Below are positions 1 to 32,000 of a stretch of DNA of 32,000 nucleotides, in pieces. The position numbers and the translations under genes are program-made. The stretch lies in the NCBI GenBank assembly GCA_963816715.1, contig CAWFMJ010000024.1, positions 14,111 through 46,110 of the forward strand, read 5' to 3'. Under the pieces are notes generated by a model. That model had not been told where the DNA came from. It was given only the letters and a program-made list of their open reading frames with translations, and did not search any database. Positions within the stretch are counted from its first letter, which is position 1. Each line of letters opens with the position of its first letter. The stretch comes from an uncultured delta proteobacterium. Lineage in GTDB: Bacteria; Desulfobacterota; Syntrophorhabdia; Syntrophorhabdales; WCHB1-27.

Positions 1-5
1 AGGTA

Positions 6-3000
6 TTGGCGCCGCTGAATGAAGAGTCGGTGCGCAAGGCAGTGCGATACCTGAAGAGTAAGAAGGTCGAATCCATCGCGGTGATGCTTATGTTCTCGCC
101 CATTCATCCCCAACACGAGGAGAGAATTGGCGAGATCGTTCGAGAGGAATGCCCCGGCGTCTATGTCGCCTTGTCATCTAAAATATTGCCCGTAATAGGT
201 GAGACCGAGAGATGGAGCACCACGATGTTCAGCGCCTACGTGGCCCCCGCAGTCAGCAGGTACCTGGCGGATCTGCGGCAGGCCCTCAAAGAATCGGGCT
301 TCAAGGGAGAATTGGCCTTCACGCAGAGCAACGGGGGGATCGCCACTCCCGACATCGTTCTCGACAACCCGGCAGTGCTGCTTCTTTCAGGTCCCGCGGC
401 GGGTCCGTCCCTCGGCCTTGCCCTCGGAGGCGTTCATGGTTCGCAGAACATCCTTTCCGTTGACATGGGAGGCACCAGTTTTGACGTGGGCGTCGTCTAC
501 GATGGAAACGTGAACATCGTGCAGCAAAAGATTATCGACGCCAAGAAATTCAGCCTCCCGTCTGTAGACGTGGCGGCGGCAGGAGCAGGCGGAGGGAGCA
601 TTGCGTGGATCGACGCGAGCGGAAGACTTCAAGTGGGTCCCAAGAGCGCGGGCGCCTATCCGGGCCCTGCCTGCTATGGCACGGGCGGCACGGAACCGAC
701 GGTCACCGATGCCGACGTTGTGCTCGGCTACATCGACCCGGAATTCTTCCTCGGCGGGGAGACAAAACTCAGGAAGGACCTCGCGGAAAAAGCCATCAAA
801 GAGAAGATAGCCGACCCGCTCGGCATGTCGGTGATCGACGCGGCCGCGGCAATCTACGACATCGTGAACGCGGTCATGGCGGGCGCCACGGACGTGAGCT
901 TTGCGAAACGCGGGTACGACCCGAGAGAGTTCACGCTGTGCGCCGCAGGCGGAGCGGCGCCCGTGCACGCCGTGCCGATCATGGAAGAGCTCGGCATCAA
1001 GAAATTGATCATACCGAAAGTCGCCCCAACCTACTGTGCTTTCGGGATGATGTTCTGCGACCTGAAGCACGACTACACGAAACCCTACGCATCCGAGACG
1101 ACGAAGGCGGACCTCGCCCTTATGAATCGTCTCTACGACGACATGGAGAAAATGGGCCGGGAGACCTTGAAGCGCGAAGGCGTCTCCCCGGAAGACGTGG
1201 TCATTGAGAAATCGATGGAGGTCAGGTACTACGGTCAGTTCCGGCAGCGATTTGCGAAGGTCCCCGCGGGGGACGTGACCGATGAGACGCTCAAGGCGAC
1301 AATTGACAACTTTCACGAGGTGCACAGTTCGGCCATGGGTTACGCCGATCCTGCCTTTCCCACCGAGATAATGTGTCTTCACCTGACGGCCGCCGCCAAC
1401 TTGGCAAAGCCCGAACTACGGGCAACGAACGGAGGGGCAGGTGAGTCGGCGTCGGCAGTGAAGGGCGCCCGGGAAGCCTATTTTGACGGTCATGGCACGA
1501 TGAGGGCGAAGGTTTACGATGGGAATAAGCTCTTCGCAGGCAACAGCGTCGAAGGTCCCGCCATCATCGAAGAAAAGTTCACGACTGTCGTGATACCTCC
1601 TGCCGCGACGGCTTCGGTAGATATCGTCGGGAATTACCTCGTGACCACCGACGGGACAGCCGGAAGCAAACGACCGACGAAGGAATCGGGAGGCAACGTC
1701 GATCCGACGACCTTCTCGGTGATTTGGAACAAATTCGAGTACCTGGCCGACCAGATAGGGCAGAAGATACTCTACTCCACGCAATCCTTTGTGACGGCGA
1801 ACGCCCGCGACCTCGGCCAGACGCTCTTGAACAAAGCCGGGAAGATTGTCGTTGCGTCGGCCTATTTGCCCATCCATACGCTTGTGGCTGAAGAAGCCAT
1901 CAGAGGCATTGAGTCCTATTTTCACGGCGACTACGAGCCGGGCGATTTCGTCGTGTCGAACGACCCTTACATTGTCAAGGGAGGACACCTTCCCGACTGG
2001 AATTTCATCAGGCCAATCTTTTACAAGGGCGAACACATCGGGTACTTCCAGGCAAAGACGCACGTTACCGACACAGGCGGCTTTCTGCCCGGAGGATACG
2101 GACCCGGCGCCTATGACATAATCGCCGAAGGGCTCAACATCCCCCCTATCAAGGTCTACAAAAAAGGAGTCCTGCAAAAAGAACTATGGGGATTTCTGTT
2201 GCGCAATATCAGGAACCCTACCGAAGTGGACATGGATACCAATCTGATAAACGGCGCAATGGCCCAGGCTGAAGAACAAGTGGCGTTGCTCTGCGACAAG
2301 TATGGCGTCGAAGCCGTCAAGGCCTGTCTGACGGAAATAGTGGCCGCAGGCGAAAAGGCAATGCGTGCGGAAATCGCCAAGATACCCGATGGCGTTTACT
2401 ACGGGGAATCGGCCACGGACTGGGACGGCAAGACGGACAAACCAATCTTCGTCCGGGTGAAGACTACCGTGAAGGGAGAGGAGATTACCTTCGACTTCTC
2501 GGACAGCGACCCCCAGGCTACCTTTGTCAACGTTCCCCTCGGTCTCACCAAAATGGATGTACTGCCCGGCTTCTATTCGCTCATCGATCCCAGCGTCCCG
2601 AAGAACGGCGGCACCATGAACCCCGTCACCGTGATCGCGCCCGAAGGAACCGTCGTGAACCCTCAGTACCCCGCAACGGTAGGGGCGTCGCAGATCGCCT
2701 GCGGCATCCAGATAGAGGAAGCCTGCATGTATGCTCTCAACCAGGCCATGCCCGATCGGGCTATGGCGGGATGGTCGAAGCATCTTTGCCCCATTCAGTT
2801 AGGCATGGATCCGAGGATCGTCGATCCGCGAACAGGACACATCAAACAGTACTGGTCCGAAACCTTCGGCTCTGACGGAGGGTCGGGCGCCCTCAAAGGC
2901 TATGACGGGTGGCAGGGAGTTGCCATCCTCGGGTCAGGGGCGAACTTCGGGAGGCCGAACATGGAGTTCTATGAAGCAACCTGTCCCTACCTAGTGACAA

Positions 3001-3467
3001 AGTACGAGATCCTTCCTGACTGGGAAGGCGCCGGCGAGTTCCGCGGCGGTCCGGGCACCTTTGTCGAACTCGTCGCCTACACTGCCGAGGGGGCGCCATC
3101 CCTGATCATGACGGGAAACAGCGACGGGACGAGATTCACCGTGCCGGGCGCTGCAGGCGGCCAGGATGGGCCCAAGGCAGAGATGTACCTGGAAGCCGTC
3201 GACGGGACCCGGAGAGTCCTTCGCACGATGACCACCGTCCCCATTTTTCCGGGCGAAAAATGCGCGAGCAGGGCAGCCGGCGGAGGAGGGTGGGGAAACC
3301 CGCTCAATCGGGACCCGCAGCGCGTTCAAAACGATGTGATCGAGGGACTCGTATCGCTCCAGAGAGCAAGGGATGTCTATGGGGTCGTCTTCTACCCGGA
3401 GACGTTTGAGGTGGATGCGGCGGCTACGGACGCTCTCAGAAAAGCGATGAAGGCAAAGCAGGCTTAA
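6..3467 (+). CDS. Hydantoinase A/B fusion protein (acetophenone carboxylase / N-methylhydantoinase / 5-oxoprolinase-like); probably 5'-truncated by window edge
   Basis: 1153-aa ORF; HyuA-type motifs (LLSGPAAGPSLG, NILSVDMGGTSFDVG, VDVAAAGAGGGSIAW, GPKSAGAYPGPACYGTGG) followed by HyuB-type sequence (NDPYIVKGGHLPDWNFIRPIF, ADTGGFLPG-like, GGGGWGNPLNRDP). Confidence 0.85.
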   Translation: MAPLNEESVRKAVRYLKSKKVESIAVMLMFSPIHPQHEERIGEIVREECPGVYVALSSKILPVIGETERWSTTMFSAYVAPAVSRYLADLRQALKESGFKGELAFTQSNGGIATPDIVLDNPAVLLLSGPAAGPSLGLALGGVHGSQNILSVDMGGTSFDVGVVYDGNVNIVQQKIIDAKKFSLPSVDVAAAGAGGGSIAWIDASGRLQVGPKSAGAYPGPACYGTGGTEPTVTDADVVLGYIDPEFFLGGETKLRKDLAEKAIKEKIADPLGMSVIDAAAAIYDIVNAVMAGATDVSFAKRGYDPREFTLCAAGGAAPVHAVPIMEELGIKKLIIPKVAPTYCAFGMMFCDLKHDYTKPYASETTKADLALMNRLYDDMEKMGRETLKREGVSPEDVVIEKSMEVRYYGQFRQRFAKVPAGDVTDETLKATIDNFHEVHSSAMGYADPAFPTEIMCLHLTAAANLAKPELRATNGGAGESASAVKGAREAYFDGHGTMRAKVYDGNKLFAGNSVEGPAIIEEKFTTVVIPPAATASVDIVGNYLVTTDGTAGSKRPTKESGGNVDPTTFSVIWNKFEYLADQIGQKILYSTQSFVTANARDLGQTLLNKAGKIVVASAYLPIHTLVAEEAIRGIESYFHGDYEPGDFVVSNDPYIVKGGHLPDWNFIRPIFYKGEHIGYFQAKTHVTDTGGFLPGGYGPGAYDIIAEGLNIPPIKVYKKGVLQKELWGFLLRNIRNPTEVDMDTNLINGAMAQAEEQVALLCDKYGVEAVKACLTEIVAAGEKAMRAEIAKIPDGVYYGESATDWDGKTDKPIFVRVKTTVKGEEITFDFSDSDPQATFVNVPLGLTKMDVLPGFYSLIDPSVPKNGGTMNPVTVIAPEGTVVNPQYPATVGASQIACGIQIEEACMYALNQAMPDRAMAGWSKHLCPIQLGMDPRIVDPRTGHIKQYWSETFGSDGGSGALKGYDGWQGVAILGSGANFGRPNMEFYEATCPYLVTKYEILPDWEGAGEFRGGPGTFVELVAYTAEGAPSLIMTGNSDGTRFTVPGAAGGQDGPKAEMYLEAVDGTRRVLRTMTTVPIFPGEKCASRAAGGGGWGNPLNRDPQRVQNDVIEGLVSLQRARDVYGVVFYPETFEVDAAATDALRKAMKAKQA

Positions 3468-3543
3468 ACGAAATAGCTGCAGGACTTGGACAAGATCAAG
3501 CAGACCGGTTTTCGGCAGCACCACCAAGCTTGGAGGGGGAAGA

Positions 3544-4470
3544 ATGAAGATTCTGGGATTGAGCTGCGGAAGAAAGATGGGAAATTCAGAGGTTCTCGTG
3601 AAGGCGGCCCTCATGGGAGCCGAAGAGGCCGGGGCAGACGTCGAGATCATGCGACTCATGGATTTGCACATAAAGCCGTGCAGGGGCTGCGAGAGCTGTA
3701 CGGCGAAAATGGCGAAAGGCGAACTGGCCGAGTGCGTGATCAAGGGCGATGACCTGGGCTTCGTGGCGGAGAAATTCGGAGCGTTTCAAGGTCTTATCGT
3801 CGGCTCGCCGGTCTATTTTCTCGCCCCGCCGGGCTATCTGAAGGTGCTTACCGACCGGATGATATCGAGAGAAATCAACGCCACCATGGCGGCAGCCAGG
3901 GATGGGGAAAAGAAACGGCCCGTCGGGCTTATCGCCGTGGGCGGCGGAAACAAGTCGTGGACGCCGATGGGCCTGTCTTTGATGAAGCTTCTCACCTTTA
4001 CGGAATTCACAACAATAGACCAATTGCACGTTACGGAAGCGGCCCGCCCTGCCCAGATCCTTCTCGACGAGCGAGCGCTGGGCAAGGCAAAAGTACTGGG
4101 CAGGCACGTTGCTCAGGCAGCGGCAGGGCCGGCTGACGCCATGACGTTTATGGGGGATGACGCGGGAATCTGTCCCGTCTGTCACTCCAATATGGTTGTC
4201 CACTTGAAGCAGGGGCCGACCGTGGAGTGCCCGATCTGCGGCGCTGCCGGGACACTGAAGCTTGAGGGAGACAATGTCGCCATGGTCCTCGACGAGGCAA
4301 GCATGAAAACGAACCGCTCCACCCTCGGGGGCAGGCTGCACCACTTTCTTGAGATCAAGGAGATACACGAGCGGTACTACGCAAACATCGACGAAGTTCA
4401 GAAAAGAGAGGAGAAGTACAAATCCTACCTCTCATACCTCATGCCGCCGACCGGCAAAGGGGCTCGGTGA
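3544..4470 (+). CDS. Flavodoxin-fold NAD(P)H-dependent FMN/iron-sulfur flavoprotein with C-terminal zinc-ribbon-like Cys motifs
   Basis: 308-aa ORF; MKILGLSCGRKMGNSEVLVKAAL, CRGCESC, GSPVYFLAPPGYLKVLTDR; later CPVC...CPIC pair. Confidence 0.8.
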   Translation: MKILGLSCGRKMGNSEVLVKAALMGAEEAGADVEIMRLMDLHIKPCRGCESCTAKMAKGELAECVIKGDDLGFVAEKFGAFQGLIVGSPVYFLAPPGYLKVLTDRMISREINATMAAARDGEKKRPVGLIAVGGGNKSWTPMGLSLMKLLTFTEFTTIDQLHVTEAARPAQILLDERALGKAKVLGRHVAQAAAGPADAMTFMGDDAGICPVCHSNMVVHLKQGPTVECPICGAAGTLKLEGDNVAMVLDEASMKTNRSTLGGRLHHFLEIKEIHERYYANIDEVQKREEKYKSYLSYLMPPTGKGAR

Positions 4471-4584
4471 AGGGTTGAAGAGGCGCTCCAAGAAGCGGGA
4501 GAAGCAGGGGGACCCAGCTCGGGCGGATAGGCAAAGCGCTCTACGGGTCGAACGCCAAAAACCATTTCCAGAAAGGGAGGGCAC

Positions 4585-5856
4585 ATGAAGGAAGAAAGTT
4601 ACCCCGGTTACAGGTGGTTTGTCATAGTGGCCATGGGAATCATTGTTGTTGCCCAGGGAATAGTCCTCATAGCTCCGGCGCCGCTGGTGGGGGTTGTTGC
4701 GAAGAAGCTGGGGATGACGATAGGCCAGGCAACGGGCGGCACGATGGGACTCTTCACCATCGTGGTGGCGGTCGTCTCCATGGCGGGCGGGCCTCTCATG
4801 GACAAACTCGGGTCGGCTTGGTCAAGGATCCTTTCTGTTGCGCTTATGCTCATCGGTACGTTGCTCATGCCGATTATCGGAACGTCTTTCGGCGGACTTC
4901 TCGTCTGCAGGGCCATACAGGCGGTCGGGGCGGCATTCACCATGGGTTCTCTTGCCAGGATTGCTTCCGACTGGTTCCCGCCGAACCAAAGGTCGCTTGC
5001 CGTGGGACTTCAGGGCACGGGGCAGGCAATAGGCATCGCCCTGGGGTTTGCTCTCATACCGTCGGCCTTTGCACGCAGCGGCAACCTTGAATGGTCTTTG
5101 ACCACGTCAACAACAATAGCGCTCGCAGTAGGAGGAGTGCTGGGCCTGATAATCCTGTTTGGACCCAAGCCGCCTATCCAGGCCGCGGTCAGCGGTTCAT
5201 CGGCGCCGACGGGTTTGTTCAGGCGCGCAGTCGCCACGCCGGCGACATGGGTCGCCATCGTTGGCGGCGCGGTGATGACCTGGGTCTATATGGCATTTAA
5301 CGATCTCACCCCCGGATATCTAGCAATAGACAAACCCGTCGGGCTTGGCTTAGGGCCGGTGCACGCCGGTCAAATCATGATCGGCGCGCAACTATCCTTC
5401 ATGCTTGGCTGCATCTTTACAGGAATCATCATCGAAAAACTGTTCCGCGGCAGTACGAGACCGCTGCTCGTCATCTGTACGATCGGGTCCGCCGTCTGCG
5501 TGTACGCCGTCAAGTCTCAAGCAGTCCTCGCCAGCCAACCCCTTCTCCTGGCGACGATAGTGCTCGCCGGGTTCTTCCTGGGAGTCCCTCTGGCTGCCGC
5601 GCTCGGATTCCTCGCAAAATATTATCCGAATCAAATATCGGGCGCTCTTGGGGGGCTGGGAATGGGAATCTCGATCCTCCTCGGCGCCATAGGGTTGAAC
5701 GTCAATGCCTATCTGCTGCACACAACCGGCTTCTATTTCACCTCCATCACGCTCATAACGGTTCTATCGATTGTCTCCTTCGTCATCTGTCTCTTTCTCG
5801 TGCCTCCCAAGGCATTCGGCGTTCAACGCGAAGCGGGGCTTGCCCTGAACACGTGA
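4585..5856 (+). CDS. Major facilitator superfamily transporter
   Basis: 423 aa, multiple hydrophobic segments, MFS-like GGPLMDKLGSAWSRI and RAIQAVGAAFTMGSLARIASDWFPPNQRSLAVGLQGTG. Confidence 0.85.
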   Translation: MKEESYPGYRWFVIVAMGIIVVAQGIVLIAPAPLVGVVAKKLGMTIGQATGGTMGLFTIVVAVVSMAGGPLMDKLGSAWSRILSVALMLIGTLLMPIIGTSFGGLLVCRAIQAVGAAFTMGSLARIASDWFPPNQRSLAVGLQGTGQAIGIALGFALIPSAFARSGNLEWSLTTSTTIALAVGGVLGLIILFGPKPPIQAAVSGSSAPTGLFRRAVATPATWVAIVGGAVMTWVYMAFNDLTPGYLAIDKPVGLGLGPVHAGQIMIGAQLSFMLGCIFTGIIIEKLFRGSTRPLLVICTIGSAVCVYAVKSQAVLASQPLLLATIVLAGFFLGVPLAAALGFLAKYYPNQISGALGGLGMGISILLGAIGLNVNAYLLHTTGFYFTSITLITVLSIVSFVICLFLVPPKAFGVQREAGLALNT

Positions 5857-5867
5857 ACTTCACCGCT

Positions 5868-5928
5868 TCTGTGAGGCGCACAAGGGGCAACAGCGCGAAG
5901 GCCTGCTGCTCCTTGTGCGCCTCACAGA
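5868..5928. terminator. Long inverted repeat (18-bp perfect arms, 25-nt loop) between the MFS gene and the next ORF
   Basis: TCTGTGAGGCGCACAAGG (5868-5885) / CCTTGTGCGCCTCACAGA (5911-5928); no following T-run, so the intrinsic terminator role is uncertain. Confidence 0.5.
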
Positions 5929-6424
5929 GCAAGTAATGGAGATTACGGCAATGGATAATCCTCTCGAAGTAAAGGTGCAGTGGTTGTTGGACCGAACGTC
6001 GATAAGCGAATTACTTTACAGCTTCGCCCATTCTCTCGACACAGGCGACGTGGAACAATATGCGAACAATTATGCCGAGGGCGGCGTTCTCGAACTTCCC
6101 GACCCGACGTCTGCTTCAGGCGCGACCCTCATTATCCCCCGAGACCGCATGACAGACTTTGTGCGAAAGGGGCTGCTGGCCAGGTATCGGGCTACCCACC
6201 ATATCAGCACTAACCATCAGATCGGCATCACCGGCGATACGGCCGTTTCGCGCTCGTATCTCCAGGCTGTACACGTCGGCGAGACCCCCTTCGACCACTG
6301 GGACGCAGGCGGCTGGTACGACTGCACCTACGTCAGAACGACCGAGGGGTGGAGGTTTGCGAGCGTCAGGCTGACGCCGGTATGGTTGACCGGCAAACCG
6401 GGCTCCATCGACTCCAAAGAATGA
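5915..6424 (+). CDS. SnoaL-like / NTF2-fold polyketide cyclase-like protein (start may be downstream, e.g. ATG at 5938 or 5951)
   Basis: ORF with LLDRTSISELLYSFAHSLDTGDVEQYANNYAEGGVLELPD ... ATHHISTNHQIGITGDTAVSRSYLQAVHV ... GGWYDCTYVRTTEGWRFASVRLTPVWLTG. Confidence 0.75.
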   Translation: MRLTEQVMEITAMDNPLEVKVQWLLDRTSISELLYSFAHSLDTGDVEQYANNYAEGGVLELPDPTSASGATLIIPRDRMTDFVRKGLLARYRATHHISTNHQIGITGDTAVSRSYLQAVHVGETPFDHWDAGGWYDCTYVRTTEGWRFASVRLTPVWLTGKPGSIDSKE

Positions 6425-6446
6425 GAGGATCAGGAAAGGAGGATGC

Positions 6447-7637
6447 ATGACAAGGGCATTAGAAGACGTGACGGTGATAGACCTTACGCAGGCGCTTGCA
6501 GGCCCGTTTTGCACCCAGCAATTGGCGTTGATGGGCGCCAACGTCATACGAATTGAGCCGCCCTCGGGCGGTTACGGAACAGCCGTCTTCGGGGGCTTCG
6601 AAATGGACATCCGGAGAAGGCTGTTCGGCACCTGTTTCGCGAACAAGAAGAATACAACCCTCAACCTGCGCACCGAGAAAGGCAAAGAGTTGTTTTTCCG
6701 TCTGGTGGAGAAGGGGGATGTAATCGTTCAGAACTTCTCGCCCGGCACTATGGAGAAGTTGGGTCTTGACTACGAGGTGCTGAAGAAAGCAAATCCCAAG
6801 ATCGTCTACTGCGCCATTTCGGGATACGGACAGACCGGGCCGTGGAAAGACAAAGTCGCCTACGACATGTTTGTTCAGGCATCGACCGGCTTCATGAGCA
6901 TGAACGGCTACCCCGATAGAGAGCCGCTCAGGGTCGGCGTACCGATCTCGGACCTGCTGGGAGGGCTCTATGCCGCTATCGGCATATTAACCGCCCTCCA
7001 TGCGCGAGATAAGGTGACCGGCGAGGGACAAATGATCGATTGCGCCATGTTCGACGCAACCATTTCGCTTCTTCAGGAAGCTGCATCCCTCAGCCTGTTT
7101 CGCGGCGAGCCTGTGCCGCGGACGGGGAACCGTCATCCCTTTGGCGCTCCCTCCGACACGTTCGACACCAGGGACGGCAAGCCGGAATATATCGGGACCC
7201 AGACGGATGGCCAGTGGAAGGCCCTCATAGGCCTGATTGCCCCGAACGATGTCGAAAAAAGGGAATGGGGCGTGCTCGACCGCCTGAAGCGCGGCGATGA
7301 GATCGATGCGATCGTCCGGGCATGGGCAAAAACGAAAACGCGGGAGGAAATCGAGGAACTCCTTTCACGTTGCGACGTGCCCTGCGCCCCTGTTCTGAAC
7401 ATGATCGAGGTTTCACAACACCCGCACACAAAAGCGAGGGAGATGTTCATTGACGCCGACGACATGTTCGGAACCATCACAGGGCTGATAGGAGTGGCGC
7501 CGAAACTGTTGGGCACGCCGGGAAGGATCGACTGGGGGATCATGGAGCGAGGGGCTTTCAATGAAGAAGTTTATGCAGGTCTCCTGGGGCTGACTGAAGA
7601 GGAGATGGATGACCTGAAGGAGAAACATGTCATCTGA
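6447..7637 (+). CDS. CaiB/BaiF family (type III) CoA-transferase
   Basis: 396 aa; VTVIDLTQALAGPFCTQQLALMGANVIRIEPPSGG, KKNTTLNLRTEKGKELFFRLVEKGDVIVQNFSPG, CAISGYGQTGPWKDKVAYDMFVQASTG. Confidence 0.92.
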   Translation: MTRALEDVTVIDLTQALAGPFCTQQLALMGANVIRIEPPSGGYGTAVFGGFEMDIRRRLFGTCFANKKNTTLNLRTEKGKELFFRLVEKGDVIVQNFSPGTMEKLGLDYEVLKKANPKIVYCAISGYGQTGPWKDKVAYDMFVQASTGFMSMNGYPDREPLRVGVPISDLLGGLYAAIGILTALHARDKVTGEGQMIDCAMFDATISLLQEAASLSLFRGEPVPRTGNRHPFGAPSDTFDTRDGKPEYIGTQTDGQWKALIGLIAPNDVEKREWGVLDRLKRGDEIDAIVRAWAKTKTREEIEELLSRCDVPCAPVLNMIEVSQHPHTKAREMFIDADDMFGTITGLIGVAPKLLGTPGRIDWGIMERGAFNEEVYAGLLGLTEEEMDDLKEKHVI

Positions 7638-7702
7638 GCAGACGATGGACAATGCCGGGAAGTCCGCCGAACGAGTTCCGGCACAGAGGAGGAGGCGTGA
7701 GT

Positions 7703-8473
7703 ATGGGCGTCGTTGAATACCAAAAGAAGCATCATCTGTCGATTATTACTTTGAACAGACCGGAAAAACTGAATGCGTTTACCGAGGAGATGTTCGCGGC
7801 GCTAAGGGACTGCTGGACGCGCTTCCGGGACGACGAAGATGCCTGGATCGCAATACTGACGGCGCGAGGCAAATCGTTTTCCGCCGGCGCCGATAAGGAA
7901 TGGTTTCAGAAGACGCTCGCCGGCGAGGTCTCGATTGAGACCTTTGCCAGCCTGACGGCGCAGGACCCTTACTGGTCGGGAAGATTGGACAAACCCGTCA
8001 TCGCCGCAGTTAACGGATTTTGCGTGGGAGCAGGCCTCGATCTCGTGCTTCGTGCAGATCTGAGGACGGCGGCCCAAGGAGCATGGTTTCAGCAGGTCGA
8101 GGTGCAGCGAGGCAACGTGATGTTCTTCTTTGACAACCTGCCCTGCGCTATCGCCGCAGAAATGATCAGCGGCTTCCGCATCACCGCCCAACGGGCCTAC
8201 GACGTGGGCATGATCAACCGGGTTGTGCCGGACGATCAATTGATGGACCAGACGATGGAACTGGCCGAAGAGCTGTTGACAAGACAGCCGCTGGCGCTTT
8301 ATCACGCGCTCAAACTGTTGCGGGACATGAAAAACGCCTCCGCCGTCGTTCCCCGCAGTTTGATCGACCGCTATGCCACGGAACTTTCCAAAGGGTTGAT
8401 GCAGACAGAGGACTGGAAGGAAGGAACAGCGGCATTCCTCCACAAAAGGGCGCCAGCCTACAAGAAGCGGTAG
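7703..8473 (+). CDS. Enoyl-CoA hydratase/isomerase family protein
   Basis: MGVVEYQKKHHLSIITLNRPEKLNAFTEEM..., FSAGADKEWF, PVIAAVNGFCVGAGLDLVLRADLRTA; the ORF is open to 7652 but ATG 7703 follows a GGAGG-like RBS. Confidence 0.9.
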   Translation: MGVVEYQKKHHLSIITLNRPEKLNAFTEEMFAALRDCWTRFRDDEDAWIAILTARGKSFSAGADKEWFQKTLAGEVSIETFASLTAQDPYWSGRLDKPVIAAVNGFCVGAGLDLVLRADLRTAAQGAWFQQVEVQRGNVMFFFDNLPCAIAAEMISGFRITAQRAYDVGMINRVVPDDQLMDQTMELAEELLTRQPLALYHALKLLRDMKNASAVVPRSLIDRYATELSKGLMQTEDWKEGTAAFLHKRAPAYKKR

Positions 8474-8548
8474 CTCGCCTTTTCTATCCAATATTTCCCG
8501 CGTGACAGCGACAAAAGGGGAGCATGAGTCGATCTCCCCTGATATGCG

Positions 8549-10651
8549 GTGGGGGGCGTTCCTGGAAGCCTCAACGTCAGGTCCGCCAGAAATGCCAAGG
8601 AGCTCCAGCGGCATGTGGTTTGCATGCAAGATAATCGTATGTCTGGAGAACCTGATAGAAAAGAGGCCCTTCGCAAACCGAAAAAACAATACTGCAGGCC
8701 TTTCGAAACGTTGCCCGACGGATTCGCCTCGGTAGACCTGAATGGACGGATTATTGACAGTAACCCTACTTTCCAGGCGATGGTGGGATATACTCGCGAA
8801 GAACTCTCCGGCCTTTCGTATCATCGACTAACCCCCGAGAAGTGGCACGCCCGTGCGGACAAGATCATCAGGGAGCAGGTATTGAAGAGGGGCTATTCCG
8901 GGGTCTGCGAGATGGAGTGCCTGAGAAAAGACGGAACGGTTTTGCTCGTCGAGGTCAGAGCCCACCTCCTCAAGGATGAAAGCAGCGGCCCCGCGGAGAT
9001 ATGGGGGTTTATCAGGAACACTGCCAAGCGCAAAAACATGGAAGAGACTGTGCGGGAAAGCGAGGAGAAGTTCAGACTCCTTTTTGAGAAGTCGGTCGAC
9101 GCCGCGCTCCTCCTGGATGGGGATACGTTCGTAGACTGCAACGAGGCTGCCTTAGAGCTCATGCGTTGTACGGCAAAGAACCAGCTCGTGGGGCTTCGTC
9201 CCTCCGACATCTCCCCGGAGAGACAGCCCGACGGCCGCTTATCTTCAGAAAAAGCCGAGGAACTCGCCGATGTCGCCCTGGGGGAGGGCGTCAGCCGTTT
9301 CGAATGGGTGCACCGGAATTTTTCCGGCGAAGAGCTCTGGATCGAAGTCTCTCTCACCGGCATTCCCATTCGAGGAAAACAGATGATGTACACGGTGTGG
9401 AGGGATATCGCCGAACGCAAGAAGGCCGAGGCTCGGCTGAGGGAATCTGAGGAGCGTTACCGGATAGCCGTTGAACATTCCAACGACGGAGTGGCTATTG
9501 TCAGCGGGCAAAGAAACGTATACGCGAATCAGAAATTTCTTGACATTCTCGGCTACGAGAGACCTGAGGAGATTATTGAAGAATCTCGTCTGCTCGGCGC
9601 GCACCCCGACGATCGGGAGATGGTGGCGGAGTATGCTCGCCGAAGGGAGCAAGGAGAGTCGGCGCCCCTGCGTTATGAATTCAAGGGGATGCGGAAGGAC
9701 GGCACGAAGCTCGACATGGAAGCTTCTGTTGCCTGCATCACTTACCACGGGAAACCAGCCTCACTCGCCTATCTCAGGGATATAACGGAGCGTAAGCTGG
9801 CGGAAGCGGAATTCAGGAGAAGCGAAGAGAGATACCGGAAGATTTTTGAGAATGCCATCGAGGGCATCTTTCAGACTACTCCTGAGGGGAGATTTTTGAA
9901 CGCCAACCCTGCTCTCGCCAGGATGTTCGGGTACGAATCGCCCGAAGAACTCATGGAAAAAGTCACCGACGTGGGGTGTCAACTTTACGCGGGTCCGGAA
10001 GACCGCGAGAACATCATAGCCTTCGTCCAGAAGCAGGGCGTCCTGAGAAACGTCGAGCTGCAGTTTCTGCACAAGGAAGGATTCAAGATCTGGGTCTCAT
10101 TAAACTACAATACGATTCAGGACGCGGACGGGAACACGCTCTATTATGAAGGAACATGCATAGATATCTCCGAACGCAAGCTTGCCGAGGAAGCGCTCAA
10201 GAAAAGGGAGAAAGAACTGGAGATCAAGTCCCTGAACCTGGAAGAGGCCAATACGGCGCTAAAGGTGTTGCTGAAACACAGACAAGAGGATAAGACAGCG
10301 CTCGAAAACACAATCCTCGCTAATGTCAGGGAAATGGTCTTTCCCTATATTGAGAAGCTGAAAGGCAGCCATCTCGGTGATAATCAGTTGACCTACTTGA
10401 ATATTCTGGAGTCGAGTTTGAATGAAATTGTTACGCCCCTTTCGCAGAAGATGGCCGCAGGCTACGCCCGCTTTACACTGATGGAGATTCAGGTAGCGAC
10501 ACTGACCAGAGCCGGAAAGACGAGCAAAGAAATCTCGGGGCTTCTTGGCTTGTCCAAGCGTACCATTGACACCCATAAGAATAACATGAGAAAGAAACTC
10601 GAACTGAGCAATAAGAAAGTCAATCTGCAGGCCTATCTGAGGACCATGTAG
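8549..10651 (+). CDS. Multi-PAS domain sensor/regulator with C-terminal LuxR-type helix-turn-helix (true start uncertain)
   Basis: Repeated PAS/PAC signatures (GRIIDSNPTFQAMVGYTREEL, GDTFVDCNEAALELM, RDITERKLAEAEF, CIDISERKLAEEAL) and C-terminal LTRAGKTSKEISGLLGLSKRTIDTHKNNMRKKLEL. Confidence 0.88.
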   Translation: MGGVPGSLNVRSARNAKELQRHVVCMQDNRMSGEPDRKEALRKPKKQYCRPFETLPDGFASVDLNGRIIDSNPTFQAMVGYTREELSGLSYHRLTPEKWHARADKIIREQVLKRGYSGVCEMECLRKDGTVLLVEVRAHLLKDESSGPAEIWGFIRNTAKRKNMEETVRESEEKFRLLFEKSVDAALLLDGDTFVDCNEAALELMRCTAKNQLVGLRPSDISPERQPDGRLSSEKAEELADVALGEGVSRFEWVHRNFSGEELWIEVSLTGIPIRGKQMMYTVWRDIAERKKAEARLRESEERYRIAVEHSNDGVAIVSGQRNVYANQKFLDILGYERPEEIIEESRLLGAHPDDREMVAEYARRREQGESAPLRYEFKGMRKDGTKLDMEASVACITYHGKPASLAYLRDITERKLAEAEFRRSEERYRKIFENAIEGIFQTTPEGRFLNANPALARMFGYESPEELMEKVTDVGCQLYAGPEDRENIIAFVQKQGVLRNVELQFLHKEGFKIWVSLNYNTIQDADGNTLYYEGTCIDISERKLAEEALKKREKELEIKSLNLEEANTALKVLLKHRQEDKTALENTILANVREMVFPYIEKLKGSHLGDNQLTYLNILESSLNEIVTPLSQKMAAGYARFTLMEIQVATLTRAGKTSKEISGLLGLSKRTIDTHKNNMRKKLELSNKKVNLQAYLRTM

Positions 10652-10743
10652 CGGTCTGCGCAATGTACCGGCCTGGTAAACGCAGATTCTGCCCCGGATA
10701 AGCTTGTTCCGGATAGCCCGCCCCTCGTTCACGTTCTTCGAGA

Positions 10744-10763
10744 TACGTAGGATGACCTACGTA
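10744..10763. promoter_or_regulatory. Perfect inverted repeat TACGTAGG-ATGA-CCTACGTA, possible binding site of a LuxR-type regulator
   Basis: 8-bp arms with 4-nt spacer in the intergenic region; additional half-site CTACGCA at 10768-10774, 11 bp from CTACGTA at 10757. Confidence 0.45.
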
Positions 10764-10991
10764 CTAACTACGCATAAATCCAGTATGCACGGACCTTGAT
10801 TTATTACAGCGAATTCCGAAGACCTATCCATGGCGCGATTCAATGGCCAATCGGGGAAGGTCCCGCGGCGGACATTGTGGTCGAAGGCAACGCTGGGAAG
10901 GAAGGGCGCTAATCGTGGACCACGCGAAGGTTTTGAGAGACGCGGACAAGGATGACGCCATCCAAAAGAACAGACAAGGGAGAAGAACGAC

Positions 10992-13196
10992 ATGAGTCTG
11001 AGAAACGTGAAGATCGGAAAGAAGCTCGGTTTCGGATTCGGAATCATCGTACTCCTGATGGTCGTGCTGACAGTAATAGGCGTATCTGGACTGGCGAGCA
11101 TGAAAGGAAAGCTTGACCGGATCGTCAACGTGAACAATGCGCGCATCGAATATGGGAACCGCCTCATACTGGCCGTCGATGACATCATCTTGAATCAGCC
11201 CGAGCTGATCACTTCGAAGTCTGCCGCCAAGAAGGAGGAGGTGAAAAGCAAGATCGAAAGAGCCAGGGCTGAGTACGGGGAGGCCTTGGGCAATCTCGAA
11301 AAACTCCTGGATACGCAGAAGGAAAGAGACCTTGTTAACGCGATAAAGCAGATGATCGCGGGCGCCAAGGAGTCTAACAACAGGATGATGGAGCTGAGCC
11401 TCAACAACGAGATAAACGAGGCGCTCTCGGTTTACTCGAGTCAGGCGCGACCGATGGGAGAAAAAGTGCGGCAGGCGTGCGAGGAATTCATCAGCCTACA
11501 GCAGACGTTGAACAGAACCAGGTACGAAGAGACGGTGGCAACGTGCGCTTTCATCGAGACTTTTCTTATTTTCGTTGCTGGGCTTGCGGTGCTTCTGGGA
11601 ATATCGGCGGCGTACGTTCTCACCCGCATGATCAAGATCCCGCTTCAACACTTGGTGGAGGCCACGGATAAGCTTGCCGCCGGCGACCTCAACATCGCTA
11701 TTGAGTCGGATGCGGACGACGAGATCGGCATGCTCTCCCGTTCTTTTGAACGTATGGTCGGAAATGTGCGCAATTCTGCAGCGGCGTTAGAACAGATAGC
11801 GCGCGGGAACCTGGACATTGACCTCGAGGTCAGATCGGATAATGATCTCCTCAACAAGAACCTCCATACGATGGTTGCAACTCTGAAGAGCGTTAATGAC
11901 GAGATGAATAAGCTTTATCGGGAGCAGAAAGCGGGGGATATCGAGTACCTTATCCCTGTCGACAAATTTGCCGGCGCCTATGAACAGGTGGCGATGGGCG
12001 TAAACGAGGCCGTCAAGCTGCACGTCGATAATGTTCTCAAGATACTCGGCATTTTGTCTTCCTACGCCGAAGGTGATTTCTCGCCAGTTCTCGAGAAACT
12101 TCCCGGCAAGCAGATAATAGCGAACGAGAAGATGGATGCGCTGAGAGATTCCATGAACGAGGTTTCCCGCATTGCCGAAGAGATCGCATCGGGCAACCTC
12201 GTGCTCACGGTGAAAGAGCGCTCAGCCAAAGACGATCTGATGCGATCCTTTGCTGTCATGGTCGCAAAGCTGACCGAAATCGTCAACAGCGTGAAGACCG
12301 CCGCAGACAACGTAGCCGCCGGAAGCGAACAGATGAGCGCAAGCTCCCAACAGGTGTCCCAGGGCGCGACCGAGCAGGCTGCATCCGCTGAGGAAGTTTC
12401 ATCATCTATGGAACAGATGGTCTCCAATATCAGGCAGAACGCCGACAATGCGCAGCAGACCGAAAGGATCGCCCTGAAGGCCGCGCAGGACGCGGAGAAA
12501 GGGGGCGGGGCAGTCATAGAGACAGTAGCCGCCATGAAGGAAATCGCCACGAAGATCACGATAATAGAGGAGATTGCCCGCCAGACGAACCTTCTCGCCT
12601 TGAACGCCGCCATCGAGGCTGCCCGTGCAGGGGAACACGGCAAGGGTTTTGCTGTCGTAGCCGCCGAGGTCCGGAAGCTTGCCGAGAGAAGCCAGGTAGC
12701 AGCCGGCGAGATAAGCAAGCTGTCAGCCTCCAGCGTTGATGTGGCGGAGAAAGCCGGCGAAATGCTCGCCAAGATCGTTCCCGATATCCAAAAAACCGCA
12801 GAATTGGTCAGCGAAATCAACGCCGCAAGCAACGAACAGAACGCCGGAGCTGAGCAGATCAACAAGGCGATTCAGCAGTTGGACCAGGTTATCCAACAGA
12901 ATGCTTCGGCAACAGAGGAGATGGCGTCGACCTGTGAGGAGCTGTCCGGCCAGGCAGGTCAGTTGCAGGATACGGTCGAGTTTTTCAAGGTAGCGGACAG
13001 CGGAGCGGCAGAGCGGCACAAGAGCAGAGGGGTTCAAGGAGGAGGGGCAAAAGGAGCGAATGCTTCTCCACGCCCCCTCGTCGACTCTCCCACGCAAGCG
13101 TCGAGAGATGGAAAAGGCAGCGGCAAGCACGGCAGCATCGCCCTGGACCTGGACAGCGGGAAAGACAAGTTGGACGACGATTTCGAGAGATTCTAG
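10992..13196 (+). CDS. Methyl-accepting chemotaxis protein
   Basis: 734 aa; N-terminal TM, HAMP-like region, signalling tip [44 protein letters not shown]. Confidence 0.95.
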
Positions 13197-13205
13197 GGCA
13201 AAGGC

Positions 13206-13239
13206 GGCAGGGGCCGAGGCTTTTTCAGGCCCCCTTGCC
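13206..13239. terminator. GC-rich hairpin downstream of the MCP gene
   Basis: GGCAGGGGCC ... GGCCCCCTTGCC imperfect inverted repeat ten nt after the MCP stop. Confidence 0.4.
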
Positions 13240-13394
13240 CCCTGAACCCACTTTTCCAATAGGGAGGCTAACGAAGAGCGTGCCGTGTGCTTCGTGGCGT
13301 CAACAAAAGCGAGACTTTGCGAGCGCAGGAATGAAACCTGCGACCCACCCATGACCCTTCCAGACTACACCTTATTGAATTTATTGAGTATAAA

Positions 13395-13425
13395 TGGCGG
13401 AGGGAGAGGGGAATTCGAACCCGGG
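13395..13425 (-). pseudogene. Orphan tRNA 3'-end-like fragment (tRNA-Ser-like), possible attachment-site remnant
   Basis: Minus strand CCCGGGTTCGAATTCCCCTCTCCCTCCGCCA contains GGTTCGAAT (T-loop-like) and CTCCCTCCGCCA (acceptor/CCA-like); no D-arm or anticodon arm upstream, and spacing is 2 nt longer than canonical. Confidence 0.4.
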
Positions 13426-13433
13426 CCTGCTTG

Positions 13434-13871
13434 TCAGGGTGATTCGTACAGCGATTCGGGCAGCGATTCTATATACGCCTTGATCTCGTCTCGCACGCGC
13501 CGGTAGTGCCGCATGGCCTGCTCTTTGTCCGGGGCGTCTTTTGCGAGCCGGGGCGGATCCTCAAAACTGCGGTGGATGAGAGCCGTTTTGGCGGGGAAGA
13601 AGGGACAGGTCTGCTGGGCATCGTCGCAGAGGGTGATGACGTAATCAAACTCCCTATCGCCCAGCTCTGCCACCGATTTGGACCGCTGCCCGGAGATATC
13701 AACGCCTGCTTCCTCCATGGCCCGCACGGCCCGTGGATCGACGCCTTGAGGCTGGGTTCCCGCCGAGTACGCTTCCAGAATGTCTGCCTTCAAGCGTTTT
13801 GCCCATCCTTCGGCCATCTGGCTGCGGCAGGAATTGCCCGTACAAAGGAACAACACTTTCAGTTTCCGCAT
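13434..13871 (-). CDS. arsC: Low-molecular-weight phosphatase-fold (thioredoxin-type) arsenate reductase
   Basis: MRKLKVLFLCTGNSCRSQMAEGWAKRL (CxxxxxR(S) loop), VITLCDDAQQTCPFFP, HRSFEDPPRL. Confidence 0.92.
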   Translation of the reverse strand: MRKLKVLFLCTGNSCRSQMAEGWAKRLKADILEAYSAGTQPQGVDPRAVRAMEEAGVDISGQRSKSVAELGDREFDYVITLCDDAQQTCPFFPAKTALIHRSFEDPPRLAKDAPDKEQAMRHYRRVRDEIKAYIESLPESLYESP

Positions 13872-13926
13872 GACCTGCTCCGAAAGTCATCCTGCTGAAT
13901 CTTACAGGAATGGCGCCGCCCAATCT

Positions 13927-14229
13927 TTACTGACAGGAGGGGCAGCCGTCGTCATCCACGACGCAACAGGCCTTCTTTCTGCCAAGCATCTTGTTGAGTA
14001 GGCCCGCTGCACAGCCCACACCCGCCCTCACGTTCAGGGAGCCGCTCGGGCAGTTCTGCCGGCAGGCGCCGCACTCGATGCACGCGTCCCGGGAGGCGAC
14101 TTCGATCTTCCCGTTCACAGGCCGGAACACCTCGCGCGGGCAGACGGCAAGGCACATGCCGCAGCCCGTGCACCGGGAAGCGTCAAAGGCGAGAGTGACC
14201 ACATCTTCAAGGTAGAGCAAGGGACGCAT
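13927..14229 (-). CDS. hgcB: HgcB, 2x[4Fe-4S] ferredoxin of mercury methylation
   Basis: 100 aa from ATG at 14229: CTGCGMCLAVCP and CIECGACRQNCP clusters, C-terminal CC and CPSC; directly follows hgcA (5-nt gap). Confidence 0.92.
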   Translation of the reverse strand: MRPLLYLEDVVTLAFDASRCTGCGMCLAVCPREVFRPVNGKIEVASRDACIECGACRQNCPSGSLNVRAGVGCAAGLLNKMLGRKKACCVVDDDGCPSCQ

Positions 14230-14234
14230 GGCTT

Positions 14235-15359
14235 CTACCCTCCCATCGCTGCGGCGGCGATCCACAGAGCGAGGCCCACGGTCATCCCCCCTACTTCGAG
14301 GGGAAGGGCAAGACGCATCTCCTTCTGAACTCCGGAGAGCGACGTATACGTGGAGGCGCCGGTAAAGTTCATCGCCAAAAATGCAGCCAAAGCGGGAATG
14401 GAGAAGAGCTGGGCGAGAGCAGCGGCCACGCCGGGATGCAGGAAGGCGTTGTTGAACGCGAGGGCGCAAAGGGCGAACAGGAAACCCGGGCCGAGGCCCT
14501 TTGTCGAGAAGGCCCTGCCGGGCAGCCAGGGGAGAAGAAGGGGGGCAAGGGTCGCTCCGGCAAGGATCGAGGCGCCGAGGGAAACGGCAGCCGGCAAGAT
14601 CCAGTATGCCGCCTTCGATACAGAGAAGCCGGAAACAAGGAAGAAAAGGATGGAGAGCCCCGCCGCCGCGAGGATACCCCACTTGAGGCCGGGCACAACC
14701 TCCATGGGGACCAGGGCGAGCCTCTCGTTGAGACAAAAATCCTTTGTCCGCATCCGGCCCGTTGCCTTCAGACCGTTTTTGAGGAAGGCAGGCAGGTCGT
14801 CCGCGCGGACCGGGCCGTAAACCACCTGAAAACCGGAGCGCTGCCTTACAACGTGTGCCGATACGCCGGGCGCGCCCAACTGCGGCACGATAAGGCGCCG
14901 ATGGGATACGATGGCCGCGAGGCCGCTCGACTCGATGCGCTCCACCAGCTCGTCCGTCCCGAACGTGCCCTTTCCCGCTGCGCACCAGACGTTAATCCCC
15001 TGCGTGTCGAGGACGAGGATCCACCCATCTATCCCGGCGAGGGCCCTTCTGAGGAGGTCGAAGGTCATCTTGTAGTTCGCGGTCACAAAAACCGGCGATT
15101 CCGGACGGGCAGTTCCTATCCCATACAGGCCGGGCTCGACCGCGTAGCGCATGCGTCCGATCCCCCATCGCGCCTTGAAGGCGCCGAGTCGGTCAGACCC
15201 GCTAAAAATCTGCGATACCCGAGGGACGGCGCCGACGCCGGTCTCTATCGAACCCGTGACGAAAGCCTGATCGAAGCGCGGAGGACTCGCCTGAGCCCTT
15301 TGCTTCGGTCCTCAACAGGCTTTCGCGGCAGGCGTCTTGATCTGGCACAAGGTTTCCAT
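14235..15359 (-). CDS. hgcA: HgcA, corrinoid mercury methyltransferase; the reading frame includes an in-frame TGA (15312-15314), candidate selenocysteine codon (the ORF caller only sees 14235..15152)
   Basis: Cap-helix motif GINVWCAAGKGTFGTDELVERI, RYAVEPGLYGIGT, C-terminal membrane domain. Manual translation upstream of 15152 gives METLCQIKTPAAKAC(TGA)GPKQRAQASPPRFDQAFVTGSIETGVGAVPRVSQIFSGSDRLGAFKARWGIGR-MRYAVEPG; the VPRVSQ...DRLGAFKARWGIGR stretch resembles the known HgcA N-terminus. An additional in-frame ATG lies at 15371. HgcA identity is near certain; the extended model is moderate. Confidence 0.8.
15272..15307 (-). promoter_or_regulatory. Candidate bacterial SECIS stem-loop inside hgcA
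   Basis: Minus strand CGAAGC-AA-AGGGCTC-AGGC-GAGTCCT-CCGC-GCTTCG: 6-bp lower stem, 2x4 internal loop, 7-bp upper stem (one G.U), 4-nt apical loop AGGC; 19 nt between the UGA and the apical loop. Confidence 0.6.
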
Positions 15360-15366
15360 ATTTTCA

Positions 15367-15395
15367 AACATAAACGCTTTCGACGTCCCTGTCAA
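15367..15395 (-). promoter_or_regulatory. Putative sigma70-type promoter for hgcA-hgcB-arsC
   Basis: Minus strand TTGACA (15395-15390), 17-nt spacer, TATGTT (15372-15367). Confidence 0.4.
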
Positions 15396-15460
15396 GAGGA
15401 TATATAAACTATTTTAGATGTGAGGTAACTATTTGATTGACCTGGGCCACGATATGCGTT

Positions 15461-15482
15461 ATCAATATTAATCATACTTGAT
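15461..15482. promoter_or_regulatory. Possible ArsR operator between divergent hgcA and arsR
   Basis: ATCAA-N12-TTGAT inverted arms just upstream of arsR; one more TTTGAT at 15432-15437. Based on symmetry only. Confidence 0.3.
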
Positions 15483-15497
15483 GTAAGCGGAGGGAAA

Positions 15498-15860
15498 ATG
15501 GATGAGCTCCTATCCTTATTCAAAGCGCTGTCGGACGAAACGAGGTTGAGGATAGTAAAGCTCCTGGAGAACGGCGAGCTTTGTGTATGCCATCTCGTGG
15601 CCGCTGTCGACATGTCCCAGCCGAAGGTTTCGTTCCACCTCAAGGTACTGAAGGGGGCGGGGCTGATCAAGGACAGGCGCGAGGGGAAATGGATGTATTA
15701 TCGCCTCAATGAATCGGACCTGTTCAAACGACTCCTTTTTCTGTCCGTCGCCGACCGGGTCCGGGAGGAAGAGATGGCGGCCGACCACGCAAGACTCGAC
15801 GCGTTCAGGACGCCGCGCGCGGATGGGGACCCTGGGACCGGTTGCTGTGTGGGGGCATGA
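15498..15860 (+). CDS. arsR: ArsR/SmtB-family metalloregulator
   Basis: [57 protein letters not shown]; ELCVCHL matches the As(III)-sensing motif. Confidence 0.93.
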
Positions 15861-16951
15861 AAATGAACGACACGACCCGCAGACTGTCTTTCCTCGACCG
15901 CTTCCTGACGCTCTGGATCTTCCTCGCCATGTTCGTCGGCGTCGGCTGGGGATATGCCTTCCCCGGCGTGGTGGCTTTCTGGAATCGCTTCCAGAGCGGG
16001 ACAACGAACATCCCGATTGCCATCGGCCTTATCCTCATGATGTACCCACCCCTGGCGAAGGTCAGGTACGAAGAGCTCGGCGAGGTTTTCAAGAACTTCA
16101 AGGTCCTCGGCCTGTCACTCGTGCAGAACTGGGTGGTGGGCCCGATCCTCATGTTCGTTCTCGCGATCGTTTTCCTCGAGGGCTATCCCGACTATATGGT
16201 GGGCCTCATCATGATCGGCCTGGCCCGCTGCATCGCCATGGTCATCGTGTGGAACGACCTTGCCAGGGGAGACGCCGAGTACTGCGCGGGCCTCGTGGCC
16301 TTCAACGCCCTCTTCCAGGTCCTCTTCTTCAGCGTTTACGCCTACGTCTTTATCACGGTCCTGCCCCCGATGCTCGGCCTGAAAGGCGTTGTGGTCAATA
16401 TCACCATAGGCCAGATCGCCAAAAGCGTCTTCATCTATCTGGGCGTTCCTTTCATCGCGGGCGTAGCGACGCGTTTTGTCCTCATTAACGTCAAGGACAA
16501 GGTCTGGTATCACGAGCGGTTCATCCCGAAGATCAGCCCCATCACCTTGATCGCCCTCCTGTTCACGATCCTCGTGATGTTCTCCCTCAAGGGCGAGTAT
16601 ATCGTCAAGATCCCTCTCGATGTAGTCCGCATCGCGGTTCCGCTCCTTGTCTACTTCATCGTCATGTTTCTCGTTTCCTTCTACATGAGCGGCAAGGTCG
16701 GCGCCCACTACGGCCAGGCAGCCACCCTGTCATTTACTGCGGCTTCCAACAACTTCGAGCTGGCGATCGCCGTCGCGGTTGCCGTTTTCGGCATCAATTC
16801 CGGGCAGGCCTTCGCAGCAGTCATAGGTCCGCTGGTTGAAGTGCCGGTGCTGATCAACCTGGTCCATCTGTCTCTGTGGTTCAAGAGGAAATACTTCCCC
16901 TATGCAAGAGAAACAGCAATCGGGGTGTGCTACTACACGTGCAGGCAGTAA
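15857..16951 (+). CDS. acr3: Arsenite efflux transporter, ACR3 family
   Basis: [105 protein letters not shown]; ATGA overlap with the arsR stop. Confidence 0.95.
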
Positions 16952-16976
16952 GACTATTTCGATCAAGGGGGCCGAG

Positions 16977-17426
16977 ATGAAGAACAGAACCGAAGTTGCG
17001 GTAGAGAAGTTTATGCAGGGTTACAACTGTGCCCAGTCGGTATTCTACTCTTTTTGCGACGACGTCGGATTCGATAAGAATGCGGCGTTGAAAATAGCCT
17101 GTGGATTCGGGGCCGGCATGGGGCGCAAAGAGGAGGTCTGCGGCGCCGTAACGGGCGGGATAATCGTCATCGGTATGAAATATGGCAGGGGCGAGAACGA
17201 CGCCCGTGCGGCTACGGAACTGACCTATGCAAAGACGCGAGAGCTGATGGACCGTTTTTCAGAGAAGCGCGGGACCTTCATCTGCCGAAAGCTGCTGGAC
17301 GGCTGCGAACTCACCGCCGAGGAGGGACAAAAGCACTTCAAGGAGAAGGACCTCTCGAACAAAACATGCAAGCTGTGCGTTCAAGACGCAGTCAGCATCC
17401 TGGAAGGCATCATTCAGGCAGAGTGA
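16977..17426 (+). CDS. C_GCAxxG_C_C family protein (Cys-rich, putative redox)
   Basis: GYNCAQSVFYSFCDDVG...ACGFGAGMGRKEEVCGAVTGGIIVIGMKYG...CRKLLDGCELT...CKLCVQDAVSILE. Confidence 0.85.
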   Translation: MKNRTEVAVEKFMQGYNCAQSVFYSFCDDVGFDKNAALKIACGFGAGMGRKEEVCGAVTGGIIVIGMKYGRGENDARAATELTYAKTRELMDRFSEKRGTFICRKLLDGCELTAEEGQKHFKEKDLSNKTCKLCVQDAVSILEGIIQAE

Positions 17427-17796
17427 ACCGGCCAAATGCTGTTCAAAATCTCGTGTTTGTAACCTTTTTTGTTTGAGAAGACAAATGCGGTGGGACTTGC
17501 TCTGTTCCGTTTAATCAGTTCCCACGCCCTGTCGCTTGGGCTTGAATCCACCTGCTTTAACCGGCGGTGGATCGGGGACGAGTGCCAGCTCGGCCGGGTC
17601 AAGGCGGCGCCTTGCCGACCGCTGCCAGCAAGCCTTGAGGGGGCGTTCCCGGCCGACTATTTGCATCCGGCTCGCGGCGCCCCGATCGCCGCTCACAGCC
17701 CGCCTTCCCCTCCGTCGGGGAGCGCCTCACGAAAATTATACCGTTGCAAGAGTGGCGAACTTCCCATTCCGTCCCCCGGCAAACCTCGTCCTTTTA

Positions 17797-17825
17797 TTGA
17801 AATAGTCCTTTGCCTGTGATAGATT
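17797..17825 (+). promoter_or_regulatory. Putative sigma70-type promoter for dgt
   Basis: TTGAAA-N17-TAGATT. Confidence 0.35.
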
Positions 17826-17828
17826 ACC

Positions 17829-18890
17829 TTGGTATTATCGCTCTTTATCAATATGAATATCAGGGAAATGTTAGAGGACCGAGAGGAGAAGAACCTCTCC
17901 TCATACGCGCAGAAGAGCCGCCTTACCAGGGGACGGCTGGAGGAAGAAGTCCCCTGCGACATCAGACCGGCTTTTCAGCGCGACCGGGACAGGATTGTCC
18001 ACTGCAAAGCCTTTCGCAGGCTCAAGTATAAGACGCAGGTTTTTCTTTTCCCCTCCGACGACCATTACAGGACCCGCCTCACCCACACGCTCGAGGTTTC
18101 TCAGATCGCCAGAACGATCGCCAAGTCGCTCTTTCTGAATGAGGACCTCGTCGAGGCCATCGCGTTAGGCCACGACCTGGGCCATACCCCTTTCGGCCAT
18201 TCGGGGGAAGCGACCTTGCACAAGCTTCACCCGGGGGGCTTCCGCCACAACGAGCAGAGTCTGCGAGTGGTCGATGTCCTTGAGAGGGAAGGGCGCGGCC
18301 TGAATCTGACCATTGAAGTGCGGGACGGAATATTGAAGCATTCCAAAGGACGGGGATCTCTGATCGTGAAAGACGAGGCGAAAAAACCGCTTACCAGAGA
18401 GGCGGAAGTGGTCAGGATCGCCGATGTGATCGCCTACATCAATCACGACATCGACGACGCTATAAGGGGCGGCGTGATTGCGCTGGAAGACCTGCCCGCC
18501 CGATGCCGAAAGGTTCTCGGCGAGACGCATTCGAAGCGAATAGATCGCATGGTGCGAGCGGTAATAGGGGAGACGGCAAAGCGAGGCAACATGGCCGTCG
18601 AGCCCGAGATTGAAGAATGTATGATGGAGCTTCGCGACTTCCTCTACTTTCGTGTCTACGAAAATCCGACCGTGCACGAAGAATTCGAGAAGTGCTCAAA
18701 GATTATCGAGGAGATTTACCGCTATTTCATGGACCGGCCGGACGCCTTTCTTCAAGAGGCGGGATACAAAACGTTTCTGGCGCCGCCTGCGGTCAGCGTC
18801 TGCGATTTCATAGCGGGAATGACGGATCGCTACGCCTTTACTCTTTTTGAGAAGCTATTCCTTCCCATGCCTTGGAAGATGCCCGTTTAA
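17829..18890 (+). CDS. dgt: Deoxyguanosinetriphosphate triphosphohydrolase-like HD protein (start possibly ATG 17853 or 17865)
   Basis: [65 protein letters not shown]. Confidence 0.92.
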
Positions 18891-18902
18891 AGGGGAGAAA
18901 GA

Positions 18903-19817
18903 ATGAAGAAAACAATAGTCGTGGCGGACAAAGACGAAAAGGTGCAGCAAGCCTTTATGACCATCTTCTCCAAGGAGCAATATACGATCCTCTGGGCCCC
19001 GAACGGAAAAGATTTAGAAAAGATTGCGGCCAAAGCCAACCCCGACATCTACCTCGTCAATATCAGCCTCCCCAAACTCAACGGCATTGAGGTTCATCGG
19101 AAGCTCCAAAAGGAAGGCCGACTCGACCGCGCGACCTTTTTCTTCCTCAAGGATGAGGCCGACGTTGAGCCGCTGGGGATCGACGTCGACGGCGTCATAG
19201 AGAAGCCGATCAACTTTTTCAGGGTCTACGAGACCCTCACGGGCGATGATGAGGTGATCGAGCTCACCGATCTCGTGGAGGAAAAAAGGCCGGTGGACGA
19301 AAGAAAGCCGGAAAGCGCGTCGGCGGCCAGGAGTGCGCCGCGGCAGGTTGAAAGCGCTCCGCTTCAAGCCAAGAGCGTGCCGAACCGGACCGAGAGCAGG
19401 GAAAAAGAGGCGCCGCCGGCCCAAGCCCGTCTGGAACGCGCCATCGAAGAATTGCCCCCAAAACCAAGAGCAGAATGGACGAAAGGCGCCGCGGGCGAGG
19501 AGGGAGAGGCGCAAACGATCATCGGACGCCAACTGCGACAGGCGATGGAGACAGTCCGGGAAGGCGTCGTCTCCGCCGAAGAGACAGATGAGCGTGTTTC
19601 CGTAACGAGCCCGGCCCCGCTGTCGGCGGAGCTTCAGCAGCAGCTCAAGGCGGTGCTCAACCAGGCCATGGAAGAGGCAGCCGACAAGCTGTCCAGCCGG
19701 CTCGCTCCCATCCTGACCCGGTACGTCGAAGATTACGTCCGGCAAATGCTTTTGGAAATCACCGAAAAAGTGATCAGAGAAGAAATCGACAAACTATTGA
19801 AGGAGTCCATTGCGTGA
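18903..19817 (+). CDS. Receiver-like (pseudo-REC) domain protein with long low-complexity linker and C-terminal helical segment
   Basis: MKKTIVVADKDEKVQQAFMTIFSKEQYTILWAPNGKDLEKIAAKANPDIYLVNISLPKLNGIEV; C-term ILTRYVEDYVRQMLLEITEKVIREEIDKLL. Confidence 0.7.
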   Translation: MKKTIVVADKDEKVQQAFMTIFSKEQYTILWAPNGKDLEKIAAKANPDIYLVNISLPKLNGIEVHRKLQKEGRLDRATFFFLKDEADVEPLGIDVDGVIEKPINFFRVYETLTGDDEVIELTDLVEEKRPVDERKPESASAARSAPRQVESAPLQAKSVPNRTESREKEAPPAQARLERAIEELPPKPRAEWTKGAAGEEGEAQTIIGRQLRQAMETVREGVVSAEETDERVSVTSPAPLSAELQQQLKAVLNQAMEEAADKLSSRLAPILTRYVEDYVRQMLLEITEKVIREEIDKLLKESIA

Positions 19818-22465
19818 TAGAGAAGGTTTACGATCCGAAGCAGGTGGAGCAGAAATGGCGTCAGTACTGGATGGAAAAGGGTTATTTCATCGCGAAGAGC
19901 AAGTCGGAAAAGCCGCCTTTTTCGGTCGTGATACCGCCGCCCAACGTTACGGGCGTTCTGCATATGGGCCATGCCCTCAATAATACCCTCCAGGACATTG
20001 TCGTGCGCTTCAAGAGAATGTCGGGATTCAACGCCCTATGGCTGCCGGGCACGGACCACGCGGGCATCGCGACGCAGAACGTGGTGGAAAGGGAGCTTGC
20101 CAAAGAGGGTCTCAGCGCCGAAAGCATAGGAAGAGATGCTTTCATAAAAAGAGTCTGGGAATGGAAGGAGAAATCGGGCGGCCGCATCATTGAGCAACTC
20201 AAAGCATTGGGCGCCTCCTGCGATTGGTCCCGGGAGCGATTCACCATGGACGAAGGGCTGAGCCGGGCCGTGCGGGAGGTCTTCGTCAGGCTCTACGAAG
20301 AGGGGCTCATTTACCGGGGCAACTATATCATCAACTGGTGCCCGCGGTGCAAAACGGCCCTTTCCGACGTGGAGGTGGAGCACGAAGAGACGAAGGGACG
20401 CCTCTATTACATAAAATACCCGCTTGCAGACGGCGCCGGTTTTCTCACCGTCGCGACGACGAGGCCGGAGACCATGCTGGGGGATACGGCACTGGCGGTC
20501 AATCCGGAGGACGTCAGATATAGTTCGCTCGTTGGGAAAGAAGTGGTCCTCCCCCTTGCCGGCAGAAAGATCCCTGTTATCGGCGATGCCTACGTCGACA
20601 TGGCCTTCGGAACGGGGGCGCTCAAAATCACCCCCGGCCACGACTTCAACGACTTCGAGATCGGCAAAAAACATAATCTCGGGGTGGTGAAGGTCATTGA
20701 CGACGCGGGCCGCATGAACGAGCAGGCGCTCCAATACAACGGAATGGACCGGTTTGAGGCGAGGGAGCGGATCGTCGAGGACCTCCGGAAGGAGGGCCTC
20801 CTCGAGAAGATAGAAGACTACCCGCTCGTTATCGGGCGGTGCTACCGCTGCAAAACCATTGTCGAGCCCATCGTCTCGCTCCAGTGGTTCGTCTCCATGA
20901 AGCCTCTTGCCGCCGCGGCGATCGAAGCGGTGCGGGAACACCGGGTTTCCATCATCCCCGACATGTGGGAGAAGGTCTATTACGAGTGGATGGAGAACAT
21001 CAAGGACTGGTGCATATCGCGCCAGATCTGGTGGGGACACCGCATCCCCGTCTGGTATTGCGATAAATGCAACGAAACCTTTGTCTCCCGACAGGACGTG
21101 ACGGAATGTCCCCGGTGCGGCGGCGCGCCGAGACAGGAATCTGATGTGCTCGACACCTGGTTCTCATCCGGCCTCTGGCCCTTTTCTACCCTCGGCTGGC
21201 CCGACGAGACTGACGATCTCAAGACGTTCTATCCCACGTCCCTGCTGGTGACCGGCTTCGACATACTCTTCTTCTGGGTTGCCCGGATGATCATGATGGG
21301 GCTCCATTTCATGGGCGACATCCCCTTCAAGGATGTTTACATCCACGCCCTCGTGAGGGATGCCGAGGGCAAGAAAATGAGCAAATCAAAGGGGAACGTG
21401 ATCGATCCCCTGGTGATGATCGACAAATACGGCGCCGACGCCTTCCGGTTCACCTTCGCCATGCTGGCGGCCCAGGGAAGGGATGTGCTGCTTTCGGAGG
21501 AGCGCATCGAGGGAACCAGGAACTTCGTCAACAAGATCTGGAACGCTGCCCGTCTCACGATCTCGCTCCTCGAGTCTTCGCTCGAGGACAATGCGGTGTT
21601 GTTCGCCGAGCCCGTCCAATCGACATTTCTCCCCGACAAATGGATCGTCTCGCGATTGCAACGGGTGACGAAAGAGGTTTCTGAGGCGATCGACGCCTAC
21701 CGGTTCAGCGATGCGGCCCACGGCCTCTACGGCTTCGTCTGGCACGAGTTCTGCGATTGGTACCTGGAGCTGATAAAGCCGAACCTCTACGGCAAAGTAA
21801 CCGGTTTCGACGCCGCCGCAACCGCTTCGACCCTCTATTTCACCTTCGTGCATATCCTCAAGCTGCTCCATCCGTTCATGCCCTTTGTCACCGAGGAGCT
21901 TTACCAGAAACTGCCCCACCGGCAGGAAGCGGCCCTGACCGTCTCGTCGTTCCCGCGCTACGACGAAAGCAGGGTGGATGAGACGAGCGAGGCGCAGATG
22001 GGCATGGTCATGTCGATTATCGACACGGTCAGGAACATGCGCGGCGAGATGGGCTTCCCTCCGAGCGCGAAGGTCGAGCTGCTGCTCCGGACGGACAATC
22101 ACCGCGCCCTTTTGGACACGTACGGATACTACATCAAAGATCTGGCGCGGGCTTCCGACATCGCCTACGTGACCGGCGCGGCGCCGAAGAGGGCTGCCCT
22201 CGGCATCAGCAAAGACGTCGAGGTGTTCATCCCCATCCGCGACGCAGAGGTCATCAATAGGGAAATGGCGCGGGTGGAGAAGGAACTCGGCCGAATCGCG
22301 GGAGAGATCGACAGGGCGTTCAACAAAATAAACAACCGGGCGTTCAGGGAAAAAGCGCCCGACGAGGTCCTGGCAAAAGAAGAGGCCAATTTCGAAGAGC
22401 TTCGCTCAAAAAGGGAGAAGCTCCTTGGCAGCAAGTCGATGCTTGAAGAGATTCTGCGGGCATGA
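19814..22465 (+). CDS. valS: Valyl-tRNA synthetase (GTG start overlapping the previous stop, GTGA)
   Basis: PPNVTGVLHMGHALNNTLQD (HIGH-like), GTDHAGIATQNVVER, KMSKSKGNVIDPL (KMSKS), C-terminal coiled coil. Confidence 0.97.
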   Translation: MIEKVYDPKQVEQKWRQYWMEKGYFIAKSKSEKPPFSVVIPPPNVTGVLHMGHALNNTLQDIVVRFKRMSGFNALWLPGTDHAGIATQNVVERELAKEGLSAESIGRDAFIKRVWEWKEKSGGRIIEQLKALGASCDWSRERFTMDEGLSRAVREVFVRLYEEGLIYRGNYIINWCPRCKTALSDVEVEHEETKGRLYYIKYPLADGAGFLTVATTRPETMLGDTALAVNPEDVRYSSLVGKEVVLPLAGRKIPVIGDAYVDMAFGTGALKITPGHDFNDFEIGKKHNLGVVKVIDDAGRMNEQALQYNGMDRFEARERIVEDLRKEGLLEKIEDYPLVIGRCYRCKTIVEPIVSLQWFVSMKPLAAAAIEAVREHRVSIIPDMWEKVYYEWMENIKDWCISRQIWWGHRIPVWYCDKCNETFVSRQDVTECPRCGGAPRQESDVLDTWFSSGLWPFSTLGWPDETDDLKTFYPTSLLVTGFDILFFWVARMIMMGLHFMGDIPFKDVYIHALVRDAEGKKMSKSKGNVIDPLVMIDKYGADAFRFTFAMLAAQGRDVLLSEERIEGTRNFVNKIWNAARLTISLLESSLEDNAVLFAEPVQSTFLPDKWIVSRLQRVTKEVSEAIDAYRFSDAAHGLYGFVWHEFCDWYLELIKPNLYGKVTGFDAAATASTLYFTFVHILKLLHPFMPFVTEELYQKLPHRQEAALTVSSFPRYDESRVDETSEAQMGMVMSIIDTVRNMRGEMGFPPSAKVELLLRTDNHRALLDTYGYYIKDLARASDIAYVTGAAPKRAALGISKDVEVFIPIRDAEVINREMARVEKELGRIAGEIDRAFNKINNRAFREKAPDEVLAKEEANFEELRSKREKLLGSKSMLEEILRA

Positions 22466-22483
22466 TGAGAGCAGCCCGAAGGA

Positions 22484-22575
22484 CGAGGGACGATCGTTCG
22501 CTGCGCTCGATAGGACGAAAAAACCTTTTCGTCCATCATCCTAGTCCCGAAGGGACGGTCGTCCATCATCCCTCG
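22484..22575. repeat. Imperfect palindromic/mosaic repeat between valS and gatC
   Basis: Hairpin GGACGAAAA-AACC-TTTTCGTCC (22513-22534), hairpin GTCCC-GAA-GGGAC (22544-22556), direct repeat CGTCCATCATCC at 22530-22541 and 22560-22571, outer arms CGAGGGACGA / TCATCCCTCG. Confidence 0.6.
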
Positions 22576-22619
22576 GGCAGTAAAGCAAAGCGGTCGTACA
22601 TCGGATAAACGAGGTGCAT

Positions 22620-22913
22620 ATGAAAATGACCGGAAAGGACGTCGAATACGTCGCCCATTTGGGCAGGCTGGAGCTTGCGCCCGAAGAGATCGATCTGTAC
22701 ACACAGCAACTGGACCGCATCCTCGCTTACATGGACCAGCTCAATTCACTCGATACAACGGGAATAGAGCCGACGACCCATGCCATCCCCATGACGAACG
22801 TCTTGAGGCAAGACGAAGTGCGGCAGAATTTTCAGGTGGAGGAGGCTGTCGGCAACGCCCCCGAGCGCGTCGGTCCCTTCTTCAAGGTTCCGCCCATCAT
22901 AGAAACCGAATAG
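22620..22913 (+). CDS. gatC: Asp-tRNA(Asn)/Glu-tRNA(Gln) amidotransferase subunit C
   Basis: [60 protein letters not shown]. Confidence 0.93.
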
Positions 22914-22921
22914 GAGACGGC

Positions 22922-24382
22922 ATGGAAGAGCTTTTGCAAAAAGACATCGCGGAACTGAGGGGTCTGTTGAAAAGCGGAGAAATGACGTCCGTTGAGCTGA
23001 CCCGCTTCTACCTTGACAGGATAAAGAAATACGACGAGCTGACCGGGTGTTACCTGAGGCTGACGGAAGAGCTGGCGCTCAGGAAAGCTGCGGAGGCCGA
23101 CGAAAGAATACGCGCGGGGAAAGACGGCGAGCTGACCGGCATTCCTTTCGGCATGAAGGACATTCTCTGCGCCAAAGGGATCGAAACGACCTGCGCCTCT
23201 CAGATGCTCAAGGGTTTCGTGCCGCCCTATGACGCGACGGTCATCAGAAAATTGGACGAAAGCGGTTACATCCACCTGGGCAGGATCAACATGGACGAGT
23301 TCGCCATGGGTTCGTCCACAGAGAACTCCTCTTATCAAATCACGAAGAACCCGTGGGACCTGGAGCGTATACCCGGCGGCTCGAGCGGCGGTTCCGCCGC
23401 GGCCGTGGTTGCCGGTCTCTGCGCGGCAACGTTGGGGACGGACACGGGCGGTTCCATCAGACAACCGGCGAGTCTCTGCGGCGCCGTCGGCCTGAAGCCC
23501 ACGTACGGAAGGGTGTCGCGTTACGGTTTGGTGGCCTTTGCCTCGTCCCTCGATCAGATAGGACCGATCACCAAAAGCGTGGCCGACTGCGCCATCGTGC
23601 TGAAGACGATCGCCGGCCACGATCCCTTGGATTCGACTTCCATCCCGCAGCCGGTCCCCGATTATCCTGCTGTGCTCGGTAAGGAGATCAAGGGTTTGCG
23701 GCTCGGCATGCCCAAGGAATACTTCATTGAAGGGATGGAAAAAGAGGTGAAGGAAGCGGTCGAAGGATCGCTCAAGACCTTCGAGTCCCTCGGCGCCCGG
23801 ATAGTTCCTATTTCTCTTCCCCATACTGAGTATGCCGTCGCCTGCTACTACATCATCTGCACCGCCGAGGCGTCCTCCAATCTCGCCCGCTATGACGGGG
23901 TAAAGTACGGCATGCGGGTTGAGGGCAAGGACATTATCGATATGTACAAGCGAACGCGGTCGGCCGGCTTCGGAAAAGAGGTCAAAAGGCGCATTATCCT
24001 CGGCACCTACGTCCTCTCTTCGGGCTACTACGACGCCTATTACCGCAAGGCTGGCCAGGTGAGGACCCTGATAAGGGGAGATTTCGACAAGGCCTTCGAG
24101 CAGTGCGACGCCATCGTCACGCCGGTCTCCCCGACCACGGCTTTCAGGATCGGTGAGAAGACCGATGATCCGCTTACCATGTATCTCTCGGACATCTTTA
24201 CCATACCGGTGAATCTCGCCGGTCTGCCCGCAATTTCCCTGCCCTGCGGGTTCGATGGCAAAGGATTGCCCATCGGTCTGCAGATCATCGGCAGGCCGCT
24301 CGACGAGGCGACCCTGCTCCAGGCGTCCTATCTTCTGGAGACGGAGAAGAAGCTGAAGAAGATGCCCGACAGGTTCGCATGA
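22922..24382 (+). CDS. gatA: Asp-tRNA(Asn)/Glu-tRNA(Gln) amidotransferase subunit A
   Basis: [79 protein letters not shown]. Confidence 0.97.
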
Positions 24383-25023
24383 CCGCGGAGACGCCCGATC
24401 CGCAAGGCTTTCTCTCCGCCCTTTTGAACATGGGCATAGACCGCTACGTCTCGGGGAAGCAGGAAGGGCCCACTCTTGCCCGCCTCAAGGGGCAGGTGGA
24501 TGCCTGCACTCGTTGCGAGCTGAGCCGCACCCGGCGCTCCGTCGTCTTCGGGGAAGGCGACGAGGCCGCCCGGCTGGTCTTTGTCGGGGAGGCGCCGGGC
24601 GAGGAAGAAGATCGCCAGGGCAGACCCTTTGTCGGCAGGGCGGGCAAGCTCCTCGACCAGATGATCGAACGAATAGGTCTTCAGCGGAAAGAGGTCTTCA
24701 TCTGCAATGTCCTCAAATGCAGGCCGCCCAACAACCGGGACCCGGAACCCGGCGAGGCGGAACTCTGCAAAGGCTACCTGTTCGCCCAGCTTGAGATAAT
24801 AGAACCGCACCTCATCTGCACCCTCGGGAAGCACGCCTACAATACGCTCCTCGGCGTCGACGCGCGGATCACCCGCATCCGCGGCATCCTCACCTCCTAC
24901 CGCGGGATCAAGCTCCTGCCCACCTACCACCCGTCTTATCTGCTCAGGAACCAGAGCGCAATCAAAGAAGCTTACGAAGATATGGAGAAGGTAAAGAGCC
25001 TCCTCGCGGCTGAGAGGGGCTGA
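24379..25023 (+). CDS. Family 4 (Fe-S) uracil-DNA glycosylase
   Basis: [79 protein letters not shown]; ATGA overlap with gatA. Confidence 0.92.
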
Positions 25024-25063
25024 AAACAATCGAAGCATGACGGGACTTCTTCTCCCGTTCCGG

Positions 25064-25092
25064 TTGAGAAAGCAATCTCGTCGCATTATATT
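25064..25092 (+). promoter_or_regulatory. Putative sigma70-type promoter upstream of ku
   Basis: TTGAGA-N17-TATATT, ending 10 nt before the ku ATG; preceded by a small hairpin ACGGGA-CTTCTTC-TCCCGT. Confidence 0.4.
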
Positions 25093-25102
25093 CGAATAAG
25101 CT

Positions 25103-25789
25103 ATGCGTCCAATCTGGTCAGGCGCCGTCAGCTTCGGGTTGATCAACATCCCAGTGAAGCTCTACTCGGCGGTAGGGGAAAAGGGTCCCGACCTTGACAT
25201 GCTCAGGCGTCAGGATCTTTGTCCCATACGGTACGCACGGGTCTGCCGCGACACGGGGGAGGAGGTCCCCTATGAGGATATCGTGAAAGGCTATGAGTAC
25301 CGAAAGGGCGATTATGTCGTTCTCGAAGACGAGGACTTCAAACGGGCCGCTGCCGTGAAGACCCAGACCATCGACATTGTGGAATTTGTCGACGTCAGCG
25401 AAGTAGACCCGAAGTTCTTTGAGAAACCTTACTACCTCGAGCCGACGAAACAGTCAGCCAAGGCCTACGCCATTTTGCGGGAAGCCCTGAAAAAAACAGG
25501 GAAAGTGGGCGTGGGCGTCTTCGTTCTCCGCAACCGGGAACGCCCGATCGCCCTCAAGCCGGAGGGGGACCTCATCGTGCTCGAACAGATGCGCTTCGTC
25601 GACGAGATCAGGACGCCCGAGGGACTCAATTTGCCCTCGAAGGACGAAGCGACCGAGCGGGAGCTGGACATCGCGATAAAATTGATCGACCAACTCGCGG
25701 AGCCCTTCAAGCCCGAGCAGTTTCACGACTCCTACAAAGAGGAACTGGAAAAAGCTAGTGCAGGACAAAATTCAGGGAAAACCGCCTGA
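25103..25789 (+). CDS. ku: Ku protein of bacterial NHEJ; C-terminal tail appears displaced to another frame (to 25886)
   Basis: MRPIWSGAVSFGLINIPVKLYSAV, GYEYRKGDYVVLEDEDF, FFEKPYYLEP, RFVDEIR. After the AAAAA run at 25749-25753 the alternative frame encodes KLVQDKIQGKPPEAPKEAPTPTEVPDLMAKLRESLEYARKRKTA*. Confidence 0.93.
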   Translation: MRPIWSGAVSFGLINIPVKLYSAVGEKGPDLDMLRRQDLCPIRYARVCRDTGEEVPYEDIVKGYEYRKGDYVVLEDEDFKRAAAVKTQTIDIVEFVDVSEVDPKFFEKPYYLEPTKQSAKAYAILREALKKTGKVGVGVFVLRNRERPIALKPEGDLIVLEQMRFVDEIRTPEGLNLPSKDEATERELDIAIKLIDQLAEPFKPEQFHDSYKEELEKASAGQNSGKTA

Positions 25790-25860
25790 AGCCCCCAAAG
25801 AGGCGCCGACGCCGACGGAAGTGCCGGACCTCATGGCAAAGCTCCGGGAAAGTCTCGAGT

Positions 25861-28475
25861 ATGCGCGAAAAAGAAAGACCGCCTGACGAGTCCGGCGAAA
25901 ACCTCAAAGAATACCGCGAAAAACGGGACTTCTCGGTCACTCCCGAGCCGCCAGGGACAAAAGGCGCCGAGGAAGAAAGGCCGCTCTCTTTCGTGGTTCA
26001 CAAGCATCAGGCCTCGCATCTTCACTATGATCTCCGTCTGGAACTTGACGGAGTGTTGAAAAGCTGGGCAGTCCCGAAGGGGCCGTCCCTCGATCCGGGC
26101 GAAAGAAAGCTGGCGATGATGGTGGAGGACCACCCCTTCGACTACCGGACCTTTGAGGGAGTCATCCCCGAGGGCAATTACGGGGCCGGGACAGTGATGA
26201 TCTGGGACCGGGGCGATTATCGCGCCGCTGGCCGCACGGGCCGACGGGAGAGCGAGGAGGCGCTGAGACAGGGTTTGAGCCGAGGCCATATCAGCTTCGT
26301 GCTGAACGGGCAAAAGCTGAAGGGGGAATTCGCCCTCGTGCGTTTGAAAAGAGCCGAAGAGAACAGTTGGCTTCTCATTAAGGCAAAGGATGAATTCGCG
26401 CAAAGTCCGTGGCGTCCGCAGGACGAGACGTCGGTCGCCTCCGGTAGGAGCATGGAGGAAATCGCGGCGGCGGAGGCCGCTACCCCCGCAGCGGCCCTTC
26501 ACGCTAAGGAGAAGGACCGCCAGGCGCCAAAGTACACGCCCCTCGACCTTGCCGATGCCCCGGCAGCGCCCATGCCCGCGCATGTCAAGCCGATGATGGC
26601 AACCCTCGTGGAAAAGCCCTTCGACCGGCCCGGCTGGCTCTTTGAAATCAAGTGGGACGGGTATCGGGCTCTTTGCGAGGTGAAAGGAGGCGCTGTCCGC
26701 CTCTACTCCCGAAACGACTTGACCATGAATGATCGCTTCCCGGCCCTGGCGGCGGCCCTCGCCAGCTTGCCCTTCGACGCTTTGCTTGATGGAGAGATAG
26801 TGGCGCTGGACAAATCGGGGAAGGCCGACTTTCAACTGCTTCAAAATTACCTGACGTCGGGCCAGGGCGAGCTTGTCTATTATGTCTTCGACCTCCTTTA
26901 CTACAGTGGCCGGGACCTCAGAGTGCTTCCCCTCACCAGACGCAAATCGGCCCTCGAGAAGATTATCGCGGGCCGACCCTTCCTGAGGCTGAGCGACCAT
27001 GTGGAGGCGCAGGGAGAGGCCCTTTTCCAGGCGGCGAAAGAGGCAGGCGTCGAGGGGATCGTCGCAAAGGACGGCGGCAGTCCCTACCGGTCGGGTCATC
27101 GGGGCCGGGAATGGCTGAAGGTGAAGACGCACTTGCGCCAGGAAGCGGTGATCGCCGGCTTCACTCAGCCGCGGGGCGGAAGGACCGGCTTTGGCGCCCT
27201 CGTCCTCGGTGTTTACGAAAACGGCTCGCTCGTCTACATCGGTCATACGGGCGGCGGATTTACCGACGCGCAGCTCGAGTCTCTTCACAAGCTCCTTCTG
27301 CCGCTTGCCGCAAAAGAGTCCCCTTTCAATAAGCCGCCGGCGACGAACACGCCGGCGACGTGGGTCGCCCCCAAGCTCGTCGCCGAAATCAGCTTTTCCG
27401 AGTGGACGAAGGAGGGGATCATGCGCCACCCTGTTTTTCTTGGCCTACGAGAAGATCTCGATCCCCTTGACGTGAAGAAGGAGCAACCCCAAAACCTGTC
27501 ATTCGGGACGATGCCCGGCTCAGACCCTCAGGTGGGGACGGAAGCCTCGAGAAAGCGCAAAGGAAGGCTCGTCGCCATCAACGACGTCAAGGTCGATCTG
27601 ACCAATCTGGAGAAGGTGCTCTGGCCCGGCGAAGGATATACCAAAGCAGACCTGATTGCCTACTACCGGTCTGTGGCGCCCTTTATCCTCCCCTATCTCA
27701 AGGACCGCCCGGAGTCGCTCCATCGCCATCCCGACGGCATCGCTTCCCCGGCTTCTTCCAGAAGAACGTCGGCAACGCCTTCCCGGCCTGGGTCGAAACG
27801 GTCCGCGTCTATTCAGAGTCGGACGGCAAGGAAGTGAACTACCTCCTCTGTCAGGACGAAGCGGCCCTCGTCTACATGGCAAACCTCGGCTGCATCGAGA
27901 TCAATCCCTGGCATGCAAGGACCGGACATCTCGATAATCCCGATTACATGGTCCTCGACCTCGACCCCCTGGACATTCCGTTCCATGAGGTGGTGCGATG
28001 CGCCCTTGTCACCCGCGACGTGCTCGCCACGGTAGGCGCCGCCTGTTTCTGCAAGACATCGGGCGCCACAGGCCTTCACGTTTATGTCCCCCTCGGAGCC
28101 CAATACTCCCACGATCAGGCCACGCAGTTCGCCCGGCTCGTCAACCACCTGGTACACCGGCGTCTGCCCGGCAGCACAAGCCTCGAAAGGATGCCGGAGA
28201 AGCGAAAAGGAAGGGTCTACCTCGACTTCCTCCAAAACGGCCGCGGTCAGACCCTCGTTGCGCCCTATTGCCTGCGGCCCGGAAAAGGCGCTCCGGCTTC
28301 CACCCCGCTTCTCTGGGAAGAGGTGAACGACTCCCTCGATCCCGCCCGCTTCACCATAGAGACCATGGGGGCGCGTTTGCAGCAGATGGGCGATCTGTGG
28401 AAAGATGTGCTCGGCCCCGGCATCGATATGGAGCAGTGTCTCGCCCGAATCGACGAAATGTTCGAAAAACCGTAG
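25861..28475 (+). CDS. ligD: ATP-dependent DNA ligase LigD (phosphoesterase-ligase-polymerase), interrupted by a frameshift near 27743-27750
   Basis: PE domain VVHKHQASHLHYDLRLELDGVLKSWAVPKGPS; ligase motif EIKWDGYRA; polymerase domain split: ...LKDRPESLHRHPDGI in the first frame, GFFQKNVGNAFPAWVETVRVYSESDGKEVNYLLCQDEAALVYMANLGCIEINPWH... in the second (ORF caller: 25861..27837 and 27834..28475). Confidence 0.93.
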
Positions 28476-28765
28476 CCTCTTCTCTTTCGACCCACTGCGT
28501 TGAAGCATAGTCGCGTCGTGTTCTCTGCTTAGCGCGAGATGTTGCACGAGACGCTCACCCTTCTGGCGATGAGGGGAAAACGCACCGGCGTCGCGACGTG
28601 CCTGCAAAGGGAAGGAAATGGTGCGCCGAGGTCTTTGCGGTTCCAGGTTTTTTTGGAAACGGCGGCGGGATCGGAGGCTGCCCTTGTCGGCGTCCAGGAC
28701 AGCCTCCCTATGCTCAAGCTATGCGCCTGTTGGGCGTGAAACCCTGCGCATTCCTGTTTTCCCTC

Positions 28766-29986
28766 CTACCACGTGTTGGGCGCCATCTTGATCGTCCATA
28801 CCTTGGGAAGGGCCGGATAGACGGGCATGCGTTCGCCATTCCACCACTGGAGCCCAAGAAGCGGCGTGAAGGCCAGGCCTTTCTCGTTGAATTTGACGTC
28901 GCCCATGGTGCTGCTCTTGAAAGAGCCTCCGAACACGGCGTCTCTCACCTTCTCGGGTTTCAGCGAACCGGCCTTCTCTATGGCCATGCAAAGAATCTCG
29001 GCATTGGCGTAGGAGAGTCCGACGCTCGTGGAGTCGCGTCCGTTGTGGTCCTTCATGAAGCGTTTCTGAAGCTCTTCCGACATGGGCGCACCGTTTTTGG
29101 AGGCCCAGAAGCCGTCATGAATCACGTAGTTTGCGTCTTTGCCCATGGCCTGGACGAACTCCCTCGGCCAGAACCCCTTCCATCCGTGCAGATACGGCAC
29201 CCTGAAGCCTTGCTCTTTCATCTGGCGCAGGAGGGTGATTCCGTCGGTGGGAGACCCCAGCCACAGCAGCGCGTCCGCCTTAGCCGCTTTCCATTTCAGG
29301 ATGAATGAGGAGAAGTCTTTCATCCCCGGTGCGTAGGGCTCGTCAACAACAAAGGTGTAGCCGTACTGCTTTGCGAAAGCTTTGAATCCTCCCCCGAAGC
29401 CCTGGCCGTCCTGATTGTCCTCCATCATGAGGGCGGGTCTTTGCGGCCGCTGCTCTTTTGGCAAGGCCTCCCAGATAAGGAACGGGGCGTGGGCCGCTTC
29501 GGCCGCACTGGTGAAAAAGTCGGACGTCCACTTGAAGTTTCCTTTTTCGATGTCTTCCAGCCAGCTTGTAGCAATCGGATAGTACATCTTGTATTTCTCG
29601 CAGACGGTAGCCGCGGCGAGGTTGATCGGCGTGATGTTGCTGGAAAGGGCGAAGTTGATCTTATTCACCCTGATGAGCCGCTCCATCCCCTCCGCTCCGC
29701 CGTCAGGAACAGATTTGTCATCCGCGAAGATAAGCTTCACGGGCAGCTTCCTGTTGTACTCCTTGACGAAAACGCCGCCTTTCTTGTTGATGTCTATGAT
29801 CGCCTGCTCGTAGGCCCATTTCATCTCCGCCGCGGTCATTGCGTTCATGCCGGTCAGAGAAACGAGCGCGCCCACAAGGATTTCCTTTGGCCCTTCCGCA
29901 GCCGTCGCCCTGCTCAAAGGCGCCAGACAAACCGCGAGCAGCAAGAAGATGAAGCCGAGCCACAACAGACGTTTCTTTTGCGTCAT
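28766..29986 (-). CDS. ABC transporter substrate-binding protein, branched-chain amino acid (LivJ-like) type
   Basis: Signal peptide MTQKKRLLWLGFIFLLLAVCLAPLSRATA; ILVGALVSLTGMNAMTAAEMKWAYEQAIIDINKKGG; LWLGSPTDGITLLRQMKEQGF. Confidence 0.88.
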   Translation of the reverse strand: MTQKKRLLWLGFIFLLLAVCLAPLSRATAAEGPKEILVGALVSLTGMNAMTAAEMKWAYEQAIIDINKKGGVFVKEYNRKLPVKLIFADDKSVPDGGAEGMERLIRVNKINFALSSNITPINLAAATVCEKYKMYYPIATSWLEDIEKGNFKWTSDFFTSAAEAAHAPFLIWEALPKEQRPQRPALMMEDNQDGQGFGGGFKAFAKQYGYTFVVDEPYAPGMKDFSSFILKWKAAKADALLWLGSPTDGITLLRQMKEQGFRVPYLHGWKGFWPREFVQAMGKDANYVIHDGFWASKNGAPMSEELQKRFMKDHNGRDSTSVGLSYANAEILCMAIEKAGSLKPEKVRDAVFGGSFKSSTMGDVKFNEKGLAFTPLLGLQWWNGERMPVYPALPKVWTIKMAPNTW

Positions 29987-30289
29987 AGTCCCCCCCTTTG
30001 TTTTGTCGCCTTCCCTTCTATTGTCCCATGATTGCCGTCACTGCGAAGATGCTCTGCCGATTTGCGTTCGCACATCCCCCCTTTCTTACGAGACGCGACG
30101 TATAAGCGCGACAGAACCGGGCCTTCCCCATCGGCGTTTAGAAACCGGACACGACGCTTTTAAAACATGGGCGCATCCGCCGTTCCTACCGGATGCCTGA
30201 CGCGCAACGGTACCTCCATTATACACCAGCACCATGCGGCAAGCACGATGATTTCCGCGCCTTTAAAAAAATGCTACGCTAAGGAACCC

Positions 30290-31885
30290 ATGCGAGTATT
30301 GCTTGTTCAGCCGCCCATAGAGGACTTTTACGACACCTCCATCAGGACGTACCCGCTCGGTCTGCTCTATCTCGCGACGCGCGTGAGCGCGATTGCCGAC
30401 GTCGTCCTCCTCGATGCGAGGACCGGCTACAAGCCGCGGCAGCTTCCGAAGCACGAATTTCATGAGCTTGAGCCGTTCTACAGGGAAAGCTTCACTCCTT
30501 TTTCGTTTTTCAGCCGCTACCGTCGTTTTGGGCTCACTTCCGTTGAAATGAGACAGATCGTGGAAAAGGAACGGCCCGACGTGGCGGCGATCTCCTCAAT
30601 GTGCAGCGCCTACGAAAAAGAGGCGTTGGAAGCGGCAACGGCGGCCAAAGAGGCGAACCGGGAAATCGTGACCGTGATGGGCGGCGTCCACGCTACGCTC
30701 TTCCCTGAACGCCTTCTTGCGCATCCCGATGTCGATTACTGCGTGCGGGGAGAAGGAGAAACGCCCTTTTTTGAGCTGGTTTCCGCCTTGTGCCGTGGTC
30801 TGCGGCCGGGCAGCGACATTCCGGGTCTCTGTTTTAGGGAAGGCGGGCAGTTCCACATCTCCGATCCGAACGTCGAGACGGACATCGACCTCCTGCCCGC
30901 CCGACAGTATGCGGACGCGAGCCGTTACGTGATCAACAGGAAAAAGTATGCTTTCTTTCTCACTTCCAGGGGTTGCCCCTTTTCCTGCGCTTTTTGCGGG
31001 AAACCGCCCATCCCCTACAGGAAGCGGCGACTGGACGGCATCGCCGAAGAGATAGAAGCGTGCGCCGGAGGGGGCATAGAAGCAATCGACTTTGAGGACG
31101 ATATGCTCAATCTGGACAAGCAATCTTTCCAGGCGACGCTTAACCTGCTTGCCCCCAAAGCATTCACGCTGTCCGCCATGAACGGCATATACCCGACGCA
31201 CATGGATGCGGCAACGCTGGATCTCATGTATTCGGCCGGCTTTCGACGCCTCAACTTTTCCGTCGTGGATCTGTCCGAGTCGATCCTGTCGGCCCAGGGG
31301 AGAGCATCCCAGAAAAGTTTCATGAAGCTCCTGCCCTATCTCGACCGCTCGCCCTTCCTGACAGAAGTCCATTTTATCGTGGGCCTGCCGGGGCAACGCC
31401 CCGCGGACCTGCTGGATACCCTCTGCTTTCTCATGGGTCAGAGACTGCTATTGGGACCCAGCATCTTTTATCTTTCGCCGGGCAGTCCGATAGCCGCATC
31501 CTTCGACAGCGCCGCGGCGCCGTTGGCGCGGATGCGGTCGAGCGCCATGCTTCCCGTCAACCCGCTCTTTCCGCGGAGCGTCACCTTCGCCTTCATGAAG
31601 CTCGTGAGGTTCATCAACTACACAAAGCAACTCCTCGACCGGCACGACGGCATAAGCAGGGCGAGCGAACTCCCCGTTATTCAAGCCGTCGCGGCCGACG
31701 AGCGGAAGCAAGTGATCTTCGAGCGTCTCCTGTTCGGGAAGAAGTTCGTCTGCTACGAGCCGGGGCGGAACGGGCCTGAGGATGAAGCAGCCGACCCCAA
31801 CCTGGTCCGGATGTTCTTCGAGAAAGCGAAAGGAATGACCATCAAAGGGTACAAGACGGACAAGACGCTGCTGGTAGACGTCTGA
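30290..31885 (+). CDS. B12-binding domain radical SAM protein
   Basis: MRVLLVQPPIEDFYDTSIRTYPLGLLYLATRVS, VTVMGGVHATLFPERLLAHPDVDYCVRGEGE, SRGCPFSCAFCGKPP (CxxxCxxC). Confidence 0.9.
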   Translation: MRVLLVQPPIEDFYDTSIRTYPLGLLYLATRVSAIADVVLLDARTGYKPRQLPKHEFHELEPFYRESFTPFSFFSRYRRFGLTSVEMRQIVEKERPDVAAISSMCSAYEKEALEAATAAKEANREIVTVMGGVHATLFPERLLAHPDVDYCVRGEGETPFFELVSALCRGLRPGSDIPGLCFREGGQFHISDPNVETDIDLLPARQYADASRYVINRKKYAFFLTSRGCPFSCAFCGKPPIPYRKRRLDGIAEEIEACAGGGIEAIDFEDDMLNLDKQSFQATLNLLAPKAFTLSAMNGIYPTHMDAATLDLMYSAGFRRLNFSVVDLSESILSAQGRASQKSFMKLLPYLDRSPFLTEVHFIVGLPGQRPADLLDTLCFLMGQRLLLGPSIFYLSPGSPIAASFDSAAAPLARMRSSAMLPVNPLFPRSVTFAFMKLVRFINYTKQLLDRHDGISRASELPVIQAVAADERKQVIFERLLFGKKFVCYEPGRNGPEDEAADPNLVRMFFEKAKGMTIKGYKTDKTLLVDV

Positions 31886-32000
31886 GAGAAACCTCCCGCT
31901 TGCCTTTTTCGGCTGTTGTACATAGGTTCGATAGAAGGACGGAAGGCGTCGCGCGAATAGCGACTCGGGCCCGCCGGGAGAGCCTGCTCGTTCGGCGGTC

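What the first reader, a model, noticed from the sequence alone, without database searches (positions are those of the whole stretch)
15153..15371. hgcA reading frame continues upstream through an in-frame TGA: candidate selenocysteine-containing HgcA
Seen directly: on the minus strand the frame upstream of the called ATG (15152) encodes GPKQRAQASPPRFDQAFVTGSIETGVGAVPRVSQIFSGSDRLGAFKARWGIGR, then a TGA (15312-15314), then in the same frame ...METLCQIKTPAAKAC. Between the TGA and 15152 there is no ATG, GTG, TTG or CTG codon, so a normal start for this HgcA-like N-terminus is absent unless a rare ATT/ATC/ATA start is used. Recalled knowledge: HgcA proteins begin with a segment resembling VP.VS..L...DRLG..K.RWG.GRM.Y.VEPGLY, so this stretch looks coding. 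The TGA sits next to a Cys codon (AC[U]GP), a common Sec context. Inference: UGA is decoded as Sec, giving a Cys-Sec pair in an N-terminal extension that could bind Hg(II), methyl-Hg or selenide. I know of no described selenocysteine HgcA.
Basis: partly seen in the sequence, partly recalled or inferred. Interest (0 to 1): 0.92.

Follow-up and report, generated by a model that had tools for sequence, protein, structure and literature searches.

The report
Selenocysteine form of mercury-methylation protein HgcA
The mercury-methylating protein gene hgcA here really does read through an in-frame TGA that almost certainly encodes selenocysteine next to a cysteine, but this selenoprotein form of HgcA was already described in 2022-2023, so this is a correct re-discovery and an annotation fix, not a new kind of thing.

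Summary
On the minus strand the hgcA frame runs METLCQIKTPAAKAC-TGA(15314..15312)-GPKQRAQASPP...GIGR-M(15152). No canonical start codon lies between the TGA and 15152.

The Sec reading is well supported:
- The TGA aligns with the second Cys of a CC motif in uninterrupted homologs.
- 38 of 80 species-level genomes carry TGA, never TAA or TAG, at this exact site. 34 of them have a Cys codon before it.
- A conserved 5-8 bp hairpin with a 4-nt loop and an invariant loop G sits 19 nt downstream, with covariation. This is a SECIS-like element.
- The called 305-aa ORF lacks the first 25 positions of the NCBIfam HgcA profile, a segment predicted to be folded.
- TGA is an ordinary stop for other genes in the window.

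The true product is most likely 374 aa (14235..15359, minus) with Cys15-Sec16 on a flexible N-terminal tail.

The novelty claim is wrong. Haft & Gwadz (bioRxiv 2022; J Bacteriol 2023) reported that most HgcA proteins are CU selenoproteins, and a 2026 review lists the family.

What I add is the SECIS hairpin, relic hairpins in Cys-form relatives, and a conserved promoter that suggests a leaderless mRNA. I could not check the Sec machinery of this genome.

The parts
14235..15359 (-). Full-length hgcA CDS as re-interpreted: 374 aa including Sec16, starting at the conserved ATG 15359 and with the stop codon included at 14235
   Evidence: Frame read. NF040863 HgcA scores 431.8 bits (cutoff 275), with the profile starting at residue 49 of the extended protein. 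The Met at 15359 is conserved in relatives, whereas the ATG at 15371 is not.
14235..15152 (-). The 305-aa ORF that gene callers report (P0001), N-terminally truncated
   Evidence: ORF list. It aligns only from profile position 26 of NF040863. It would lack a segment that AlphaFold predicts as folded, with pLDDT about 90, in the homolog.
15312..15314 (-). In-frame TGA, the proposed Sec16 codon
   Evidence: Aligned with the second Cys of CC in P0002, P0005, P0022, P0076 and P0114. TGA sits at the same site in 38 of 80 genomes and in the closest relatives L002 and L086-L088.
15315..15317 (-). TGT, Cys15, forming the Cys-Sec (CU) pair
   Evidence: 34 of 38 Sec-type loci have a Cys codon immediately before the TGA.
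15345..15347 (-). TGC, Cys5, an extra N-terminal Cys shared only with the closest relative L002
   Evidence: Codon alignment of the window against L002. It is absent in L086-L088, P0002 and P0005.
15282..15299 (-). SECIS-like hairpin AGGGCUC-AGGC-GAGUCCU: 7 bp stem and 4-nt loop, with the stem starting 12 nt and the loop 19 nt after the UGA
   Evidence: Fold. The same hairpin sits at a fixed distance in at least 31 of 39 Sec-type sequences. Covariation UA:26/CG:11 with no C-A, Fisher p=1e-8. The second loop base is an invariant G.
15367..15395 (-). Promoter-like TTGACA-17-TATGTT. The -10 element ends 7 nt before ATG 15359, so the transcript is probably leaderless or nearly so. The alternative ATG 15371 lies inside the -10.
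   Evidence: Consensus scan, 10 of 12 matches. The same TTGACA-17-TAnnAT-7-ATG architecture is seen in L082-L088, and a TATTAT -10 box 7 nt before the ATG in L002. The transcription start itself is inferred.
14982..14984 (-). Cap-helix Cys (Cys126 of the 374-aa protein) in the NVWCAAGK motif, the HgcA signature cobalt ligand
   Evidence: Invariant column in the alignments. Its role is taken from the HgcA literature cited in PMC11588087.
13927..14229 (-). hgcB, a 100-aa ferredoxin in the all-Cys form. Its tail reads ...ACCVVDDDGCPSCQ and lacks the usual terminal CC.
   Evidence: NF040864 scores 109.9 bits against a cutoff of 99. Tail comparison.
15498..15860 (+). Divergent ArsR/SmtB-family regulator, conserved next to hgcA in relatives
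   Evidence: NF033788. The same neighbour appears in L082, L083 and L085-L088.
15842..16951 (+). ACR3 arsenite efflux transporter (genomic context)
   Evidence: TIGR00832 scores 448 bits.
13434..13871 (-). Thioredoxin-type arsenate reductase ArsC (LMW-PTP family), downstream of hgcB (genomic context)
   Evidence: TIGR02691 matched at E=2.6e-39, but its score (134.4 bits) is below the curated cutoff of 174.3, so the name is a family-level call only.

Best explanation
hgcA in this window encodes a 374-aa selenoprotein form of the mercury-methylation corrinoid protein HgcA. Translation starts at ATG 15359, probably on a leaderless or very short-leader transcript from the TTGACA/TATGTT promoter. 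At codon 16 the UGA (15314..15312) is recoded to selenocysteine by SelB and tRNA-Sec. These are recruited by a small hairpin (15299..15282) whose 4-nt loop, AGGC, lies 19 nt downstream of the UGA. The result is a Cys15-Sec16 pair on a flexible N-terminal tail, about 20 residues ahead of the first folded strand of the corrinoid-binding domain. I infer that this thiolate/selenolate pair captures Hg(II), or handles CH3Hg+, and passes it to or from the methyl-cobalamin site under the cap-helix Cys126. The Cys pairs of MerA and MerT tails, and of the HgcB tail, do a comparable job. Shown here: the frame, the Cys/TGA alignment, conservation of TGA, the hairpin and its covariation, and the truncation of conserved folded sequence by the called start. 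Inferred: actual Sec insertion, the leaderless start, and the metal-handling role.
For: (1) The frame and the absence of canonical starts are verified.
(2) Uninterrupted homologs of 55-70% identity have CC where the window has C-TGA, for example P0002 ...AAPSCCGSRKRTQASPPRLDQPFV.
(3) 38 of 80 species genomes have TGA at this exact site, 34 of them after a Cys codon, and none has TAA or TAG there. 25 others have CC, CCC or CGC in an open frame.
(4) The four closest relatives (L002, L086-L088; 75-80% identity) all have [S/A]C-TGA-G. Their upstream codons differ from the window's by synonymous third-position changes and in-frame substitutions.
(5) A hairpin of 5-8 bp with a 4-nt loop starts 19 nt (or 22 nt) after the UGA in at least 31 of 39 Sec-type sequences. 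The second loop base is an invariant G. The synonymous third position of an Ala/Thr codon covaries with the first position of a Ser/Gly codon (UA 26, CG 11, CA 0; p=1e-8). 82% of cells are paired, against 29-59% when the partner is slid by 1-3 columns.
(6) Distant Cys-type loci lack such a hairpin: mean stem 4.4 bp against 6.2 bp, p=9e-7.
(7) The called 305-aa ORF starts at position 26 of the NF040863 profile, whereas the extended protein matches from position 1. In the AlphaFold model of the Cys-form homolog, the segment lost by truncation is folded (pLDDT about 90) and the CC lies in a disordered tail.
(8) TGA ends many ordinary genes in the window, so there is no code reassignment.
(9) A separate Logan assembly has the same TGA.
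(10) Haft & Gwadz reached the same conclusion for 20 of 20 short HgcAs, including those of ND132 and Geobacter.
Against: No selA, selB, selC, selD or other selenoprotein gene lies in the 32-kb window, and I could not inspect the rest of the genome. No experiment has yet shown Se in any HgcA. [quoted passage not shown] So the tail is probably not strictly required for catalysis. Folding energy of the window sequence alone is not significant (z=-0.82). The hairpin overlaps a conserved peptide (AQxSxP), and close Cys-form relatives retain it, so part of its conservation could reflect coding constraint. The Logan assembly may derive from the same reads as the source assembly.
Confidence: 0.85

Rival explanations
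1. The TGA is a true stop. METLCQIKTPAAKAC is a 15-aa upstream leader peptide, or is not translated at all. HgcA initiates downstream, either at a rare near-cognate codon (ATA 15248, ATT 15209, ATC 15161) or at ATG 15152.
For: Gene callers chose ATG 15152 (P0001). In many relatives a GTG or TTG lies 7 codons after the TGA, and databases hold proteins called from there, such as P0007, P0015 and P0070. The HgcA from strain ND132 cloned for a 2024 study, which I take to be the annotated short form, is active with HgcB in E. coli lysate.
Against: The window has no canonical start for 54 codons after the TGA. Starting at 15152 deletes 25 conserved profile positions and a confidently folded strand-strand-helix segment. 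The stop is always TGA, always at the codon aligned with Cys of CC homologs, and usually follows Cys. The upstream 15 codons evolve like coding sequence. A covarying hairpin follows at a fixed distance.
Confidence: 0.07
2. The UGA is read through without selenocysteine. Either near-cognate tRNA suppression inserts Trp, Cys or Arg, or Cys is inserted through the Sec pathway when selenium is scarce.
For: Nothing in the window shows that the Sec machinery is present. Close relatives work with Cys at this site.
Against: A dedicated, position-fixed hairpin with a conserved loop G is what SelB-dependent recoding needs and what simple leak-through does not. Haft & Gwadz report that all 20 species they examined encode the Sec machinery.
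Confidence: 0.05
3. The TGA is a sequencing or assembly error, or a recent inactivating mutation of TGC/TGT, making hgcA a pseudogene in this organism.
For: TGA differs from TGC or TGT by one base, and close relatives (P0002, P0005) have TGC at this codon.
Against: A separate Logan assembly has the identical TGA. The same TGA is found in 38 other species genomes and 3 metagenome contigs. The downstream gene is intact and scores well above the HgcA cutoff.
Confidence: 0.03

Closest known systems
Selenoprotein form of HgcA (NCBIfam NF040863), described by Haft & Gwadz in bioRxiv 2022 (10.1101/2022.07.06.499078) and J Bacteriol 2023, 205:e0025922
   Same: A single in-frame UGA lies upstream of the formerly predicted start. 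There is a Cys-Sec (CU) dipeptide followed by G-P in an N-terminal extension. The full length of 374 aa falls within their reported range of 363-400 aa. hgcB is adjacent.
   Different: They report PCUGP as perfectly conserved in their 20 cases. Here the motif is A-C-U-G-P, and across 38 genomes the flanking residues vary widely (S/G/P/A/T before C; P/G/A/T/D/C after U), with rare S-U, T-U and G-U-C variants. They did not confirm a SECIS with prediction servers, whereas a specific hairpin is defined here.
Cys-form HgcA with an N-terminal CC extension (for example P0005, annotated by NCBI as 'mercury methylation corrinoid protein HgcA', Syntrophorhabdales; also P0002)
   Same: 70% identical and co-linear over the whole 374-378 aa. 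It has the same promoter architecture and the same arsR neighbour, and it keeps the same hairpin sequence, GGACUC-AGGC-GAGUCC.
   Different: It has TGC (Cys) where the window has TGA, so it needs no recoding.
Bacterial SECIS elements, with E. coli fdhF as the prototype (compared from my own recall, not tested here)
   Same: A stem-loop sits just 3' of the UGA inside the coding region. There is a conserved G (often GU) in the apical loop. The stem starts 12-14 nt after the UGA, compared with 11 nt in fdhF.
   Different: The loop is a very small 4-nt one and there is no obvious bulged U. No Rfam model matches. SelB binding is untested.
Other CU-motif selenoproteins: SaoL, SaoB and SaoC of the SAO locus, and a small group of MerT family selenoproteins (Haft & Gwadz)
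   Same: An adjacent Cys-Sec pair that is presumed to bind a soft heavy metal.
   Different: The protein folds and genomic context are unrelated, and no SAO genes are present in this window.

Membership tests
HgcA (mercury methylation corrinoid protein, NF040863) | Score above the curated equivalog cutoff | tested here: met
   431.8 bits against a cutoff of 275 for the extended protein. The truncated ORF scores 398.8 bits.
HgcA (mercury methylation corrinoid protein, NF040863) | Cap-helix motif N(V/I)WCA(A/G)GK with the invariant Cys | tested here: met
   GINVWCAAGK is present, with the Cys codon at 14984..14982. The column is invariant in 28- and 42-sequence alignments.
HgcA (mercury methylation corrinoid protein, NF040863) | C-terminal membrane domain of five helices | tested here: met
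   Tested by proxy. The AlphaFold model of the 70%-identical P0002 has five long helices spanning residues 214-375, and the window protein aligns over this region without gaps.
HgcA (mercury methylation corrinoid protein, NF040863) | Adjacent hgcB ferredoxin gene | tested here: met
   NF040864 scores 109.9 bits against a cutoff of 99, and the gene starts 6 nt after the hgcA stop.
HgcA (mercury methylation corrinoid protein, NF040863) | Hg methylation activity | not testable with these tools
   This needs a methylation assay.
Bacterial selenoprotein (SelB-dependent UGA recoding) | In-frame UGA aligned with Cys in homologs | tested here: met
   The C-TGA aligns with the CC column.
Bacterial selenoprotein (SelB-dependent UGA recoding) | UGA conserved in orthologs, with coding-type conservation on both sides | tested here: met
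   38 of 80 genomes and 3 metagenome contigs have it, and none has TAA or TAG at the site.
Bacterial selenoprotein (SelB-dependent UGA recoding) | SECIS stem-loop shortly downstream of the UGA | tested here: met
   A conserved hairpin with covariation and an invariant loop G. The caveat is that it overlaps a conserved peptide and persists in close Cys forms.
Bacterial selenoprotein (SelB-dependent UGA recoding) | selA, selB, selC (tRNA-Sec) and selD present in the same genome | not testable with these tools
   None are in the 32-kb window: there are no tRNAs and no sel families among the annotated ORFs.
Bacterial selenoprotein (SelB-dependent UGA recoding) | Selenium demonstrated in the protein | not testable with these tools
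   I found no published experimental proof for any HgcA.

The most novel reading that the evidence does not exclude
The Sec codon of hgcA in this clade is decoded at codon 16 of a leaderless mRNA. It is directed by a minimal, family-specific bacterial SECIS, a 5-8 bp stem with a 4-nt [A/G]G[G/U]N loop, that doubles as the code for the conserved AQxSxP peptide. Sec-to-Cys switches have happened so recently that Cys forms still carry the relic hairpin. A defined HgcA SECIS and a leaderless Sec gene have not, to my knowledge, been described. They would give a direct handle for expressing authentic Sec-HgcA.
Probability: 0.35. Interest if true: 0.45.

Novelty: already known. Interest (0 to 1): 0.25.

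Why it matters
HgcA makes methylmercury, the neurotoxin that accumulates in food webs. If the native enzyme carries a Cys-Sec metal-binding tail, two consequences follow. Biochemistry done on the short annotated protein misses part of the machine. Selenium availability could also influence methylation in the environment. That point was already made by Haft & Gwadz.

For this window the practical consequence is an annotation correction, from 305 aa to 374 aa with Sec16. The SECIS hairpin and the promoter with its probable leaderless start, both defined here, could help in designing constructs that express authentic Sec-HgcA. They could also improve automatic calling of hgcA in metagenomes, where many entries are truncated at this UGA.

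Tried and rejected
- **Rfam.** A search of the whole window at gathering thresholds, and of 15200-15420 at E<=10, found no relevant RNA family. Bacterial SECIS elements of this type are not modelled there.
- **Single-sequence folding.** The 76 nt around the UGA gave z=-0.82. Energy alone is not evidence, so I relied on comparative analysis.
- **Lower stem.** The MFE fold of the window contains a lower stem, CGAAGC/GCUUCG. It is not conserved in L002 or other relatives, so I did not count it as part of the element.
- **Structure of the window protein.** I used the Cys-form homolog P0002 as a proxy.
- **Published version.** The J Bacteriol version (PMC9879109) is not held, so I used the bioRxiv version.
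- **Sec genes in the window.** I looked for sel genes, tRNA-Sec and other in-frame-TGA genes and found none.
- **Genetic-code reassignment.** I considered TGA as a sense codon throughout the genome and rejected it, because TGA terminates many ordinary genes in the window.
- **False positive.** L068 (Bacteroidales) has a TGA at a similar distance but no homology upstream, so I excluded it from the Sec-type set.

Full report
**Observation**

I read 13900-15700 on the minus strand and translated the hgcA frame. It runs ...MFENMETLCQIKTPAAKAC, then TGA at 15314..15312, then GPKQRAQASPPRFDQAFVTGSIETGVGAVPRVSQIFSGSDRLGAFKARWGIGR, then the ATG at 15152 that begins the 305-aa ORF listed mechanically.

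A script over the 55 codons from the TGA to that ATG finds no ATG, GTG, TTG or CTG. It finds only ATA, ATT and ATC. The same protein occurs on a 2.1-kb Logan assembly of run ERR11523660. That DNA is identical to the window over 400 nt, including the TGA. This Logan assembly may derive from the same reads as the source assembly.

**What the gene is**

- The extended protein, with U written as C, scores 431.8 bits on NCBIfam NF040863 (HgcA, cutoff 275).
- The profile begins at residue 49 of the 378-aa extended protein, at VPRVSQIF.
- The called 305-aa ORF aligns only from profile position 26, so it is missing 25 conserved positions.
- The next gene, 13927..14229 on the minus strand, is HgcB (NF040864, 109.9 bits against a cutoff of 99).
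- The neighbours are a divergent ArsR/SmtB regulator, an ACR3 arsenite pump, a C-GCAxxG-C-C family protein and an ArsC-type arsenate reductase; the ArsC match is below its curated cutoff.
- The arsR neighbour recurs beside hgcA in relatives.

**Is the TGA a Sec codon? Protein comparison**

A search of the large protein database returned two kinds of hit. Many were truncated calls of 301-305 aa. A smaller number were uninterrupted proteins of 372-396 aa.

The uninterrupted ones carry CC exactly where the window has C-TGA. Examples are P0002 ...HTPAAPSCCGSRKRTQASPPRLDQPFV, P0005 (named HgcA by NCBI, Syntrophorhabdales), P0022, P0076 and P0114.

**DNA comparison**

A scan of one genome per species returned 80 HgcA loci. 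Walking back in frame from the NVWCA motif gave the following:

- 38 loci have a TGA as the first stop, 106-109 codons upstream of that motif and 13-15 codons before the Q-x-F-V motif.
- 34 of those 38 have a Cys codon immediately before the TGA. The rest are S-U, T-U or G-U-C.
- None has TAA or TAG at this site. In the remaining loci the first upstream stop is TGA only about half the time.
- 25 further loci have CC, CCC or CGC at the equivalent place in an open frame.

The closest relatives are L002 (75% identity) and the metagenome contigs behind P0010, P0012 and P0033 (76-80% identity). All of them have [S/A]C-TGA-G. Between the window and L002, the 15 codons upstream of the TGA differ by five synonymous third-position changes and six substitutions, with no frame disruption.

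**SECIS-like hairpin**

Folding 63 nt from each UGA showed a recurrent hairpin. In the window it is AGGGCUC-AGGC-GAGUCCU at 15299..15282.

- In at least 31 of 39 Sec-type sequences the best hairpin has a 4-nt loop starting 19 nt after the UGA, or 22 or 16 nt where a codon is inserted or deleted. Stems are 5-8 bp.
- On the alignment, 82% of cells are paired, against 29-59% when the 3' partner is slid by 1-3 columns. No shuffle out of 500 reached the observed covariation score.
- RNAalifold independently predicts the 5-bp core.
- The most informative pair joins the synonymous third position of an Ala/Thr codon to the first position of a Ser/Gly codon. The counts are U-A 26, C-G 11, U-G 1 and C-A 0, with Fisher p=1e-8. 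These sequences are phylogenetically related, so the p-value overstates independence.
- The second loop base is an invariant G. The commonest loops are AGGU, AGUU and AGGC.
- Distant Cys-type loci have no comparable hairpin. Their mean stem is 4.4 bp against 6.2 bp (p=9e-7), and their mean MFE is -7.4 against -11.7 kcal/mol (p=7e-5).

There are three caveats. The hairpin encodes a conserved peptide, AQxSxP. The closest Cys-form relatives (P0002, P0005) keep the same hairpin 19 nt after their second TGC. I read that as a relic of a recent Sec/Cys switch, but it also shows that coding constraint contributes to the conservation. Finally, the folding energy of the window sequence alone is unremarkable (z=-0.82).

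**Other checks**

- TGA ends arsC, arsR, valS, gatA and other genes in the window, so there is no code reassignment.
Residues 1-22, including the CC at positions 19-20, have pLDDT below 50.
- Residues 31-75 of that model form two strands and a helix, with block-mean pLDDT of about 78-95. The window's called ATG corresponds to residue 74, so the 305-aa call would remove a folded element.
- The Cys-Sec pair therefore sits on a flexible tether ahead of the corrinoid-binding domain.

**Start codon and promoter**

A consensus scan finds TTGACA(15395)-17-TATGTT(ending at 15367), matching 10 of 12 positions. The first ATG (15371) lies inside the -10 hexamer. The second ATG (15359) begins 8 nt after it.

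The same TTGACA-17-TAnnAT-7-ATG layout is present in L082-L088, and L002 shows a TATTAT -10 box 7 nt before its ATG. Only the Met corresponding to 15359 is conserved. I therefore take 15359 as the start, giving 374 aa with Cys5, Cys15 and Sec16. I suspect a leaderless mRNA, but that is inference only.

**Comparison with what is known**

The literature search settles the novelty question. [quoted passage not shown] They extended 20 of 20 short HgcAs, including those of ND132 and Geobacter, through one UGA. They reported the motif PCUGP and noted that all of those species have the Sec machinery.

A 2026 review lists HgcA (NF040863) as a CU selenoprotein. Experimental proof is still missing. [quoted passage not shown]

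The window's gene differs only in detail:

- Its motif is A-C-U-G-P rather than P-C-U-G-P.
- It has an extra Cys5, shared only with L002.
- Its HgcB tail has an internal ACC but ends CPSCQ, not CC.

**Mechanism**

The evidence supports UGA16 being recoded to Sec through the hairpin. The product would be a full-length HgcA whose flexible N-terminal Cys-Sec pair binds Hg(II) or methylmercury and shuttles it to or from the methyl-cobalamin site. The metal-handling role is inferred from three things: the chemistry of thiolate/selenolate pairs, the parallel with CC tails in HgcB, MerA and MerT, and the argument of Haft & Gwadz. It is not shown. The activity of the short enzyme suggests the tail assists catalysis and is not essential for it.

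**Limits**

I could not examine the rest of this genome for selA, selB, selC and selD. Neither the window nor the tools give access to it. I put the Sec reading at 0.85. The rivals are a downstream non-canonical start (0.07), Sec-independent readthrough (0.05), and a sequencing error or pseudogene (0.03).

**Verdict**

Interest is low to moderate (0.25). What remains of value is the annotation correction, the SECIS hairpin defined here, and the possible leaderless start.

Noticed in passing
window 15359-15395 (-); L082-L088 and L002 upstream of hgcA: A conserved promoter architecture, TTGACA-17-TAnnAT followed by exactly 7 nt and then the conserved ATG, with no Shine-Dalgarno sequence. This suggests that hgcA mRNA is leaderless in this clade. 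The upstream ATG that some gene callers use (15371 here, MMRD... in P0002) lies inside the -10 box.
   Followed up: partly
L082:3001-3110, L083:1337-1460, L084 (Cys-form relatives P0005 and P0002): Cys-form (TGC) relatives keep the SECIS-like hairpin GGACUC-AGGC-GAGUCC at the same distance from the codon. This looks like a relic of a recent Sec/Cys switch within the clade.
   Followed up: partly
L016 (MAG, uncultured Desulfobacteraceae), about 110 codons upstream of the NVWCA motif: TCA (Ser) stands where relatives have TGA (…AAVC-S-PKSGTAQLSPP…), while the hairpin GGCUC-AGUU-GAGCC is retained. This is either a Sec-to-Ser mutation or a base-call error.
   Followed up: no
window 13927-14229 (-), hgcB; also L002-L005: HgcB in this clade has an internal ACC and then an extra acidic tail (VVDDDGCPSCQ here). 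It lacks the terminal CC dipeptide seen in nearly all other HgcB proteins in the 80 loci.
   Followed up: partly
L014, L031, L035, L046, L057: Variant Sec contexts occur in HgcA: S-U, T-U, G-U-C and C-U-C in place of C-U. The reported 'perfectly conserved PCUGP' does not hold across a wider sample.
   Followed up: partly
window 16902-17426 (+): A C-GCAxxG-C-C family protein (TIGR01909, a family whose NCBIfam name includes selenoprotein forms) lies just after the ACR3 gene. It is the all-Cys form here. The same family sits near hgcAB in L082 and L084.
   Followed up: no
window 13434-17426: hgcAB is embedded in an arsenic-resistance-type cluster: a divergent arsR, then acr3, with arsC downstream of hgcB. 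The arsR neighbour is conserved in every relative examined, and acr3 (SBF) and arsC (LMWPc) in several.
   Followed up: partly
window 15396-15420 (-), just upstream of the -35 element: An A/T-rich motif (AAATAGTTTATATAT) is conserved next to the -35 box in relatives (L082-L088). It is a candidate operator for the divergent ArsR-type regulator.
   Followed up: no
L082:4473-5840: In the Cys-form relative, a pyridine nucleotide-disulfide oxidoreductase with a dimerisation domain (the MerA/Lpd-like family) follows hgcB. There is no such gene after hgcB in the window.
   Followed up: no
window 25103-27837 (+): A Ku plus LigD non-homologous end-joining gene pair, unrelated to the finding.
   Followed up: no

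What the first reader, a model, noticed from the sequence alone, without database searches (positions are those of the whole stretch)
15272..15314. Bacterial-SECIS-like stem-loop immediately downstream of the hgcA UGA
Seen directly: UGA-GGAC-CGAAGC-AA-AGGGCUC-AGGC-GAGUCCU-CCGC-GCUUCG. The lower stem CGAAGC/GCUUCG is a perfect 6 bp, the upper stem AGGGCUC/GAGUCCU is 7 bp with one G.U, and the tetraloop AGGC has G at its second and third positions. The distance from UGA to apical loop is 19 nt, inside the 16-37 nt usually quoted for bacterial SECIS elements with a G in the first two apical positions. Such structure within coding sequence exactly at an otherwise unexplained in-frame UGA is the independent second line of evidence. 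An alternative GAGGAC/GUCCUC pairing starting at the UGA is mutually exclusive with the upper stem.
Basis: partly seen in the sequence, partly recalled or inferred. Interest (0 to 1): 0.82.

Follow-up and report, generated by a model that had tools for sequence, protein, structure and literature searches.

The report
Selenocysteine insertion hairpin in hgcA
The hairpin just after the in-frame UGA of the mercury-methylation gene hgcA is real and conserved with compensatory changes wherever relatives keep that UGA, so it is almost certainly the RNA signal that makes the ribosome insert selenocysteine there; HgcA was already reported to be a selenoprotein.

Summary
On the minus strand, hgcA (14235-15359) has UGU-UGA at 15317-15312. 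Twelve nt later comes AGGGCUC-AGGC-GAGUCCU (15299-15282), a 7-bp stem with a G-rich tetraloop that starts 19 nt after the UGA.

Single-sequence statistics are weak (z about -1.8). The validated E. coli fdhF SECIS scores worse (z -0.9), so that test is uninformative.

Comparative evidence decides the case:
- About 96 of 164 related hgcA loci carry Cys-TGA at the same codon. Most others have Cys-Cys or CxC there.
- Nearly all TGA forms have the same hairpin 16, 19 or 22 nt downstream, with a loop G.
- The core pairs are 93-97% paired, with at least 6 and at least 9 independent double compensatory switches.
- Synonymous sites are strongly biased towards pairing.
- Cys forms lack the hairpin, apart from a few relics.

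In context it loses to a helix that includes the UGA itself.

This is a bacterial SECIS element. HgcA as a Cys-Sec selenoprotein was published in 2022-23, so the hairpin is a newly described member of a known kind. SelB, SelA, SelD and tRNA-Sec are not in the window, and function is untested.

The parts
14235..15359 (-). hgcA coding sequence read through the UGA (374 codons plus stop). Automated gene calling gives only 14235-15152 (305 aa).
   Evidence: NF040863, 431.8 bits, cut-off 275; cap-helix motif GINVWCAAGKGTF. The identical 305-aa truncated product is in public databases (P0001).
15357..15359 (-). Likely start codon ATG (METLCQIK...).
   Evidence: It aligns with the annotated start of full-length Cys homologue P0005 (METLIPLH...) and with M-[EDK]-T in near relatives.
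15315..15317 (-). Cys codon UGU of the Cys-Sec dipeptide.
   Evidence: Cys precedes the TGA in about 89 of 95 Sec-type loci.
15312..15314 (-). In-frame UGA, inferred selenocysteine codon.
   Evidence: It aligns to Cys in P0003, P0005 and P0022. TGA sits at the same codon (104-111 codons before NVWCAAGK) in 58 of 80 genome loci. TGA is the ordinary stop of 12 of 21 other genes in the window.
15300..15311 (-). 12-nt spacer between the UGA and the conserved hairpin.
   Evidence: In relatives the spacing from UGA to loop is 19 nt in 70, 16 nt in 5 and 22 nt in 13 of 93 (subtract 7 from the printed values because of an offset bug in the script).
15293..15299 (-). 5' arm of the upper stem, AGGGCUC (conserved 5-bp core is GGCUC, 15297-15293).
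15289..15292 (-). Apical tetraloop AGGC. The G at loop position 2 is invariant in the 58-sequence alignment.
   Evidence: invariant column G30 of the first sequence; 91 of 93 have a G in the first two loop positions, and 83 have G at position 2 followed by G or U.
15282..15288 (-). 3' arm of the upper stem, GAGUCCU (core GAGUC, 15288-15284).
15302..15307 (-). Complementary here but not conserved.
   Evidence: helices 1 and 2 are paired in 50.3% and 28.7% of cells; mostly displaced in the MFE of the longer context.
15272..15277 (-). It is shared with the competing helix CUUCGA (15276-15271).
15259..15326 (-). Extended 68-nt hairpin of this lineage. GCGAAAGCCUG-UUGAGG pairs with CUUCGA-(U)-CAGGCUUUCGU, burying the UGU-UGA codons below the conserved hairpin.
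   Evidence: -35.2 kcal/mol, z -3.3 to -3.6. A UGAGG/CCUCG version is present in the nearest relatives L163-L166.
13927..14229 (-). hgcB (ferredoxin partner), Cys form (GVGC, C-terminal region KKACC...CPSCQ).
   Evidence: NF040864, 109.9 bits, cut-off 99.

Best explanation
The stem-loop at 15299-15282 (minus strand) is the bacterial selenocysteine insertion sequence (SECIS) of hgcA.

Inferred mechanism, by analogy with E. coli fdhF:
1. As the ribosome approaches, the lower helix is unwound. In this lineage that helix contains the UGU-UGA codons.
2. With the UGA in the A site, about 12 nt of spacer lies in the mRNA channel. The 7-bp upper hairpin sits at the channel entrance.
3. The G-G/U bases of its tetraloop are bound by the C-terminal domain of the elongation factor SelB, which carries GTP and Sec-tRNA(Sec).
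4. Sec is delivered to the UGA. The product is a 374-residue HgcA whose short N-terminal extension carries a Cys-Sec pair, presumably a soft-metal (Hg) ligand pair.

Shown here:
- the gene identity;
- the Sec/Cys alignment;
- conservation of the TGA;
- conservation, covariation, fixed in-frame spacing and loop G of the hairpin;
- its absence from Cys forms;
- RNA-level selection on synonymous sites.

Inferred only: SelB binding, actual Sec insertion, and the role of the Cys-Sec pair.
For: **Gene and recoding site**
- HgcA and HgcB both score above the NCBIfam cut-offs.
- There is no start codon between the UGA and Met-70, although conserved HgcA residues lie in between.
- Cys-Cys homologues align over the UGA.
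- Cys-TGA sits at the same codon in 58 of 80 genome loci and about 96 of 164 loci overall.
- TGA terminates 12 of 21 other genes in the window, so there is no global reassignment.

**Hairpin**
- It is the MFE in every context folded.
- Alone it gives z -3.06. It beats 98-99.3% of codon-preserving recodings, and only 0.4% of those keep the core.

**Comparative evidence**
- In MAFFT alignments made without structural input, the five core pairs are 93-97% paired.
- The covariation score exceeds 500 of 500 shuffles, and slid controls drop to 23-53% paired.
- One pair is U-A 72 / C-G 13 / U.G 6. Another is G-C 62 / A-U 13 / G.U 12.
- These correspond to at least 6 and at least 9 independent switches on a tree built from the rest of the protein.

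**Synonymous sites**
- The Ala codon in the 5' arm is GCU in 57 of 67 cases (17% expected) and never GCA or GCG.
- The Ser codon in the 3' arm is AGY in 67 of 67 cases (24% expected).

**Geometry**
- The loop starts 16, 19 or 22 nt after the UGA in 88 of 93 loci. A G occupies the first two loop positions in 91 of 93.
- All four bSECIS criteria listed in PMC13188914 are met.
- E. coli fdhF has its GGUC loop 18 nt after the UGA.

**Specificity**
- Cys-type loci lack a hairpin of consistent position. Median best stem is 4-4.5 bp against 6 bp (Mann-Whitney p = 2e-7).
- The covariance model scores them at 24 bits or less, against 42-65 bits for Sec forms and relics.

**Literature**
- HgcA was independently proposed as a Cys-Sec selenoprotein.
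Against: - No selA, selB, selD or tRNA-Sec lies in the 32-kb window. The organism's ability to decode Sec is therefore unverified here.
- No Rfam family matches. That is expected, because no general bacterial SECIS model matched at either threshold.
- Single-sequence z-scores for the 43-nt and 61-nt excerpts are modest, -1.8 to -1.9.
- Part of the column conservation could come from shared ancestry and from the coded peptide (A-Q-x-S-[LP]-P).
- The binomial p-values ignore phylogeny.
- Five Syntrophorhabdus loci have a shifted hairpin with a hexaloop (CGGUAA, CGGUGA or CGGUCA) rather than the consensus register.
- No experiment shows SelB binding or selenium in HgcA.
Confidence: 0.9

Rival explanations
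1. The conserved hairpin is a by-product of a conserved peptide motif (A-Q-x-S-[LP]-P) that matters for the protein. The RNA pairing is incidental.
For: The region is coding, and the peptide AQxS(L/P)P recurs in most Sec-type loci.
Against: - Synonymous positions are fixed in the pairing-competent state: GCU 57 of 67 against 17% expected, and Ser always AGY against 24% expected.
- Non-synonymous Ser-to-Gly and Ala-to-Thr changes are matched by synonymous changes in the partner codon, with at least 6 and at least 9 independent switches.
- Only 0.4% of synonymous recodings of the window peptide keep the hairpin.
- Cys-type HgcA lack the motif altogether, e.g. CCGATPAEAPEPIPRLDQ. The protein therefore does not need it.
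Confidence: 0.03
2. The hairpin is a different kind of cis-element, such as a ribosome pause site, an mRNA-stability element or a regulatory structure. It merely co-occurs with the UGA and does not recruit SelB.
For: - In the window the hairpin sits on top of an unusually stable 68-nt helix (-35.2 kcal/mol, z -3.6).
- That helix lies close to the 5' end of a possibly leaderless mRNA, which could affect translation or stability.
- Flanks pair better than shuffled flanks across Sec-type loci (mean z -0.89).
Against: - The hairpin co-occurs strictly with the TGA.
- The spacing changes only in whole codons (16, 19 or 22 nt).
- The loop G-G/U is invariant, as in the bSECIS model and E. coli fdhF.
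- The few non-TGA loci that keep it look like recent derivatives: TCA, CC or TAA at the former Sec codon.
- A second, regulatory role for the lower helix is not excluded.
Confidence: 0.05
3. The UGA is a genuine stop, or an assembly error or pseudogene lesion. HgcA starts at Met-70 (15152) as automated annotation has it. The upstream 15-codon ORF and the hairpin are irrelevant or act as a leader.
For: - Public gene calls for this exact sequence give the 305-aa product (P0001).
- The NCBIfam HgcA profile starts at residue 45 of the extended protein.
Against: - The profile start (residue 45) lies upstream of Met-70, and there is no start codon between the UGA and Met-70.
- Sequence similarity runs through the UGA to Cys-Cys homologues.
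- The same Cys-TGA is found in about 96 independent loci from many assemblies and sequencing technologies.
- An identical sequence occurs in an independent Logan assembly (L001).
Confidence: 0.02

Closest known systems
Bacterial SECIS elements (bSECIS consensus model of Zhang and Gladyshev, as summarised in PMC13188914)
   Same: - It lies in the coding sequence immediately 3' of an in-frame UGA.
- It has a small apical loop (4 nt) and a 7-bp upper stem.
- The loop has G at position 2 followed by G or U.
- The spacing of 19 nt falls within 16-37 nt.
- The free energy is below -7.5 kcal/mol.
   Different: - The core sequence (GGCUC-AGKU-GAGCC) is unusually conserved across many orders. [quoted passage not shown]
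- Haft reported that the SECIS prediction server he tried failed on his new selenoproteins.
E. coli fdhF SECIS (experimentally defined; sequence confirmed in 5,419 of 5,426 genomes)
   Same: - The UGA lies in a lower helix that must melt.
- The upper hairpin starts 11-12 nt after the UGA.
- The tetraloop containing G-G/U starts 18 nt (fdhF) or 19 nt (hgcA) after the UGA.
- Both show weak single-sequence z-scores.
   Different: - From my own knowledge, fdhF has a bulged U in the upper stem that contributes to SelB binding. The hgcA upper stem is uninterrupted.
- The loop is GGUC in fdhF, against AGGC here (AGGU or AGUU in most relatives).
- The cognate SelB here is unknown.
HgcA Cys-Sec selenoprotein family (Haft 2022 bioRxiv 10.1101/2022.07.06.499078; Haft and Gwadz 2023 J Bacteriol, cited in PMC11588087; listed in PMC13188914 under NF040863 with motif CU)
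   Same: - An N-terminal extension upstream of the previously annotated start.
- A single UGA directly after a Cys.
- Cys-packed non-Sec homologues.
- hgcB adjacent.
   Different: - That work reported PCUGP as perfectly conserved in its 20 examples. The window has ACUGP.
- In the 95 Sec-type loci collected here the residue after Sec is mostly Pro (CUP-), with Gly or Ala in others. A few loci have Ser or Thr instead of Cys before Sec.
- The bioRxiv text describes no hgcA SECIS.

Membership tests
Bacterial SECIS element | Located within the coding sequence immediately downstream of an in-frame UGA that aligns to Cys in homologues. | tested here: met
   UGA 15314-15312 with the hairpin 12 nt downstream. 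Cys-Cys homologues P0003, P0005 and P0022. TGA conserved in 58 of 80 loci.
Bacterial SECIS element | Apical loop of 3-9 nt on an upper stem of 4-16 bp (criterion i, PMC13188914 Fig. 2 legend). | tested here: met
   4-nt loop AGGC and a 7-bp stem. Relatives have 5-8 bp stems and mostly 4-nt loops.
Bacterial SECIS element | At least one G in the first two loop positions, usually G followed by G or U (criterion ii). | tested here: met
   Loop is A-G-G-C. The loop G2 column is invariant in alignment A2. [quoted passage not shown]
Bacterial SECIS element | Spacing of 16-37 nt between the UGA and the apical loop (criterion iii). | tested here: met
   19 nt in the window. 16, 19 or 22 nt in 88 of 93 relatives (corrected for a 7-nt offset in the script).
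Bacterial SECIS element | Minimum free energy at or below -7.5 kcal/mol (criterion iv). | tested here: met
   -9.3 kcal/mol for the hairpin alone, -17.4 for 43 nt and -35.2 for 72 nt.
Bacterial SECIS element | Structure maintained by selection (covariation) in orthologues that keep the UGA, and lost when Sec is replaced by Cys. | tested here: met
   covariation and independent switches; synonymous-site bias; absent from Cys forms apart from relics L031, L052 and L148.
Bacterial SECIS element | Bound by SelB and required for Sec insertion at the UGA. | not testable with these tools
Bacterial SECIS element | The host genome encodes selA, selB, selC (tRNA-Sec) and selD. | not testable with these tools
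   None is in the 32-kb window, and the rest of the genome is not available. Haft states that all 20 species he examined encode the machinery.
HgcA (mercury methylation corrinoid protein, NF040863) | Whole-protein score above the curated cut-off, cap-helix motif N(V/I)WCA(A/G)GK, C-terminal transmembrane domain, adjacent hgcB. | tested here: met
   431.8 bits against a cut-off of 275. GINVWCAAGKGTF is present. HgcB (NF040864) scores 109.9 against 99 and starts 5 nt downstream.
HgcA Cys-Sec selenoprotein form (Haft) | N-terminal extension with a single UGA directly after Cys; reported pentapeptide PCUGP. | tested here: inconclusive
   The Cys-Sec dipeptide and the extension are present. The pentapeptide is ACUGP, not PCUGP. 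The flanking residues vary widely among the 95 Sec-type loci, so PCUGP is not a valid defining feature.

The most novel reading that the evidence does not exclude
In this lineage the SECIS is only the tip of a 68-nt helix of -35 kcal/mol (15326-15259). That helix base-pairs the Cys-Sec codons and begins about 33 nt from the start codon of what looks like a nearly leaderless mRNA. Besides recruiting SelB, this extended structure could gate hgcA translation on the supply of SelB.GTP.Sec-tRNA. That would make mercury methylation selenium-dependent at the level of translation. More broadly, the near-invariant hairpin core could be an hgcA-specific recoding signal that travels with the gene.
Probability: 0.1. 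Interest if true: 0.6.

Novelty: new member of a known kind. Interest (0 to 1): 0.33.

Why it matters
**Annotation.** Most public hgcA gene calls, including the one for this exact sequence, start at an internal Met and omit the Cys-Sec N-terminus. A defined signature lets Sec-type and Cys-type hgcA be told apart and correctly annotated in metagenomes used to assess methylmercury risk. The signature is UGA, then 16, 19 or 22 nt, then GGCUC-AGKU-GAGCC, with the covariation rules found here.

**Biochemistry.** A recent reconstitution of HgcAB cloned what it calls full-length ND132 hgcA for expression in E. coli (PMC11588087). That paper notes only that some hgcA and hgcB homologues 'may be selenoproteins'. 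If the construct follows the original annotation, it lacks the N-terminal Sec extension that Haft infers for ND132. I did not verify the construct. Knowing the SECIS is a prerequisite for expressing the native selenoprotein form.

**Protein evolution.** The hairpin explains a conserved peptide motif (A-Q-x-S-L/P-P) as an RNA-level constraint, not a protein-level one.

The underlying discovery, that HgcA is a selenoprotein, is already published, so this is confirmatory and incremental.

Tried and rejected
- **Rfam.** Gathering threshold on the whole window, and E-value threshold on 15150-15420. Nothing relevant came up, only a chance snoRNA hit at E = 6.7.
- **tRNA and sel genes.** ARAGORN found no tRNA or tRNA-Sec in the window. 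NCBIfam scans of 26 window ORFs found no selA, selB or selD.
- **RNAalifold on the -6..+54 alignment.** It recovered only 4 core pairs and no lower stem.
Rejected: 29-50% paired.
- **The alternative GAGGAC/GUCCUC pairing.** It exists in the window but depends on the GGA-C after the UGA. Most relatives have CCN there, so it is not conserved.
- **Metagenome scan for close relatives.** It returned only one locus above 60% identity, L082. Near relatives came from the look-up of encoding contigs instead: L163-L166 were usable, one look-up had no DNA, and L162 was too short upstream.
- **Other selenoprotein genes in the window.** A scan for other TGA-interrupted ORFs gave 61 mechanical candidates. 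None but hgcA had a Cys-TGA context or a known family.
- **My first hairpin tabulation script.** It chose loops wrongly and was redone. The redo still carries a constant +7 offset in the printed spacing.
- **The published J Bacteriol version (PMC9879109).** It is not held in the library, so only the bioRxiv text was checked for an hgcA SECIS description.
Full report
**1. What is in the sequence**

- ATG 15359-15357, then 14 codons, then UGU (Cys) 15317-15315 and UGA 15314-15312.
- A 12-nt spacer, GGACCGAAGCAA (15311-15300).
- AGGGCUC (15299-15293), the loop AGGC (15292-15289), and GAGUCCU (15288-15282).
- CCGC, then GCUUCG (15277-15272), which is complementary to CGAAGC (15307-15302).

The 43-nt excerpt folds exactly as described: -17.4 kcal/mol, z -1.79, 10 of 200 dinucleotide shuffles as good.

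**2. The gene**

Reading through the UGA gives a 374-residue protein.
- It scores 431.8 bits on NCBIfam NF040863, 'mercury methylation corrinoid protein HgcA', against a cut-off of 275.
- The next gene, 13927-14229, is HgcB: NF040864, 109.9 bits against a cut-off of 99.
- The mechanical ORF list starts hgcA at ATG 15152 (305 aa). No ATG, GTG or TTG lies in frame between the UGA and that Met.
- Yet the HgcA profile already matches from residue 45, and the stretch FVTGSIETGVGAVPRV... is conserved in homologues.
- The locus is flanked by arsC, and by a divergent arsR-acr3 pair.
- TGA terminates 12 of 21 other genes in the window, so UGA is not globally reassigned.

**3. Sec/Cys evidence**

Full-length database homologues have Cys-Cys where the window has Cys-UGA. 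For example, P0003 reads ...HTPAAPSCCGSRKRTQASPPRLDQPFVTG, against ...IKTPAAKAC[UGA]GPKQRAQASPPRFDQAFVTG in the window.

Among 80 hgcA loci from species-representative genomes, 58 have TGA 104-111 codons upstream of the NVWCAAGK motif, almost always directly after a Cys codon. Most of the rest have CC, CCC or CxC there.

Adding metagenome loci and near relatives gives about 96 Sec-type loci out of 164.

[quoted passage not shown] A 2026 review lists the family as a selenoprotein family (PMC13188914). A PNAS paper on HgcAB cites the published version, Haft and Gwadz 2023.

His 'perfectly conserved PCUGP' does not hold in this wider sample. The window has ACUGP, and most loci have C-U-P.

**4. 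Is the hairpin more than chance?**

On a single sequence the answer is only moderate.
- 43-nt and 61-nt excerpts: z -1.8 to -1.9.
- 18-nt hairpin alone: z -3.06, 0 of 200 shuffles.
- 72-nt context: z -3.6, 1 of 200 shuffles.

As a calibration, the experimentally defined E. coli fdhF SECIS gives only z -0.91, with 37 of 200 shuffles as good. Its sequence was confirmed in 5,419 of 5,426 E. coli genomes and is annotated as selenocysteine-containing. Shuffle statistics are therefore a poor test for this class of element.

I resampled synonymous codons using the window's own codon usage.
- The native sequence folds better than 98.1% of recodings at 45 nt and 99.3% at 72 nt.
- Only 0.4% of recodings retain the 5-bp core hairpin in place.

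**5. Comparative test**

A plain MAFFT alignment of -6..+54 around the TGA falls into codon register, with no structural input. It covers 58 genome loci (A2) and then 94 loci (A3).

- The five core pairs are 93-97% paired.
- The two outer pairs are about 55-65% paired.
- The covariation score is 0.30, against 0.19 +/- 0.01 in shuffles (0 of 500 as high).
- Sliding the 3' partner by 1-3 columns drops pairing from 85% to 23-53%.

Individual pairs:
- One pair is U-A in 72, C-G in 13 and U.G in 6 sequences, with 3 unpaired.
- Another is G-C in 62, A-U in 13 and G.U in 12 sequences.

On a neighbour-joining tree built from the rest of the protein, excluding the hairpin-encoding codons, these double changes need at least 6 and at least 9 independent switches.

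The changes pair a synonymous site with a non-synonymous one:
- Ala GCU to GCC goes with Ser AGC to Gly GGC.
- Ala GCU to Thr ACU goes with Ser AGC to AGU.

Synonymous sites are strongly biased:
- The Ala codon is GCU in 57 of 67 cases (17% expected from the same genes) and never GCA or GCG.
- The Ser codon is AGY in 67 of 67 cases (24% expected).
- These p-values ignore phylogeny, but the proteins are only about 50-60% identical, so synonymous sites should be saturated.

Geometry (spacing values corrected for a 7-nt script offset):
- The loop starts 19 nt after the UGA in 70 loci, 16 nt in 5 and 22 nt in 13, out of 93.
- The spacing therefore moves only by whole codons.
- The loop is AGUU (30), AGGU (26), AGGC (10) or another G-containing tetraloop in most others.
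- A G is in the first two loop positions in 91 of 93 loci.
- The G at loop position 2 is an invariant column in A2.

**6. Specificity for the UGA**

Cys-type loci have no hairpin of consistent position.
- Median best stem is 4-4.5 bp, against 6 bp in Sec-type loci. Mann-Whitney p = 2e-7.
- Mean z is -0.23, against -1.25.
- They also lack the A-Q-x-S-(L/P)-P peptide that the hairpin encodes.

A covariance model built from A2 hits the window only at 15320-15261 (57.9 bits). The next best hit scores 8 bits.

Among loci not classed as Sec-type, the model scores high only on:
- loci my motif filter had missed (L035 and L005, both truly Cys-TGA);
- duplicates (L084, L110);
- three apparent relics.

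The relics are L031 (TCA at the Sec codon with a perfect hairpin), L052 (Cys-Cys with a degraded hairpin) and L148 (TAA plus a frame change). Ordinary Cys forms score 24 bits or less.

**7. The lower stem**

RNAalifold does not predict it.

In the 61-nt and 72-nt contexts the MFE uses a competing helix:
- UUGAGG (15315-15310) with CUUCGA (15276-15271);
- GCGAAAGCCUG (15326-15316) with CAGGCUUUCGU (15269-15259).

This puts the UGU-UGA codons inside a 68-nt hairpin of -35.2 kcal/mol.

The nearest relatives (L163-L166, 76-80% identical proteins) have the UGAGG/CCUCG version of this helix.

Across 92 Sec-type loci, the flanks pair better than shuffled flanks: mean z -0.89, and 80% are below zero. 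That control does not preserve coding. The Cys-Sec codons (UGC-UGA) are complementary to the conserved Asp-Gln-Pro codons (GAU-CAG-CC) anyway, so this result is only suggestive.

Either lower helix would have to melt when the ribosome reaches the UGA. Only the upper hairpin, starting 12 nt after the UGA, can remain folded.

That is the arrangement of fdhF, where the minimal SelB-binding hairpin starts 11 nt after the UGA. The functional statement is established knowledge of the E. coli system and is described in PMC13188914.

**8. Comparison with the known**

The element meets all four structural constraints of the published bSECIS model (PMC13188914 Fig. 2 legend):
- loop of 3-9 nt and upper stem of 4-16 bp;
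- G in the first two loop positions;
- spacing of 16-37 nt;
- MFE of -7.5 kcal/mol or lower.

It also meets the evolutionary expectations of covariation and loss in Cys forms.

SelB binding, and the presence of selABCD in this genome, could not be tested. The window has no tRNA and no sel gene.

I found no description of an hgcA SECIS in the searchable literature. Haft states that the SECIS prediction server he tried failed on his new families and was not used as a criterion. The published J Bacteriol version could not be read.

**9. Verdict**

The functional, conserved element is the upper stem-loop (15299-15282), not the two-tier structure as drawn.

It is a newly characterised member of a known class, in a gene already known to encode a selenoprotein. 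It is useful for annotation and for expressing native HgcA, but not surprising to a specialist.

Noticed in passing
window 15367-15395 (minus strand), relative to ATG 15359: The only sigma-70-like promoter match in the hgcA-arsR intergenic region is TTGACA, 17 nt, TATGTT. Its -10 hexamer ends 7 nt before the hgcA ATG, and no Shine-Dalgarno sequence is visible. The hgcA mRNA may therefore be leaderless or nearly so. This is a consensus match only.
   Followed up: partly
window 13434-13871 (-), 15498-15860 (+), 15842-16951 (+): hgcAB is embedded in arsenic-resistance genes. arsC lies downstream on the same strand, and a divergent arsR-acr3 pair lies upstream. The same ArsR-type regulator, hgcA, hgcB and low-molecular-weight phosphatase (arsC-like) arrangement recurs in the near relatives L163, L164 and L165.
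   Followed up: partly
window 16902-17426 (+): Next to acr3 is a C-GCAxxG-C-C family protein (TIGR01909, 82.7 bits). NCBI names this family '(seleno)protein'. The copy here has Cys at the motif positions and no in-frame TGA.
   Followed up: partly
window 13927-14229 (-): HgcB here is the Cys form (GVGC). Haft reports that about 6% of HgcB proteins have Sec at that position (GVGU).
   Followed up: yes
window 25861-28475 (+), junction at 27834-27837: DNA ligase D is split into two ORFs inside its polymerase domain. The first ORF matches positions 1-54 of the LigD polymerase-domain profile and the second matches 80-244. This suggests a frameshift, either a pseudogene or an assembly error. Ku is encoded just upstream (25103-25789).
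   Followed up: no
L031:1519-1578 (MAG, uncultured Desulfobacteraceae): This hgcA has TCA (Ser) exactly where relatives have TGA, yet keeps a perfect GGCUC-AGUU-GAGCC hairpin. It is either a very recent Sec-to-Ser change or a base-call error.
   Followed up: partly
L052:1501-1560 (Nitrospinota MAG) and L148:1172-1239: Two non-Sec hgcA loci keep a recognisable but degraded copy of the hairpin. L052 has Cys-Cys and a GAGGCU-CAGGAU-AGCCUU hairpin. L148 has TGC-TAA in another frame, with an ATG overlapping it. They look like relics of Sec loss.
   Followed up: partly
L003, L004, L006, L007, L008 (Syntrophorhabdus clade): These Sec-type loci encode one more codon between the UGA and the hairpin than the window does (post-UGA peptide GPSEKRGPVRPPRLDQ). 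Their hairpin is shifted, with 6 bp and a hexaloop CGGUAA, CGGUGA or CGGUCA starting 22 nt after the UGA. The G-G-U is still at loop positions 2-4, which resembles the E. coli fdhF loop region.
   Followed up: partly
L072, L076, L092, L093, L106: A few Sec-type hgcA loci have Thr or Ser instead of Cys immediately before the TGA (T-U or S-U rather than C-U). The Cys-Sec dipeptide is therefore not universal in the Sec form.
   Followed up: no
L005 (MAG MFD01476.bin.2.130): This close relative (75% identity) has the Cys-TGA and the hairpin. It loses the reading frame about 20 codons further on, probably through a long-read indel error.
   Followed up: partly
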